DNA of 64,000 bases from Calditrichia bacterium (GCA_050633245.1 JBOEGD010000007.1:114196-178195), one strand, 5' to 3'; numbered from the stretch's first letter, positions 1 through 64,000 are shown. Translations and numbers: made by a program. Notes: generated from the sequence alone by a model not told the origin.

Positions 1-791
1 GCGTAACGAATCTGCTGGCTGCCGTAAACCCGGAAGGAAGCTACACTGCTTCACTTTTAATTGCTAACAACAGCAGCAATGCTCCGAATCTGCAGGTTCC
101 GGTTGAGGTTACGATTAACGCGCTCGAGAGCCCGGCTATTGATGTTGCGCCAGCTGCAATAAGTGATACGCTAATGGACACGCAGGGAACCCAAAGTTAT
201 CAGGTCGTAATAAACAACAGCGGAGATGGTAGCCTTATTTACTTCCTGAACGATTCCAGCGCGGTTGGCGAAGAATGGTTCAGCGTTGAAGCATTTATCC
301 CCATTGGGCGTATTGAAAGCGGACAGAGCGAATCGGTAACACTGACCGTAAATCCGACTGGATTAACGGTTGGGCAAGCCTATTCCGCCAAGCTTCAGAT
401 AATCAGTAACGACAGCGTCAACACGGTTGTCAATGTACCGGTTAACATCACCATAGAATCCTCCACTAGTATTGATCCTGAAGCGTTGCTGCCACAGCAG
501 ATGTCGCTACACGGCAATTATCCGAATCCATTTAACCCATCAACCACCATTCGCTACGAGCTCTCAACTCCTCAGCGTGTATCCATTGCAATTTTTGATG
601 CCGTAGGGCGCGTTGTTCGAGTGCTTAATGACAGCCCCACGGGCGGAGGCGGTACCGGCGGAGACACATATTCTGTTGTTTGGGATGGTAAGGACAATCT
701 CGGTAACTCGGTCGGCAGTGGAGTTTACTATTACAGACTAAGTAGCGATTCCGGGCAAAGCATCAGCCGAAAGATGGTATTGTTGAAATAG
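1..791 (+). CDS. Secreted protein, 5'-truncated by window edge, with Ig/BACON-like repeats and C-terminal FlgD-Ig/secretion-type sorting domain
   Basis: Frame is open from position 3 (VTNLLAAVNPEGSYTASLLIANN...), so the ATG at 174 is internal. C-terminus has GNYPNPFNPSTTIRY...WDGKD...SGVYYY...RKMVLLK. Confidence 0.8.
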   Translation, partial: VTNLLAAVNPEGSYTASLLIANNSSNAPNLQVPVEVTINALESPAIDVAPAAISDTLMDTQGTQSYQVVINNSGDGSLIYFLNDSSAVGEEWFSVEAFIPIGRIESGQSESVTLTVNPTGLTVGQAYSAKLQIISNDSVNTVVNVPVNITIESSTSIDPEALLPQQMSLHGNYPNPFNPSTTIRYELSTPQRVSIAIFDAVGRVVRVLNDSPTGGGGTGGDTYSVVWDGKDNLGNSVGSGVYYYRLSSDSGQSISRKMVLLK

Positions 792-799
792 ACTTAGAT

Positions 800-1111
800 G
801 TTCGCTTCGCTCACTTATTGGGCGAGGCTACACCTCTGGTTGGTGTCTAGCCTAGTGAGTCGCAGTACACTCCACTTAAATTCTTGTCCTTTTTGACAAC
901 ACAAAAAGGACGAAAAATGCCTTTGGTTCGGGGAACTCGTCATCCTGACTCAAACAACCCTCGCCTGACCGTCCATGGTGATTTTTGCTCCGCTCTGTCA
1001 ACACAACCAGTGCACATAAGAAGCCTGGACTCAGCCAATAAGTCCCGAAGGGACGACTCATAAGCGCAGCGCCCCATCAGTGAAACGTCCTACAAGTCCC
1101 GAAGGGACGAC
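800..1111. repeat. Intergenic REP-like cluster between convergent genes, with two copies of AAGTCCCGAAGGGACGAC (1040-1057, 1094-1111)
   Basis: 18-bp direct repeats each hold a GTCCC-GAA-GGGAC hairpin. Extra hairpin TCCTTTTTG..CAAAAAGGA near 887-910. Degenerate inverted copy at about 51146-51190. Confidence 0.75.
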
Positions 1112-2428
1112 CTAGTTCACCAAATACTTCGGCAACCAGGTGGCTAGTTCAGGAAAGAAAATGACTACCGCCAGGCCAATTAGCTGAATAACAATAAAGG
1201 GCATAATTCCACGATAGATATGCTGGGTCTTCACCTCAGGTGGTGCCACACCCTTCAGATAGAAAAGCGCAAAGCCAAAGGGCGGTGTCAGAAACGACGT
1301 TTGCAGGTTCATAGCGACAAGAATGCCCAACCATAGTAAATCGACATTGAGTGCGGCAAAAAGAGGTAACACGACGGGCACAATAATAAACGTAATCTCG
1401 ATAAAGTCGATAAAAAATCCCGCAATAAAGATCGATACCATCACCAGCAGCAACAGCGTATTGGCATCCAGATTATGCTGCTGAATCAGCTGCACAAGAT
1501 AGGCGTCTCCGCCCATTCCCTTGAACACCAGACTGAATGCCGTTGCACCAACCAAAATCATAAAAACCATCGAGGTTAGGAAGGTCGTTTCCTTCATTAC
1601 GATTTTTAGCGTTTCCAGGTTCAGCTTGCCCTGAAGAATAGTCAAGAGCGTTGCACCAAATGCACCAACGCCAGCAGCTTCAGTCGGTGTGGCATAACCG
1701 TAAAAGATCGATCCCAGAACGGCTGTTATCAGCAATAGCGGTAGCAGAAAGGCCATAACGATGCGCTTCCCCATTCCCGCGCCTCTGAATGCAGCCAACT
1801 CTTCCGGCGGCATCGCCGGTGTTGCGCCTGGCTTTATGATACTCAAAACTATAATCCAAAGCAGATACAGGCCAACCAGCAGAATACCGGGAAAAACCGC
1901 GCCCATAAACATATCCCCTACCGGCACGTTCATAACGCTACCAAGCAATACGAGAACGATTGACGGAGGAATAATCTGCCCAAGCGTGCCGGAAGCCGCG
2001 ATAATGCCGGTGGCTACCTCCGGACTGTATCCACGCTTCAACATGGTTGGCAAACTTAACAGTCCCATTGTAACAACCGTGGCTCCAACAATGCCGGTTG
2101 AGGCCGCCAACAACGTTCCAACAACAACGACAGAAATCGCCAGCCCACCGCGCAATCGGCCAAACAACATGCCCATTGTTTCAAGCAGTTCTTCGGCAAG
2201 GCCGGATTTTTCCAGCATGACGCCCATATAAACGAAAAGCGGCACCGCGAGCAGCACATAGTTCTGCATAATGCCCCAGACACGCAGCGGTAATAGATTC
2301 AGAAAATCGAATCCAAACGTAAGGAGTCCGAGCAAAATTGATACGCCACCCAGCGTAAAAGCAACCGGATAACCGAGCAGGAGCAATGCGAATAGCACAA
2401 CAAACAGTATCAGTCCCATCGCTTCCAT
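1112..2428 (-). CDS. dctM: TRAP transporter large permease subunit
   Basis: Very hydrophobic. Motifs LLAVPLF, ASGTLGQIIPPS, ATPTEAAGVG, SFLTPPFG. ATG at 2428 overlaps the dctQ stop (TGATG). Confidence 0.92.
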   Translation of the reverse strand: MEAMGLILFVVLFALLLLGYPVAFTLGGVSILLGLLTFGFDFLNLLPLRVWGIMQNYVLLAVPLFVYMGVMLEKSGLAEELLETMGMLFGRLRGGLAISVVVVGTLLAASTGIVGATVVTMGLLSLPTMLKRGYSPEVATGIIAASGTLGQIIPPSIVLVLLGSVMNVPVGDMFMGAVFPGILLVGLYLLWIIVLSIIKPGATPAMPPEELAAFRGAGMGKRIVMAFLLPLLLITAVLGSIFYGYATPTEAAGVGAFGATLLTILQGKLNLETLKIVMKETTFLTSMVFMILVGATAFSLVFKGMGGDAYLVQLIQQHNLDANTLLLLVMVSIFIAGFFIDFIEITFIIVPVVLPLFAALNVDLLWLGILVAMNLQTSFLTPPFGFALFYLKGVAPPEVKTQHIYRGIMPFIVIQLIGLAVVIFFPELATWLPKYLVN

Positions 2429-2937
2429 CACGCAACCTCCTGCTGCTCTTGCCAGTCTTGCCACGAGCGAATAAGCAATGAGATCGATTGAAGAATAATA
2501 AGCGCAAAGCCAACCGGAATAGCCGCCTTAATCAGGTAACGCATCGGCAGCCCACCCGGATCAGGCGACGTTTCAGATACGGCAAAGGAATTGGCAACGA
2601 AAGTCCAGGAGGTCATTATCGCAACGACTGAAAAGGGAATGGTAAAGAGCAACGTTCCCAGAAAGTTAATCAGTCCCTGATGTTTCTTACTCATGCGGCT
2701 GTAGAAAACATCGACACGCACATGTCGGTCGTGCTTCAACGTATAGCCAGCGGCCAATAAAAAGAGGAAAGCAAATAAATGCCACTCCAGCTCAACCATT
2801 GCCGGGTTTGTGCTGTTAAACGCGTAGCGTACACAAACGTCGTACATAACAACCAACACCATTGCGGAGGTTAGCCACGCGACACCGCTGCCAATCTTTT
2901 CTGTAAGCGCGTCAATTTTGTTTGCAAGTCTTTTCAT
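2428..2937 (-). CDS. dctQ: TRAP transporter small permease subunit
   Basis: Four TM segments. Motifs ELEWHLF, YTL..DRHVRVDVFY, ETSPDPGGLP. Start taken at MKRLANK (2937). Confidence 0.9.
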   Translation of the reverse strand: MKRLANKIDALTEKIGSGVAWLTSAMVLVVMYDVCVRYAFNSTNPAMVELEWHLFAFLFLLAAGYTLKHDRHVRVDVFYSRMSKKHQGLINFLGTLLFTIPFSVVAIMTSWTFVANSFAVSETSPDPGGLPMRYLIKAAIPVGFALIILQSISLLIRSWQDWQEQQEVA

Positions 2938-2951
2938 GAGACCTATAATTT

Positions 2952-3145
2952 TCTGAGTTCCGAGTGTATAGCCGTGGGTCAAGACCCACGTTACTTGTTA
3001 GGCGATTCTCACCGTCTGAGTTCTGTGTGTGCATAGCCGTGGGTCAAGACCCACGTTACTTGTTAGGCGATCTCTCACCGTCTGAGTTCTGTGTGTGCAT
3101 AGCCGTGGGTCAAGACCCACGTTACTTGTTAGGCGATTCTCACCG
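2952..3145. repeat. Three tandem ~65-bp units, each with palindrome CGTGGGTC-AA-GACCCACG (REP-like tandem array)
   Basis: Units at about 2952-3014, 3015-3080 and 3081-3145 are nearly identical: TCTGAGTTCTGTGTGTGCATAGCCGTGGGTCAAGACCCACGTTACTTGTTAGGCGATTCTCACCG. Confidence 0.92.
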
Positions 3146-3285
3146 ATTACCCCAGCCAATATACCTCCCATCAATCAATTTCCAAAACGGACTCAGACCT
3201 GTAAAAACAGTCTGCAAATTAATACTACTGTGCAAAAGAATAGACAGGATCCGCTAAAATAACCCGCTAAATCGAATAAAAAACA

Positions 3286-3300
3286 TGGCATGATACTTGA
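3286..3300 (+). promoter_or_regulatory. Candidate sigma-54 -24/-12 promoter
   Basis: TGGCATGATACTTGA vs consensus TGGCACGNNNNTTGC, 45 bp upstream of the 3346 start (RBS GGAGG). Confidence 0.45.
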
Positions 3301-3345
3301 CCTCTTTATGACAGGAGATCGGAGCACTCATCATTAGGAGGACTT

Positions 3346-3987
3346 ATGAAACGCATTATTCTGTCGCTTATTTTTGGTCTTACCGCATTAAGCACATCTC
3401 TATCTGCGCAGACGGAGTTTTATGCTCGCGCAGGCACCTCGATCCCGTTTACACCTGATCAATTCAGCACGGTTTGGAAGAGTAATTTAAACTATGCCTT
3501 CGGCTTCCGTCTGGCGCGCAGCAAAACGGCTCTGATAGGACTGGAGTTTTCACACCACGATTTTTTATTTGACGAAATCGCCGCGGTGGAATCAGGCATG
3601 TCACCGATTCAAGTCGAAAACCTCAGCGGAAAGCTATCCAGCGTAAACACCCTCAATCTACATCTGAAGTGGTGGCCTATTCTGTCGGAATCAAAAATAC
3701 GTCCGGCGCTTATTGCAGGAGCCGGGTTTTCACAGGTGAAATCGCTGAGCACAACCAGCGGATTTGCAGATGAAAAGTTACAGTCTGGTAGAGCGGGGTC
3801 AGACATTAATGGTTTACGCAAAGACGAAATTGCTGTTTCGTTTAACATTGGTGGAGAATTGCTGTTCCGACTCATGCCAAATTTCGGTTTGGTTCTCAGC
3901 GGTGCATTTACTGGCATGCCGGGTGAAGAATCGATTTCCGGCTTTACTTCATTTAGCCTTGGAATAAGCCTGGGTTTACCGAAATAA
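3346..3987 (+). CDS. Outer-membrane beta-barrel protein (OmpA/OmpW-like barrel)
   Basis: Signal peptide, alternating amphipathic strands, RP..AGAG motif, strong RBS. Confidence 0.65.
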   Translation: MKRIILSLIFGLTALSTSLSAQTEFYARAGTSIPFTPDQFSTVWKSNLNYAFGFRLARSKTALIGLEFSHHDFLFDEIAAVESGMSPIQVENLSGKLSSVNTLNLHLKWWPILSESKIRPALIAGAGFSQVKSLSTTSGFADEKLQSGRAGSDINGLRKDEIAVSFNIGGELLFRLMPNFGLVLSGAFTGMPGEESISGFTSFSLGISLGLPK

Positions 3988-4003
3988 TAAACGTGGAGTG
4001 ACT

Positions 4004-4399
4004 ATGATAAAGGCTTTTACACAATTCGTCATTTACGCAACCATTCTGCTACTGAACTTCTCCTCTTGTGCGCCACCGATTCGGACACTTATGCCCGCAA
4101 CCAAAAAAAACTATGCAGCTCAGAAAAAACTGATAATCACGATGCATGATGGTAGCAAACACAAATTGATATTCAAAAAAAGCGATGAAACCGGGATTTA
4201 TGGGTTCGGACAAAAGTATTTTTCATTTGAGGAAATTGCCTTCATTGAAACCGAACGTGCAAATCCTGCCAATGTGGGCATTGCCATTCTTGGAACAGCC
4301 GCCGTCGGTGCCACGGTCATTGCCATCGCAGCAATAAAGGCACAGCAGGCATATTATAAGGGAATTGCAGAAGGTTTGTCCGGTTTATCGAGTCGATAG
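4004..4399 (+). CDS. Hypothetical lipoprotein with C-terminal hydrophobic helix
   Basis: Lipobox-like FSSC, GGAG RBS before ATG 4004, paralogous to the next ORF. Confidence 0.6.
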   Translation: MIKAFTQFVIYATILLLNFSSCAPPIRTLMPATKKNYAAQKKLIITMHDGSKHKLIFKKSDETGIYGFGQKYFSFEEIAFIETERANPANVGIAILGTAAVGATVIAIAAIKAQQAYYKGIAEGLSGLSSR

Positions 4400-4499
4400 G
4401 TTTAGCGAATACAGTTTATACAATTTGTAATGGATCCTTATGGCCTAAATCCTTTGGCTGGTAGATAGACGATGCGTCTTACAATAAAGAGGGTATTAA

Positions 4500-4874
4500 A
4501 TGAAGTTCGCTAAGATGGTCCTGCGTTGCACAGCTGGCCCCATAGTTCTTATCCTGCTCAACAGCTGTGCCGGTTCAAAACCAACAATGATCGAACCATC
4601 TCGACATAACATCCGTCCAATGATGAAGCTGATAATCGAAACGCAAGAAGGCCAAGTTTATTCAATCAAGGTAAAACGAACCAACAAGCACGGTATTTAT
4701 GGCACCAACGATGAATACATCAAGTATTCAGAAATTAAGCAGTTGGTAAAGGTTCCTTATTCACAATCAAAAATATTGGCTGTCCATGGAGTTGTTCTTG
4801 GTTTTGTCGGCATTGTTGTCGTTGTGGGACTGATAAAAGGACCATCTTTCTCTAGTAATTTTGGCCTTCAATAG
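4500..4874 (+). CDS. Hypothetical lipoprotein, paralog of 4004-4399
   Basis: LNSC lipobox. Shares KLII...G...GIYG...Y....EI and the C-terminal TM with the upstream ORF. Confidence 0.6.
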   Translation: MKFAKMVLRCTAGPIVLILLNSCAGSKPTMIEPSRHNIRPMMKLIIETQEGQVYSIKVKRTNKHGIYGTNDEYIKYSEIKQLVKVPYSQSKILAVHGVVLGFVGIVVVVGLIKGPSFSSNFGLQ

Positions 4875-5010
4875 TGTCGACCGGCGGTAAATTGATACCC
4901 ACATTTATCTGATCAAAGAACCATCTCTCTCTGATAATTTTAACCCCGTTTTCCAGCAGTTATAAAACCAGAAATATGTGCTCGGACAAAATTAAGTCTA
5001 ATGAGTGAAG

Positions 5011-5143
5011 GTGTTAAAATGTGTCAGGCTGAGCACCTCGACTATGCTCGGTATAGGCTCTGTCGAAGCCCTATTGAGAGCTTTCTTAGCCTCTCGCTTC
5101 GCTCGAGGTGACAAAACAAAAATGTAAAACAATTCTGTCCATC
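5011..5143. repeat. ~130-bp REP/MITE-like palindromic element, copy 1
   Basis: GTCAGGCTGAGC...AGGCTCTGTCGAAGCCCTATTGAGAGCTT...CTTCGCTCGAGGTGACAAAAC...CTGTCCATC, closely similar to 10328-10459. Confidence 0.85.
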
Positions 5144-5230
5144 CACTTACTTTTATTTTGCAATAGACTGAATAATTTCTAATATTACGCAGGTATCCAC
5201 AACCCAAGTAAACTCAACCGGAGGAGTTTT

Positions 5231-6013
5231 ATGCACGCCCTGCGCTCCCTTTTTTGCATACTATTTATTTTTTCTGTCTGTCTCGCTGCCAAAGAGACCA
5301 TAACGTTTCCTTCCAAAGATAAACTAACCATCACTGCAGATGTATATATCGCACATGCAGATAGCACTGCTCCATTTATTCTGCTGTGCCATCAGGCTGG
5401 TTGGAGTCGCGGTGAATATCTTGAAATTGCGCCCAAGCTGAACGCGATGGGATTCAACTGCATGGCGATCGACCAACGTTCTGGCAAAGGCGTGAACGAG
5501 GTTTCAAACAAGACCGCAGCAGCGGCAAAGGCCAAAGCTCTGGCAATGGACTATCCTGACGCACTGCCGGATATTATTGCTGCGATAGAATATGCAAAAA
5601 CGCATTATGCTAAAGGAAAGATCATTGTCTGGGGAAGTTCTTACTCTTCTGCTCTGGTGCTTAAACTGGGTGGCGACATGGCAAGCGACATAGATGGCGT
5701 TTTGTCTTTTGCTCCCGGGGAATACTTTACGCGCTTCGGCAAACCAAAAGACTGGATTCGCCAGTCAGCCGCCAAGATTACCGGACCGGTATTCATCACT
5801 TCTGCTAAAAGCGAACACGTGAACTGGAAAGCGATCTACGATGCAATTCCTTCCGAACAGAAGCAATATTTCCTACCGCAAACCAAAGGGAATCATGGTT
5901 CGCGGGCGCTCTGGGATAAGTTTAAGGATAGTGAGGAGTATTGGAAGGCTGTCTCAGATTTTCTCGGACAGTTTCTGACAAAAACAGATGCAGCCGACAA
6001 AATGGAAGGTTAG
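5231..6013 (+). CDS. Secreted alpha/beta-hydrolase (dienelactone hydrolase-like)
   Basis: Signal peptide, LLCHQAG, AIDQRSG, nucleophile-elbow WGSSYS, C-terminal HGS. Confidence 0.8.
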   Translation: MHALRSLFCILFIFSVCLAAKETITFPSKDKLTITADVYIAHADSTAPFILLCHQAGWSRGEYLEIAPKLNAMGFNCMAIDQRSGKGVNEVSNKTAAAAKAKALAMDYPDALPDIIAAIEYAKTHYAKGKIIVWGSSYSSALVLKLGGDMASDIDGVLSFAPGEYFTRFGKPKDWIRQSAAKITGPVFITSAKSEHVNWKAIYDAIPSEQKQYFLPQTKGNHGSRALWDKFKDSEEYWKAVSDFLGQFLTKTDAADKMEG

Positions 6014-7404
6014 CGAGTAAGCGTCATCTGCCTAACGCTGCTTGTAAAATCCGTTTTTAAAACATACCAATATGGGCCCGATGCCACGGGCCTTTCTATA
6101 TCATCCAATCCATTCCACTCAAAAGCATGCAAACCACGACTATAGTACCCTTTGCTAAGGAGTCGAATTTGCTGTCCGTTTACATTGAATATACGCAGCT
6201 CTATCTGCGTCGGAGAATCCAACTCGAATTCAATTTGCGTTGTTGGATTAAAAGGATTGGGATAATTGCGTAAGCTAAGCGATTGGGGGAGTTGTGGATT
6301 GTCGTCTTCTATCCCGGTTACTGGTGGGTTAAAGACATCGATAGATGTCTGGACATTTCCGGCGAAATCGAAGAAGGCAAGATTTTCCCAGGCGGAACCA
6401 AATTGTGGAGCGGATATCCATGCAGCTTCCCAATAAAAAACACCGGTACCGCGATTATTCGGCAGATTGCGCACAATGTTCATCACGTCTCGAACAAACC
6501 AACGCTGTCCGTTCACCGAAGCCGGATAACCATTTAGCAGTTGGCTGTTCAGCCCAACAATATTGCCAGTGTTGTCGCCAAAGTTCAGCGTCCAGGGGTA
6601 GGCAGTTTCTACTACCACAACTTCTTTGTTATATCGATTAACCATGTCGGTTAAATTACTGGTGAGATCATTCAGATCGCCATGCCACCATGGATAAAAA
6701 GACTGACCGATAATATCGAATTCCACATTCTGAGCCGTCAGATTATCGAAGAACCAGCGGCTACTGCCGTTATCCCCACCACGGTCAATGTGGATCATGA
6801 TCTTCGTGCTATCCCCTGCCCCAAGCGCGTCGCGCACTCCCTGACCACCACTGCCGATTAACTGCGCCAGTTGCGACCACTGCTGCGGGGTATTAAACCC
6901 ATCACAGACACGTCCTTCATTCCACAGCATACCGCAAATGATCTCATTGCCGATCTGCACCACATCCGGTGGCGTTTGCTGGGCAGCGAGTGCTCCTACA
7001 ACGTGGTTAGTATATTGGTAGACGCTATCGGAGAGCGCGGAAAAAGGCAAGCCCATCCATACCGCAGGCTTGGTTTGATTGCCGGGATCTGCCCAGGTGT
7101 CAGAATAGTGGAAGTCCAGTAAAAGCTGCATTCCAGCAGTCTTCACTCGGGTGGCAATCTCAAGTGTTTTTTGCAGATTACTATAACCATCGGCGGGATT
7201 ATTCCAGACTCGCAAACGCACAGCGTTTACACCATTTTCGGCAAATACCTCAAGGGCATCACGTGGCACACCCCCGACTCGGAAGGTGCCACCAGAATCC
7301 TCTACTTTCTGTAGATAGGAGACATCCACGCCGCGAAAAAAATCATTTTCACTCTGCTGCGCAAATAGCACAATCGGGAAGAACAGAATTAGCAAAAGGC
7401 GCAT
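6010..7404 (-). CDS. GH53 arabinogalactan endo-beta-1,4-galactanase with C-terminal FlgD-Ig/sorting domain
   Basis: GVDVS, VRLRVW, DFHYSDTWADPG, VQIGNEI, ETAYP, FYWE, then NYPNPFNPTT tail. Confidence 0.92.
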   Translation of the reverse strand: MRLLLILFFPIVLFAQQSENDFFRGVDVSYLQKVEDSGGTFRVGGVPRDALEVFAENGVNAVRLRVWNNPADGYSNLQKTLEIATRVKTAGMQLLLDFHYSDTWADPGNQTKPAVWMGLPFSALSDSVYQYTNHVVGALAAQQTPPDVVQIGNEIICGMLWNEGRVCDGFNTPQQWSQLAQLIGSGGQGVRDALGAGDSTKIMIHIDRGGDNGSSRWFFDNLTAQNVEFDIIGQSFYPWWHGDLNDLTSNLTDMVNRYNKEVVVVETAYPWTLNFGDNTGNIVGLNSQLLNGYPASVNGQRWFVRDVMNIVRNLPNNRGTGVFYWEAAWISAPQFGSAWENLAFFDFAGNVQTSIDVFNPPVTGIEDDNPQLPQSLSLRNYPNPFNPTTQIEFELDSPTQIELRIFNVNGQQIRLLSKGYYSRGLHAFEWNGLDDIERPVASGPYWYVLKTDFTSSVRQMTLTR

Positions 7405-7415
7405 AGACGCTCCGG

Positions 7416-8570
7416 TTATCGCAAATAAAAGCTGAGGCCAAGGGTTGTCGTGAAAGCCGTTAATCCATCTGAGCGATCATACAACGCCACGCGAAATTCC
7501 ATTTTTTTGAGATTCAAATTACCCATTTTGGCTATTCGCTCCAGTGGGTAATAGCGAAACCCCAATCCGTATTTCAGACTGTTAAAACCCGAGAGATCAA
7601 AATCAGATGTATAAAACTCTGACGATGGATCATGCTGCTCAAAATCCGCAAAATAATCTGCCTCAGTCTGATTATGATAGCGCACAAAAGGCGTAACAGC
7701 AAAAGACTTGACAAATCGAATCGGCAGCTCTGCGCTAAATGTATTTGCGGTAATTCCAAAGTCATCATAGTAAAAACGATAAAAAAGACGCGTAACCAGG
7801 TATTCATTGATGTAGGTATTGAGTCTCAGACCAACAGGAATCTTTATTCGGGATTCGGGCAGCAGCTCGGTGCGGGGTAAGTTCTCTCCAGGGAAATAAA
7901 CGCGATGAAAAGGCGTCGATAGAAATCCTGTCTGATAGGCAAAATCTACATTCAACGCAGCTTGCATGCGTTGGTTAATGACCTGAGACCAGGTTGCCGA
8001 ACTGCTAAATGTTCGGCGCGCACCGCTGACGTTTTCGCCACGCAAACTACTGCGAAGCTCAATTGGGCGAATGATAGTCGCGTTGTCAAAGAAGAACTGA
8101 CTCTTCAAACTCAGTTCGCGGTTACCATCCTGCGATCCTTTCGACCAGGTAGCTCCGAAGGAGACAGAATTGTAATCGTATTCTGCAGAGCCACCTAACA
8201 ATAATCCATAGGAGCCGGTTCCATCCTGCGAACCGATGGTGTATCCAAGATTAACATAAGCCCGCGCATCCTGTCCGGACGCTCCGGAAACAACCGGATC
8301 GACATTATCCGAAGATGCGCTGGTATAAACTTCCAAACCAGTCGTTACTGCCAAGGAATGCGTATCGCGCATCGGAATCGTTACCACGATCAGCGGACCA
8401 ACATCGGTTAGCTCTTCTGTTCCCTGTCCCCCGGTTACAGCGGCATTATCACCATCCTGACTGTAATAGTTGAAGAGAAAGTCTATTTCAGTGTCCCGAG
8501 CCATATCTGTCTGAGCGAAAGCAACTGCACCTAACAGAAACAGCAATAGAGAGATCCTGCTTAATTGCAT
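7416..8570 (-). CDS. DUF3570 family outer-membrane beta-barrel protein, candidate flavinylation substrate
   Basis: YYSQDG..AVTGG.GTE.L N-terminus, YTSASSD..D.VVSGAS, LSTPFHRVYF, TSDFDLS. Typical context with DUF4266 and apbE. Confidence 0.82.
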   Translation of the reverse strand: MQLSRISLLLFLLGAVAFAQTDMARDTEIDFLFNYYSQDGDNAAVTGGQGTEELTDVGPLIVVTIPMRDTHSLAVTTGLEVYTSASSDNVDPVVSGASGQDARAYVNLGYTIGSQDGTGSYGLLLGGSAEYDYNSVSFGATWSKGSQDGNRELSLKSQFFFDNATIIRPIELRSSLRGENVSGARRTFSSSATWSQVINQRMQAALNVDFAYQTGFLSTPFHRVYFPGENLPRTELLPESRIKIPVGLRLNTYINEYLVTRLFYRFYYDDFGITANTFSAELPIRFVKSFAVTPFVRYHNQTEADYFADFEQHDPSSEFYTSDFDLSGFNSLKYGLGFRYYPLERIAKMGNLNLKKMEFRVALYDRSDGLTAFTTTLGLSFYLR

Positions 8571-8785
8571 CCACATCCTCCACCTACTTTTCCACCATTT
8601 GCACCCGAGGCTCCTTCACGATAGGTTTCTATATTGTTTTCGTGAGTCTCCATTGTTGCACTGGAAAGCTTCATGTCCTCATCATTCAGTAACATTTTTT
8701 GATAAGGTTTAACCGAGGCGCAACTACTAAACATTAATGCAATGCCCGCAAAAATCAGAATACGCTTCAAAGAGATTCCTTTCAT
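8561..8785 (-). CDS. DUF4266 family small lipoprotein
   Basis: SSC lipobox, VKPYQK..LND.DM, YREGASG..GG..GGGCGCN C-terminus. Confidence 0.88.
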   Translation of the reverse strand: MKGISLKRILIFAGIALMFSSCASVKPYQKMLLNDEDMKLSSATMETHENNIETYREGASGANGGKVGGGCGCN

Positions 8786-9799
8786 TTATGGTGCAGTTGT
8801 TTCTAACTCCACTTTCAGATTTTTTGAGGTATGAACCTCGTTCTGTGCGTCAATCAACAAACATTCTACCTGCTTCAGACGATTCACCAGCGCCAAGCCT
8901 TCAACTTTACCCAAGATAAACACTGATGTGGCCAAAGCATCGGCCAGTTCTGCATCCGGGCAAATTATAGTGGCGCTTTTTAGTCCGGAAACCGGCATAC
9001 CCGTTTTCGGATGAATGATATGTCCGTAACGCACACCATCAATTTCAACAAACTTCTCGTAGTTTCCGGAAGTAACAACCGCCTGATTCCGAATTGTCAG
9101 CCAGCAAAGCACTTTTTTCGAATCGTTGGGATCGGCAATTGAAATACGCCAGTCTTTACCGTCAGCTTGTTTTCCCCAAGCGAACAAATCTCCTGCTGCG
9201 TTTACAACGCCATTTTCAATACCCAGCTGCTTCATTACCTCACGAGCGCGATTTGCAGCATAGCCTTTTCCGATGGCACCGAAACCGATTTTCATTCCGG
9301 CATCGCGTAGAAAAACGCTCTTGGTTCCAGCATTCAGAACGATGTTAGTATAGCCAATTTTCGATACGGAAACCGCCATTTCTTTGGCAGAAGGCAATTC
9401 GGTCATGCTACCATCATAGCGCCATACGTTATCCATGGATGCGTAAGAAATATCAAAGACACCGTTTGTGAGTCTTGAAACCTTGATACTGCGCTGGATA
9501 AGCTGAAATAATTCAGAAGATACGGTAACAGGCTTGATACCGGCATTTCGATTTATACTACTGGTTTGCGAGGAGGGGTTCCATGATGAGATGAGGTTCT
9601 CAATACGCTCTATCTCTGCAATTCCGGCATTAATCGCGTTCCAGCTGAGCGAATCGTTTTCGGCAAGTGCAATCAGCTCAAAGCGCGTTCCCATGAGCTT
9701 CAAAATCTTGCGACTACTAGTTAATGAATCTTCCGGTTGCGCCGCTACTGCGCCACACCAAAGGATCATCATCATGTTAAGAAAGGAGCGAAAATACAC
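8786..9799 (-). CDS. apbE: FAD:protein FMN transferase
   Basis: LMGTRF, GAIGKGYAA, NAAGDL, VTSGNYE, HIIHPKTG, ADALAT. Confidence 0.95.
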   Translation of the reverse strand: MYFRSFLNMMMILWCGAVAAQPEDSLTSSRKILKLMGTRFELIALAENDSLSWNAINAGIAEIERIENLISSWNPSSQTSSINRNAGIKPVTVSSELFQLIQRSIKVSRLTNGVFDISYASMDNVWRYDGSMTELPSAKEMAVSVSKIGYTNIVLNAGTKSVFLRDAGMKIGFGAIGKGYAANRAREVMKQLGIENGVVNAAGDLFAWGKQADGKDWRISIADPNDSKKVLCWLTIRNQAVVTSGNYEKFVEIDGVRYGHIIHPKTGMPVSGLKSATIICPDAELADALATSVFILGKVEGLALVNRLKQVECLLIDAQNEVHTSKNLKVELETTAP

Positions 9800-10257
9800 T
9801 ATTTAGAGATAGCCTTTTTTATTTTGCTAATATACGCTTCCGGCGTTTCTTCGCGATAGCCGCCGAGAGTGGCGACATTCTCTTCATTCGAGTTTATCAG
9901 AACAACAAGTGGAAAAGATCCCTTCTTGTTGAAACGCTCTGCCAGACCTTCGTTGTAAGCCGTTCGTTCTGCAGAGAGCTTGTTTTTTTTCTTAGCGGGA
10001 AAGTCCAGCATAACGAGCGCCAAATTGTCTGCAGCGTAGGCTTTGAAAGCATCTGTTTCCAATACAACCTTCTTCAGCTGGATGCATGGTCGACACCAAT
10101 CCGAGCCGGAAAAATATAGCATGATGAGCTTATCGGAATCAGCAACATGTTCTTTTGCTGCTTCCAGCGTCTCAAGCCAAATCGTCGGAGCGCTTTCCTC
10201 ATCGCCTGCCAACATCGGCAAGGCGAGAAGTAAGATCAAAAAGATAATTTTGTTCAT
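9799..10257 (-). CDS. Periplasmic thioredoxin-family protein
   Basis: Signal peptide from MNKIIF, FSGSDWCRPC (WCxxC), LDFP, FPLVVL. Confidence 0.88.
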   Translation of the reverse strand: MNKIIFLILLLALPMLAGDEESAPTIWLETLEAAKEHVADSDKLIMLYFSGSDWCRPCIQLKKVVLETDAFKAYAADNLALVMLDFPAKKKNKLSAERTAYNEGLAERFNKKGSFPLVVLINSNEENVATLGGYREETPEAYISKIKKAISK

Positions 10258-10327
10258 CAGTTCTCTTTCGTCAAAATTTGATATAATTCGAGTTCTAAGT
10301 GCTAAGACAATATTATTTGACACTATC

Positions 10328-10459
10328 GTGTAAACTTGGTCAGGCTGAGCCCTTCGGCTTCGCTCAGGACAGGCTCTGTCGAAGCCCTATTGAGAGCTTA
10401 TTAGTCTCTCGACTTCGCTCGAGGTGACAAAACCGGAATGTCTAACAGATCTGTCCATC
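10328..10459. repeat. ~130-bp REP/MITE-like palindromic element, copy 2
   Basis: Closely similar to 5011-5143, same orientation. Confidence 0.85.
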
Positions 10460-10462
10460 TTC

Positions 10463-10885
10463 TCAATTATTCAGCGCACCATTCTCAATCCACACTTTAA
10501 TAGAATCGGTAATTTCAGTGGATAACTGAGCTTCTCCACGGGGCATAATGGAGCCCTCAATATCGCCACCGACCAGCTTTAGAAACAGGTAGCTTTCTGA
10601 AGGATTGTTCGGCTCAACCTGCTCGAAGCCTTCAGAACTTCCCACGTTTACTAAGCTTGCAAAAGAACTACCGGACGTCAGGTTAGGGCGCTCATCGCCA
10701 TTATGGCAACCGCTTAATGCACAGGAGCGGTCAAAAACATTTACTTGAATAGAGGAGAGGGTGGCATTGGGCACCCTGGCTTCCTGGAAGTCATTACCAT
10801 CTTCGGAACAAGCACTTAGGGCGATCAAAAATAAAATGGAAAAGATAAAGCGTGCAGCCATTGGAAATCTCCTTGGTTCAGTCAT
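10463..10885 (-). CDS. Lipoprotein with cytochrome c-like domain (atypical CX4CH)
   Basis: LSAC lipobox, SCALSGCH, V.P..P..SYL..KL, SIMP, I..WIENGA.NN. Confidence 0.65.
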   Translation of the reverse strand: MTEPRRFPMAARFIFSILFLIALSACSEDGNDFQEARVPNATLSSIQVNVFDRSCALSGCHNGDERPNLTSGSSFASLVNVGSSEGFEQVEPNNPSESYLFLKLVGGDIEGSIMPRGEAQLSTEITDSIKVWIENGALNN

Positions 10886-10972
10886 TGATAAGACCGATAG
10901 ACGGGCGCGATATTCCGATCAGTTATCACTTCTATCCAGATCAGTCTATACTTGTTCCGTAAAAATAGGTAA

Positions 10973-11620
10973 TTATACTTCCATGGGAAGGACGTAGCGC
11001 AAGATTGCAATAAAATGAAAAAAAGAACCGGCCATGACAAACAGGTGCCAAATTGCATGATGATAGCGCAAACTTCGCCACGAGTAGAAGAGAACGCCAC
11101 AAGTATATGTAAGTCCGCCAATCACCAGCCATGCAATGCCGTTTGGATGAATCGTCTGCATCATTTCGCTCATCACCAGCAGACTTAGCCAGCCCATTGC
11201 GATATACAGAGCGGTGGACATACGACGAAAGCGTCCAATAAAAAACACCTTGAATACAATTCCCGCCAAAGCAAGCGACCAGATGATTATCAGAAGTGGC
11301 CATCCCCAGCTCTCGCGCATGTTGACCAACAGAAAAGGCGTATACGTACCGGCAATCAGTAAATAAATTCCGCAGTGGTCCAACAGCTTTAGCACATCGC
11401 GCTTCTCCCAGTTCAGTAAACTGTGATAGAGCGTTGACGCAAGATACAAAATGGTGAGTGTGGCGCCATAGATACTAAAGCTCACAACACGCCATACATC
11501 GCCATACATAGATGCCAGCATGACCAATGCGGTAAGCGCCGCAATGCTAAGCGCTGTGGCGATGCCATGCGTAATGCTATTTGCGAGTTCTTCACGGAAA
11601 TGATAGATACGGTCAGACAT
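10973..11620 (-). CDS. trhA: Hemolysin III/PAQR family membrane protein
   Basis: EELANSITHG, STLYH, LDHCGIYLLIAGTYTP, HAIWHLFV. Confidence 0.9.
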   Translation of the reverse strand: MSDRIYHFREELANSITHGIATALSIAALTALVMLASMYGDVWRVVSFSIYGATLTILYLASTLYHSLLNWEKRDVLKLLDHCGIYLLIAGTYTPFLLVNMRESWGWPLLIIIWSLALAGIVFKVFFIGRFRRMSTALYIAMGWLSLLVMSEMMQTIHPNGIAWLVIGGLTYTCGVLFYSWRSLRYHHAIWHLFVMAGSFFHFIAILRYVLPMEV

Positions 11621-11652
11621 AATCGGAGCTGTCTTTTTAGGCTGTATGTGCC

Positions 11653-11678
11653 AACCCACGACTAAAGTCGTGGGTTGA
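11653..11678. repeat. Palindrome CAACCCACGAC-TAAA-GTCGTGGGTTG (REP-like)
   Basis: Perfect 11-bp stem in the intergenic gap. Core CCCACG/CGTGGG is shared with the 2952-3145 units. Confidence 0.7.
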
Positions 11679-11724
11679 GCATATATCGCAGGTTAATACA
11701 ACGAATCAGATTTGTACGTGCTTG

Positions 11725-12315
11725 CTAGCGAACACGCTTGATGCTACAACCAAATGCATTGGTTTTTGCTTCTCCAACGACTTTTGCTGCCAGCAGTGCA
11801 TCGAGTGCAAGACGCAGATCGCTCTGTTTTACGTACGATGCTTTTTGCGAGTCATCAATGCGCCCGTGATATTGAATGGTCTGCGACTTGTCCAGCAAAA
11901 CGACCTCTGGGGTTACAGACGCATCAAAACTATCTGCCACCTTGTTGCCAACGTCCTGCAACACCGGAAAAGTAAACCCGTTCTTTGTCGCGTGCTTCTT
12001 AATACCCGGCATTTTCTCATTGCGATTGGAATTGATGCCAATAAAGGCCACGCCTTTTGCAGCATAATCATTTGCCAGTGCAACAATACGCTCATTATAC
12101 GCATTCGAAACCGGACAGCGTGTTGAAAGGAATATCAGCACCACGGCATTTTTATCACTATAATCGCTTAGGGAATGGGATTTTCCGTCGCTGCCGGGCA
12201 GCATAAAACCAGTGGCTTTCGAACCTATTTCTGCCACTCCCATGAACAGAAACGCTGCGCTTAACAGCAGTCCTGTAAGCGTCAAAAGTTTTGTCATTTT
12301 CATCCTATTCTTCAT
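11725..12315 (-). CDS. Exported AhpC/TSA-type redoxin (thioredoxin fold)
   Basis: F.LPG.DGK..SLSDY, RCPVS, GINSN, TPEV, YHGRIDD, FGCSIK. Confidence 0.88.
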   Translation of the reverse strand: MKNRMKMTKLLTLTGLLLSAAFLFMGVAEIGSKATGFMLPGSDGKSHSLSDYSDKNAVVLIFLSTRCPVSNAYNERIVALANDYAAKGVAFIGINSNRNEKMPGIKKHATKNGFTFPVLQDVGNKVADSFDASVTPEVVLLDKSQTIQYHGRIDDSQKASYVKQSDLRLALDALLAAKVVGEAKTNAFGCSIKRVR

Positions 12316-12518
12316 GATCTACCTCCTTTTGCCTAAAATATAGGCATTGTGCTTCTCAATATCTATAACCTACATCAATTTAGACCGGTTCCACAGAAAA
12401 AAGTAACAGTCTTTCGCGGGTTACCCCGTGAAAGACAGACCGCTACGCTGACAGGTCGCTCCTTCCGAAGTATCGGGATCGCTGTCAGAACACAGATCGC
12501 TCTGCTGACAGACGGCTT

Positions 12519-13823
12519 TCAGCCGCTCTCCCGGAACGCCGCATACTCCGTTCCCGTAATCAACCGCGCACCACGCTTGCGGGTAAAGTAGTTAGACGCC
12601 CATTGAAAGAGCACCAGCACTTTACTGTCAAAACCAATTAGATAAGCAATATGGATAAACACCCAAATCAACCAGGCGCTAAATCCGGAGAATCCCATAC
12701 TACCCAGTTGAGCAACAGCAGCATTACGACCAATTACCGCCATGCTGCCTTTGTCGAAATAACGAAAGGGTTTGGGTAGCGGACGATCCTCTTGCCGCTT
12801 AAGAACAAGTTTAGCGACATATTCTCCCTGCTGCATTGCAACCTGGGCTACTCCGGGTAAAGGACTATCACCCTGATGCGAGAAATTTGCCATATCGCCA
12901 ATGACAAAAACACTGTCGTGGCCTTTGATGGCTAAGTTTGACTCTATCATTACCCTGCCGCCGCGATCAAGTTCAGCATGAAAGCGATCGGCGAGAACCG
13001 TAGCAAGTGCCGATGGTTTAACACCGGCACCCCAAAGCACAGTGTGGCAGGGAATTATTTCCTCTGAGTTAGCAGATTTCACCGTTACATAGTCTTCCTG
13101 AATATCGAGCACCGGCGTATTAAGACGCACATCGACGCCCAATTTTTCAAGGGATTTCATGGCTTTTGTTGCAAGTTTTTCCGGATAACCATTAAGAATC
13201 TGTCCACCCGCTTCAACCAGCACGATGCGGGCCTCATTGGTATGAATGGATTGAAAGTCATCTTTCAGGGTAAACGAGGCCAGCTCCCCCATCGCCCCTG
13301 CCAGTTCTACTCCGGTTGGTCCGCCACCAACAACCACAAAGCTCATCAGCGCAGCGCGTTCTTCCGGATCTTCTGATTGTTCAGCTGCCTCGAAGGCCTG
13401 AAAAATCCGCTGACGCATTTCGAGCGCATCCTCAATGGTTTTTATCCCCGGAGCCTTTTCTTCCCACTGATCATTTCCAAAATAGTGATGTCGTGCTCCA
13501 GCGGCGACCAGCAACGTGTCATAATAGAACTCCTGCTCCCCTGCCAAAACCAACTGCCTGTCCGCATCAATATCTTCCACCTGAGCCATCACCACGTCGA
13601 TATTCTTGTAGCGATTCAATACGGCACGTAAAGGCGATGCTATATCACCGGGAGATAAGCCACCTGTTGCAACCTGGTAAAGCAAAGGTTGAAACAGGTG
13701 AAAGTTGCGGCGATCAATCAACGTTACCTGAACATCTTTTTTGCCAAATGCCCGGGCAGCATATAAGCCACCGAATCCACCGCCGATAATGACCACCTGG
13801 TGTTTATTCTTTGAGTTTTGCAT
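12519..13823 (-). CDS. ndh: Type II NADH:quinone oxidoreductase
   Basis: VVIIGGGFGG, HLFQPLLYQVATG, VVGGGPTGVELAG, FVIGD, PGVAQVAMQQG, FDKGSMA. Confidence 0.93.
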   Translation of the reverse strand: MQNSKNKHQVVIIGGGFGGLYAARAFGKKDVQVTLIDRRNFHLFQPLLYQVATGGLSPGDIASPLRAVLNRYKNIDVVMAQVEDIDADRQLVLAGEQEFYYDTLLVAAGARHHYFGNDQWEEKAPGIKTIEDALEMRQRIFQAFEAAEQSEDPEERAALMSFVVVGGGPTGVELAGAMGELASFTLKDDFQSIHTNEARIVLVEAGGQILNGYPEKLATKAMKSLEKLGVDVRLNTPVLDIQEDYVTVKSANSEEIIPCHTVLWGAGVKPSALATVLADRFHAELDRGGRVMIESNLAIKGHDSVFVIGDMANFSHQGDSPLPGVAQVAMQQGEYVAKLVLKRQEDRPLPKPFRYFDKGSMAVIGRNAAVAQLGSMGFSGFSAWLIWVFIHIAYLIGFDSKVLVLFQWASNYFTRKRGARLITGTEYAAFRESG

Positions 13824-13976
13824 CTTACTTCTCCCCTACGCGTATTTCTATAATAGTTGGCCAAAACTCTTGTTATTTTTTTCACAAATACGCTTTTAAC
13901 ACTCAAATGTTTCAAAACTAATTTTCATGGCCTATATTAGATGCCGCTTTATAACAATTGTTACCCAGGAGGCTTC

Positions 13977-16541
13977 GTGCAAGCAGTATTTTCTATTCAC
14001 CGTATCGTAATTCTTTTGCTTTTGTTTATGCTGACCCAACTTTTAGCACAGGAAAAGGAGCAAAGTCCAATGGCTCTGAATAGCTGGCTTATAACCGAAT
14101 CCGCACCAATTCCAGTTCCGGCATTCCAGGAAGATCCGGCCGAGATAAAAGAACTATTGAACTCCGGCGCGCTGGACTGGCAATCGCTTCAGCCAAAATC
14201 AGGCGCAACACTTAGCTGGAATGGAAACAATGAGTCTTCCTGGCGAGTTCAAAACGCCGAGACACTGACCTTTGCATCTTCTAAAAGTGCTCTCCCCCAG
14301 CAGGCACTTGCCGCCTGTTACGTCCAGGTTGAAAAGTTTACCAAGCTGAAAGTCACTCTGGAAAGTGCGCATCTGCTCCAGCTTTTTCTAAACGGGAGCT
14401 CTGTTGCAACAAAAGAGTCCAGCGAAAGCGAAGATGAATCGGGGAAATTAACGCACACACTTTCGTTGGAGACTGGTAAGCATGTGTTGATTATTCGCAC
14501 GCTGCGCGATCCGGCGAACAGCAAAGCCTGGTCAATAAAAACGACGGTCGATCACTCCGATGTCACCGTCAGCCTTTCACCGGAAACACCGTTTAACATA
14601 CAGCAGTTGTTGAGCAGCCCCCTAATAAGCGGAATTTCTATTTCTCCTGATGGATCGACGGCCGCAGTGAACTTAAGACAGGTTATTGGCGATGAGAAGC
14701 GCGAAAGCTGGTTGGAGCTGCGCAGCACTAAAACGGGAAGACTACTCAACTCTTATCGTGGGTTCGCTTCACTGGGCGGTATCAACTGGGCACCGATCGG
14801 CAAACGCTTCATTTACACCTCTCGAAGCGATGGCAAGGCAACGGTTTGGCTGGTCGATCTTTCCAAGGGCAGCAGTAGAGCACTCATGCGGGATGTGGAA
14901 CACTTTCGAAGCTATAGCTGGTCACCTGACGGCAGCTATATTATCTACTCAATTACCCAAAAAGCCAAGAAAGATGACCGCGGTGTGCATAAGCTTTCCA
15001 CGCCACGAGACCGATGGCCAAACTTTCAGGATCGCAACTTTTTATATAAACTCGATATTGCTTCCGGTCAAAAGCAGCAGCTTACCAGTGGCAAGCACAG
15101 CACAAATCTGTATGCAATTCATCCGCAGAAACAGACGCTGCTGATTGGTCAAACCACCGATGACTTTGCAAATCGCCCGTATACCAAAACCACTCTCAAA
15201 CTTTTAACGCTCGCAGATCTATCGGTTGAAGAAATCGTCGATGTTCGCTGGATGAATCAGGCATCGTGGTCGCCGGATGGCAAGAAGCTGGTACTGACTG
15301 GTGGCCCAAATCTGTTTGGCGATATTGGCGTGAATGTTCGCGAAGGACAAATTCCGAACGATTACGATACTCAAGCATATCTCTACGATTTGAACAAGAA
15401 AAAAGCGACTGCACTAACGCGCACGTTTAATCCATCTCTTAATTCAGTTAGGTGGAAAGACAATAATTCGCTTCTGATGAGTGTTACTGAAGGTGAGTAT
15501 GCACCAATTTATTCGTACAACCTTGCGCGAAAGTCATTTAAGAAACTGAAGACTGGTGTGGACGTCGTGAGTTCCTTCGATGTCTCTACAGATGGCAAAA
15601 TGATAGCTCTTTATGGCAGCGGCGTTACAAGTCCGCCAAAAGCATTTGTAGTCGACACTAAAAAGAACCAGCCTAAGCTTCTCAGCTTTCCTGCACGGCA
15701 GCAGTTTACGAATACGCGATTCGGAAATATTAAAGACTGGAGCTTTAAAAACAGCCGTGGTGACAATATTGAAGGCCGCGTGTATTATCCGCCAAATTTT
15801 GATCCGGCAAAGAAATATCCGGCCATTGTGTATTATTACGGCGGAACCGTTCCGGTCTCCCGCTCTTTTGGCGGTCGCTATCCCTACAATCTATTTGCAG
15901 CGAATGGCTATGTTGTTTACGTGCTGCAACCAAGCGGTGCAATTGGCTATGGACAGAGCTTCTCGGCATATCATGTAAATGACTGGGGCAAGATAGTTGC
16001 TGATGAAATTATCAGCGGCACCAAGGCATTCCTTGCAGAACATAGCTTCGTAGACCGTAAACGAGTTGGCTGCATGGGGGCTTCTTATGGTGGATTTATG
16101 ACAATGCTGCTTACCACGCGCACCGACATTTTTGCAGGTGCAATATCGCACGCGGGAATTAGTTCGTTGTCCAGCTACTGGGGCGAAGGCTTCTGGGGTT
16201 ATCTCTATAGCGCAGTCGCAACGGCAAATAGCTTTCCCTGGAACCGACCGGATCTCTATGTCGATCAAAGTCCGCTTTTCCAGGCAGATAAAGTGACCAC
16301 TCCCCTATTGTTGCTCACCGGTGACTCCGACACCAACGTTCCGCGTGGTGAAAGCGATCAGTTCTACGTCGCTCTAAAAGTATTGGAAAAAGAGGTAGAC
16401 TATATTCGGATTGAGGGGCAGGATCATCATATTCTCGATCACAAAAAACGGATGATTTGGCAGCGCACCATCATTGCCTGGTTCGACCGCTACCTAAAAG
16501 GAGATGCTAACTGGTGGGATTCACTTTACCCGGCAGAATAA
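13977..16541 (+). CDS. S9 family serine peptidase (acylaminoacyl/dipeptidyl peptidase-like) with beta-propeller
   Basis: WSPDG repeats, nucleophile GASYGG, DTNVP, DHHI. GTG start at 13977 after GGAGG. Confidence 0.92.
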   Translation: MQAVFSIHRIVILLLLFMLTQLLAQEKEQSPMALNSWLITESAPIPVPAFQEDPAEIKELLNSGALDWQSLQPKSGATLSWNGNNESSWRVQNAETLTFASSKSALPQQALAACYVQVEKFTKLKVTLESAHLLQLFLNGSSVATKESSESEDESGKLTHTLSLETGKHVLIIRTLRDPANSKAWSIKTTVDHSDVTVSLSPETPFNIQQLLSSPLISGISISPDGSTAAVNLRQVIGDEKRESWLELRSTKTGRLLNSYRGFASLGGINWAPIGKRFIYTSRSDGKATVWLVDLSKGSSRALMRDVEHFRSYSWSPDGSYIIYSITQKAKKDDRGVHKLSTPRDRWPNFQDRNFLYKLDIASGQKQQLTSGKHSTNLYAIHPQKQTLLIGQTTDDFANRPYTKTTLKLLTLADLSVEEIVDVRWMNQASWSPDGKKLVLTGGPNLFGDIGVNVREGQIPNDYDTQAYLYDLNKKKATALTRTFNPSLNSVRWKDNNSLLMSVTEGEYAPIYSYNLARKSFKKLKTGVDVVSSFDVSTDGKMIALYGSGVTSPPKAFVVDTKKNQPKLLSFPARQQFTNTRFGNIKDWSFKNSRGDNIEGRVYYPPNFDPAKKYPAIVYYYGGTVPVSRSFGGRYPYNLFAANGYVVYVLQPSGAIGYGQSFSAYHVNDWGKIVADEIISGTKAFLAEHSFVDRKRVGCMGASYGGFMTMLLTTRTDIFAGAISHAGISSLSSYWGEGFWGYLYSAVATANSFPWNRPDLYVDQSPLFQADKVTTPLLLLTGDSDTNVPRGESDQFYVALKVLEKEVDYIRIEGQDHHILDHKKRMIWQRTIIAWFDRYLKGDANWWDSLYPAE

Positions 16542-17180
16542 TTAGCGCTCGAACACCATCACGCCATTGCCCAAGGTAATATCGCGAAACGGCAGATTAC
16601 TGAGCATATCCAGAATCTGCCGTTGTCCACTAGACTCCAGCATATCAACGGCATCCTTTAAAGAATATTCGAACAGGCCCAGCTGAACTATTGCCTGATC
16701 ATCAAATGTTAATCGTCCTTCCTCATTCAATCGCGGTCGGCCTGAGGCACTAACAAATAAATTTCCATCGGATAGAGCTGATAATTGCGCAATAAATGGT
16801 TTGGCATATTCATACGACTTCGGCAGATCATCCCATGGAATTTTTTCGGCATCAATCACCATTTCAAGCGCTACTTTATCCGGCTTAATGCTCGATCTCA
16901 ACCCCTTAATCAACTCATCACTTTGCTCGCCAAACTGAGTGTTGATTTTCTCCCGAAGCATGGTGCTGATATCGCTCTCGGCAATTTCCACCTTCTGTTC
17001 TGTTCGCAGCTGCTCTTGAACCTCTTCCACACGCTCAGCGGCCTCCTCAGCAGGAAGAACTGTCTCTACCGCTTCCCCCTCCAAATACCAATCTGGCAAC
17101 GCCTGTTCATTGGATAGCCAATAGTAACCACCACCAGCCAAAAGAAGCAGAATGAGTAATAGCTTTATCAGAGTTTTCAT
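16542..17180 (-). CDS. Hypothetical membrane-anchored protein
   Basis: N-terminal TM anchor (MKTLIKLLLILLLLAGGGYYW), RBS GGAG, fills the gap between neighbours. Confidence 0.6.
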   Translation of the reverse strand: MKTLIKLLLILLLLAGGGYYWLSNEQALPDWYLEGEAVETVLPAEEAAERVEEVQEQLRTEQKVEIAESDISTMLREKINTQFGEQSDELIKGLRSSIKPDKVALEMVIDAEKIPWDDLPKSYEYAKPFIAQLSALSDGNLFVSASGRPRLNEEGRLTFDDQAIVQLGLFEYSLKDAVDMLESSGQRQILDMLSNLPFRDITLGNGVMVFER

Positions 17181-17356
17181 ATATGATGCATCTCCATAAA
17201 TTTTCACTATTAGAATCGGCAACTGTTGCAATTCACGCAAGACAAACTTATCTTCAGACAATTTTACTCCAATACTGCTCCTTTACGCAAGTTTTCATCT
17301 GAAAACTGCCTCATCTTTTAGATCAGGGAGCCGGAGTAATTTATCCGGAGAACACT

Positions 17357-18499
17357 ATGGGAAAAGAACAGGGAAAGTCTGGGATCAGGCGCTACTTTTC
17401 AGTAGAGCATCCGCTGGTTAAACGGCCAGTGAACGCCTATATTAAATACCGAAAGTTCCTTCCGCTTGTGGCCTTCTTCACAGGATTTGGATGGGATAGT
17501 TTTACACTGCGTCGAATCGATGCTTTCCTTGATAATATGATCCTGCTCTGCTACCTTCTGCTGCTTGGTTCGTTGATCCTTGTTTTTCATTTAGTCGACA
17601 AACGCGTTTTGAAAAAAGACTTCCTGGATGCACGCCTTGAATGGTTCCCAATCGCGATTCAGTTCTTTGTCGGCGGCTTGTTTAGCGCCTATGTGGTGTT
17701 TTACTTTCACAGTGCTTCCCTTAGCAAAACAGCTCTCTTTTTTATCGTTTTGGTTGGACTACTTGTTGCCAATGAGTTTTTGAAAGAACGTCTCACCAAT
17801 ATGTACATGCAAATGGGTTTATTCTTTCTGGCATCCTTCTCATTTTTCACCTTCTTTCTTCCCGTGGTTCTAAAAGAAATGAATGGCTACATCTTTTTGC
17901 TGGGTGGCGTTATTAGTCTGGCAATGGTGTGGGCGCTATTATTCTATTTACTCTACCGCTCTGCCATCCGCAGTAAAGAGCAATATTGGCGCATTTGCGG
18001 CATGCTGGTGACTATGTTTCTCGTAATGAACTTGTTTTATGTTCTCAACTGGATTCCCCCGGTGCCGCTATCCCTTAAGTCGGGCGGAATTTATCATCAC
18101 GTAGAGCGAATCGAAGGGCAATACAAACTAAAGTATGAATCACCTAGCTGGTATCAGTTTAGCAAGAAGTCTGATAACCCATTTAGCTACGCTCCCGATG
18201 ATACCGTGTTCTGTTTTACCGCGATATTTGCTCCAACCAAGTTGCGAAAAAAGGTCTACCATCACTGGCAACAATATTCCGAGAAGCGTGGAGAGTGGAT
18301 AACGACCGATAAACTAAGTTACCAGATAACCGGGGGCAGAGATGGTGGATTTCGGGGGTACTCTTTCAAGAAAAACATCCAGCCCGGGGATTGGCGGGTT
18401 GATGTAAAAACCGAGGATGAGCTCTTGCTCGGACAAATTCGCTTCAGCATCCAACCAGTCGATAGCGCGACCTATAAACTGGAGACCATTTTTCGCTAG
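17357..18499 (+). CDS. DUF2914-domain integral membrane protein
   Basis: Multi-TM N-terminus, then IPPVPLSL...F.AIFAP..L...VYH.W...I.GGRDGGFRGYS.K...PG.WRVDV. Confidence 0.8.
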   Translation: MGKEQGKSGIRRYFSVEHPLVKRPVNAYIKYRKFLPLVAFFTGFGWDSFTLRRIDAFLDNMILLCYLLLLGSLILVFHLVDKRVLKKDFLDARLEWFPIAIQFFVGGLFSAYVVFYFHSASLSKTALFFIVLVGLLVANEFLKERLTNMYMQMGLFFLASFSFFTFFLPVVLKEMNGYIFLLGGVISLAMVWALLFYLLYRSAIRSKEQYWRICGMLVTMFLVMNLFYVLNWIPPVPLSLKSGGIYHHVERIEGQYKLKYESPSWYQFSKKSDNPFSYAPDDTVFCFTAIFAPTKLRKKVYHHWQQYSEKRGEWITTDKLSYQITGGRDGGFRGYSFKKNIQPGDWRVDVKTEDELLLGQIRFSIQPVDSATYKLETIFR

Positions 18500-19533
18500 C
18501 GAAAGAAGGCTCCGGTATCATATCCCTGATCGCGCAAATATTGATCACGCTTTTCCAGAAGTTTAAGGATCGATTCAATAGAAACGCCAAAGGTCACGCC
18601 ATATTTAATCAGCTTGCGCTCCCGAAAGTAGAGGTTGTCGCGATACGGTCGATGAACCGGAAATGCGGCATAGTCCGTGCCGGGAGTCGGGGCCAAAATA
18701 ATCTCTTCCTCTGCAGCAACTGAAGTTAAAATTCCCACCAGCTCAAAGTTTGGCATACCGTCTCGCAGTGCCAGAACAATACCGCCGCTAAATCCACGAT
18801 TAAACATACCATCAACCAGGAAATCGTGTTCCCTATTTCTATTTGGACTGCTGATAATTCCTGAGGTGATCATCTTTTTTCCGGCGGGATAACCAAGCAT
18901 GTAAACGAAGTTGCCCCAGCTAAGCTCCCTTGCCGAACCTGTAGGCAGTCGCAATACCGGCAGGGGTAATTGAGGCGGCTCATCCAATCGACCACCCATT
19001 ATGGCAATATCATTATCCCGGTCAACCGCAATCAACTCAAATTCAGCATTATATCGGAAGTTCACAAGACGATTGGTTTGGCGCTTTTTGATCGACACGC
19101 TACTCACAATTGCATTTGCCGGATTATCAGAGGCATAGAATTCGTATAGGGTATCCGGAAAATCCACAACATGTGCACAGGTCAACAATGCAACGCGCAA
19201 GCTTTGATGGTAAATTAGCGTTGCCGTTCCCACACTAAAATCCTGATAGACGCTGCGTGTATTTTTCTTCTCTTTTAAGAGATTTTTTGTGATTCTCCCC
19301 GGCACAATGCCATCACTTGCTTCAAATGAATAGCGGTCGTAAAAAACATGCGCGTTAAGCAACTGTACGCTTTCCATTAGCCGCTCAATAACTTCTGGTT
19401 TGTAGTCCAGAGGAAAACCGATATCGTATTTTCCATCAACGATTCGCTGATGCGGTGCAATCACCGTCTTTTGACAACCGGTGCTTAGAATTGCCAGCAA
19501 CAATACGATCAGAATCAGACACGCTCTTGCCAT
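18496..19533 (-). CDS. Trypsin-like (S1) serine protease lipoprotein
   Basis: TGC lipobox, catalytic triad motifs LTCAHVV, NDIAI, NRGFSGG. Confidence 0.8.
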   Translation of the reverse strand: MARACLILIVLLLAILSTGCQKTVIAPHQRIVDGKYDIGFPLDYKPEVIERLMESVQLLNAHVFYDRYSFEASDGIVPGRITKNLLKEKKNTRSVYQDFSVGTATLIYHQSLRVALLTCAHVVDFPDTLYEFYASDNPANAIVSSVSIKKRQTNRLVNFRYNAEFELIAVDRDNDIAIMGGRLDEPPQLPLPVLRLPTGSARELSWGNFVYMLGYPAGKKMITSGIISSPNRNREHDFLVDGMFNRGFSGGIVLALRDGMPNFELVGILTSVAAEEEIILAPTPGTDYAAFPVHRPYRDNLYFRERKLIKYGVTFGVSIESILKLLEKRDQYLRDQGYDTGAFFR

Positions 19534-19565
19534 AAGACTCTTCCTCCGCCAAACCTCGTATAAGG

Positions 19566-21914
19566 TTACTCGTTCCAGTTTACTTTTTCAATTTTGGCCA
19601 GTACCGACTCCCGGTGGTTAAACAACACCTTTTTCGGCTTTTCAGAAACGATATAGCTGAATTGATTCATTTGTTCACGAATATTAATCCGCTTCATCTC
19701 TATCTGCTCCTTTGCATACTCAATCCCAACCAACATTGGCATTTGGAACTGCGCAGAGACATCGCACCGTTCTACTTGTAGTTCGACCAGCCACTGGCCA
19801 TCAGACGTTTCGCTGATTTTTGAGGCCACGCGGTATTCCGGTATCTCTGTGCCGTAAACCCACTGCTCAAAAAACCAGTCCAGCTCTTCACCCGTCTGAG
19901 CTTCAACCCAATGCTGGAAGTCTTCGGTGCTGACCCGCTTTCCAATATTCTCCTGAAAAAATCCACGCACAATATCTGTAAATCGCTGCTCACTTGCCGT
20001 TTCAAGAGCCATAAACATACTGCTGAGCATGTGCAGCACCCACGCACCTTTTTTGTAAATAATTAGCGTATAGTCGCCTTTGGTCTCGCTGTTTTGCACA
20101 CGCGGACCAAGCCAGATGGGCGCAGCCTGCATGCCCTCACCAAAGAAAAAGCTGCGATTATTGACAATTTTTTCGCGCCAGGCCTTTACAATGTCATAAA
20201 ATTTCTTTTCATCTTCATCATTGAGTAGCAGATTGTGAAAATAGCTCCAGCCGGCATATTCAGCAAAGCCCTCACTTAACCACTGATCATGATAAGTCTG
20301 AAAATCTACGCCGATCCCCCACCACTGATGAGCCACTTCATGTGCACGAAAAATTTGATCGTCGCCGGCATCATTGGTATTTTGGAAGGTTAACCAAGCC
20401 AGGTGCAGAAGTCCGGGAAATGCTTCACCATGTCCATAGGGAATATCTGTGGCATACAGTCGCGAAGATGCCAGATCTCCATAGATTTTACGGAAGTAAG
20501 ACACGCTATTGGCAATATCCTCACCCACTTCAATTTCCATATTGCGACCGCTACCAACGCCGCTACTCGCCAGCTGTCGACCGATTTCCTGATGTCCCGT
20601 TTCCGACATCATCACACTGATTGGAATGGTGCTATCGGCAAGAACTTCATGGTCGGTAAAAAATCCAACGTTAAACGATCCGTTGCGAATCGGCTGTTCG
20701 CTCGTCCACTGTGTGATCCGGTTTTTATCGATCAGGCTATCGCTAGCCAATTCTCCAAAGCTGGCAAAAGACATGTTTTCAGGAACCGTGTAGCGCACGT
20801 CAAAGGTTGATAGCTGCTGAAAGTCGTGACGCGGATACCACCCTTTGGAGGATTGGATAAAGAACCAGTCCTTCCGGCGTTCAATTAAATCTCCGTGATA
20901 ATAGATGGTAAGACTTCTGCTATCGTCACGGCTTAAAATTGAATCGGCTTTTATCCATAGAAGCGCATTTTCCTTCTCTTTTACAAATTCAGCGTGTTGA
21001 CCACTATCCCAAATTAATGAATCGATCTTCAGCTTATAATACAGAAAAACGTGCAGCCACTTTTGCTCATCCTGAAGCATGGTGATATCGAGTCGCGTTT
21101 TCGCGGCAAACTCCAGCTGGCTGCCTTTCAACGTGCAGTCGATATCGTAATGGGTAATGTGCATACTGCTATGTGATTCGGGAATAATCTGTTCCTGACG
21201 ATAGTCACTTTCCTTATGGAACTGATTGATGACCTCACGCAAGTGTAGAAAAGAGGCTCCCTTTCGGCGTCTACTAAAGCGAATTTCCTCATCCTCGTAA
21301 GGATTTATCTCGAAGAACCAGGGATCAAACTGCCTCTCGCTGAAGTGCGCATAAAACAGGCCGTTTTGCGAATCGTTAAGTAAGGTACGGAGAAAAAGAT
21401 AGTCGAAACGCTTTTTCTTTTTTTGCCAAAGATATTTTAAGGCATAGTCGACTTCAGACTGTGCCTTGCGAGGTAATTTGCTTTTGGTAAAATCGAGTTT
21501 GTTGCGTAATTCTTCTTCTGTTTTATCAGCAAAGAACAAAAAGACACGCTTAAGCTTTTGATTCACCTCTTCCTTCTCAGTAAAACGAGAAAGCTGCTCG
21601 CGTTCAACTTTGGTTGGAGGTGTCATCCGAAAACTCCCCTTACCGATAAAAACGGCTCCATGAATCCGTCCATCAACCGGTTTCAGAAATGCAATTTTTC
21701 CTTCCTGAAGCAGAAACGTTCCGGCATCGCGTCGCAATGTCAGGTTACGCACGTCTGCAACCTGCTCCTTATCAATTTCCAAACTCGTTAACTGCTCAAA
21801 TAAGCGTTCATAATCTTCCGGGACTTCGCGGTCGTCTTCAGCAAATCCGGCGCTTACCACAATTGTGAGAAGCGCGATAATAATAAAAGCATATCGTGAA
21901 CAGGTATTCAGCAT
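19566..21914 (-). CDS. M1 family zinc aminopeptidase-like protein
   Basis: AHEVAHQWWG, WLSEGFA, IYKKGAWVLHML. Signal peptide. Confidence 0.88.
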   Translation of the reverse strand: MLNTCSRYAFIIIALLTIVVSAGFAEDDREVPEDYERLFEQLTSLEIDKEQVADVRNLTLRRDAGTFLLQEGKIAFLKPVDGRIHGAVFIGKGSFRMTPPTKVEREQLSRFTEKEEVNQKLKRVFLFFADKTEEELRNKLDFTKSKLPRKAQSEVDYALKYLWQKKKKRFDYLFLRTLLNDSQNGLFYAHFSERQFDPWFFEINPYEDEEIRFSRRRKGASFLHLREVINQFHKESDYRQEQIIPESHSSMHITHYDIDCTLKGSQLEFAAKTRLDITMLQDEQKWLHVFLYYKLKIDSLIWDSGQHAEFVKEKENALLWIKADSILSRDDSRSLTIYYHGDLIERRKDWFFIQSSKGWYPRHDFQQLSTFDVRYTVPENMSFASFGELASDSLIDKNRITQWTSEQPIRNGSFNVGFFTDHEVLADSTIPISVMMSETGHQEIGRQLASSGVGSGRNMEIEVGEDIANSVSYFRKIYGDLASSRLYATDIPYGHGEAFPGLLHLAWLTFQNTNDAGDDQIFRAHEVAHQWWGIGVDFQTYHDQWLSEGFAEYAGWSYFHNLLLNDEDEKKFYDIVKAWREKIVNNRSFFFGEGMQAAPIWLGPRVQNSETKGDYTLIIYKKGAWVLHMLSSMFMALETASEQRFTDIVRGFFQENIGKRVSTEDFQHWVEAQTGEELDWFFEQWVYGTEIPEYRVASKISETSDGQWLVELQVERCDVSAQFQMPMLVGIEYAKEQIEMKRINIREQMNQFSYIVSEKPKKVLFNHRESVLAKIEKVNWNE

Positions 21915-24900
21915 TAATGCGTTCCAAAACAGCCACAGTGTGGATCGGAAAAACCGCTATCTTCACGCCAGACGAAACCATCGCTACTGCGCGGGTCTTC
22001 CCAATAAAAAGGCCGTCGTTTCTTCGAATAATTGCCCACTTCATCGAGCGTTGCCGCATCATAGAGCCTGCCGTTGAGCATGACGTGGCTTATCTTTTCG
22101 CTATTGTAAATTGACTCTAGTGGATTGGCATTAAGAACGACCAAATCGGCGAGCTTGCCGGTTTCCAGGCTGCCCAGTTCATGATCCATTCCGATATAAT
22201 GTGCACCGTTCCGGGTTGAAGCATGAATTGCCTCAAGAGGCGACATCCCCCCCTGAACCAACATCCATAGCTCCCAATGACTTCCCAACCCCTGAAGCTG
22301 CCCGTGGGCACCCAGGTTAACCTTAACACCCCGATCGGCCAGAGCTTTACACGTTTTGGCATTTGCATAATGTCCGTATTCTTCTTCCGGAGCCATGGAA
22401 CGACGGCGCGAGCGGCTATCCACCAGGGCACGCGGAGTAAAGTTGAGCAACAACTCGTTTTCCCAAACTCTGGTATGCTGATACCAATAGTTCTCGCCCC
22501 AAATTCCGCCATAGGCAACCGTGAGCGTCGGCGTATAGCCGGTACCGCTATTTCCCCAGAAATTCAGCACGTCTTCATAAACCGGGTTTACCGGAATAGA
22601 GTGTTCGATACCGGTATGTCCATCGGCAATCATGCTCATATTATGATAGAAGAAAGAACCACCTTCCGGATAAACAAGCATATCCAACTCTCGTGCGGCC
22701 TGCATCACCTGCTGCCGCTGATCGCGACGTGGCTGGTTATAGCTCTTTACTGAGAATGCGCCAACAGCTTTCATGCGGCGCAGATGAGACCGCGCATCGT
22801 CCAGACTATTAATGACTGCTTTGAAATCGCCTTCAGCGCCGTATAGAATCGTTCCTGTCGAGAAGATACGCGGTCCAATCATAACTCCGCGCTTTATCAT
22901 TTCTGATTGACTGAAGACCATCTCTGTGGACGCAGACGGATCGTGCGTTGTGGTGACACCAAACGAGAGGTTCGCCATGTAGGACCAATTCTGAGGAGTT
23001 GAAATACCACCAGACCAGTGTCCCATGTGTGCATGCACATCAACCAGCCCCGGCATGATGGTTTTGCCTTTTACGTCGATCACCTTTGCCTCTACCGGAA
23101 CAATGATGTCTGCACGCGCGCCAATCTGCATAATTCGGTTTTGATCGACAATAATGGTGCCGTCTTCGATCACCTCATCACCCTTGGAGGTAATGATTCT
23201 CGCGCCAACCAATGCCAGCTTTCCATTGGGAATATCGCTCTCCAAAACCAGATTTATTTCTGTTCCGGTAGTATCTACTGCCGGGAGGCTATCTGGTGCC
23301 CCTTCAACAAATGTAAATGAGTTGTTCAACTTGCGTGTGTAGTATTCCTGTCCGGTTGTCCAGTGCAGAGCTTTACTATTTGCCGACCAGTGCAGACTGA
23401 TACCGGCATCGCGGGTTAACTTTGTTTGCGGCAAGCTGCTGTTGCCTGAGCTAAGATCCAATGTTGTTGCAACTGCAGGATTGGCGGTTACATATACATT
23501 GTAGAGCTCCTGATAGGCAATCCAACGTTCATCCGGGCTTACGGCAATTTCCGTAGCATACTTAGAGGTTACATGCGTTCGCGGATCGGTGCCGTCCAGC
23601 GTCACGCTCTTTAGCGCTTTCTTACCATTTTCCCAGCTACGGAAATAGATACGGTCACCTTTGCGATTAAAACACGGGCTATTTCCTTCCTGAATAATCA
23701 GGTGTTCATCACCACCAGACTCGGCAATCCAATATAACCCGGGATTAACAGCATGCGTATAACCAAGCACCGAATTCCCACTACCGCGTCTATAGGTAAG
23801 AACAACACCGTCCGGTGAATAGGATGGTGAGTAGAAATAGCCCTTCTTAGAGGTGACAGCAATCGAGTTACCACCTTTAAGTTTTACCCGGCGAATGGCA
23901 CCCAGTGCTGTATCGTTCCAGGTCGTGTAGGCAATCCATTTTCCATCTGGGCTAAATGATGGCTCAAATTCAAAGACTTCTTTGTCTTTTGTCAGCCGTT
24001 TTGGCTTACCGTTGGGTAACTTCTTCTTCCAGAGATGCCCCGCTGCATTGAACACCAGCCATTTTCCATCTGGTGAAGAGGTTGCATGCCGGATCATTTT
24101 AGCCGTGAACTTCTCGGGTAGAACTTCCTGTCGAGACAATACCGCCTTGGCAATTGAAGTGCTTACTTCGGCTTTGAAAGGAATAGTTACTGCGGTACGG
24201 CTCTTGACGTTCACCTTCATCAACTTGCCCTTCGCCCAAATCACAATCGACGTGCCGTCAGGAGTCCAGTCATATCCGGGGTAAACGCCAAAGGTTGCCC
24301 AGGTTTCCTGCTGATCTTTGCTAAGACCATCATAAATCGGCCATTGTTCACCGGTTTCGAGGCTGGTAATAAATAATACCGACTTGGTGCGAATGCGACG
24401 TATGAACGACAGATACTTTCCATCAGGAGAAACTTGTGGTCGAATTGCGCCGCCCTGCCCGGTTACAAAATTAGTCAGGCGATCTTTTTCGAGGTCGACA
24501 CGGCGAATGACGTAGATCTGAGTGTTAGGATCTTTATTGTATTGGAAGGTGCTGCCACCACTCATGTCTTCACTAAAAAAGAGATATCGTCCATCTGGTG
24601 TAATTGCCGGTTCACCGACATCCTGCTGATCATTCTTGCGGGTCGTCAGCTTAACGCCTCCTCCCCCACTTCGATGATACAACCACATCTCGCCGGCACC
24701 AAGCGAGCGACGACTGGTAAAGTGTTTTTTAGCAATCAAATATTCGCCATTCGGCATCCAAACAGCATTGTTCAGAAGACGAAACTTTTCTTTTGTCACC
24801 TGGGCAGGATCTGAACCATCTTTCTTCATGATCCAGATATTGTCTCCACCAGCGCGATCGCTGGTATAACTAATTGATTTTCCATCCGGACTAAAGCGCG

Positions 24901-25177
24901 GCTGAACTTCCCAGGCAAGGCCACTTGCAATTGGAGTGGCTTTACCGCCAGACATTGGTAAGGTATAGATGTCTCCCAATAAGTCGAAGGCTATTGTTTT
25001 TCCATCAGGACTTACGTCCAGATTCATCCAGGTTCCTTCGTCAACGGTAAAGCTGACGGTATCAGCCGGGCCGCGATGCTGCATGACGTCCCATTTATCT
25101 TTTTTATCGGATGCGAATAGAATAGCAGGCAATAAAAAGCATAGCAGTGTTACATACAAACGCAGATTGTTCATCAT
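21914..25177 (-). CDS. Amidohydrolase with TolB/PD40 beta-propeller repeats
   Basis: Repeated SPDG motifs, PGLVDVHAH, GVTT.HDP, GSLETGKLADLVVL..NPL. Confidence 0.9.
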   Translation of the reverse strand: MMNNLRLYVTLLCFLLPAILFASDKKDKWDVMQHRGPADTVSFTVDEGTWMNLDVSPDGKTIAFDLLGDIYTLPMSGGKATPIASGLAWEVQPRFSPDGKSISYTSDRAGGDNIWIMKKDGSDPAQVTKEKFRLLNNAVWMPNGEYLIAKKHFTSRRSLGAGEMWLYHRSGGGGVKLTTRKNDQQDVGEPAITPDGRYLFFSEDMSGGSTFQYNKDPNTQIYVIRRVDLEKDRLTNFVTGQGGAIRPQVSPDGKYLSFIRRIRTKSVLFITSLETGEQWPIYDGLSKDQQETWATFGVYPGYDWTPDGTSIVIWAKGKLMKVNVKSRTAVTIPFKAEVSTSIAKAVLSRQEVLPEKFTAKMIRHATSSPDGKWLVFNAAGHLWKKKLPNGKPKRLTKDKEVFEFEPSFSPDGKWIAYTTWNDTALGAIRRVKLKGGNSIAVTSKKGYFYSPSYSPDGVVLTYRRGSGNSVLGYTHAVNPGLYWIAESGGDEHLIIQEGNSPCFNRKGDRIYFRSWENGKKALKSVTLDGTDPRTHVTSKYATEIAVSPDERWIAYQELYNVYVTANPAVATTLDLSSGNSSLPQTKLTRDAGISLHWSANSKALHWTTGQEYYTRKLNNSFTFVEGAPDSLPAVDTTGTEINLVLESDIPNGKLALVGARIITSKGDEVIEDGTIIVDQNRIMQIGARADIIVPVEAKVIDVKGKTIMPGLVDVHAHMGHWSGGISTPQNWSYMANLSFGVTTTHDPSASTEMVFSQSEMIKRGVMIGPRIFSTGTILYGAEGDFKAVINSLDDARSHLRRMKAVGAFSVKSYNQPRRDQRQQVMQAARELDMLVYPEGGSFFYHNMSMIADGHTGIEHSIPVNPVYEDVLNFWGNSGTGYTPTLTVAYGGIWGENYWYQHTRVWENELLLNFTPRALVDSRSRRRSMAPEEEYGHYANAKTCKALADRGVKVNLGAHGQLQGLGSHWELWMLVQGGMSPLEAIHASTRNGAHYIGMDHELGSLETGKLADLVVLNANPLESIYNSEKISHVMLNGRLYDAATLDEVGNYSKKRRPFYWEDPRSSDGFVWREDSGFSDPHCGCFGTH

Positions 25178-25331
25178 GATTCTCCATCGTAGGCGGTAAG
25201 AGTATTGTGGAATAATCCAGTGTACGGATGGCCCACGATAATGTCAAGAGTCCGGCATCATATGGTATCGGAATTTCATAATATGCGAATTGATTATCTC
25301 AGGAAAAATACCCAATGTGGGGGATATTTTG

Positions 25332-25356
25332 AGAGCAGAGAGCAGAGAACAGAGAA
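25332..25356. repeat. Short heptamer tandem repeat (CAGAGA[G/A])n
   Basis: AGAGCAGAGAGCAGAGAACAGAGAA. Confidence 0.6.
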
Positions 25357-25445
25357 TTTAATGTATCGTGGTAACGCATTATTGTGCGTCATATTTTTAG
25401 ATCGCAACCGCGGGACACAACCCTAAGTGTCATCAAGGAGCGTTA

Positions 25446-25905
25446 TCAGTCCGAGGCACTACCAACAAGAACGTACACCTGGTCCGGAAATTCAATGATA
25501 TAATAAAAATCCCATAATTCTGGATAAAACGGATGTCCAACATCTAAAATAATCGATATAAAACGGCGTGCGTCTTCCATAAACCAGCCGAATTCCATGC
25601 AAATAGACTCAACCGCATCGTTGTGCTCTTGCGAGGATAGATATAGTTTTGAAGGGTGTGCTCCAGCTCCCCTCCATATGTTAATGCTTCCTTAACCTGT
25701 CTATGAGATCTTCTTTCAAAACGTATTTATGATCTCCGGATGTAGCCCCATCCTCAAAACACTCTCTTAATATAACAGAAACCGATTCATCAACCACATT
25801 CCCTGCTCGAAACAACTCTATACTAACAGTATAGTTCATACCGTCTTTCAACAGTTTTTCAGCTACATTTTGAAGAGCAATATTGATTTTTTTAATTCCA
25901 GTCAT
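25446..25905 (-). pseudogene. Frameshifted hypothetical gene (about 150 codons, two apparent frameshifts near 25660-25700)
   Basis: The ORF 25905-25681 (MTGIKK...EDLIDR) continues in a second frame (VKEALTYGG), then a third (GAGAHPSKLYL...GHPFYPELWDFYYIIEF...VLVGSASD*) that ends at TGA 25448-25446. Confidence 0.55.
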
Positions 25906-26059
25906 ATAAATTGCCTCATTGCTTCATCTACCCGCGATTAAAGTCATGGGCATTGAACCTTTCCCCTCACGGCGAAGTTGATTCTGAGATTGCCAAAGGG
26001 CTCAGGGAACAGTTCTTTGAATATTGCTGAAGCAAATCCTGGATCACAACGCGTCGGGA

Positions 26060-26083
26060 AACTCTGAACTCTGAACTCTGAAC
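26060..26083. repeat. Heptamer tandem repeat (AACTCTG)x3
   Basis: AACTCTGAACTCTGAACTCTGAAC. Confidence 0.7.
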
Positions 26084-26286
26084 GGATATAATCTACACCA
26101 ATGTGACACAAAAGACAATTGTGTCGTCTGGATTGCCTTATTATATCAAAGAATACCCTACCACGATTGAATCAGTGTATTAAAGCCATCTCACGCGAGC
26201 CGAAACGGCAACTATTGGCATTATTAATCCTGCTCCCCTACTCAGAGGGGATAGAGATTTTCAGACTCAATATAAGAGGACGCCCC

Positions 26287-29200
26287 ATGTTAAAAGGAAT
26301 TACGCTCTATCTTTGCTGCATAACCTTCTTCTCAGTTACAACATTTGCTCAGAACCTTGAGATCAACAGTATTTCTCCCTCACCAAACCAACTCAACGTC
26401 GATGCAAACTCGACACTGACCATTACATTTAACCTGGACGTCGATAATTCGACTGTAAATGCGAGCACCATTGTTCTGCGTGGAAGCCAAAGCGGCGTTC
26501 TACCCGCCACCTACGCGGTAAACAATGCCATTGTGGTGATCGATCCCGCAAGTGATTTCCGTTTGGGAGAGCGTATTTCGCTAACTCTCACTACAGGTAT
26601 CCAGAGCAGCGGCGGTTCGCCCCTACAGCGCGGACATACCTATTCATTTACCATTCGTAGTGCGACCGTAGCAACATCGGCTCTTTCCTTTGCGCAGCGG
26701 GATATGAGCAGCATTGGCCAACAAGGACGCGAAGTTCAGGCATTGGACTATGATAAGGACGGAGATCTGGATATTCTCGCATCTGCTGAGGGCGTGCCGG
26801 AAAGGCTGCATATTTTTGAAAACCGCGGCAACAATGAGTTTTGTGCCTTTCAACCGGGTGTTGCCTTCCGCTTTATCGAAATGTTCGATATTGACGGTGA
26901 TGGAGACTTCGACAGTTTTGGCTCTACCGGGGCCTTTGATACCGAAATAAACTGGTTTGAGAATGAGGGCTCCACTCCCTTTACGGAGCGCTTTATAAGC
27001 AGCACAGATCCGTGGACAATGACAGGCGGCGATATCGACAGCGATGGAGACATCGATCTTCTCGCAGCCGTGCTGATTCCAAACCGGCTACTGTGGTTCG
27101 CCAACGACGGGTCAGGAAATTTTAGCTCGGGAACGTCAATACCGACCAGCTTTGGTGGCGGCTCGGATTCATACTTCCATATTGTCGATATGAATGGCGA
27201 CGGAGCAATGGACATCCTCGCCTTTCAGCGTGACGACCGAACTCTGGTCTGGTATGAAAACGACGGATCGCAGAGCTTTACAGAAATCAATATCAACACC
27301 GGGACCGATCGCAGTCGCATTGAATATGGTGATATCGACAGCGATGGAGATATTGATATTGCCCGAAGCTCGCTCGAAAATTCACCTTCGGAGCCGCTCT
27401 CGTGGTTTGAAAATACCGGCAGCAGCTTCACCGAACATCCAATTACAACCTCGGCAACCAATAGACTGGCGGGTTTGTTTGTCGGAGATGCCGATGGTGA
27501 TGGAGCAACAGATATTCTTGCCGGAGCTTTTCTTTTTCGTAACGATGGTTCCCAGAACTTTGCAGAAGTATTAATTAACGAAGGTTTATCGACCGGTTTT
27601 ACCCCCTTCTCTTATGCTCTGGGACTGGCTGATATGGATGAAGATGGTGATATCGATCTGCTGTCTACGGGAATCTATGCCGTAAGCTGGCAGGAACGCA
27701 CTCCTCTAATGCAGGTTCTTTCAACTAACCCGCAAAACGGTGACGTCGATGTGGAGGCCGGTACGGGTATTCAGATAACTTTTTCGGAAGATGTTGGCAG
27801 TTCAGCAGCAAGCTCAATTCGTGTATACAGCCAGGTTCGGGGAAATATCGAGGGCACTATAAGCGGTAGCGGAAGCTCGACCCTAACATTCCAGCCAAAT
27901 GCAGTATTCCTGCCCGGAGAGCAAATTAGCGTTTCCATTCACCCCGAGACCGCCGGAGCAGATGGGAAGCTCGAAACCGGTTATGGATTTACATTTCAGG
28001 CGGCAACCAGGGCAACCAATCAATTTACATTCTCAGCTCATCCGATACAAAACATGGCAAGTAATGTGAGTGGATTGGATGTGGCAGACATAGATGGCGA
28101 TGGTGATATTGATTTGCTTTCAACCTCCTTCAGCGAGCTGTTTTGGCATGAAAACGACGGTAATGGATCATTTACACCTATTTCTCTACCGATAAGCGAT
28201 GTTCCGGTCTCTGTCTTTGCCACGGACTATAATACTGATGGCTTCATGGATATCTGGATAGACTACGATGGCGGTTCTTCGAGCAGCGTTTACCTGAATG
28301 ACGGTTCTCAAAACTTTAGCGAGCTAACCAATGTAGGTCGTGGCGAGCTGCAGCAAACGCTGGATATAAATCATGACGGTGATACGGATCTTCTCTTTCT
28401 TGCTTATATCAACGACTGGATACTTTGGACGGACTATGCCTGCGAAGGCCATATCGAAGTTGGCAACGTCCCTCGTGTTGCCACTCGGGCAGCGGTGGCA
28501 GCTGATATTGACAATGACGGAGATACGGATTTTATCGGTGCTGCATTTGGTGCAGGTGCCTCTCTCTATGAAAATGTTGGTCATATGCTGTATATCAACT
28601 CACCCATCGACAATGCAAATACGATTGCAGCAGAAATAGCAGATCTGAATAACGACAATATTCCGGATCCGATTTTTATTGAAAACTTCTCTGCTTTGGT
28701 CTGGTATCAAACCAGCCTCGCAGGAGATTCCATTAGTTTTGGTGCGCGCCAGGAAATTGCACCACTGAATCAGGATCCGCGGGACGTTTTAGCAGCTGAC
28801 ATTGATGGTGACGGTGATCCGGATGTTGTCGGCGTCAGTCGCAATGATGATAAAGTGGTATGGTATGAAAACCGGCTAAATGAAGTCGGCAACGACTTCG
28901 GCCCCGAGCAATCGATTGGTACCGCCTCAAATGGCCCTATTCAGGTTGAAGCTGCGGATTTAGATGGAGATGGCGACCTCGATATTATAGTTATTTCCGA
29001 ACAAGATGACAGGCTAATCTGGTTTGAGAACAACGGAACGCCCGTTGGAATTCACGACAACGATTCTCAAACAGCTCTCACGTTTCATCTTGCACAAAAT
29101 TATCCAAACCCATTCAACCCTTCTACCACAATTGAATACAGTCTGCCTCGCAGTTCAACAGTTACACTGGTTATCTATAATACGGCTGGTCAAAAAATAA

Positions 29201-29355
29201 AAACTCTCGTTAATGCGCAGCAGAAAGCCGGATCACAAATGGTTGACTGGGATGGGACAGATGATTCCGGCAATCGAGTTGCCAGCGGTATCTATCTGTA
29301 TCGATTAAAAGTGGAAGACAATATATTCTCTCGAAAAATGTTGCTTGTTCGTTAG
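26287..29355 (+). CDS. Secreted FG-GAP/VCBS repeat protein with two Ig-like (Big_5-type) domains and FlgD-Ig/sorting domain
   Basis: Many D.D.DGD.D repeats followed by W.EN.G, two Ig-like segments, AQNYPNPFNPST tail. Start MLKG at 26287 after GAGGA. Confidence 0.88.
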   Translation: MLKGITLYLCCITFFSVTTFAQNLEINSISPSPNQLNVDANSTLTITFNLDVDNSTVNASTIVLRGSQSGVLPATYAVNNAIVVIDPASDFRLGERISLTLTTGIQSSGGSPLQRGHTYSFTIRSATVATSALSFAQRDMSSIGQQGREVQALDYDKDGDLDILASAEGVPERLHIFENRGNNEFCAFQPGVAFRFIEMFDIDGDGDFDSFGSTGAFDTEINWFENEGSTPFTERFISSTDPWTMTGGDIDSDGDIDLLAAVLIPNRLLWFANDGSGNFSSGTSIPTSFGGGSDSYFHIVDMNGDGAMDILAFQRDDRTLVWYENDGSQSFTEININTGTDRSRIEYGDIDSDGDIDIARSSLENSPSEPLSWFENTGSSFTEHPITTSATNRLAGLFVGDADGDGATDILAGAFLFRNDGSQNFAEVLINEGLSTGFTPFSYALGLADMDEDGDIDLLSTGIYAVSWQERTPLMQVLSTNPQNGDVDVEAGTGIQITFSEDVGSSAASSIRVYSQVRGNIEGTISGSGSSTLTFQPNAVFLPGEQISVSIHPETAGADGKLETGYGFTFQAATRATNQFTFSAHPIQNMASNVSGLDVADIDGDGDIDLLSTSFSELFWHENDGNGSFTPISLPISDVPVSVFATDYNTDGFMDIWIDYDGGSSSSVYLNDGSQNFSELTNVGRGELQQTLDINHDGDTDLLFLAYINDWILWTDYACEGHIEVGNVPRVATRAAVAADIDNDGDTDFIGAAFGAGASLYENVGHMLYINSPIDNANTIAAEIADLNNDNIPDPIFIENFSALVWYQTSLAGDSISFGARQEIAPLNQDPRDVLAADIDGDGDPDVVGVSRNDDKVVWYENRLNEVGNDFGPEQSIGTASNGPIQVEAADLDGDGDLDIIVISEQDDRLIWFENNGTPVGIHDNDSQTALTFHLAQNYPNPFNPSTTIEYSLPRSSTVTLVIYNTAGQKIKTLVNAQQKAGSQMVDWDGTDDSGNRVASGIYLYRLKVEDNIFSRKMLLVR

Positions 29356-29498
29356 CCTAAACACGCTTTTAGTCAAATAAAGATTCGTCTTTAAAATAGA
29401 AAAAAAATACTGCTCAAAACCAGAAGATTATTAGCCGTTTTTGTTACAAACGGCTTATATATTAAATTGTTAAATAATCGAAATGGCCGGAGCAGTTA

Positions 29499-31319
29499 AT
29501 GACATACAAAAATAGCTTTTTATTGATCCTCCTTGCTATTCTGGCATATGCGATCTGGTTAAGTAATGATTTTAAAATTATTGCTGCCGGAGTCGCTATC
29601 TTTCTATTCGGAATGTTGTTTCTTGAGCAGGGCTTTACGGCCTTTACCGGCGGTGCGCTTGAGACTTTGTTGAAACGATCGACTAATACACTTTGGAAAA
29701 GCCATTTTTTTGGTATTATAACCACATCATTAATGCAATCGAGCTCACTGGTATCTGTCATTACCATTTCATTTCTAAGTGCCGGGATGATCCAGCTTGC
29801 TGCCGGCGTTGGTATCATCTTTGGTGCCAATATCGGTACGACAACCGGGGCCTGGTTAATGGCCGGCCTGGGCATGAAGGTTAAGATTTCAGCCTACGCA
29901 ATGCCAATGCTGATCTTCGGACTGGTGCTAGTTCTCCAAAAAAAATCGCAGCTAAAAGGAATTGGTTATATTCTTACCGGACTTGGTTTTTTGTTTTTAG
30001 GTATCCACTACATGAAGGAAGGATTTGAAGCCTACAAGGAATCAATTAATCTGGTTAAGTTTGCAATGGACGGGTTTTCCGGATTAATCGTTTTTGCAGG
30101 CATTGGCATACTTGCTACGGTCATTATGCAGTCCAGCCATGCAACCTTGATGCTGATTATTACCGGTTTGGCAGCAGGACAAATCACATATGAAAATGCT
30201 CTTGCCCTGGCGATAGGTGCGAATATCGGCACGACGGTTACCGCCGTTCTGGGTTCAATAAGTGCCAACATTGCCGGTAAGCGCTTGGCTGCTGCCCATA
30301 TGGTGTTTAACTCTATCACCGCCCTCATTGCCATTCTTTTCATCAGTCAGTTTCGCTGGAGCGTCAACACCATCGCCGAAATAGTAGGCATTGCCGAAAA
30401 TGACTGGACGCTTAAACTGGCGATATTCCACACTCTTTTTAACATTACCGGTGTTCTGGTTATGCTTCCCTTTATCTCCCCTCTTGTTCAATTTTTGGAG
30501 AGAAAAATAACCTCGCCTCTAAAAGAGACCAGTGAGCGACAAGTAGGTCTACAGCCAATGTATCTGAATGATGCCGCGTTATTGCTGCCGGATACCGGCT
30601 TGGAGGTTGTAATTAAAGAGACATCAAACCTCTTCGACAATTCCTTCGAGGTTGTTGCACATGGCTTAAACCTTCACCGAACAGATATACTGATGGGGCG
30701 CAGCCTGGATGAAATTGTAGCTAACTCGAGGGAGTCCATGGAGATCGATGTACTCGAGAAATACTATGAAGGTATAAAAAACCTTTATAGCACAATTATT
30801 GAATTTGTTGCACGCGCCAGTGCAATTAACAATATTACAGAAGAGCAGTTAGCGTCTCTTTACAGTTTACGCATTGTTTGCAGGGAAATTGTTGAGATCA
30901 TAAAGGAAATATCCCATATGCGCCCCAACATTGAGCTATATATGGGAACTGACAATGAGTTCATGTTGCAGGAATATAATGCCATTCGAAAGAACCTGGC
31001 ATCTATCCTCAGGACGATATATCGCATTAGAGATTCCAAAGATGAAGTGTCTTTTTTTATAGCTCTTAAAGAGATGGAAGAAGACCTGGAAAAAAGCGAT
31101 GTATTGGCAAATGGAACGCTGGATAAGCTTATTAGAGATCAGTTGATATCTCCGGCGATGACGTCGAGCCTGATGAACGATAGTGCATCGGCGTATGAAA
31201 TCGGCAAAAAACTGATTGAAATCGCCAAACGCATGTTTACTGCGGAAGGAAGTGATTTAAAAGTAATTGAACAGGAATTGCTGCTTCAATCAGAAGAATT
31301 TTTGACTTCCACCGAATGA
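29499..31319 (+). CDS. Na+/Pi cotransporter family protein with PhoU-like C-terminus
   Basis: Two QSS repeats (LMQSSS, IMQSSHA) and GANIGTT twice. Confidence 0.9.
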   Translation: MTYKNSFLLILLAILAYAIWLSNDFKIIAAGVAIFLFGMLFLEQGFTAFTGGALETLLKRSTNTLWKSHFFGIITTSLMQSSSLVSVITISFLSAGMIQLAAGVGIIFGANIGTTTGAWLMAGLGMKVKISAYAMPMLIFGLVLVLQKKSQLKGIGYILTGLGFLFLGIHYMKEGFEAYKESINLVKFAMDGFSGLIVFAGIGILATVIMQSSHATLMLIITGLAAGQITYENALALAIGANIGTTVTAVLGSISANIAGKRLAAAHMVFNSITALIAILFISQFRWSVNTIAEIVGIAENDWTLKLAIFHTLFNITGVLVMLPFISPLVQFLERKITSPLKETSERQVGLQPMYLNDAALLLPDTGLEVVIKETSNLFDNSFEVVAHGLNLHRTDILMGRSLDEIVANSRESMEIDVLEKYYEGIKNLYSTIIEFVARASAINNITEEQLASLYSLRIVCREIVEIIKEISHMRPNIELYMGTDNEFMLQEYNAIRKNLASILRTIYRIRDSKDEVSFFIALKEMEEDLEKSDVLANGTLDKLIRDQLISPAMTSSLMNDSASAYEIGKKLIEIAKRMFTAEGSDLKVIEQELLLQSEEFLTSTE

Positions 31320-31334
31320 AACTGAGGAGACATC

Positions 31335-31598
31335 ATGACACAGAAAAAAAGGCTCAAAAAGATTGTCACTGCGGTTAAGAAAATATTGGGAGACAACACA
31401 AAAGTCAAGAAGCTTAAAAAAGCGAACGCGCTCAAAAGCTTTATTGAAAAGATGATAAAAAAGCGTCAGGAAATTAAAAAAACACTCGCAAAGGGCAAGC
31501 TAAAAAAAGATCGTGAGAGTGAGCTTGTACGGAATCTTGAAACGCTGAGTAAACAAATTAAGAAAGCAAAAAAAGTATTAGAGAAAATAGAAGCTTAG
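31335..31598 (+). CDS. Small lysine-rich coiled-coil hypothetical protein
   Basis: RBS GAGGAG, 15 bp after the symporter, very basic. Confidence 0.65.
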   Translation: MTQKKRLKKIVTAVKKILGDNTKVKKLKKANALKSFIEKMIKKRQEIKKTLAKGKLKKDRESELVRNLETLSKQIKKAKKVLEKIEA

Positions 31599-31775
31599 TA
31601 AGCTTTTTCTTATCATGTAATCCGGCTCTAGCAGGTTTTAGCAGCACATTTACCAGTCTGGTAATATCTAAACGAACAGAATAGCCAGGCTACGGCACCA
31701 TCTCGTTTAGCCAGTTGGCTGGGTATTTCACCAGCCATCAATCGGGCTTGTTACATTCTGTAAGCTCCTCGATCG

Positions 31776-32975
31776 TTACCGGAAAAGATTTTGCAACGTC
31801 ATGACCGTTTTTTTAGTTTCTTCATTTCTTTTAAATTTCAAAACAATTTCCCTACCCGGCTCGCTTGCACAAAGACGCCATATATCTTCTAGCGTCAGTT
31901 TGTCTGCAGGCACTCCGTTTATGCGTATGAAAATATCCCCAGGCTCTAAGCCTGCAGTAGCAGCGGGGCTATGGTCATAAACCCGAAATACCGTTTTCTT
32001 CCCTTCCTGCTCAATAACCCAAAGGCCTGAGTTATCATCAGGAATTCCCGCGGTAATAGGATATTCTTCACCAAAGAGAATTCGACCGTGGGGATAATCT
32101 AAAATCAGATCCTGCCGCGCAAGAATATTCGCTCCGATCGTCCCGGCATTTGTCCGGCGCTCCGTGCCGGCTGCTTCGATAGTTACTCCGGCGCGACTGT
32201 AACGGTATTCTCTTCCGGCGAAGTTGAGCAAATCTATCACAAACTCACGATTTTCTGTGGTTCCTCCGCCACCAAGTCCGGTGGTGGCTATCGAATTAGG
32301 TGTCGTCTGCTCCAGGTTTGCCTCTTCATAAAAGTTCAAGGCAAATCCTAAACCGGATAAACTTCCGGTATCCAGTTTCAAGCGAGAGAAATAAGCACGA
32401 CCCGAATCTTGCTTTATGGAAAAAGGAACCAGTACTTCATTAGCGATAATATCAATTGGAACAACCCTGACCTTGTTCCCCTGAACGTGCTTCTCGGGAG
32501 AAAAGACCTGCATCATTTTCTCCTTGAAATTCAGATACAATACATGCCTGGCAATAAAAGGATGCCCTAGAATGCCCTGAAACTCAAATCCAATAAATGC
32601 TCTAAATTGTCGAAGCGGGGCTGTTCGTGCAGCCAATACCTCAAGCTGAACCTCTTCTAAATTAAAGGAAAAGCCTTCAGTAATTCCCATCTCAACCTCG
32701 CCGCCAGGCTGTAACACAGCCTGTGAATTGTAAACTGTTAATCCAAGCTCAGCTGCGAACTCCGTATCGACGATGTTTTCATCGAATCCGGTATCGATTA
32801 GAAAGAGACCGGTCCGACCTCCATCAAACGTCAATTCAAGAAAGGGCAGTCCAAAATCGGTACGCATTTTCACCTTCACAAGTGCATCGCCTTTTGACAA
32901 TGGGCTTGCATACAAATCGGCGATCCCCCCAATCATTAAACATACCAACAGCAGGTTACGAGCAAGTGTGCACAT
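31776..32975 (-). CDS. Retropepsin-like aspartyl protease (two DTG motifs) with C-terminal PDZ domain
   Basis: FLIDTG, GILG, KLDTGS, GTIG, SPAATAGLEPGD. Confidence 0.85.
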   Translation of the reverse strand: MCTLARNLLLVCLMIGGIADLYASPLSKGDALVKVKMRTDFGLPFLELTFDGGRTGLFLIDTGFDENIVDTEFAAELGLTVYNSQAVLQPGGEVEMGITEGFSFNLEEVQLEVLAARTAPLRQFRAFIGFEFQGILGHPFIARHVLYLNFKEKMMQVFSPEKHVQGNKVRVVPIDIIANEVLVPFSIKQDSGRAYFSRLKLDTGSLSGLGFALNFYEEANLEQTTPNSIATTGLGGGGTTENREFVIDLLNFAGREYRYSRAGVTIEAAGTERRTNAGTIGANILARQDLILDYPHGRILFGEEYPITAGIPDDNSGLWVIEQEGKKTVFRVYDHSPAATAGLEPGDIFIRINGVPADKLTLEDIWRLCASEPGREIVLKFKRNEETKKTVMTLQNLFR

Positions 32976-33091
32976 AAAGTTTTCTCCCTTCAGGTTTTAC
33001 CGTCATTCAATGCTATAAGTGCATTGTTTTGGAGGAAATCTAGTCTAATTCTCCGGAGTGAGCGTCGCAGATTCCGAAAGAGAGACAATCT

Positions 33092-34207
33092 TCAGGGATT
33101 TTTCAGCGTTTTGATAAATTCGGTCGGTGTTATTCCAGTTTGTTTCTTAAAAGCACGATTAAATGCTGCCTTGGAATTAAATCCGGCTTCAAGTGCGAGG
33201 CTGAGGAGCACCTTCGAGTGATGCTCTCCGTTCATTAATCTGCGTTTCACCTCGTCGACTCGATAGGAATTGATGAAATGAAAGAAATTCATTCCGTATT
33301 CTTCGTTCAAAATCTGCGAAAGATATTTTGGAGGGATTGCAGACAATTCCGAGAGCTGGCTTATATTCAGCTCCGGATTAAGATAAGGTTGGTTCTCGTG
33401 AATAAACGTCAGCAATTTTTTCTGATATGTTGCCTTGTCGGCTTCCTTGAGTATGGAGCTCTGGTATTTTACGGCAGGTTCTTTTTGTAGAAGATACACC
33501 TCGGGCACATCGAGTCCATGATAGATAAGGGCAATTGAAAGCATAAACCATGAAAGCACTTCGAGCATGACTATAAAGCGAAATGTATTTTCGTCATTCA
33601 GGAGATCATCAAACAGAAAATTCAATAATCCTGTGCAGCTGAACAAAATGAAACTTAGAAGCAAAAACCACAACAGTTTTCGATGATTTGCCTTAACCTT
33701 TCTATTTAGCCCATCCTCATGCTTCAACGTACGATATAATACTCGCGATGTGATTAGGAGAAACAGGAGGCAAAGAAGGTTTCCAGCTAAGGGGATAACA
33801 TATCCGATAAGCGGATTATTGGGAATTTCCCTGATGTATTGCACCTTTGCATCGAAAGACAGGATATGATAATCGAAGAAGAAAAATACGGTCAGTAAAA
33901 TCGCCGGCAAAAAATATAGTGATTCTCCCCAACTGATGTGGAAGTCTTTTTGCGTAGACATCTTCACATATATGACAAGCAGAGGAATAGCGATTAGAAA
34001 TGTATAATTGAAAATAAACAAAAACTCTGGATATTCAAGGACATTGAAGTTTGCCTGATAATAGTGGTCGACAAATCCCAGGCTCATAAAAAAAAGGAGC
34101 AAAGAGAGGTATCTGTTAGACCGGTTCTTAAGTCGATCCTTGCTAATAAGGAAAGCCGCAAAGAGCAGACAATTAAATGTGGCAATAGCCAGTAATAGAT
34201 TCAACAT
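33092..34207 (-). CDS. Membrane-bound AraC-family transcriptional regulator
   Basis: About 7 TM segments, then PYLNPEL..LSQILNE...NF..FINSYRV...EAGFNSKAAFNRAFKK.TG.TP. Confidence 0.9.
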   Translation of the reverse strand: MLNLLLAIATFNCLLFAAFLISKDRLKNRSNRYLSLLLFFMSLGFVDHYYQANFNVLEYPEFLFIFNYTFLIAIPLLVIYVKMSTQKDFHISWGESLYFLPAILLTVFFFFDYHILSFDAKVQYIREIPNNPLIGYVIPLAGNLLCLLFLLITSRVLYRTLKHEDGLNRKVKANHRKLLWFLLLSFILFSCTGLLNFLFDDLLNDENTFRFIVMLEVLSWFMLSIALIYHGLDVPEVYLLQKEPAVKYQSSILKEADKATYQKKLLTFIHENQPYLNPELNISQLSELSAIPPKYLSQILNEEYGMNFFHFINSYRVDEVKRRLMNGEHHSKVLLSLALEAGFNSKAAFNRAFKKQTGITPTEFIKTLKNP

Positions 34208-34217
34208 ACCCTATAAT

Positions 34218-34250
34218 AAAAAGGCACCCGCTGCAAATGCAACGGGTGCC
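34218..34250 (-). terminator. Rho-independent terminator downstream of the OmpA gene
   Basis: Minus strand reads GGCACCCGTTGCATTTGCAGCGGGTGCC-TTTTT, a long GC stem plus U-tract. Confidence 0.85.
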
Positions 34251-34276
34251 GATAAAAAGTTAGCCACTCTCATAAA

Positions 34277-35794
34277 TTACTTGGTGCGAACGAACTCGAT
34301 ACGACGGTTCTGAGCACGGCCTTCAGCAGTCTTGTTGTCTGCAATCGGACTGTCTTCACCAAAACCCACAGCCTTCACGCGATTACCAACGACGCCTTTA
34401 CGTAACAACCATGCACGAACAGAATCAGCACGACGCTGCGAGAGACGCTGGTTGCTTCTTGCGCCACCCTGGCTATCGGTAAAGCCATGAATTTCAACTT
34501 CCATGTCCGGATAAGCTACCAACGTTTGGTACGCTTGCTCAAGAATAGCTTCGGATGTAGAGGTAATCGCAGATTTACCTGATGCGAAGACAATACCATC
34601 AAGCACAATTCTGGCTCCGACATTTGTTACTTCAAGAACCACATCGTCATCAGCGTTGAGTGGGTTCGTACCACGAGCAACTTCTGCACCGTCGTTTACG
34701 GAACCGGCATCGGTATCAGCGACAAGAGGATTCGTCTTATTAACTTTCACCTCTTTGCCGTCATTTAAACCATCATCATCGGTATCAGCTTTTAAAGCAT
34801 CCGTTTTATATTCACTCAGCTCAGAACCATCATCCAGGCCATCGCTGTCTGTATCATTTTTGTTCGGATCCGTTTTGGAAACTTCAATCTCATCCTTATC
34901 ACTGAGACGATCACCATCGCTGTCTTTTTTCAGCGGATTGGTATTATGCTTCAGTGCTTCACTCATATCATCCAGACCGTCACCATCGCTATCCGCGTTG
35001 TTGGGGTCGGTGTTATAGGTGCCAACTTCTTCACCATCAGCAAGACCGTCGTCATCGGTATCAGCCTTCAAAGGATCGGAATTGTGCTGGGTAACTTCTT
35101 CACCATCACTGAGACCATCACCATCGGTATCGTAATTTTCCCTATCGGTACCCAGCTTCTTTTCTTCTTTATTTAATAGGCCATCAGCATCAGGATCTTG
35201 ATTAGAGCTCAGCGTAAACGTAAGCCCGCCCATTCCACTAAACCATCCATCATTTCCATCTGAAGAGGCGTTCTGATTCAACGCATCTGAATTGGTAAGA
35301 TGATAGCCACCACTTAGATCAAGCGAGACAATATCTGTAATTTTCAGCTGAAAACCACCACCACCAGTGCCATAGGGAACCCAACCACTCGATTCGAGAG
35401 TTGCATCAATTACGGCAGGTGCTTCGCTAACCTCATAGTAAACACCACCAGCTCCACCATAAATGTAGGGGCTAAAATACTCGGTCCAGAACAATCGAAC
35501 CAGCAGGCGATAGTCGCCAGAGTTGATATCTGTGGTATATGGGTTGGTATCTTCACTTGTTAATTTTCCAAGAAAATTACCGGTAATCTGTCCTTCCACC
35601 GGGCCCAAAATACTATGGCGGATAAAAGCACTGGCCTGAATGCCAAACTTTTCATCGCGGCCAAAGTCGAGATCGCCAATTGTTGGTCCACCTGCCAAGC
35701 CAAGTGCCACTCCGCGAGTACGCAGTTGTGCCATCATTGAGGTGGTCAATAAAACCACAAGAGCAATCGTTAAGTATGTACGAATTCCAGACAT
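34277..35794 (-). CDS. OmpA-family outer-membrane protein with Ca-binding (TSP3-like) DxDxDGLxDxxE repeats
   Basis: N-terminal barrel, about 8 DTDxDGLxDGxE repeats, GFTDSQG, NQRLSQRRA, GRAQNRRIEF. ATG 35794 after GGAGGA. Confidence 0.92.
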   Translation of the reverse strand: MSGIRTYLTIALVVLLTTSMMAQLRTRGVALGLAGGPTIGDLDFGRDEKFGIQASAFIRHSILGPVEGQITGNFLGKLTSEDTNPYTTDINSGDYRLLVRLFWTEYFSPYIYGGAGGVYYEVSEAPAVIDATLESSGWVPYGTGGGGFQLKITDIVSLDLSGGYHLTNSDALNQNASSDGNDGWFSGMGGLTFTLSSNQDPDADGLLNKEEKKLGTDRENYDTDGDGLSDGEEVTQHNSDPLKADTDDDGLADGEEVGTYNTDPNNADSDGDGLDDMSEALKHNTNPLKKDSDGDRLSDKDEIEVSKTDPNKNDTDSDGLDDGSELSEYKTDALKADTDDDGLNDGKEVKVNKTNPLVADTDAGSVNDGAEVARGTNPLNADDDVVLEVTNVGARIVLDGIVFASGKSAITSTSEAILEQAYQTLVAYPDMEVEIHGFTDSQGGARSNQRLSQRRADSVRAWLLRKGVVGNRVKAVGFGEDSPIADNKTAEGRAQNRRIEFVRTK

Positions 35795-35940
35795 ATTGTC
35801 CTCCATTGTAGAAAAAATCAGTCGTTTTTTCCTTGTTGAATGTAGCTAATTCTAACCCCTAAAAATCTATTTGCAGGCCCCTTTTAGACTTCTGCATTAC
35901 AACTTCTGTCACTTACCCTGAGAAATAGTACTCACTTTTA

Positions 35941-35956
35941 AACAAACCTCATGCCA
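35941..35956 (-). promoter_or_regulatory. Candidate sigma-54 promoter for the OmpA gene
   Basis: Minus strand TGGCATGAGGTTTGTT. IHF-like AAACAAATATTTA near 36015-36027 and palindrome TGAAG-N5-CTTCA at 36086-36100 lie further upstream. Confidence 0.45.
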
Positions 35957-36281
35957 GCATAGCTATCAATCGTTCTGCACACTCGTGCGTACGAAAGAAT
36001 TCAAAACAAATAAAAACAAATATTTAAAGGAGATTAGAGAGTTGATTTCTATCCTCATAAAGGCGATTAATATTCTCTAAAGTCGTGAAGTTTCACTTCA
36101 TGTGTGTGATTTCTGCCAATAAATTTACTATTATCGGTAAAATCTTATAAAACATGAATCAATGCAAGTAAAAAGTGCGCAACTCTTACACAGTTTTAAT
36201 AGCATCTTGACAACTAAACAAAGGAATATCAGGATTTGCTAAGAAAGTATAGATAAGAGAGATAATTCTTGGGAGGGAATC

Positions 36282-37877
36282 TTATTTGAGTTTTACAACG
36301 ATACCGAGACGACGTAATTCGTCAATCTTTCCTTCAGAGTAGCCTAATTCCATTAACACTTCGGCAGTGTGCTCACCCAAGTTCGGGGCAGTATTTGAAA
36401 TTCGCGGGTGCGTGTGTGAGAATTTGAGCGGTATTCCGATAGTCTTCACTTTGCCAAATTGTGGATGCTCACGTACATCGACCATTCCTCTGGACTTAAT
36501 ATGCGGATCATCTTCAATATCTTCCACATCCAAAACAGGTGTTAAACAATAGTCTCCTGCCCCAATTTGATCGAGCCAATAATCTCGCGGCTTTCCTTTA
36601 AACAGAGAAACAATTTCCTTCCGTAATTTTGTCGCTTCCCTGCCAGATGAATTCATTTTATCCAGCCATTTAGGCTTTCCGGCAAGTTCGCAAAAGCGCG
36701 TCCAGAATTTCGGTTCTACTGCGCCAAGCGCGACATACTTTCCGTCTTTACAGCGATAAGTGCCATACGCAGCCATTCCCCGTGTTAGCGGCTGCTGCGA
36801 CGGCGGAAGTTTTTCACCGGTAGACCAGTAATGTGCCAGAGGAAGGCTCATCATGGGTAGAGCTGCATCGAGAAGAGAAACATCGACACGCTGCCCCTGC
36901 CCGGTTCGATCGCGTGCAAGTAAGGCAGCCATACACGCATTCATTGCCATATAGGCTCCGGCAACATCGGTAATCTGAGCACCTGGCACCACAGGTTCTC
37001 CACGATCATTTATCGTATTGGACAATATGCCAGACAAGCCAAGGTAATTCACATCATGACCAGTATTTTGGGCATAGGGGCCGCTCTGACCATATCCGGT
37101 CAGAGATACATAAATGACGCGTGGATTGGTTTTTATTGCCTCAACATAATCCAGACCAATCTTTTGCAATACGCCCGGCTTAAATTGCTCTACTACAATA
37201 TCCGCAGTCTTCACAAGATCAAAAAAGACCTCCTGTCCCCTTTCTTCACTCAGGCGAAGCGCCAAACTACGCTTCGATCGGTTCACGGCCATGTAGCCAG
37301 CTGAAAGATCGTTAACATATGGAGGATAATCCCGCATATAATCCGGGCTGATAATGTCTTCAATCTTTATGACATCGGCGCCCATATCAGCCATCATCAT
37401 CGTTGCCAAGGGTCCGGGATAAAGACGTGTCAGATCCAGAATCCGTATTCCGGAAAGCGGTCCCGTGCCCAACTTAACGGGCTTAGGCCATGGGATATTG
37501 CGCTCTTCATAACCGTCGGAAGTCACCGGATCGGTTCGACGCACAATCTTCTGAGGCAGCTTGATTTCACTGGGATCTTCGATAATCTCTGCGTCTTCAA
37601 TAAACGGCTCTTTAACCGGCGTTTCGACTGGAGCATCTACGACAGTATTCTGCATGCTGGAAAGCTGTCGCTCTTCTGCAGATAGCTTTCGTACCGGCTG
37701 CGGCTGACTTGAATCTTGTCGCTTAATATCCGGTAAAGCGCGGATATCAATATCGACCTTGCTGTCTTCATCACCGTTTAGCGAGGAAACCAGAGGGTGC
37801 GGGTCTGTCTGTAACGGATCTTTGCGACGAACAACGCTTTTTTTCTTGCCACCACTGTTCAACGCCAAAATCGGCAA
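36282..37877 (-). CDS. CaiB/BaiF class III CoA-transferase / alpha-methylacyl-CoA racemase-like, with long N-terminal linker; start uncertain, in frame with the upstream ORF
   Basis: PLSGIRILDL, ADMGADVIKIE, NRSKRS, TGYGQSGPY, GHDVNY, AP.LGEHT. Confidence 0.88.
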   Translation of the reverse strand: MPILALNSGGKKKSVVRRKDPLQTDPHPLVSSLNGDEDSKVDIDIRALPDIKRQDSSQPQPVRKLSAEERQLSSMQNTVVDAPVETPVKEPFIEDAEIIEDPSEIKLPQKIVRRTDPVTSDGYEERNIPWPKPVKLGTGPLSGIRILDLTRLYPGPLATMMMADMGADVIKIEDIISPDYMRDYPPYVNDLSAGYMAVNRSKRSLALRLSEERGQEVFFDLVKTADIVVEQFKPGVLQKIGLDYVEAIKTNPRVIYVSLTGYGQSGPYAQNTGHDVNYLGLSGILSNTINDRGEPVVPGAQITDVAGAYMAMNACMAALLARDRTGQGQRVDVSLLDAALPMMSLPLAHYWSTGEKLPPSQQPLTRGMAAYGTYRCKDGKYVALGAVEPKFWTRFCELAGKPKWLDKMNSSGREATKLRKEIVSLFKGKPRDYWLDQIGAGDYCLTPVLDVEDIEDDPHIKSRGMVDVREHPQFGKVKTIGIPLKFSHTHPRISNTAPNLGEHTAEVLMELGYSEGKIDELRRLGIVVKLK

Positions 37878-37973
37878 CTTTTCTTTTTTTGAAATAGGCC
37901 GCGCTACCGTTAAGAGCTCCCATCCTGAGGGCTCATCGGGTGGAGGACGGTCATCCTCAGCGGCTGCCTGGCT

Positions 37974-40346
37974 TCACGTTCCGTGCAGTTTTCGGAACAC
38001 TTTACCAAAGTGAGTCATTTCGGGAATATTAGACACTTTAACCTTACCCATCATAAATGCAACTTGTGGATTGGTTTTGCCGAGCTCTATATCCATGTAG
38101 GTTTTGTCGGATGTCTCTACCACACAGCGTGGATCTCCACTTAATCCATCTTCTACAGTACACTGCCCGGAGAATATCTTGACGGTATATTCCCCACCCT
38201 GCTCACCAGATAGTCTGAAATGAAAAACGGTTCTATATTCCCCGGCTTTTTCGGGGCGAAAGCGATGCGGCATGCCATCAAAGATATCTTGAACAGAGTG
38301 AATATCGTGTTTAGTTGTTTTCGGCGCATGCTGGCGCTTACCAAGTCTTGGTGGTGGAACGCTGCGACGTGCTTTAGGAGTTGGTGCCGGTGGTGGTGCT
38401 GTACGCGCATCAGCAGGTGAAGAGTGTCCATTTGCTTGTTTGGAAGGAGCCGCAAGTATGGTTTCATCAGCGGACTTGGGATCCTTACCCGAGATTACCG
38501 GTTCAGTCACTTCTTCAGAAGATGTTTTGAGACGCGTCACGTCAATTCGCGGTTCTTTTGAAGATTGTGGCAATGGCTTTTCAGACAAAATGGTTGGATC
38601 AGTATTTTCCTGTATGCTATCTGCTATTTCTTCAGGCGTTTCTTTACCGGCTTTTTCCGCTTGCTGAACCGCTTTCTTTACGTCTTCTTCAGTAGCAATG
38701 TCTGCAGAAGACACTTCCTCGGTCTCAACAAGTTCAATACTCTCAGATATATCTTCTTCAAAAGTGGCAGATTCTTTTACAGGATCTGTAATCGGTTTTG
38801 CGGGTTTCGGAGGATCTGCGGGTACGTCTGCAACTACCTTTTTACCCGTATCTTTTGTTGACTTCTGTTGCGCCTTTGCAACTTCCGGCTCTTCGGCAGG
38901 CGCGCCTTCAACCGGTTTTTTTGCGGTCCCTTTTTTCTTCGATTCCTTTAGGTCTTCGACTGTTTTCTCTTCCTTTTGGGAAGCCGTCTTTTTTGCAGTC
39001 TCTTTTACCTTAGCAGTCTTTTTCTCAGAAGAACCCCCTTCAACTTCTACAGGAGGAACCACTACTTTAGCCTCTTTCTCTACTTCCTCGGGCTCAACAG
39101 CATTCAGCTCCTCAACAGTTTCTTGCACAAGTGGAAGGTCAGGAGAAGATTCATCTGCATCAGGTGCATCCAGAAGTGAGACTGAAGGCGAGCGAAATTC
39201 AAAGTCATCAATAACCAGCTTGGAAACGATTTCGCGCATGATATCTGTGCTTCCGCCGACAAGGGTGGATATTCGCGCATCGCGATAAAGACGCGAGATA
39301 AGATAGTCTGAAGTATATCCAAACTCGCCAAAACACTGCAGACACTCATCCGCGACTTTTTTAGCCAGTTCCGTACTAAAAAGTTTTGCCATAGTGCATT
39401 CTTTAAGCGCCTGCTCGCCTCTGCCATACTGCCAAGCGGCAAAGTAGGTTAATCGACGAGCAGCCTCTATTTCGGTTGCCAAATCGGAAAGTGCATGTCG
39501 TGTAGACTGAAAGTGAGACGACGGATGGTCAAACTTCTTACGCTCGGCAAGATATTCGAGGGTATGCTCCAGACAAAATTCAGCGGAAGCAACGGAGGTT
39601 ACCGCTGCAATCAAGCGTTCCAGCTGGTAGCATTCCATGATGTAATAAAACCCCATATTTTCTTCACCGATGAGGTTTGCAGCGGGTACGCGTACGTTTT
39701 TAAACGACAATTCTGCAGTATCGGCAGACTGCCAACCAACTTTTTCTAACTTGCGGCTGCTGAAACCGTCAGTATTACTATCAACAATGAATAGCGAAAT
39801 TCCGCTGGCTCCGGCTTCGGGATCTGTCTTGGCGGCAACAATAACAAAGTCACCGTAAATGCCATTAATGACAAAGCTTTTTGACCCGTTCAATACATAG
39901 TTATTCTTCTCACGCACAGCCCGGGTTTTTATTTCAGAAACATCTGAACTGACATTCGGCTCTGCAAGGGCCAATGCTCCGATACGCTTTCCGGCGATAC
40001 CCGCACTTAGATATTTTTTCTGAAGTGCCTCTGAAGCAAAACGCTCCACATAGGCAAGAGCCATAAACTGGTGCATATTTACGGCAGCTGAAAAACCGCC
40101 CATCGCACTACGCGTAAGTTCTTCCAGAAATACTACGCTCGAGAAGAAATCTGCTTCCAAACCGCCAAATTTCTTGGAGTAGTTTATTCCCAGGAATTTC
40201 TCTTCACCCATTTTTAACCAAGTCTCGCGCGGAATGCGCCCGGACTTTTCCCATTCCTGGGCATTCGGTGAAATTTCCTTTTCGACAAAATTCCGGACAG
40301 ACTTACGGAGAGCTTCGTGTTTTTCATTGAAAAACGGTGACTTCAT
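37974..40346 (-). CDS. Acyl-CoA dehydrogenase fused via ~300-aa low-complexity linker to an SCP2 sterol/acyl-carrier domain
   Basis: ACAD motifs (LNGSK, DTAELSF.NVRVP..NLIGEE..GF, ERL, MAKL, RLYRDAR), E/K/P/A/S-rich linker, C-terminal RFRPEKA...GGEYTV...GKTNPQVAFMMGKVKV. Confidence 0.88.
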   Translation of the reverse strand: MKSPFFNEKHEALRKSVRNFVEKEISPNAQEWEKSGRIPRETWLKMGEEKFLGINYSKKFGGLEADFFSSVVFLEELTRSAMGGFSAAVNMHQFMALAYVERFASEALQKKYLSAGIAGKRIGALALAEPNVSSDVSEIKTRAVREKNNYVLNGSKSFVINGIYGDFVIVAAKTDPEAGASGISLFIVDSNTDGFSSRKLEKVGWQSADTAELSFKNVRVPAANLIGEENMGFYYIMECYQLERLIAAVTSVASAEFCLEHTLEYLAERKKFDHPSSHFQSTRHALSDLATEIEAARRLTYFAAWQYGRGEQALKECTMAKLFSTELAKKVADECLQCFGEFGYTSDYLISRLYRDARISTLVGGSTDIMREIVSKLVIDDFEFRSPSVSLLDAPDADESSPDLPLVQETVEELNAVEPEEVEKEAKVVVPPVEVEGGSSEKKTAKVKETAKKTASQKEEKTVEDLKESKKKGTAKKPVEGAPAEEPEVAKAQQKSTKDTGKKVVADVPADPPKPAKPITDPVKESATFEEDISESIELVETEEVSSADIATEEDVKKAVQQAEKAGKETPEEIADSIQENTDPTILSEKPLPQSSKEPRIDVTRLKTSSEEVTEPVISGKDPKSADETILAAPSKQANGHSSPADARTAPPPAPTPKARRSVPPPRLGKRQHAPKTTKHDIHSVQDIFDGMPHRFRPEKAGEYRTVFHFRLSGEQGGEYTVKIFSGQCTVEDGLSGDPRCVVETSDKTYMDIELGKTNPQVAFMMGKVKVSNIPEMTHFGKVFRKLHGT

Positions 40347-40482
40347 TCCATTACCTCAATACCAATTCAACATGAACTGCGTCTAATTCATCGGAGGTAA
40401 AAGTATACAATTTTTACAAGGGAGAATTGATATACCGCATAAGATTGCGGCAGACGTTTGGAATCGTTCTGCCGCTGCGGTA

Positions 40483-42606
40483 TTAATAGAACTTTTTGGC
40501 AGTGTTTACCATCTCGGAAAGGATTGGAGCAGGAGTAAAGCGCGGGCCACATTGCTTTTGATATTCCTGAAGCATCTTTAGCAGAACTTCGGCGCCGGTC
40601 GAATCTGCATAGCGGAATGGACCACCGAGAAATGGCGGAAATCCCAGCCCCAGAATGGCCCCAAGGTCGCCATCTTGAGGAGAAGTAATGATTCCTTCAC
40701 CCAGACAATACATGGCCTCGTTCACCATCATTAGAAGGAGGCGATCCTGAACTTCAAATGGCGGGTGTTCTCTTCGGCTCATTCCGCCAAAATATTTATA
40801 GACACTCTGATTCACTTCTTTATTCTTGCCAGGTCGACCATCTTTATCCAGTTCATAATGGTAGAAGCCTTTTTGATTTTTTCTGCCCAATAGCCCGTCA
40901 TCAACAAGTTTAGCCATTACATCAGACGTTTTGGCACCGCGCCCGGCAAATAAGCCAGAGAGCACATCTGATACATGTGCTCCGACATCAATGCCAACCT
41001 CATCAATAAGCGTAAGCGGGCCAACAGGAAAGCCAAAACGCTTCATCGTGCGATCGATGTAGGCAATATCTCCGCCTTCCGCAAGAAGTAGTAATGCCTC
41101 ATTCAGCATAGGAGCAAGGATGCGAGTGGTATAAAAGCCAGGGCCATCTTTGACAACGATTACTGTTTTACCCTGTTTTATCCCCACATCTACAGCCGTT
41201 GCAGTCACCCAATCGCTTGTTTGTGGAGTTATAATAATTTCCAGTAGTGGCATTTTCGGAACCGGCGAAAAATAGTGCATGCCTATCACGTTCTGCGGTC
41301 TTTGTGCCTTTGCGGCAATGTCACCAATCGGCAATGACGACGTGTTGCTTGCAAAAATACAGTTTGCATCCGTTGCGGCCTCAACTTCCGATAAGATGCG
41401 ATGCTTCAGGCTCAGATCTTCGAAAACGGCCTCAACAACGACTTCAGCAGACTTAAATCCGCGATAATCGGTTTGGCCGCTAAGCCGGTTGAAGGTGACG
41501 TCTCGCTGAAACGAAGAGATCACCTTCTTACGGACCTTACGATCCAAATCGTAATAAATCATTTTCTGGCCGCGCGCGACATTTTCAATGCTTATATCTT
41601 TTAATACTGCCCTAAACGAGCTATTTATGCTAACATTCGCAATTCCGGAGCCCATTAAACCGGCACCAACAATGCCAATCGTTTTTACGTTCTTCACTTG
41701 ATCTGTAAGCGGGTTTTTCTTTTTGTCAGTAATACTAAAAAAGAGCTGCCGTAATTCGACTGACTGCGGACTACGCGTTAGCTTTTCAAACGAATTTGCT
41801 TCCTCTAAAAGCCCTGCTGCCATTCCACTACTTATCCCCTTCTGAACACAGGAAATAATTTTTGCAGGAGCAGGATAGTGCCCACCCGTTTGCTTAGCAG
41901 CTATTTTACGAGCTTGATTAAAAATAATTTTGCGCAGTGGTGTTTTCTCCAACGCTTTGCCGAAGAGAGAAAGACGCGGCTTGCGCTTCGGCATATTATC
42001 GACCAGGTTTAGCGCAGCCTTTCTGGCGCTGTCTAGCAAGGCGTGTTCACTCACAATCAAATCGACAAGCCCCATTTTCTTTGCAGGTACCGGATAAACG
42101 TTCTTCCCCGTTAAAAGAATATCGAGTGCACGCTGAATTCCAATAAGTCTTGGCAAGCGCTGTGTACCACCCGCGCCGGGAAGTAAGCCCAGTTTTACTT
42201 CAGGCAACCCAAAAATTGTTTTGGGAGAATCGCTGCATATCCGGTAATCACAAGCGAGCGCGACTTCTAAGCCCCCGCCCAGAGCAGCGCCATGAACTGC
42301 TGCAACTACGGGCTTTGGGAAGTCGTCCAGACGCTGTAGCAGTTCTTGCCCCGCCCGCACCAGCTTTTCAACCTCGCCGGGTAATTTTAACTCAGCGAGT
42401 TCATCCAGATCAGCTCCGACAATAAAGCTGTCTACTTTCCTGCTAATCAAGACTACAGCGATAATCCTATTATCCTGTCCAAGTGTTGACAGCATCGTTG
42501 CAAACTCATCGAGAAGATAGGCACCGAGTTTATTTACTTTCTCGCCTTCCTGATCTAGCCAGACGACTGCTACCGAGTTATGCATTTCGAGGTGTAAATA
42601 AGGCAT
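40483..42606 (-). CDS. fadJ: Fatty-acid oxidation complex alpha subunit (enoyl-CoA hydratase/3-hydroxyacyl-CoA dehydrogenase)
   Basis: ALGGGLEVALAC, PEVKLGLLPGAGGTQRLPRLIG, GAGLMGSGIA, ASNTSSLPI, GMHYFSPV.KMPLLEI. Confidence 0.92.
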   Translation of the reverse strand: MPYLHLEMHNSVAVVWLDQEGEKVNKLGAYLLDEFATMLSTLGQDNRIIAVVLISRKVDSFIVGADLDELAELKLPGEVEKLVRAGQELLQRLDDFPKPVVAAVHGAALGGGLEVALACDYRICSDSPKTIFGLPEVKLGLLPGAGGTQRLPRLIGIQRALDILLTGKNVYPVPAKKMGLVDLIVSEHALLDSARKAALNLVDNMPKRKPRLSLFGKALEKTPLRKIIFNQARKIAAKQTGGHYPAPAKIISCVQKGISSGMAAGLLEEANSFEKLTRSPQSVELRQLFFSITDKKKNPLTDQVKNVKTIGIVGAGLMGSGIANVSINSSFRAVLKDISIENVARGQKMIYYDLDRKVRKKVISSFQRDVTFNRLSGQTDYRGFKSAEVVVEAVFEDLSLKHRILSEVEAATDANCIFASNTSSLPIGDIAAKAQRPQNVIGMHYFSPVPKMPLLEIIITPQTSDWVTATAVDVGIKQGKTVIVVKDGPGFYTTRILAPMLNEALLLLAEGGDIAYIDRTMKRFGFPVGPLTLIDEVGIDVGAHVSDVLSGLFAGRGAKTSDVMAKLVDDGLLGRKNQKGFYHYELDKDGRPGKNKEVNQSVYKYFGGMSRREHPPFEVQDRLLLMMVNEAMYCLGEGIITSPQDGDLGAILGLGFPPFLGGPFRYADSTGAEVLLKMLQEYQKQCGPRFTPAPILSEMVNTAKKFY

Positions 42607-42651
42607 TTATTCTGTTCCTATTTTCAATTCTGTGAACGTAACGAAGACTTG

Positions 42652-43947
42652 TTACGCGTCATAGCGTTCTAAAATCATGGCATTTCCAATAGCTCCGGCG
42701 GCGCAGGACGCAATGAGTGCGAAGCGCGCATTTTCATGATGAAGACGATTTACCGCGGTAGTTACAAGCCGACCACCGGTAGCACCAAACGGATGTCCGA
42801 TAGACAATGAGCCGCCCCAGGTATTCAATTTATCCAATGGCACTTCTCCAACCCGCGAACTCCGCCCCAATTTTTCCTTCGCAAAGCTATCGCTATTTAA
42901 GCAATTCAGATTGGCGACTACCTGCGCCGCAAACGCTTCGTGGAATTCAAATACCCCAATGTCCTGCAATCTTAGTCCGCTCTTATCGAGTACTTTCGGC
43001 GTGCTATATGCAGGCCCAAGCAAGAGCTCATCTTCCGGGTTCTGAGCACTGTAAGCATAGCTGTTAAATGTCGCTTTGGGTGTGTAGCCTAAAGATCGGG
43101 CAACATCTTCTGCCATAAGCAGTACCGCGGATGCACCATCAGTCAGATAGGAAGAATTTGCTGCGGTAAGCGTGCCATATGGTTTAATAAAAGCCGGTTT
43201 AAGACTTTTCAACTTTTCCATCTTGCTGTCACCGCGTATGCCATTGTCTGCCGACAGCACATTAAATTTAGGTGGAAGCGGCACAGGTGCAATTTCTTTG
43301 CCCAGCAGTCCGGCCTCCGTCGCCTTGGCAGCGAGGTGATGAGAGCGCAACGCAAATTCATCCTGTTCTTCACGTGTTACACCAAGTCTTGCAGCCATAC
43401 GATCACAATCTTGCCCCATTGTGCGTCCGGTTGAATATTCGCTAATTGATGGTATTTCCGGTAAGACGTCGCTGAATTTAAGACCTCGGAAAAACTTCAG
43501 CCAATCGGTTGGCTTTCGGTAGCGCTGTGACTCAATGAGTTTTTGGCGGAATCGGCGGCGAAACTTTATTGGTACATCAGACATTAGCTCAGTGCCTCCT
43601 GCAATGACGATATCAGCCTGTCCGGTCCGAATCAAGTCCACGGCATTCGTTACCGCTTTGTTACTGGAGATGCATGCTTGAGTAATCGTCGCTGCGGGAA
43701 CATGGTTCGGCACGCCAGCGGCCAACGCCGCCTCACGTGCAACATTGCTGGTAGACATGTTAGAGATAACACTGCCCATCAGCACCCAGTCTATTTTTTC
43801 CGGATCGACCTGACTGCGATCGAGCAGTGCTTTAATAGCCATGCGACCAAGATCGTAGGAAGTAAAGCGTTTATAATCTGTTCCGGCTCTCAAAAATGGA
43901 ATTCTGCAGCCATCGACATATACGGCCTTGCGCAATAGACCAGACAT
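42652..43947 (-). CDS. fadI: 3-ketoacyl-CoA thiolase (FadI/HADHB type)
   Basis: TQACISS, EFHEAFA, GGSLSIGHPFGATG, SCAAGAIG. Confidence 0.92.
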   Translation of the reverse strand: MSGLLRKAVYVDGCRIPFLRAGTDYKRFTSYDLGRMAIKALLDRSQVDPEKIDWVLMGSVISNMSTSNVAREAALAAGVPNHVPAATITQACISSNKAVTNAVDLIRTGQADIVIAGGTELMSDVPIKFRRRFRQKLIESQRYRKPTDWLKFFRGLKFSDVLPEIPSISEYSTGRTMGQDCDRMAARLGVTREEQDEFALRSHHLAAKATEAGLLGKEIAPVPLPPKFNVLSADNGIRGDSKMEKLKSLKPAFIKPYGTLTAANSSYLTDGASAVLLMAEDVARSLGYTPKATFNSYAYSAQNPEDELLLGPAYSTPKVLDKSGLRLQDIGVFEFHEAFAAQVVANLNCLNSDSFAKEKLGRSSRVGEVPLDKLNTWGGSLSIGHPFGATGGRLVTTAVNRLHHENARFALIASCAAGAIGNAMILERYDA

Positions 43948-43993
43948 AAAATATTCCTTTATTCGTTAGCAAAAATCGAAAGAAGAGTTTCTC

Positions 43994-44563
43994 TTACTCA
44001 TCTTCAGCCGGTTCAATAGAAGCACTCATAGAACCCTTACATTGTGGTATTCGCCAGTCCGAACCGTAATTGTGAATTTGATCTCGCTTGAGCTCGGCAC
44101 GTTCTTTGGAGGTCGTATCTACAACAACGCGACCGCTAAAGTCGACCGTGCAGGCCATTTGAAATGCAATAAGTCGGTTGTGCCCAAACAAGTCGCCAAG
44201 CATTTCAATCACATATTCGTAGCTATGATCATCATCATTATGTAAGACAACGTGGTATCTTGGAGCAAGACGCACCAGCTCCCGAGGTGCTTCAAAAGGG
44301 TCCTTTCGAATCTCCGGCAGGGTAATCACGTCGGGATCATCAGGCACATAGCCGGGCTCCCAGGGGTATTTTGCGGCAGGAGCATCAGACCTATATCCAT
44401 ACAGCCGTTCGGCCGTAGTGCCAACCAGATTATCAAACGCCTGCTCGTTCAGCGCGCCCTGCAGGCGTGGAGCAGCCATAGATAATGAACGTATCAAACG
44501 TTCTTTCTTCTTTTGGTATTGCTTAGAAAGCATAGCGTTAATCTTCTTAGAGAATAGATCCAA
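43994..44563 (-). CDS. clpS: Clp protease adaptor ClpS with N-terminal extension (start uncertain: TTG 44563 or ATG 44533)
   Basis: PRYHVVLHNDDDHSYEYVIEML...A..VD..GR.VV...ERAELK...M.A.IEP. Confidence 0.85.
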   Translation of the reverse strand: MDLFSKKINAMLSKQYQKKKERLIRSLSMAAPRLQGALNEQAFDNLVGTTAERLYGYRSDAPAAKYPWEPGYVPDDPDVITLPEIRKDPFEAPRELVRLAPRYHVVLHNDDDHSYEYVIEMLGDLFGHNRLIAFQMACTVDFSGRVVVDTTSKERAELKRDQIHNYGSDWRIPQCKGSMSASIEPAEDE

Positions 44564-44682
44564 ATGCAGGTCTAAATATAGCCTTTGGGAAGATATTTTA
44601 CTAGTATTTTTTGGGCTGAAAGAGTTTTTAGCGAAGAGAAGATCGATGCTTAAACTGTTTAAAATTGCTCGCTTAGCAGAAT

Positions 44683-46050
44683 TTATTCCTGAAGCTGATC
44701 TTTTACTAACTTTGAAACGACCTCATAGAGTTTTCCAATATTAATCGGCTTGGTAAGATAATCATCCATTCCTGCTTTTAAACAAGCCTCGCGATCACCC
44801 GCCATGGCATTTGCGGTGAGTGCAATAATCGGAATGCTATAAATACCTTCTAAAGGCGATTGGCGAATACGTCTGGTTGCCTCGAGGCCATCCATTTCCG
44901 GCATCTGCATGTCCATCAACACCAAATCATAAGAGATACGTTCAAGCGCTTCCAGAGCTTCGTATCCATTTGCGACCAGGTCGACACGGATTTTCTTTTT
45001 CGTTAGCAAACGTAATATAAGTTTTTGATTCACTTGATTATCTTCTGCTACCAGCACTCGTAGTGGGCTACCATCTTCCCGAAGAAAGGACAATCCCGAA
45101 CCTTTCGAGTCTGCAATCTTTTGGTTGCTGTCAGATTGTTCATTAACTTTGCTGAGTTTAACGCTGAACCAGAAAGTTGATCCCACGTTCGATTCACTTG
45201 TTACGCCGACATGTCCACCCATCAAAAGGGCGAGCTTCCTACAAATGGATAGTCCCAAGCCAGTTCCACCATATTTCCGAGACGTTGAGGTATCCGCCTG
45301 TTCAAAACGTTCGAAGACCCGATCTATTTTATCGCTGGGTATTCCTATTCCACTGTCCTTTACTGAAAAATTCATCGTAACTGAATTAACTTCTGAAGAC
45401 TCAGGGGCAACTGTAAGGGCGATCTCTCCTTGTTCTGTGAATTTCAGAGCATTGGAGAGATAGTTAATGAGTATCTGACGAATACGTGAAGGATCTCCGT
45501 GAAACATTGCATTTGGAGGGAAATCTATAGCTGTAATCAGCCGAAGGTTCTTGGATTCGATACGAGTACGTAACAGCTCGGCGGTGCTGTTTATCAATTG
45601 ATGCAGATTAAAATCGATATACTCCAGATCCAGCTTACCCGCCTCAATCTTGGAAAAGTCTAAAATGTCATTAATTAGTGAAAGAAGCGACTCTGCACTT
45701 ATTTGAACCATTCTGGAAAGTTCAATTTGCTCATTTGAAAGCGAGGACTCGAGCAGCAGTTGATTCATCCCGATAATACCATTCATCGGCGTGCGTATTT
45801 CATGGCTCATATTGGCCACAAACAGGCTTTTAGCTTGATTTGCTTTTTCGGCACTACGGCGGGCCTGTTCAAGTTCAACGGTACGCAGTTGAACTCGCTT
45901 TTCAAGTGATTCAGCAAGTTCCTTAAGCTCTCGGTTTGTATGAAACAATTCAAGGCTTTTCTCTTCAAGCAAGATCTCAGCAGCCTTTCGAGCCTCTCTC
46001 TCTCGCCTGAATCGCCGGCTATACTTATCTTCCTTGTCTGGCTGTTTCAT
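44683..46050 (-). CDS. Cytoplasmic hybrid histidine kinase (HisKA-HATPase-REC), H-NOX-associated type
   Basis: N-terminal RERxARKxAExLLExKSxEL, [33 protein letters not shown] with [14 protein letters not shown]. Confidence 0.93.
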
Positions 46051-46080
46051 TTGTCCTAATCGATTTTCTGAGTGGCGATT

Positions 46081-46626
46081 TTAGTACTGTTTTGTCAATA
46101 AGAAGCGAATACATGTTCCTGAATCTGCGGGTAACGATTCTCGTTCAATTTTAATATCCTCATTAAAAAATTCAATGCATCCATCAATCAACCCGGCAGC
46201 GAGGTCCCCAAAAGCGCGTTGAGATCGATAAATCATTTCGAGTTGATTCTCTGCAGGCCTGCTATAATCAAAGCTGGGCAGTTCGGCATCCGGGTAAAGT
46301 TTCCGCACCTCAACGTGGATATAGTGCTCAATTGATTGAAGAAAATCGAAAGCAGAATCGACTCCCTTAAAGAACTGTTCATACCCCGCAGCAAAGCGCC
46401 CAAAAAGATGTTTGCCATAAGCGTGGATCAGGCCATCAACAGGTTTATCTGTCAACAAATGGAGCTGTGTAACCAATTCAACCATTTCCCGATGGTCGTA
46501 TGTGCCGACTGAGGTGTAAGCACCACCAGATTCAAGTTCGCTATTATCAATCATATCATCAGCGATATCAAGACCGAACTCGTCTTCTACAAATTCCACA
46601 AATTCTGTAAAAACAACACCTTTCAC
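46081..46626 (-). CDS. H-NOX (HNOB) heme-NO-binding protein
   Basis: MKGVVF start, proximal His104 (YIHVEVRKLYPD), Pro117, Y133-x-S135-x-R137. No distal Tyr. GTG start after GGAGG. Confidence 0.92.
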   Translation of the reverse strand: MKGVVFTEFVEFVEDEFGLDIADDMIDNSELESGGAYTSVGTYDHREMVELVTQLHLLTDKPVDGLIHAYGKHLFGRFAAGYEQFFKGVDSAFDFLQSIEHYIHVEVRKLYPDAELPSFDYSRPAENQLEMIYRSQRAFGDLAAGLIDGCIEFFNEDIKIERESLPADSGTCIRFLLTKQY

Positions 46627-46649
46627 TCAAACCTCCTGATATCCTTTTT

Positions 46650-47192
46650 TTAAAACATCTTTAACATTGAGAACTTTACCGTATTGACACCTTCTTCAAG
46701 ATGGTCTTCGCGCTCAAAGATCACTTTCTCGCCGAAGTGTTCAATACAACCTTTCAGCAGGCCTTCAGTAAGATCGGTATATTCATCTCTGGACTGATAC
46801 AACATTACCATTCGATTTGCCTCAGCAGGATCGAATTCGAGCTTTAAATGCGAGTCAGGATAAATCTGTTGAATTTGGTTGTTTGCCAAAGACTCAACCT
46901 GCTGTAGAAACTGAAAGGATGTGTCTGCGGGTTCCAAATACGAATGATAGTTAACAACCAAGCGCGCAAACAAATGCTTGCCATAAATCCGCACGATGTC
47001 TGTGGTTGGAATACCGGTTGCGCGATTCAAAAACTCAACCATTGAGAAAAGATACTTTTCATCATATTCAGCATCATCTTCAAATGATTCAAATGCCGGA
47101 CTATTAGCAGCAGATTTTACGCTGGAAAGAACCTGTGCACCAAATTTTGTTTCGATAAAATCGACAAACTCCCTAAATACAATTCCTTTCAT
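46650..47192 (-). CDS. H-NOX-like paralog lacking the heme-ligating residues (pseudo-H-NOX)
   Basis: Colinear with 46081-46626 (MKGIVF, YGKHLF, FLQ, YPD, GL..GCIE.F.E), but His104->Asn, Pro117->Lys, YxSxR->YxSxD. Confidence 0.8.
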   Translation of the reverse strand: MKGIVFREFVDFIETKFGAQVLSSVKSAANSPAFESFEDDAEYDEKYLFSMVEFLNRATGIPTTDIVRIYGKHLFARLVVNYHSYLEPADTSFQFLQQVESLANNQIQQIYPDSHLKLEFDPAEANRMVMLYQSRDEYTDLTEGLLKGCIEHFGEKVIFEREDHLEEGVNTVKFSMLKMF

Positions 47193-47414
47193 TCACCTCT
47201 CCTCTGGCTCCATACATAAGTTGCCCGAAGTGAGATCGCCCCCAATGCAAATACTCACAGCGGATGTAAAAAACGTGCCGAACGCACAGATGTTTTCTGC
47301 TTTGGTTTCGGCAACAGCTTCAGTGGAAAAAGGATCTGTCATTCTTGACTGAACAATCCCGTTTGACTATTTTCGACGGGTAAGAAGCAAAGGTTAGAAA
47401 AAAGATAATGGCGG

Positions 47415-47560
47415 GGAGTGGTCACTACGTTCCCAGTGAGTCGTCGCTACGCTCCGGGTGAGTGTTCACTGCGTTCACGGGCAGTAACAAATTGGCGGGT
47501 AGCAAAATTTGTCACATCGAGCCCTTCGGCAAGCTCAGGACAGGCTCTGACGAGATGCGG
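47415..47560. repeat. REP-like repeat fragments, including GTCACATCGAGCCCTTCGGCAAGCTCAGGACAGGCTCTG (family of 5011/10328 elements)
   Basis: GAGCCCTTCGGC..GCTCAGGACAGGCTCTG matches the element at 10339-10380. Confidence 0.7.
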
Positions 47561-47564
47561 GCGG

Positions 47565-47787
47565 GTTGTCATAACAAAGCGTTTTTCAAATCGGTGAAGA
47601 CGGAGTTGCTTTACAACCGAGCGGTCTTTCAAATCCGGAGAGATGCACAAAGAGAAGTGCCTAGTTACATCGAAGGGCTTTACAATCGGATCAGACGCAA
47701 TTCATCCATCGGTTATCTGGCTCCGGTAGAGTTCGAGAAACGACATCATGCAGCTAAACTGAAAGTCTACTTTTTGGGTGAAGTACA
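47565..47787 (+). mobile_element. IS3-family remnant: transposase C-terminus plus right terminal IR
   Basis: Translation FFKSVKTELLY...YIEGLYNRIRRNSSIGYLAPVEFE, typical of the IS3 OrfB tail, followed by GTCTACTTTTTGGGTGAAGTACA ending in CA at 47787. Confidence 0.75.
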
Positions 47788-47860
47788 ATTTTCCTCTCAA
47801 ACAGCTCAGTTCGTATATTCATTTCAGTGTTTGTTAGCAGCTTTCGCTATAGTTTAATCT

Positions 47861-50800
47861 TTATCTAGCAATTCTTAATAAGTCAAAGTCTACATCAAAA
47901 TCTCTTTCCGAAATCGTGAAGTCAGGTTGGATTTTTTCTGGTAAAAGATTTTTGAGTTTTTTTAAAATAGTATTCAACTCATCAATTGAGTTTGCTCTGA
48001 GAATCAATCTTAAATAGTATGGATAACTATTTAGCAATTCTGAATATACCAATACTAGCCACTTTGTGAAAAAATGCTCTAAGTTATAAAGTTGTTGATT
48101 CAGCTCAAGTGGCATTAATCCCTCAAAATTATCATAGTTACAAACATAATGAGTCGGGAAAGAATTTATTTCAACTTGTTTCGGGCTAGAGAGGTAGGCC
48201 TTTTTTACGAGAACAAATGATGACTCTCCCTTTTTAGGGTTCTCCCTTTTCTTTTTTTGCAGTTTAATGTTGTAATTGCAATGATTGAATATTGATTTAG
48301 TTCTAACCAAAGAATCCCCACTATAAGGATTCCTGCCTTGAAGACTTATTTCATATTTTTTTTTACCCAGATTATTGATTGTCGTCCCGTTATTATCAAT
48401 TTCAATAAGTGAAGGCCACCCATCTAAGCTGTTTAGTAAAAAATCATTATTAATCCCTTTTTCTGTATATTTTGAAGAGAATGAAAAATAATTAATTTCA
48501 GATTTGAATCTATATTTGCTTTTTTCTAGGCAAGTCCTTACCAAATAATTTATTTGAGAGAAACAACTCCATGGAAAGGATAGTATTTGGTCTCTCGAGA
48601 CATTCAACTCAGGTCTTAAATCGTCTTTTAAGTTGACAATTCCTAGGCAAAAAGTATAGTCAGAATTTATTTCTTCCAGTGAAAGTTCAAGCTTGGTTCC
48701 CTTTTCAAAATAGTCTGGATTATTTTGAACAATTAAACCATTATGCGATAGTAGAATTTCACCTCTTATAGTGTTATAGTTTAGATTACCGTTAAACTCT
48801 TCTAGATCACTGATCAACTCATTTACCGGAATCATAATTTCGCGTTCTACTCTGCCAGATTTTTGCATCAAACGCAGTGACAACGATGGGGGCTCATTCT
48901 CTCGAAAGGTGCTAAAGTATAAACTCCATTCTACCCTTCGATCAATGAATTCATCTTCTTCGGATAGATATACATACCGTTCTCGATCATGATCCTGATG
49001 TCCATCCTTATATGTAAGATTTTTTCTTAGAAGAAATGCATACAACATTCCCGATGCATTTGGTGTTTTATCGTTAATAAGTCTGATTGGTACCCGGTGG
49101 ATTTCTGGATTAATTTCTTTGATGATTGACTTGTCTAGGAAGTGTGACAACCGTGATTTGTCTTCTCCAGATATTTTATGTTTTATGATTTTATCAGGAA
49201 GTTCATCTATTTGCTGATCTCCATACAGACTTGATTTATACTCTACAGGTACAAGGGATGCATATGCAAGATTTTCTAATATATTATGTATTTCAAAATC
49301 TTCTCTATCAAAATTGGGATTGATCCTGATCGATATTGATGTTCCAAATTCTTTCCGATAAGTTTTCTCATTCTTTAAATCTTGAGGCATTTCCTTAGGT
49401 ATGTCATCATCTGTATAAAGAAAATAATAGTTGTCAATTCCTTGTAGTGAAAGCCTAATCGGATGAATATTTTTATTGTCACAAAAAATTGATTTAGTAG
49501 AGACTTCAATAATATCTCCAACCATAAAGCACGATAGTATGCCAATACCAAATCTACTTATAGGTGTGAATTTCTTTTCACCTTCAGGGTAGTCAATTTT
49601 GCTAATCTCAAAATCGTCAGAGTTATAAAATGAATTGCCAATTTTTAAAAAATATTTCTCGATTTGATCAAGGGTCATTCCCATTCCATAATCATCCACC
49701 CGAACCCATTTGAAACCAGCTTCATCATGCCAAGTACTAAACTCAATTGGTTTTAGCTCGAAACTTGACTTTCTAACATGCATTTCATATTTTTCTCTGT
49801 GTCGGGTAGTGTCTATCGCATTTTGTAGCAGCTCTCTTACGAATACAAATGAGTTTTCATATAAGCTTTCCCCCATCAACAGGTTAAGTAATTGCTTCTG
49901 ATCCAATTTAAACTTGAACTCGCCTGACGTATACCCTTGACTATAAATGTGCGTTTTATCTATTTTATCTGGCAAAGCGAAAGTCCGCCATTTCTGCGAA
50001 CAGCTCCTCAATACAACTCTACATTGTTGTAATTCATTCTCAATTATTTCCAGAAAGTCTCTAATATCATTTTCGACTGCCGGGTGGTTCGGAGTTGCTT
50101 TAAAATAAATAGGGTATGAAATATCCTTTGACCATAATTGAAAATCAAAACCTTTTGATGCAAGATGTTTTTGCCATTCATTATGGCTTATTGAAGCCGA
50201 TGACGATTTGGGATTGTCAAGCCCCAAATATGAATAGACACTTTCTGGAGATCTCGAATAGTCAAAATCCAAAATATCTGCCAGCCTCAACAAAACAGCA
50301 CAAAACTTTAAGTCTGCATTGTTCCAATAATCCGAGGGGAGTTTGTCGCTTTCAATAAATTTTGTGCTCTCATTATGACTCAAACAAACGAGTGCTAATT
50401 CTTTTCTGAAATTAACACCTTCCCAATTCAATAAATCATCTATTTTGTCTAAATAGACCCAGACTCTTTCGGCATGAGACCATCGACAATACCATTCAGA
50501 CAGTTCATTATCAATAGTTGATTCTTGTTCTAACTTCAACCTAGCCGATGGATTAGTTGATAAAAAGAGTGAGAAAAGTTCTTCGCTTTGCAAATCATGT
50601 CTTGAATCTTCGTCGAATACCATTCCGATATCATGGTAGAATGCACTCAATATTAGTATTGCCGCCTCCAGATCGGTCAATTCATTGATTCTTGGCCCTA
50701 GAAGTTCTGAGTAAAGAGTAAGTATGTTAAGTTGGTGTTGACCATTATGTAGAGTATATGTTGGGAAAGTTTCAATGATTCTGTCCAAAATTGGAATACT

Positions 50801-50902
50801 GTATTCAATCAGTCTCTTCACACAAGTCACTTTTGAATCACTTGCTACTGATTTAAAATGCTTCCAAATATCAGTTTGATAAAATATTTCTTCAACCCGC
50901 AT
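47861..50902 (-). CDS. HD-family phosphohydrolase (HD-CE-like) fused to HSP90/GHKL ATPase; putative defence/conflict protein
   Basis: YTLHN..H, AFYHDIGM, R..HAER, SHN, LRLADILD. GHKL motifs LYE...FVRELLQNAIDT, DDYGMGM, ISRFGIGILSCF, FGT.I. Visibly AT-rich relative to neighbours. Confidence 0.85.
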   Translation of the reverse strand: MRVEEIFYQTDIWKHFKSVASDSKVTCVKRLIEYSIPILDRIIETFPTYTLHNGQHQLNILTLYSELLGPRINELTDLEAAILILSAFYHDIGMVFDEDSRHDLQSEELFSLFLSTNPSARLKLEQESTIDNELSEWYCRWSHAERVWVYLDKIDDLLNWEGVNFRKELALVCLSHNESTKFIESDKLPSDYWNNADLKFCAVLLRLADILDFDYSRSPESVYSYLGLDNPKSSSASISHNEWQKHLASKGFDFQLWSKDISYPIYFKATPNHPAVENDIRDFLEIIENELQQCRVVLRSCSQKWRTFALPDKIDKTHIYSQGYTSGEFKFKLDQKQLLNLLMGESLYENSFVFVRELLQNAIDTTRHREKYEMHVRKSSFELKPIEFSTWHDEAGFKWVRVDDYGMGMTLDQIEKYFLKIGNSFYNSDDFEISKIDYPEGEKKFTPISRFGIGILSCFMVGDIIEVSTKSIFCDNKNIHPIRLSLQGIDNYYFLYTDDDIPKEMPQDLKNEKTYRKEFGTSISIRINPNFDREDFEIHNILENLAYASLVPVEYKSSLYGDQQIDELPDKIIKHKISGEDKSRLSHFLDKSIIKEINPEIHRVPIRLINDKTPNASGMLYAFLLRKNLTYKDGHQDHDRERYVYLSEEDEFIDRRVEWSLYFSTFRENEPPSLSLRLMQKSGRVEREIMIPVNELISDLEEFNGNLNYNTIRGEILLSHNGLIVQNNPDYFEKGTKLELSLEEINSDYTFCLGIVNLKDDLRPELNVSRDQILSFPWSCFSQINYLVRTCLEKSKYRFKSEINYFSFSSKYTEKGINNDFLLNSLDGWPSLIEIDNNGTTINNLGKKKYEISLQGRNPYSGDSLVRTKSIFNHCNYNIKLQKKKRENPKKGESSFVLVKKAYLSSPKQVEINSFPTHYVCNYDNFEGLMPLELNQQLYNLEHFFTKWLVLVYSELLNSYPYYLRLILRANSIDELNTILKKLKNLLPEKIQPDFTISERDFDVDFDLLRIAR

Positions 50903-50924
50903 AAGTTTTGCCTCTAATATTTAG

Positions 50925-50943
50925 CGCTAACATATAGTTACGT
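50925..50943 (-). other. attI/core-site-like sequence ACGTAAC-TATAT-GTTAGCG
   Basis: Two inverted core-like sites with a 5-bp spacer, ending 22 bp before the ATG. A matching TGCTAAC lies at 47839-47833, just after the stop. Confidence 0.4.
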
Positions 50944-51145
50944 GCTTTTAATACTAAATCTTGCAATTACAGACGATAAATGCAATTGAGTTTATTGAGA
51001 CGATTTGTTAAATCAATGATGTATTTTTAAACGAGGGGAGTATTGAGTTGAAAATATAGAGGGACTATTGGGGGAAAACAAGAGATTGTTAGCCGTTTTA
51101 CAAGTATTTGGTTGGTCGCACTGACGTGTTAGTACTGGTTGGATT

Positions 51146-51486
51146 TAGGTCGTCCCTAATGGAACTTGTCAGACGCTTCGCTGGTAGGTTGTAGTCCCCC
51201 ACAAGCTCCGAAGGAGCGAACTAAAAACTACAAGCCTTCCAAAAAGCATAGCGACAGCTGGCTGTTGCCTACTTCGCTTTAGCTTCGACTCCGCTCAACC
51301 TGACGTGTTTCCGTAGCCTGAAACCTGAATTTAAAGCTCGGATCTCGACAAGCTCGATGTAACAAAATCGCTCACTGTTCACCGTTGCCTACTGCCCGAT
51401 TGCCTCTGCGGAGTGCATCCTGAGCATGCCGATGGACTCGGCATGACAAAGCCGATCACCGCGCACTGTTGCCTGCCGTCCCCTGC
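51146..51486. repeat. Mixed REP-like cluster
   Basis: Inverted degenerate copy of the ~1070-1114 element (TAGGTCGTCCCT...ACTTGT), hairpin GCTCC-GAA-GGAGC, and CTTCGACTCCGCTCAACCTGAC / CTCGACAAGCTCGATGTAAC motifs of the 5011 family. Confidence 0.7.
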
Positions 51487-54324
51487 CTATTTATCCAAAT
51501 AAAACAGACTCTCCTCCGGACGTAGCGGACGGTTCAGCCAGAGTGGTCGACGTAATCCATTTGGACCAGGTGCCGGGCGGGTCTTAGCCAGCCAGTTTTT
51601 ATAGACTTCAAAGGATTTTTGAGTATCGACGGCAATATCCCCATATTTATCGTCTGGCTCTGCCTTCGTGATACGCACCTTTTGATGCCAGCAGTGCATA
51701 CCGCTAATCGGGTCGGGATGAACCGGAAAGGTTATGTTCTGGTGAACACCACCATCACTCCAAAAAACGCGGGCAGAATCAGCATCATTGCTATCGAATG
51801 GCCCAATTCCCTTCATCGTACTCATCTTCCAAAGGCTGCCCTCTTTTTCGAGAGCAACGGTATTTGTTGCCCAACGATTACCGGTTTTATCCTGCGGGCG
51901 ACGCCAGCGACCAATGTGATGCGAACAGGCAACGATTCCCGGCTTCATACCTTCCGTTACCCATACCTTGTCGACAAAATAACCGATTTCAGTCGTAATA
52001 CGCAGCAGATCGTTTGTTTTAATACCAAGTCGCTCCGCATCGGAGACGTGCATCCAAATTGGATTGCGATTGGAAATTTCGGTTAACCATTTTGCGTTAC
52101 CGGAGCGCGAGTGGATAAGTGTCGGCAAACGGAATGTCGGCACCAGTGGAAAGTCGCCCTTTTCGCGCTCCAGATTTTCTTCATGCACATGACTTTTGAT
52201 GTAGGTAGGAATTGCATATTCCGGCCAACCCCAGTCGACTAACGTTTGCGAGAAAAATTCCTGTTTACGCGATGGCGTGGGAAATCCTGCATAAGCTTTG
52301 CCTTCAACCATTACGCCCGCAACATTGCCATCCTTTGCAATTAGTCCACTTTTCTCTTCAACTTTGGCATCTTTCAAATCGCTTTCCGGAATGCTTTTGA
52401 GATACTTTGCATACGATGAGGATTCTACTTCAAATGCGCCATATTTACGCATATAGGCCAGTGAATCAAGTCCTTCAGCCGCAGCCTTCTCAGATAGCCC
52501 CGGGGTATTGTCAAAGATAAAGCGATAGTATTCATCAATTGTTATTTTTTCGTTTTCACGATAGGGAGACAGGAAATGCTTGCGAATGCCCAGACTTCCA
52601 TCGGGGTCCATTCGCCAGGATAGTTCAATCCAAAACTCATCTTCTTCCCAAACTTCGCCCGGGTTTGCCTGCCAGGTAAACTCGACATTTTCTCCCAGCC
52701 TGCGGCGTGCTTCGCGTAACACCGGCTGGCGAAAAGCCATCCACATACCGGAGTGTGTCTCGTAACTTAATAGATCGTGGCGTTCACCGGCGTGCCCCAT
52801 GGGCAGAACATAATCGGCATAATAGGCCGTTTCATTCCAGGTCGGCGTCAGAGCGATATGCATGCCGAACATGTTTTCATCACTCAATGCCTCAATCCAA
52901 GAGAACCCATCCGGGTATGTCCAGACCGGATTAAAAACGCGACTAAAATAGACATCCATTTTGCCACGGTTTTCCTTCAAAAAATGCGGTAATAAGAAGC
53001 TAAGCTCATAGTGCGCAAGCGGATATTCGTTGGGAAAGTGAAGTTCATTCCAAAATTTCTGTGCCGGTGGTTTGTTGAACATCGTCGGCTTGAACTTATT
53101 CCATGCGCTGGGTGAGGTTCCACCAACGGTTCCAACGCTGCCGGTAAGCACATTTAGAAAATGCAGGCAACGAGACACTGCCCACCCTCCCAGGTTACCG
53201 CTGGAGGCGCTGCGCCAGTTGTGCGTGGCAAAGCGTTCACCCGCTTCACCAATTTGGCGAGCGACGTCGACTATCATCTCTGCAGAAATTCCTGCCTCTG
53301 CTGCTGCAAATTCCGGCGTGTATTCAGCATATTCCTCGCGCATCGCCTTTATGAAGTTCTCAAACGTTGCAGGCTTATCAGATTGACGTTGCTCCATATA
53401 CGTTTCCCAATTCACCCAATTTCGCAAAAAGGCTTCGTTATAAAGACCTTCATCCAGTATAATTTTTGCCATGGCCAGCAGCACCGCGGCCTCACTACCG
53501 GGATTAGTCGGCATCCAGTGCGTAGCCATCGATGCCGTATTGGAAAGGCGTGGATCCATTACCGCCAGCTTCGCCCCCTTCATCATGCCCTCAATAATGC
53601 GCTGTGCATGTGGGTTGAAGTAATGTCCCGATTCGAGGTGTGCACTAATCAACAAAATAAACCGGGCGTTCGCATGGTCCGGCGACGGTCTGTCGTAGCC
53701 ATGCCAAATGGCATAGCCAAAACGCGCACCGGCAGAACAAATATTGGTATGACTATTGTGTCCGTCTACACCCCACGCCTGAAGCACGCGATTGGCATAG
53801 CCTTCATGTCCGGGACGACCAACGTGATAAGCAATTTCATTGTGACGCTCTTCCTTAATCGCCCTGCTTAAACGATCGGCAATATCATCAAGAACTTCAT
53901 CCCAACTCACGCGTTCCCACTTCCCTTCCCCGCGTTTTCCCACGCGCTTCAGCGGATAGAGAATACGATCGGGATCGGTGATCTGGTTTATAGTTGCTGG
54001 TCCCTTGGCACAGTTGCGACCACGGCTACCGGGATGGTAAGGGTTTCCTTCAAACTTTCTAACTTCCATCGTTTCTTTATCTACATAACTCAGAAGACCA
54101 CAACCAGCCTCGCAATTAAAACAGCTGGTAGGAACGATCATGTAGTCTCTTTTTTTACGAGCATCACCACTTTTCGCCTCATATTCCTGCCAGTTATCCC
54201 ACATTTCCGGTGGTGGATATGCCGTTAACTCTCCCGGTTCGTTCAGATGGGGCAGCTTTTCACCATTGGTAAGTTTTGGAATAATTTTAAGAGACTCAGC
54301 GATTTTTTCGATAAAGGAGGCCAT
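51487..54324 (-). CDS. Mo/W-bisPGD oxidoreductase catalytic subunit (DMSO reductase superfamily), no Tat signal
   Basis: SCFNCEAGC...EGNP.HP.SRGRNCAKG (FS0 cluster), RILYPLKR.G.RGEGKWERVSWDE, HTNICS, NETAYYADYVLP, C-terminal dinucleotide-binding domain. Confidence 0.9.
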   Translation of the reverse strand: MASFIEKIAESLKIIPKLTNGEKLPHLNEPGELTAYPPPEMWDNWQEYEAKSGDARKKRDYMIVPTSCFNCEAGCGLLSYVDKETMEVRKFEGNPYHPGSRGRNCAKGPATINQITDPDRILYPLKRVGKRGEGKWERVSWDEVLDDIADRLSRAIKEERHNEIAYHVGRPGHEGYANRVLQAWGVDGHNSHTNICSAGARFGYAIWHGYDRPSPDHANARFILLISAHLESGHYFNPHAQRIIEGMMKGAKLAVMDPRLSNTASMATHWMPTNPGSEAAVLLAMAKIILDEGLYNEAFLRNWVNWETYMEQRQSDKPATFENFIKAMREEYAEYTPEFAAAEAGISAEMIVDVARQIGEAGERFATHNWRSASSGNLGGWAVSRCLHFLNVLTGSVGTVGGTSPSAWNKFKPTMFNKPPAQKFWNELHFPNEYPLAHYELSFLLPHFLKENRGKMDVYFSRVFNPVWTYPDGFSWIEALSDENMFGMHIALTPTWNETAYYADYVLPMGHAGERHDLLSYETHSGMWMAFRQPVLREARRRLGENVEFTWQANPGEVWEEDEFWIELSWRMDPDGSLGIRKHFLSPYRENEKITIDEYYRFIFDNTPGLSEKAAAEGLDSLAYMRKYGAFEVESSSYAKYLKSIPESDLKDAKVEEKSGLIAKDGNVAGVMVEGKAYAGFPTPSRKQEFFSQTLVDWGWPEYAIPTYIKSHVHEENLEREKGDFPLVPTFRLPTLIHSRSGNAKWLTEISNRNPIWMHVSDAERLGIKTNDLLRITTEIGYFVDKVWVTEGMKPGIVACSHHIGRWRRPQDKTGNRWATNTVALEKEGSLWKMSTMKGIGPFDSNDADSARVFWSDGGVHQNITFPVHPDPISGMHCWHQKVRITKAEPDDKYGDIAVDTQKSFEVYKNWLAKTRPAPGPNGLRRPLWLNRPLRPEESLFYLDK

Positions 54325-54384
54325 AGACAACTTTCGTATGTAATGTTTAAAACAGTCTTGTCAAATAAATCGGGTGTTAGAAGA

Positions 54385-54434
54385 TTGGAGCAGTTTTGAA
54401 AATCTTGGAGCAGTTTTGAAAACTGCTCCAAGAT
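54385..54434. repeat. Intra-operon palindrome ATCTTGGAGCAGTTTT-G-AAAACTGCTCCAAGAT with a duplicated left arm
   Basis: Perfect 16-bp inverted repeat at 54402-54434. TTGGAGCAGTTTTGAAAA occurs at both 54385 and 54405. Confidence 0.85.
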
Positions 54435-54436
54435 GG

Positions 54437-56026
54437 TTAGCTCAACGGCAACAATTGCGGGGCTTTAACCCAAATATTTTCAGTTATATACAACCCAACC
54501 AGAACACCAATAGCCGGTATATATAGCGGCAAATCTGTGAACGCTAACAGTCCAAGTGGTAATAGGTTGCCCAATAGAATTGCTAATCCCCAAAACTTAT
54601 CGCGAAATGGGCCGGCAACGATATAGGATGCAGTTTTCTGAGCATCCTGTGTGGGATGCGTTGTAAAGAGTTCCGCCATCAGCACAAGCAAGTTTGCAAA
54701 TATCGCAATGAACATGACGTCTGCCAGGAATCCGCGCCAAAGGCCGCTGCCAAGAGCGATAGCAAGTGGATAAGACAAAATGAGCGAAAAGGCCGCGCCA
54801 GCCAAAAATGGATGAATCAACATATGTAGCGGTAAGGCAGGGCTCTGCCAGAAGTCTCTGCCCTTGGCTTGCGCAAAAAGAAATGCGGTATAAACGGCCG
54901 TTAGCAGCGCAAAACCAGCTGTAATCCAGTTTATGGTCATATGAAGTTTTGGAGGTCCGGAACGGGTTGCCAGCGACAGCAGTAGAAAGAGCCCATAAAA
55001 CGTTATGATATAGCCACCGCGAGTCAGCCATGAGCTCCACTGCGGGCGAAGCAATACATAGGCGAAGCGTGAGGGCTTATCCAAGTCTTTAACCAGCAAT
55101 CCACCGGTAATCATCAAGAAGACCAGTGCCAAAACTCCACCTGAAAAAAAGATCGGTCCTTCCAAAAGACCGGGATAAAAGAAGCCTACCAGAAACGGAA
55201 GCAGGAACATGCCCGCAGAAATGGCTTTAGTAAGCACATAAGCGCTTACTTCCCATCCCCACAGCACGCCTTTATTCGGCGCATCATAAACTCGCCGTGG
55301 TTTAGTGGCTGTCTTTTTCTCCGACACCTCTGCCGGTTTTCCACCCAGCTGCCTAAGCATGTCAATAGGATTGCGGCTGGCTATCAGCGATTCGGCGTAT
55401 TTTGCAAAATGTCCTACCCCACCCTTCTGAGAATTCCACATATAGTGTTCGGCTGGTGTTGTGGAGGTTGGATTAAGTGTGGCATCATCTCCGTCAATAT
55501 AGAAAAGCTTTGGCTGGGTGCCCTTTTCAACCTTGCGGGCCGTCACCTGTTCGGTGGCAAGTAGCTGTGCAATTTCAGACGAAGGATTATCCATATCGCC
55601 TGAGATAATCGCGTGTTCCGGACAAACGTTTACGCAGGCCGGTTCAAGGCCAATATCTACCCGATGCGAGCAATAGTTGCACTTTGCAGCAGTATGCGTT
55701 TCCGGGTCAATATAAAGCGCATCGTATGGACACGCCTGCATACAGCCCTTGCACCCAATACACCTGCGATTATCGAAGTCTACAATACCGTCTTCGCGTG
55801 TGTAAAGAGCCTGCGTCGGACAAATATCTGTGCACGGCGCATCAGCACAATGATTACATCGCATAACCGAGAATAGCCGCCTGGTTGCGGGATATTCTCC
55901 CTTTTCAACATACTTCACCCAGGTACGATTTACCCCGATTGGAACATCGTGCTCCGATTTACAGGCAACCGTACACGCATGACAACCAATACACTTTCGG
56001 TTATCAATGATAAATCCAAAATTCAT
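54437..56026 (-). CDS. 4x[4Fe-4S] ferredoxin (NrfC/PsrB-like) fused to NrfD/PsrC-type membrane anchor
   Basis: CIGCHACTVAC, CNHCADAPCTDICP, CIGCKGCMQACPY, KCNYC...PACVNVCP, then WGWEV..Y, DLDKP.RF, SWLTRG and about 8 TM helices. Confidence 0.9.
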   Translation of the reverse strand: MNFGFIIDNRKCIGCHACTVACKSEHDVPIGVNRTWVKYVEKGEYPATRRLFSVMRCNHCADAPCTDICPTQALYTREDGIVDFDNRRCIGCKGCMQACPYDALYIDPETHTAAKCNYCSHRVDIGLEPACVNVCPEHAIISGDMDNPSSEIAQLLATEQVTARKVEKGTQPKLFYIDGDDATLNPTSTTPAEHYMWNSQKGGVGHFAKYAESLIASRNPIDMLRQLGGKPAEVSEKKTATKPRRVYDAPNKGVLWGWEVSAYVLTKAISAGMFLLPFLVGFFYPGLLEGPIFFSGGVLALVFLMITGGLLVKDLDKPSRFAYVLLRPQWSSWLTRGGYIITFYGLFLLLSLATRSGPPKLHMTINWITAGFALLTAVYTAFLFAQAKGRDFWQSPALPLHMLIHPFLAGAAFSLILSYPLAIALGSGLWRGFLADVMFIAIFANLLVLMAELFTTHPTQDAQKTASYIVAGPFRDKFWGLAILLGNLLPLGLLAFTDLPLYIPAIGVLVGLYITENIWVKAPQLLPLS

Positions 56027-56112
56027 AGACTATCCTTTATGCCAGTGGCGGACATGTGTCGTAACAAGAAGAGAAACAGATTTTAAGAGTTGATTTGCCG
56101 TTGTGGCTTCGC

Positions 56113-56141
56113 AAGATAGCAATATCGTTTGAATTTATCAA
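56113..56141 (-). promoter_or_regulatory. Candidate sigma-70-type promoter for the FeS-NrfD/Mo operon
   Basis: Minus strand TTGATA-N17-TATCTT with extended TG. Confidence 0.4.
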
Positions 56142-56215
56142 GGAAGCAGGAGTGGTAAGATTTGAATTAAACGGCAGGAACCTGCTGAAGAGGTCAAAAA
56201 TGGGCAATGCCCATT

Positions 56216-57046
56216 TTATTTGTCGGACGATTCCTTCCGAGCTGCCGAGTTTGGGCTATTTTGGCTTTCTGCAACGTAGGCCTTCTGACTATCGACCTGT
56301 TCCTTCATTTGACGAACCTCACGCGGGGTTAATTCACGCCATTCGCCAAAATTCAATTCGTTAACTTCGAGCCCGCCAAAGACCTGGCGATGTAGTTTTT
56401 CGACATTATAACCCAGAATTTCAAACATGCGCCTGATTTGTCGATTCCGGCCTTCGTGAATTTCGACTTCCAGAAAGCTGCGATTGCCCATGCGTCGTAG
56501 TTCTTTTGCCTTACATGGATGCGTTTTGCGTCCATCGAGCATCAGGCCTTTTTGAAAGTGGTGCAGATCGATGGGGCGGATCACTTTGTTTAGCAAAACG
56601 CGATACACTTTTTTAATCTCAAAGCGCGGGTGAATCAGATAATAGGCCAGTTCACCATCATTCGTTATAAGCAGTGCGCCGGTTGTGTTATAGTCCAGTC
56701 GGCCAACTGGAAAAAGGCGATGTGATGAGGAGATAAGGTCCATTACCGTGCGCCGTTTACGTTCATCCCGTGTTGTGGTAATGGTGCGCAGCGGTTTGTT
56801 CATCAAGACGTAAATCAGCTCATTTAGCGGTTTAATCAACTTGTCATCGAGTTTTACCTCATCCGTGTCAGGATTAACGCGCATTCCAAGGCGAGTTACC
56901 AGCTCATCATTCACCTTAACGCGTCCTTCGAGAATAAAGTTATCGCATCCGCGACGACTGCCTGCTCCCGCCATTGCTAAAAAACGGTTTAAGCGTACCA
57001 GTTGTTTATTTGCGTTATCGCTGTTCTGTTTCTTATCCTGATCCAT
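56216..57046 (-). CDS. rluB: 23S rRNA pseudouridine synthase (RluB/RsuA family)
   Basis: S4 domain RLNRFLAMAGAGSRR, FPVGRLDYNTTG, EGRNRQIRRM. Follows scpB. Confidence 0.88.
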   Translation of the reverse strand: MDQDKKQNSDNANKQLVRLNRFLAMAGAGSRRGCDNFILEGRVKVNDELVTRLGMRVNPDTDEVKLDDKLIKPLNELIYVLMNKPLRTITTTRDERKRRTVMDLISSSHRLFPVGRLDYNTTGALLITNDGELAYYLIHPRFEIKKVYRVLLNKVIRPIDLHHFQKGLMLDGRKTHPCKAKELRRMGNRSFLEVEIHEGRNRQIRRMFEILGYNVEKLHRQVFGGLEVNELNFGEWRELTPREVRQMKEQVDSQKAYVAESQNSPNSAARKESSDK

Positions 57047-57052
57047 GGTTTC

Positions 57053-58174
57053 CTAGAGCTTTTCGGGTGAATTCGCCGACTGCTTGTCCGCATCCGCTGC
57101 GGAGTCATCTTTATTTTCTTCGTCTGCGGTCTTTTTCTCTTCCTTAGACGATTCGATATCTGGTTCTTCTTGCTCTTCTTTGTCGGAAGGTTTTGGTTCA
57201 TTCCCGACAGTTTCGGTTTTCTCTTCGGTCTTCTCAGTATTCTCTTCAGCGCTGTCTTCTGCAGAAATATCTTTCTTAAATGCCTCTTCGGAGTTCCGGG
57301 CGCTTTCCTTAGACTCTACCTCTTCGGTAGTCTCTTCAGCATTCTCCGTTGAATCTGTCTGCTGAACTTCTCCATCAGCTTCTTTAGCCTTTGCTTCCGC
57401 TGCTTCCGCTGATGCCTTCTGTGTAGAGGTGAAGTCATCTTTTAGCTGAGCGATATCAAACCCAAGAGTGGATGGAACAATTTCCTTAAGAATCTCTTCA
57501 CCAACCTGCTCTTTCAGGTCAGGATCGGCCTCAATCACTTCATCAAGTTCTTTCAAACGCGGGAGCTCTTTTAAATTTTTAAGACCAAAGTATTCCAAAA
57601 ATTGCTTTGTCGTTTTATACAAAAATGGATTACCGATAGACTCGGCAGTGCCGGAGATGGTAACCAGATTACGAAGCAACAGGGTTTTAACTACGCCATC
57701 GACATTTACGCCGCGAATTTCTTCCATTTCATTTTTGGTGATCGGCTGCTTGTAGGCAATAATTGCCAAGGTCTCAAGAGCCTTTGCGCTGAGTCGGTTT
57801 GCTTGCCGACGTGCATACAATCGCTCGACATATTCTGCATATTCCGGGCGGGTATACATCAAATAGCCACCGGCAACATTGTCTATATGAAATGGCCGCG
57901 ACGATTTTTCGTAAGTCTTGTTCAAAGAGCGTATAATTTTATTCATATTCGCATCGGAAAGCTCAGGAGCAACCTCACGAATTCGAGCCGAGTTCAGTGG
58001 TTCTTCGCTTGCAAAAAGAATCGCCTCAACAATGGCCTGCATTTCTTTATCGGTTAGCGTATTGACCTTTACTGTGGATTTAGCCTCCCCGTTTTTCGGA
58101 GACTTCGCTTCCACCTCAACAGCGTTTTCCTTTGTAGCAGGTTTTTCAGCTTTTTCGTTTTTATTGGACGACAT
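57053..58174 (-). CDS. scpB: SMC-Scp complex subunit ScpB with long acidic C-terminal tail
   Basis: IVEAILFASEEPL, LS..ALETLAIIAYKQPIT, IRGVNVD, YKTT..FLEYFGL..L.ELP. Confidence 0.93.
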   Translation of the reverse strand: MSSNKNEKAEKPATKENAVEVEAKSPKNGEAKSTVKVNTLTDKEMQAIVEAILFASEEPLNSARIREVAPELSDANMNKIIRSLNKTYEKSSRPFHIDNVAGGYLMYTRPEYAEYVERLYARRQANRLSAKALETLAIIAYKQPITKNEMEEIRGVNVDGVVKTLLLRNLVTISGTAESIGNPFLYKTTKQFLEYFGLKNLKELPRLKELDEVIEADPDLKEQVGEEILKEIVPSTLGFDIAQLKDDFTSTQKASAEAAEAKAKEADGEVQQTDSTENAEETTEEVESKESARNSEEAFKKDISAEDSAEENTEKTEEKTETVGNEPKPSDKEEQEEPDIESSKEEKKTADEENKDDSAADADKQSANSPEKL

Positions 58175-58437
58175 AATAAGCCCGGTTTTCTACTGTCTCT
58201 ACTTCAATGAACATGTCAAAGACATGCGATCGACTCTGTTTTAATTTCGATCCGCGCAATGTACAAAATAGTTATTGAAATTACTATTGGCGATGTAATT
58301 TAGCAGCTTATAGAAGCACTGCCGTCGTGTAGGCAAACTTGCAGGCGTAAGGCCGTTGGGGGCGCCGCCTTCCAGAATATTATACGGCTAAATCCATTAG
58401 CCATATTGACATATCCGACATCATAAGAATACGAGAA

Positions 58438-59334
58438 TTAAATGATTTCGTCTGTTTCGTCAGTTGGTAAATCGTTTTGTGAAGCGTTGTTCTCTGCATC
58501 TTGAACCGTCATATCCAGAGCTAATTGCGCACTTGAGTTCGACTCTTCTGCCTCATCCGACTCATATTCAAAGCTCATTGCCGATGCTTCACGGGTCTGC
58601 TCGTAGCGAGACATCGAAACATCACCCAGCGGCACCAGTCGAATATCTTCAAATATTTCGCTTTGCTTACAGGTAATCATTCCTACCTTCATCAGATCGA
58701 GAATGGCCATAAATGTTACGACGATGTAAATTTTCTCCGGCATCTTCTCAACCAGCTTCAAAAAGAACACCGGCTTGCCTTTTTCCAGGTCCGAGACGAT
58801 GACACGAACCTGATCTTCAATAGAAATTTTGATCTGCTTAACCTGATGCACGGTAATTTTCGGCATGTTGTCGAGGGCACGCTTAAACGCTGTCAACAGA
58901 TCAAAGAGCGTTGCCTCAATGGCAAATTCTTCTTCGACAATAACTGCTTTTTTAAGTCGTTTTGGTACTTTGCGGGAGAAATATTTGCGACGCTCGGTCT
59001 CAATATCGTAAAACTCGGAGGAAGCTTCCTTAAATCGCTTGTATTCCAGCAGCTGCATTGTCAGCTTATGGCGTGGATCTTCCGGATCCTCTACGTCGCT
59101 GGTTTCTTTTTCCGGAAGCAACATGCGGGTTTTAATCAGAATGAGTGTTGCAACCATTTCAATATACTCACCGGCAACTTCCAAATCCAGAATTTGCATC
59201 AGCTTCATATACTGAAGGTATTCTTCAGTGATATTCGATATTGGAATATCATAGATATCAATCTCATTCTTCTTTATTAAATAGAGAAGAAGATCGAATG
59301 GGCCTTCAAAAACCGGTAGTTTCACTTTATACAT
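58438..59334 (-). CDS. scpA: Segregation and condensation protein A
   Basis: YKVKLPVFEGPFDLLLYLI...EIDIYDIPI, LLEYKRFKEA, VVTFMAILDL. Confidence 0.95.
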   Translation of the reverse strand: MYKVKLPVFEGPFDLLLYLIKKNEIDIYDIPISNITEEYLQYMKLMQILDLEVAGEYIEMVATLILIKTRMLLPEKETSDVEDPEDPRHKLTMQLLEYKRFKEASSEFYDIETERRKYFSRKVPKRLKKAVIVEEEFAIEATLFDLLTAFKRALDNMPKITVHQVKQIKISIEDQVRVIVSDLEKGKPVFFLKLVEKMPEKIYIVVTFMAILDLMKVGMITCKQSEIFEDIRLVPLGDVSMSRYEQTREASAMSFEYESDEAEESNSSAQLALDMTVQDAENNASQNDLPTDETDEII

Positions 59335-59350
59335 TGCTTTTCCACAATCC

Positions 59351-60346
59351 TTACTTCAAATAGCGCAACAGGCCGGTGCGACTACGCACGCGTTCCATTA
59401 CTTCCTGTGCCGCTTCTCGGGCACGTTTTCCACCGGCTTGCAAGACATCTTCAACATAGCCCATATCGGCAACAAGCTTTTTGCGACGCTCACGTGCGTC
59501 TTCAAAATACTCGGTTATGGCCTGAAGAAGTTCTTTTTTCGCATGCCCATAACCATAGTTGCCGGCAAGGAAATTATTGCGCATCGCTTTCAATTCCTCT
59601 TCTGAGGCAAAGAATGTATACAAGTCTATAATGTGCGAATTGTCCGGATCTTTCGGTTCCTCAAGTGGAGTCGAATCGGTTACTATCGCCATCACCTGCT
59701 TCTTAAGTGGCTGGCCTTCTGCAAAAATATCTATGGTGTTGTTGTAGCTTTTGCTCATCTTTCTACCATCGATCCCGGGAATAACAGCAACATCCTTTTG
59801 AATCAACTCTTCCGGAATAGTCAGCGTACCTTCACCAAATGTAATGTTGATTTTTTCGGCAATATCCCGGGTAATTTCCAGATGCTGTTTTTGATCCTTA
59901 CCGACAGGAACGTAGTTCGAGTCATAGATGAGAATATCTGCCGCCATTAGCACCGGATAGGCGAAAAGCCCGTGATTCGGTGAAATGCCATTAGCGACTT
60001 TGTCTTTATAGGAATGAGCTCGTTCAAGCAGCCCCATTGGCGTAACGGTAGACAAAATCCAGGCAAGCTCGGTGACTTCCGGAATATCGGATTGCAAAAA
60101 CAGCGTCGTTTTCTCGGGGTTCAGGCCAAGTGCCAGATAGTCGATTACGACATCCAGCGAGTTTTGTCGCAGAACATCGGGATCAGTAATGGTTGTAAGA
60201 GAGTGATAATTAGCGACGAAAATAAAGTTTTCGTTTTGCTCCTGAAGCTGTACAAATTGGCGAATTGCGCCAAAATAATTGCCTATATGCAGTATTCCTG
60301 AAGGTTGAATACCGCTGAGAATTCGTTTATTCTTTAGTTCCGTCAT
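59351..60346 (-). CDS. trpS: Tryptophan--tRNA ligase
   Basis: SGIQPSG.LHIGNY, YPVLMAADIL, VPVGKDQKQHLE, KMSKS. Confidence 0.96.
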   Translation of the reverse strand: MTELKNKRILSGIQPSGILHIGNYFGAIRQFVQLQEQNENFIFVANYHSLTTITDPDVLRQNSLDVVIDYLALGLNPEKTTLFLQSDIPEVTELAWILSTVTPMGLLERAHSYKDKVANGISPNHGLFAYPVLMAADILIYDSNYVPVGKDQKQHLEITRDIAEKINITFGEGTLTIPEELIQKDVAVIPGIDGRKMSKSYNNTIDIFAEGQPLKKQVMAIVTDSTPLEEPKDPDNSHIIDLYTFFASEEELKAMRNNFLAGNYGYGHAKKELLQAITEYFEDARERRKKLVADMGYVEDVLQAGGKRAREAAQEVMERVRSRTGLLRYLK

Positions 60347-60544
60347 CGCAAAATATTCCGTCTCATTCGTTCCTGAAGGCAAGATTAAGTAATAGCCTTA
60401 AACTTGCGATATCAGAACCGATCAGGCAAGGGAATTTTTGGATAGTCTTCTTTAACCAAACTTATTTTTATCTGCAATTGCGAAGCCAGAAGTTAAACGA
60501 TAATTTGAAAGGAAAATTCGAGCGCCCTAAACAGAAAGTCGACT

Positions 60545-60889
60545 ATGAAGTTACTTCCACTCTTGCTTAAAAAATGTCCCCGCTGTGAAAAAGCCGGCAT
60601 GTTCTCGGGATTTTTCAAAATGCACGAAACGTGCCCATCCTGTTCATTTCGCTTCGAACGCGAACAAGGCTACTTCACCGGAGCTGTAATGATGAGCTCG
60701 GTTCTCACAACGTTTCTAATCACACCAATTTGGTTTTGGGTATTGTCTCAGGGATACTCGTTCTGGCAGGTGTTTTTGGCAGCGCTGCTACCGTCCATCA
60801 TAATATCGCCGCTTGTTTTTCAGTATTCACGCGTGCTGTGGCTATATATGGATTTTAAGATCTTCCATCCGGAAGACGAAGCTCTATAA
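60545..60889 (+). CDS. DUF983-family membrane protein (CxxC...CxxC plus two TM)
   Basis: KCPRC...MHETCPSC...FEREQGYFTGA...YSRVLW. Confidence 0.8.
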   Translation: MKLLPLLLKKCPRCEKAGMFSGFFKMHETCPSCSFRFEREQGYFTGAVMMSSVLTTFLITPIWFWVLSQGYSFWQVFLAALLPSIIISPLVFQYSRVLWLYMDFKIFHPEDEAL

Positions 60890-60890
60890 G

Positions 60891-61091
60891 CTATTCATCC
60901 GGATAGATTGCCTTTACACGGCCGACGGCGCCACTTTCAAGGCGTACCTTAATGCCATGCGTGTGCTTTGGTGATTTTGTGAGGATTTTTTCAACAATGC
61001 CTTCCGTAAGATCACCGCTTCGCTGATCTTTTTTCAACACGATTGCAACGCGTTGTCCAATTGCGATGTCGGCACGTAGCGTTCCGTTCAT
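60891..61091 (-). CDS. YwbE family protein (DUF2196)
   Basis: IVLKKDQRSG.LTEG.V..ILTKS..H.HGIKVRLESG.VGRV. Confidence 0.88.
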   Translation of the reverse strand: MNGTLRADIAIGQRVAIVLKKDQRSGDLTEGIVEKILTKSPKHTHGIKVRLESGAVGRVKAIYPDE

Positions 61092-61100
61092 TGCACTCCC

Positions 61101-61313
61101 CTATCGTCTCAGCCATTTCAACTGATTACTCTTCAATCTTTTATTAATAAAACCGATCATGCCAAGAAGTAAGCCGACAAAGACTCCCCCTTTTACCACC
61201 GGAGCGAGAGTCGTCGTTAACCCCAACATCGGAACTAGAAAGACGTTAAGCAGGATTGCCACAATTCCGGTGCAGACTAAAATAAAGATAAACAAACCAC
61301 GTTTAATCGGCAT
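61101..61313 (-). CDS. Small two-TM hypothetical protein
   Basis: Start MPIKRG at 61313 after GGGAGAG, two hydrophobic helices. Confidence 0.55.
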   Translation of the reverse strand: MPIKRGLFIFILVCTGIVAILLNVFLVPMLGLTTTLAPVVKGGVFVGLLLGMIGFINKRLKSNQLKWLRR

Positions 61314-61746
61314 CGCTTTCTCTCCCTGGTAGTAGCTTTTTGTCTTGCAGCAGCAAAAAGAAGAGCTCATGCCCAAGTCCGAAGGCACAATATATAATCA
61401 ACATATCAACAAAGAAATAGCCACTAATAGGTTCGTAAAAGACTATAGCTGCAAACACGTGCATCAGCCAGAAGAACTTAACTACATGCCAACCGTCCAT
61501 AAAGGTAACAAAAACTGTTGATGCCCCGGGAAAAGCCGGCCCATTTGCCGGATCTCCATCTTTCCACTTGTTTCTCCAGGCAAGACGATTATCCCAAAAT
61601 CGATTGCCCAACGCGGAACGCCCTTGAGCATCAAACCAGTTGGCGAGTTTTTTCCAAACGGAGGCCTCAAAGTTGTGAGGGGTGCCAATCAGATCCATGC
61701 TCGCTTCCCAGAAGGTGCCGAAAAATATCAGTAAGAGTGTTGCCAT
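61303..61746 (-). CDS. Hypothetical membrane protein
   Basis: Hydrophobic ends, conserved-looking WRNKWKDGD...FPG..T.FV...DGWH..K, operon-like spacing. Confidence 0.6.
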   Translation of the reverse strand: MATLLLIFFGTFWEASMDLIGTPHNFEASVWKKLANWFDAQGRSALGNRFWDNRLAWRNKWKDGDPANGPAFPGASTVFVTFMDGWHVVKFFWLMHVFAAIVFYEPISGYFFVDMLIIYCAFGLGHELFFLLLQDKKLLPGRESDAD

Positions 61747-61787
61747 TTGCGCTAAAAGACCTATTCCTTCAAACTTGACAGCATTCT

Positions 61788-62576
61788 TTAATCAGAGAAT
61801 GATGAGTTAAGCTTATTAAATGGGAGGGTAATGTTAAAGTAGATTTCGAATGTATCCTGTGTTTCTCTACTGGTAGACTCTAAAAGATCGAAGACATAGT
61901 CATCCACTTTTAACAGCTGTTGGTTTCCGGATGAAAGTCCAAACCACCTGAGCATTGCATACTCTTCCTTGGTAGAAACTACGATATGTGCGTTTTTGGG
62001 ATTCTGCCCATGTCCGGAAATATAAATAGATTCTAAAAGGCCTTCGTATATCATAAAGTGTTTTTTAGCCAAGACCGAGTCTCCCACCTCGCTACGCATG
62101 TAGCTGATGTAATAGTGCGTCATCGGCTCTACGTAGTTGTCTGCTAATATTGAGTCGGAGATGGCAAAGGCCTGTACAGGCTCTCCAGCATCAAAATGAT
62201 TTACAAGAGCTCTATGTCTTTTAGGCAGTTGTGAGTCGTAGGGACTATACATAGGCGTCTTGGTGTATGCCATACGCATCGTGAAGAAGTTAACCGCCAG
62301 ATCGTTTTTAAGACTATCAAGGCGGATATAATAATCATTCGGGGTTAACTTCTGTATGTAATCGAACAGATAGTAATTTGAACTCGTATCCGATACGATT
62401 AAATCGGAGGCAGTCGAGTCAATAGACTCCTGCACTGATTTAGGAAGCGTATTTTCAACGACAACACTTCTGGTAGATGTTGTGCAAGAAAACAGAACTC
62501 CTGCAAGAATCCCGATCGAATATAGTCGAAGCAAAGACAAATAATTCTCCTGTCGCGTTGAGATAGCTGCTACCAT
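61788..62576 (-). CDS. DUF4919-like lipoprotein
   Basis: LFSC lipobox, YSPYD, I..SG.G.....A..V....EEY..L..FGL, YFNI. Confidence 0.65.
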   Translation of the reverse strand: MVAAISTRQENYLSLLRLYSIGILAGVLFSCTTSTRSVVVENTLPKSVQESIDSTASDLIVSDTSSNYYLFDYIQKLTPNDYYIRLDSLKNDLAVNFFTMRMAYTKTPMYSPYDSQLPKRHRALVNHFDAGEPVQAFAISDSILADNYVEPMTHYYISYMRSEVGDSVLAKKHFMIYEGLLESIYISGHGQNPKNAHIVVSTKEEYAMLRWFGLSSGNQQLLKVDDYVFDLLESTSRETQDTFEIYFNITLPFNKLNSSFSD

Positions 62577-63820
62577 CCCTCGTATCGCAATAAATACATA
62601 AAGTAGTCACTGTTAGGAAATCGCGCGCCAATAAAAAAGTCCGCCGGGGGCACTTCAAATCTTCCCGAGAAGACCTCCCCATCTTTTTGAAGGAATTGAA
62701 ACGAATCCTCATGAATGAGTGCCAGTTCGCGGGCATCCTCTACGGTTAATTTGAAATCAACTGAATCTCCAGCGGTAAGGAAACGGCTCATCGGTTCGTA
62801 AATCCTGGCATTAAAGTCATCAAACGATCCAAGTTTTTCAGGAAACCCGGCGGCTTGACGAACCCCTTTACTCGCCTCAACCTCATAATCAAGAAGCCAC
62901 TGATAGTTGCCGGTATCCGTCTTACGCTTTGCGAAAATGCGCAGAATATAATTTGAGGGCTGTGGAAAAATGGCGCGCACCTCAAACCCATCATCACTGC
63001 GCTGTGCAAAGGAAAGCATGTCATCCAGTTCATTCTCTCCAACATAAAGCCGCGAAAGCAATACCACATCTTTTGATCCCGAGAGCTTTAAAGATAATGA
63101 ATCCGATGCTTGAATTTTGCGGTCTGTATGACTAATCATTCGCATATCGTAGCGAAAGAAAGCCGGCTTGGTCAACGGCATCGCCATAAAGTTTGTGCGA
63201 TTACGATGTTCATCCAAAAGTTGCCAGCGCCTCTGCTCAGGATAATGTGTTTGAATTAATTCTTCTGGTGGGGTGAAAAAATAGTAATCATTAAACGATC
63301 GCTTAAACTTGCCGTCGCTGATGTAGCCAGCTCCCCAGGTTGCATCGAGCAAACGCCACGTGCCATCCACTTTCACTGCGTTCCAGGCATGACGATTTCT
63401 GTCGGCAAATGGATTTGAAGTATCATATCCATAGCCTTTGGAAAATCCACCAACTAATTCTGCTTCGAATCCGGCCGTTCTCGCCATTTTCTTCAACAGC
63501 CTTGCGTAGCCGCCACAGATCGCCTTACGGGTTTGCAGCACATCTTCTGCTGTGGCAAGTCGAACTTGCCCACGCAGCAGCGCCTGATAGTCATACGCGA
63601 TGTTGTTCGTGATCCAGCTAAAGATCGCGCGTATTTGCTTCTCCGGCGACTGAAATGGCTTTACTAATTCTCTGGTTAGTTGCAAAACGTCCTGCTGACC
63701 CTGCACAATTGATGCGACATGCGAATCGACATCACTATACTCCTGCCCCGACAACGTTAAGGGCATAAGGCTAATAACAAAAGCAATTGCAACTAACGTC
63801 TTTTTGATTAAGGAATCCAT
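62570..63820 (-). CDS. Transglutaminase-like (kyphoscoliosis peptidase/Cyk3-type) protein
   Basis: AIFSWITNNIAYD, AICGGYA, HAWNAV, LLDATWGAG, YFF.PPE..I.TH.P...WQLL. Confidence 0.88.
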   Translation of the reverse strand: MDSLIKKTLVAIAFVISLMPLTLSGQEYSDVDSHVASIVQGQQDVLQLTRELVKPFQSPEKQIRAIFSWITNNIAYDYQALLRGQVRLATAEDVLQTRKAICGGYARLLKKMARTAGFEAELVGGFSKGYGYDTSNPFADRNRHAWNAVKVDGTWRLLDATWGAGYISDGKFKRSFNDYYFFTPPEELIQTHYPEQRRWQLLDEHRNRTNFMAMPLTKPAFFRYDMRMISHTDRKIQASDSLSLKLSGSKDVVLLSRLYVGENELDDMLSFAQRSDDGFEVRAIFPQPSNYILRIFAKRKTDTGNYQWLLDYEVEASKGVRQAAGFPEKLGSFDDFNARIYEPMSRFLTAGDSVDFKLTVEDARELALIHEDSFQFLQKDGEVFSGRFEVPPADFFIGARFPNSDYFMYLLRYEGW

Positions 63821-64000
63821 TTGATGTCTTTAAAGTTTGGTTTACGTTTTTCCAAAAAGGCATTTCGGCCTTCTTTTGCTTCATCTGTCATATAAGCCAG
63901 GCGCGTTGCCTCACCGGCAAAAACCTGCTGACCGACCATACCGTCATCAGTGAGGTTAAACGCGAACTTAAGCATCTTTATTGAAGTTGGTGACTTTGCC
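63808..64000 (-). CDS. menB: 1,4-dihydroxy-2-naphthoyl-CoA synthase, C-terminal part (truncated by window end; not in ORF track)
   Basis: Manual translation gives AKSPTSIKMLKFAFNLTDDGMVGQQVFAGEATRLAYMTDEAKEGRNAFLEKRKPNFKDIKWIP*. Confidence 0.9.
   Translation of the reverse strand, partial: AKSPTSIKMLKFAFNLTDDGMVGQQVFAGEATRLAYMTDEAKEGRNAFLEKRKPNFKDIKWIP

Follow-up and report, generated by a model that had tools for sequence, protein, structure and literature searches.

The question raised by this locus is whether a single in-frame TGA, lying between an ACAD-SCP2 protein and a CaiB-like domain, simply ends one gene or is sometimes passed by the ribosome to give one long enzyme. In the window (the whole 64,000-nucleotide stretch that was analysed), translation of 40346–36282 on the minus strand gives 1355 positions with two stops, one internal (position 791) and one terminal. 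This re-derives what the initial annotation had claimed, namely a frame of 1355 codons interrupted once, by a TGA at 37976–37974 that has A as its next base. The internal stop divides an ACAD-linker-SCP2 portion from a linker-CoA-transferase-III portion that carries a GHDVNY motif, and the locus is laid out as follows.

42652–43947, minus strand: thiolase gene (Pfam Thiolase_N 9.4e-72, Thiolase_C 8e-37), which opens the beta-oxidation cluster
40483–42606, minus strand: FadB-like enoyl-CoA hydratase / 3-hydroxyacyl-CoA dehydrogenase gene (Pfam ECH_1 2.4e-45, 3HCDH_N 4e-52, 3HCDH 1.1e-35)
37977–40346, minus strand: ACAD-linker 1-SCP2 ORF, 790 codons, C-terminal end ...KLHGT
About 40328–39219, minus strand: ACAD domains (Pfam ACAD N, M and C, residues 7–376)
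Between ACAD and SCP2, minus strand: linker 1, disordered, roughly 307 residues
About 38237–38031, minus strand: SCP2 domain (Pfam, residues 704–772)
37973–37979, minus strand: recoding-site candidate, comprising the Thr codon ACG (37979–37977), TGA (37976–37974) and the +4 A (37973)
37458–37973, minus strand: linker 2, 172 low-complexity codons, open throughout and in frame with both flanking domains
36282–37457, minus strand: CoA-transferase family III domain of the alpha-methylacyl-CoA racemase type (Pfam CoA_transf_3 1.6e-110), terminal TAA

AAGGA precedes the ATG of the thiolase gene, GAGG lies 8 nt 5′ of the ACAD-SCP2 ATG at 40346, and the starts of all three upstream operon genes are preceded by AGGA or GAGG. 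The CoA_transf_3 match occupies residues 173–536 of the 563 residues downstream of the TGA, so that some 172 linker residues lie ahead of the catalytic domain, where about 170 linker-like residues had originally been estimated.

A single in-frame stop between two long ORFs in one genome could be fortuitous, with a 1 in 3 chance for the frame. The conservation of the in-frame TGA in relatives, judged on the aligned sequences, cannot be chance. Alignment of orthologous loci, suggested at the outset as a check, finds TGA followed by A, in the same register and frame, in 14/14 of the related Calditrichota loci that carry a stop at the site (8 genus labels of the genome collection plus metagenome contigs), although these counts are not independent events because the loci are related. 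The stop has drifted neither to another stop nor to a sense codon in any of them, and the hairpin described below is not kept. TGAA is the sole invariant block of the alignment from −45 to +48, and Thr occupies position −1 in 13 of the 14 loci, encoded by ACT, ACC or ACG. The terminal stop of CaiB in the same loci, taken as an internal control, is TAA in 4, TAG in 3 and TGA in 4, and not even the window and its nearest kin have the same one. Genome-wide, 506 of 2724 long ORFs end in TGA, with A as the next base in 137 of those 506. Related ACAD-SCP2 genes that have no downstream CaiB (L061, L065) terminate with TAG or TGA-T, and many further stops come after them. On these comparisons, both the identity of the stop and its +4 base appear to be under selection at this site. 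The Thr may be there for the structure of SCP2 and not as a signal, since several ACAD-SCP2 proteins from other phyla likewise end in Thr.

The same data bear on an alternative raised in the initial annotation, that a single fused gene is broken up by an error of sequencing or assembly, or was inactivated recently by a nonsense mutation. The genomes are draft metagenome assemblies, and one low-coverage contig (L041) does have additional in-frame TGAs, but the TGA recurs in every one of the independently assembled loci, positions 37974–37976 are unchanged in contigs of a 93.5%-identical relative from another study (depth 111 and 43), and every locus has an intact CaiB domain (46–62% identity). 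Error or recent mutation is therefore refuted, and we give it a negligible probability.

From the stop onward, the reading frame is kept and free of stops and the sequence shows protein-coding constraint, with L022 and L023 as exceptions. The linker runs stop-free and in frame into the CaiB domain in 9/14 loci and is open in frame to the contig end in two more; in L022 and L023, which belong to one genus, the frame shifts within the linker, a change that we tentatively attribute to an N-run and tandem-repeat collapse. Linker 2 varies from 22 to 193 codons across loci, and many indels must therefore have occurred; stops in frames 0, +1 and +2 nevertheless number 0, 41 and 83 (1306 codons, 10 loci). 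Compared with the 93.5% relative, the 40 substitutions in linker 2 fall 10, 4 and 26 at codon positions 1, 2 and 3, with 0 gaps. In the window, the 32 codons after the TGA (SQAAAEDDRPPPDEPSGWELLTVARPISKKEK) are open as far as the TTG at 37877, and two features lie in this part of the linker.

37911–37946, minus strand: peptide motif PPPDEPSGWELL, whose codons lie after the TGA and ahead of any possible start codon
37875–37877, minus strand: TTG, first canonical in-frame start after the TGA (+33), a candidate internal start

The counterpart of this motif in L040 (PPPDDEPSGWELL) differs from it by 6 synonymous codon changes, against 0 non-synonymous ones, and by one 3-nt indel. Over the 278 codons that separate the TGA from the first ATG, GTG or TTG in the loci, stops by frame number 0, 9 and 14. 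TGA-A, the frame and an open, codon-like linker are thus conserved, and a conserved start is absent.

These observations can be set against a simpler arrangement of two ordinary genes, in which ACAD-SCP2 would stop at the TGA and CaiB/racemase would start inside the linker (in the window, at TTG 37877 or at 37655, the first ATG after the TGA). In that case the CaiB protein would have a long, disordered N-terminal extension, and the two genes would share a frame either as a remnant of an ancestral fusion or for reasons other than read-through. The TTG at +33 is indeed ATG in the 93.5%-identical relative, as a start codon should be, and 4/12 loci combine a Shine–Dalgarno (SD)-like core with an in-frame linker start (L029, GTG at +8 with AAGGAG; L010, ATG at +41; L021, GTG at +112; L027, GTG at +42). 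At least in some lineages, internal initiation could therefore be the source of CaiB. Of two loci from outside the phylum, L045 has TGA-C and then an SD and ATG 11 codons on, and L047 has its CaiB gene in another frame. No SD-like core was found upstream of TTG 37877, where the sequence is A-rich, or of ATG 37655, but this is not decisive because such a core precedes just 42% of the crude gene starts in this genome. The earlier statement that CaiB lacks a convincing start is borne out in the window and in most relatives; it is qualified by the four loci with an SD-like motif and start and by the relative with ATG in place of the TTG. The candidate starts, however, lie at different positions and are not homologous, so that no start codon or SD site for CaiB is conserved among the 12 loci. 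L040 has CCA aligned to TTG 37877 and its first TTG three codons later, at +38, while L025 and L042 are essentially without any start, the former having a sole TTG two codons ahead of the domain motif and the latter none in the first 71 codons after the TGA. Nor would two genes account for a stop-free frame ahead of the first possible starts, for its maintenance across linkers of such different length, for the synonymous evolution of the peptide right after the TGA, or for the invariance of TGA-A while the terminal stop of CaiB drifts. We consider this arrangement unlikely, while granting it an appreciable chance. Any mechanism that translates from just after the UGA would explain the conserved frame and openness there, including re-initiation close to the stop on a non-canonical codon or hopping of the ribosome over the UGA, and L010 (ACT TGA ACT) even has matching take-off and landing codons. 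That match occurs in only 1/14 loci, however; the loci examined have no ATG, GTG or TTG for 7 to 71 codons after the stop, conserved structure is absent, and we hold either route to be very improbable.

A different route through the UGA would be its reading as selenocysteine by way of SelB and a downstream SECIS hairpin, which would make the full-length product a selenoprotein. The candidate hairpin is as follows.

37943–37958, minus strand: hairpin GAGGAT-GACC-GTCCTC, 15 nt after the TGA, −6.3 kcal/mol; real, not a conserved element

The organism has selenocysteine machinery: SelA and tRNA-Sec, both named initially as worth looking for, are present in the genome together with an FdhA that has a genuine Sec-UGA and a GGUC-loop hairpin, and SelA occurs in 35 of 37 genomes from the order, with no carrier of the site lacking it. 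The stop is also invariably TGA. The hairpin is present at 37958–37943, as first noted, and fits the loose bSECIS geometry, for which the criteria given in PMC13188914 are a G in the first two loop positions at 16–37 nt from the UGA. A SECIS-like hairpin passes at 4/12 sites against a background of 49/504 and 323/3000 (about 10%), with the FdhA control passing. It is as a signal that the hairpin fails: 8/12 orthologous sites are without one, among them the nearest kin L040, which keeps a 5-bp stem under a UCA loop with no G; RNAalifold gives 0 consensus pairs across 12 orthologues; stability downstream of the TGA is ordinary (Fisher P 0.33); and 17% of 45-nt windows in the locus match the stability of the hairpin. 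Cys homologues are described for nearly all selenoproteins (PMC13188914), whereas Cys stands in register with the TGA in 0/11 stop-free SCP2-CaiB fusions, where the residues are Q, R, K, T, T, T, L, L, T, Q and K. The site opens a variable low-complexity linker with Cys absent nearby, an Rfam search gave 0 matches, and the main text of selenoproteome reviews does not mention acyl-CoA, sterol carrier, CoA-transferase, CaiB or racemase. The locus resembles bacterial selenoprotein genes in its conserved in-frame UGA and Sec-using host, but differs from them in having neither a conserved SECIS nor a Cys homologue and in placing the site in a disordered linker. Since the hairpin is sporadic, the consensus structure absent and Cys never in register, selenocysteine is unlikely, as the initial annotation had judged, and we rate it as improbable.

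The domain that lies beyond the stop appears complete, its CoA_transf_3 match spanning profile positions 1–366 of 366. GHDVNY aligns to GHDINY of M. tuberculosis MCR (1x74), where the true transferase SUGCT has GYD, which bears out the initial description of the motif as AMACR-like. The Asp in 'itDvaG' aligns with that of MCR 'vgDfgG', and we take the MCR residues aligned with this Asp and with the GHDVNY His to be the catalytic pair. The domain is thus like alpha-methylacyl-CoA racemase in sharing the GHDxNY motif and the aligned Asp, but unlike it in that SUGCT, a CoA-transferase, is its top-scoring PDB match (4.1e-61, vs 2.5e-52 for MCR). Because of that score, and because the alignment to MCR covers residues 1–324 only, 2-methylacyl-CoA racemase activity is a prediction from one motif.

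A sister genus and several lineages of other phyla have true SCP2-CaiB fusions that contain no stop. The natural SCP2-CoA-transferase-III and ACAD-SCP2 fusions that were compared (P0130, P0131, P0134, P0135, P0136; L028, L030, L044, L046, L073; P0124, P0125 and others) have the same domain order, the same SCP2 end register and a racemase-type domain after a linker, but each has only two domains and no stop inside it. The best 120 of 211 matches from a search of 5.8 billion proteins with limited word-index sensitivity included no three-domain ACAD-SCP2-CaiB protein free of a stop. Attachment of SCP2 to beta-oxidation enzymes also occurs in the eukaryotic peroxisomal fusions SCPx and MFE-2.

An in-frame stop kept across the whole family suggests that ribosomes sometimes pass it to make one long three-part enzyme. 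We therefore lean towards programmed read-through of UGA-A, which would probably give a major ACAD-SCP2 and a minor ACAD-SCP2-racemase isoform. The two-isoform idea of the initial annotation is thus favoured by the invariant TGA-A, the open linker and the sister fusions, while we infer the occurrence of read-through itself, the inserted residue, the isoform ratio and the physiological role. The UGA at 37976–37974 would act as a conserved, deliberately weak terminator, at which most ribosomes would terminate to release ACAD-SCP2 (790 aa, roughly 87 kDa). In E. coli, RF2 binds UGAA weakly and extended products arise from the pheL UGAA (PMC5373646). Thr directly before the stop is underrepresented 2.25-fold among bacterial C-termini, and one termination-stalling motif cannot do without it (PMC7246954); both the leakiness of UGA-A and the effect of the −1 Thr are known from E. 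coli, which belongs to another phylum than the host. In a minority of passages a near-cognate tRNA would decode the UGA, most plausibly the single tRNA-Trp(CCA), and low-frequency reading of TGA as Trp has been described (PMC7918605). Such ribosomes would continue through the 172-residue flexible linker into the racemase-type CoA-transferase-III domain, yielding an ACAD-SCP2-racemase isoform of 1354 residues (roughly 149 kDa). The signal would apparently be short and local, comprising the Thr codon, the UGA and the A, with RNA structure seemingly not involved. The gene follows those for thiolase and the FadB-like enzyme, and its likely role would be to tether a sub-stoichiometric 2-methylacyl-CoA racemase to the (2S)-specific dehydrogenase and to the lipid-binding SCP2, where it would serve beta-oxidation of methyl-branched acyl-CoAs. 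UGA is a normal stop in this genome, because RF2 is present, and no special UGA-reading tRNA was found, tRNA-Trp having an ordinary 5-bp anticodon stem. A search for RNA runs that contain the stretch listed none.

Read-through at a UGA gives phage Q-beta a C-terminally extended isoform of its coat protein, the A1 protein. In fungi and animals, UGA read-through appends peroxisomal targeting signals to metabolic enzymes, the class of protein also involved here (PMC4207609). With both systems this locus would share a leaky UGA, a short conserved context, a common N-terminal part, a fixed ratio and an in-frame extension. It differs in lying in a bacterial chromosomal operon and in being known from sequence alone, in extending the protein by a whole second enzyme behind a long linker instead of a short signal, and in its context, which is Thr-UGA-A and not the known UGA-CUA. 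Belinky et al. (2021) inferred that in-frame stops in bacterial genes are read through, with TGA as Trp as one route, and regarded most such stops as short-lived, on the time-scale of polymorphism, and probably deleterious in the long term (PMC7918605). The present stop resembles theirs in interrupting an otherwise intact frame under purifying selection; unlike theirs, it is fixed across a whole family.

More tentatively, at somewhat less than even confidence, we propose a family-wide, structure-independent programmed UGA read-through in a chromosomal operon, with Thr-UGA-A as its sole signal, that would join a whole 2-methylacyl-CoA racemase to some ACAD-SCP2 chains and, in most carriers, be the sole way in which the racemase domain is produced. 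If this is true, the stoichiometry of a tethered machine for branched-chain beta-oxidation would depend on the efficiency of termination, as governed by RF2 activity, growth state and tRNA-Trp supply.

Translation of the minus strand from 40346 to 36282 gave 1355 positions with a single internal stop at position 791 and a terminal stop, so the one interrupted frame described in the initial annotation is real. The internal stop is a TGA at 37976–37974, followed by A. Pfam places the N, M and C domains of acyl-CoA dehydrogenase (ACAD) at residues 7–376 and SCP2 at residues 704–772 of the 790-residue upstream part, and CoA_transf_3, the CaiB domain, at residues 173–536 of the downstream 563 (1.6e-110). 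Other features proposed from the sequence are also present: 32 codons that stay open past the TGA until a canonical start codon first appears (TTG at 37877), an earliest in-frame ATG at 37655, and a hairpin, GAGGAT-GACC-GTCCTC, at 37958–37943, 15 nt past the stop. Upstream on the same strand lie a thiolase gene and then a FadB-like hydratase/dehydrogenase gene, and two genes follow downstream:

34277–35806, minus strand: OmpA/TSP3 gene (509 residues), directly downstream of the beta-oxidation cluster
33092–34207, minus strand: AraC-type regulator gene (371 residues), after the OmpA/TSP3 gene

The 509-residue protein combines bacterial thrombospondin type-3 repeats (1.1e-33) with a C-terminal OmpA domain. 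Among the best 120 of 211 matches, the nearest named public proteins carry the label Calditrichota bacterium. Elsewhere in the window, a molybdopterin-oxidoreductase family match (1.5e-23) at 52756–53967 on the minus strand (C7:166951–168162 of the window's genome, G000) sits in a 957-codon open frame without an internal stop.

Orthologues of the CaiB part, called at E ≤ 1e-111, were found in 12 of the 40 relatives searched and in 12 of 85 other genomes of the phylum, and the 7.5-kb regions around them were compared. SCP2 and CaiB share a frame in 9 of the 11 loci holding both (tblastn). Reading the shared frame showed, in 9 of the 11, a TGA right behind a conserved ...LPDT; the remaining two, from one sister genus, have no stop and are true SCP2–CaiB fusions. 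Scanning metagenome contigs with an SCP2 alignment added the window's close kin L040 and L041, a further lineage (L042), a stop-free SCP2–CaiB fusion (L044) and four loci resembling other phyla: L045, with TGA-C and a Shine–Dalgarno (SD) sequence plus ATG 11 codons on; L046 and L048, both stop-free fusions; and L047, with its CaiB gene in a different frame from SCP2. A scan of species genomes added L062, whose record is titled Deltaproteobacteria bacterium and whose SCP2 end, TGA context and linker repeats nearly match those of the Calditrichaceae-labelled L022 and L023; its taxon label or binning may be wrong. In two ACAD-SCP2 genes of Calditrichota, L061 and L065, no CaiB gene follows; they end in TGA-T and TAG, with many stops after. 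P0121, P0122, P0126 and P0128 are further ACAD-SCP2 proteins with an LPDT or LPDP end.

Alignment of orthologous loci, the comparison proposed at the outset for both the stop and the frame, returned TGA followed by A in all 14 loci having a stop at this register and, in 9 of these 14, a frame open from the TGA into the CaiB domain. A Thr codon (ACT, ACC or ACG) immediately precedes the TGA in 13 of 14. As a control, the stops that end the CaiB gene in these loci comprise 4 TAA, 3 TAG and 4 TGA, with TAA in the window vs TAG even in its close kin L040. In the window's genome TGA is the stop of 506 among 2724 long ORFs, with A as the +4 base at 137 of the 506. Sequencing data matching the window comprised three contig sets from one study, each with a small word share and with no RNA run among those listed; they represent a relative 93.5% identical to it and served here for substitution patterns. 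Its contigs, at depths of 111 and 43, cover 37402–38396 with 65 substitutions and no gap, and none of the 40 listed differences (taken in position order and extending past the site) touches 37974–37976. The conserved TGA-A and these contigs exclude a sequencing error and a recent nonsense mutation, both of which the initial annotation had allowed for. Within L041:540–2158 (contig coverage 2.2), there are two in-frame TGAs besides the conserved one, the first 5 codons after it and the second within the CaiB domain (YRC*DG vs YRCKDG in the window); these extra stops, all TGA, may be low-coverage sequencing errors or tolerated leaky stops.

Linker 2, which separates the TGA from the CaiB domain, ranges from 22 to 193 codons across lineages, so much sequence has been gained and lost. 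Beyond the nine loci with a fully open frame, L042 and L062 stay in frame and open for 183 and 218 codons, where their contigs end, L041 (2.2-fold coverage) is in frame apart from its two extra TGAs, and L022 and L023, from one genus, shift frame within the linker. The linker of that genus is a tandem array of a ~40-residue peptide repeat (...AVGRDGDVPDEKPESGQAAPAAAGVQNFSFAQADEG...). Linkers built of repeat arrays are:

L022:5263–5813
L023:1714–2620
L062:3295–3953
L003:1–470

Assemblies break at the array: there is an N-run, contigs end within the repeats, and one frame change falls where two repeats meet. The frame change in L023 coincides with the run of N; that in L022 falls at the repeat junction, after which the same peptide repeat goes on in the CaiB frame. 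L062 carries four repeats that share the frame of the TGA, and those of L003 share the frame of CaiB. We infer that the frame changes in L022 and L023 are assembly problems.

The linkers of ten loci total 1306 codons, and stops number 0 in frame vs 41 and 83 in the two alternative frames. Restricting the count to the 278 codons that run from the TGA up to an initial in-frame ATG, GTG or TTG gives 0 vs 9 and 14. Between-genus nucleotide alignments of the linker proved unreliable, with uninterpretable gap lengths (L021 vs L024, L026 vs L027), and the nucleotide comparison was restricted to the window vs L040. There, the first nine codons past the TGA have diverged, and the twelve after them (PPPDEPSGWELL) carry six synonymous changes, zero non-synonymous changes and one 3-nt insertion:

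37911–37946, minus strand: peptide PPPDEPSGWELL, conserved with L040 amid a fast-evolving linker

In the window these codons precede every canonical start codon, and the peptide could be a short linear interaction motif. Of the 40 substitutions listed against the 93.5%-identical relative, 10, 4 and 26 are at codon positions 1, 2 and 3, with 23 synonymous and 15 non-synonymous codon changes in frame; shifted frames give 0 and 6 synonymous changes vs the 23 in frame. The six substitutions between the TGA and the TTG at +33 are distributed 2, 0 and 4. Judged by these sequence comparisons, the DNA past the TGA acts as coding from the stop onward. The amino-acid compositions of linker 2 and of linker 1, between ACAD and SCP2, correlate at 0.70 within genomes and 0.62 between genomes, which is not discriminating, and the lengths of the two rise together only weakly and not significantly (Spearman 0.57, P 0.14, n = 8). 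Linker 1 (window 38238–39218) is itself greatly expanded in this family, reaching 307 residues in the window and as many as 386 in L021; it measures ~40–55 residues in L029 and L025 and ~30 in 520-residue ACAD-SCP2 proteins of other phyla.

The main rival to read-through is that the CaiB protein is made by internal initiation, with no recoding. SD sites are in use in this genome: an SD core (GGAG, GAGG or AGGA) at −18 to −4 accompanies 42% of crude first-ATG starts vs 5.6% for a control window, and is present at all three upstream operon genes. The initial annotation held that CaiB lacks a convincing start of its own, the candidates having no ribosome-binding site, which is true of the window, where, as in L024, L025, L026, L040 and L042, the linker has no in-frame start with an SD-like core; in L025 the sole start is a TTG two codons ahead of the domain motif, and L042 runs 71 codons without a start codon. 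It does not extend to L029 (GTG at +8 behind AAGGAG), L010 (ATG at +41), L021 (GTG at +112) and L027 (GTG at +42), whose SD-like cores favour internal initiation. So does the TTG at +33 of the window, which is ATG in the 93.5%-identical relative, a change that fits a start codon and also an ordinary Leu/Met exchange. However, a conserved independent CaiB start, named at the outset as evidence against read-through, is not seen, since in-frame start codons within the linkers occupy non-homologous positions, and internal initiation leaves the coding-like open frame right after the TGA unexplained. We regard it as unlikely overall, though it may operate in some lineages.

Selenocysteine at the UGA is a serious proposal on paper, given that the window's genome is a selenocysteine user, with machinery that the initial annotation had suggested looking for and a genuine Sec-UGA gene:

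C12 ~39630, plus strand: Sec-UGA formate-dehydrogenase-like gene
C31:42609–42705: tRNA-Sec
C20:30568–31653: SelA

Of the 37 genomes of the order, 35 encode SelA, and every carrier of the site is among them. The formate-dehydrogenase-like gene has its in-frame TGA in ...QCAAT-U-HAPTVAGL..., followed by a hairpin UGGCC-GGUCU-GGUCA with a GGUC loop. Under a published loose bSECIS geometry (G in the first two loop positions, 16–37 nt from the UGA; PMC13188914), this control passes, and 4 of 12 orthologous sites, the window included, have a qualifying hairpin of −4 kcal/mol or better; the background is 49 of 504 for ordinary TGA stops and 323 of 3000 for random positions within ORFs, and L040 fails. 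RNAalifold predicted zero pairs over −45 to +48 in 12 loci, where TGAA alone is invariant; folding energy over +4 to +48 was ordinary when ranked among windows of the same locus (median percentile 0.37, Fisher P 0.33); RNAfold z-scores for the 63 nt from the UGA ran from −2.4 to +1.8 in 10 loci without trend; and Rfam at permissive thresholds gave 0 matches in 37780–38080. The hairpin, noted initially as a possible signal, thus drops out as a conserved element. When 11 stop-free SCP2–CaiB fusions were aligned gap-free from a conserved NPQ[IV]AF motif, the residues in register with the TGA were Q, R, K, T, T, T, L, L, T, Q and K, with Cys in 0 of 11. The accessible main texts of two prokaryotic selenoproteome reviews mention no acyl-CoA, sterol carrier, CoA-transferase, CaiB or racemase entry, and we found no literature pairing Calditrichaeota with selenocysteine. 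The early view that selenocysteine was the less likely reading is upheld by the unconserved hairpin, the missing Cys and the empty Rfam search, and we consider it very improbable.

Read-through of the UGA is, on the comparative evidence, probably the best explanation. RF2 is present and 506 long ORFs end in TGA, so UGA is an ordinary stop in this genome. Among the 35 tRNA genes found, which may lack an unassembled second tRNA-Trp copy, there is no UCA-anticodon suppressor other than tRNA-Sec. A tRNA-Trp with a 4-bp anticodon stem (the mechanism of PMC13092985) was rejected, the genome's tRNA-Trp(CCA) having the usual 5 bp. What is conserved is short: Thr-UGA-A. In earlier work, UGAA binds RF2 relatively weakly in E. 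coli and the pheL UGAA stop of K-12 yields extended products (PMC5373646); Thr at the last position of bacterial proteins is specifically depleted 2.25-fold and is essential in one termination-stalling motif (PMC7246954); and low-level decoding of TGA as Trp is reported for E. coli and Salmonella, with a B. subtilis reporter giving ~6% (PMC7918605). Together with the conserved context, these reports lead us to propose context-driven near-cognate read-through, with Trp probably inserted, which would yield a major ACAD-SCP2 product of 790 residues and a minor ACAD-SCP2-racemase product of 1354. The two isoforms envisaged initially are thus favoured, with the hairpin no part of the signal. A second stop-separated long frame was not clearly seen in the genome, in a scan of low power owing to antisense shadow ORFs and same-frame neighbours.

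The GHDVNY motif of the downstream domain aligns with GHDINY of the M. tuberculosis alpha-methylacyl-CoA racemase (MCR), where the transferase SUGCT has GYD, and this bears out its description as AMACR-like; an Asp of the domain also aligns with MCR, although SUGCT scores slightly better overall (4.1e-61 vs 2.5e-52). In MCR the His of GHDxNY and the aligned Asp are the catalytic pair, and acyl-CoA dehydrogenases take only the (2S)-methyl isomer. Read-through would tether small amounts of the predicted racemase to the dehydrogenase and a lipid-binding domain, beside the thiolase and FadB genes, an arrangement that would suit the oxidation of methyl-branched chains.

Programmed read-through of stop codons has been well described in viruses, phages and eukaryotes; to our knowledge, conserved examples from the genes of cellular bacteria are very few. 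Closest in logic is the re-targeting of metabolic enzymes by UGA read-through in fungi and animals (PMC4207609). Unlike known cases, the Calditrichota site has no stimulatory structure that we could find and joins two complete enzymes. Whereas in-frame stops surveyed in bacteria are common and mostly short-lived (PMC7918605), this TGA is fixed over the whole family, and in the loci seen a sense codon never replaces it. A search of 5.8 billion proteins, which needs shared words, showed no three-domain protein free of the stop in its best 120 of 211 matches, and the literature searched, mostly non-subscription, described neither this locus nor a similar bacterial case linking two enzymes. A family-wide site would offer a natural bacterial model of context-driven UGA leakiness. 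It would also caution that gene-calling software splits genes of this type, leaving the downstream half wrongly annotated from an arbitrary start, and it would exemplify translational control of enzyme stoichiometry in lipid catabolism.
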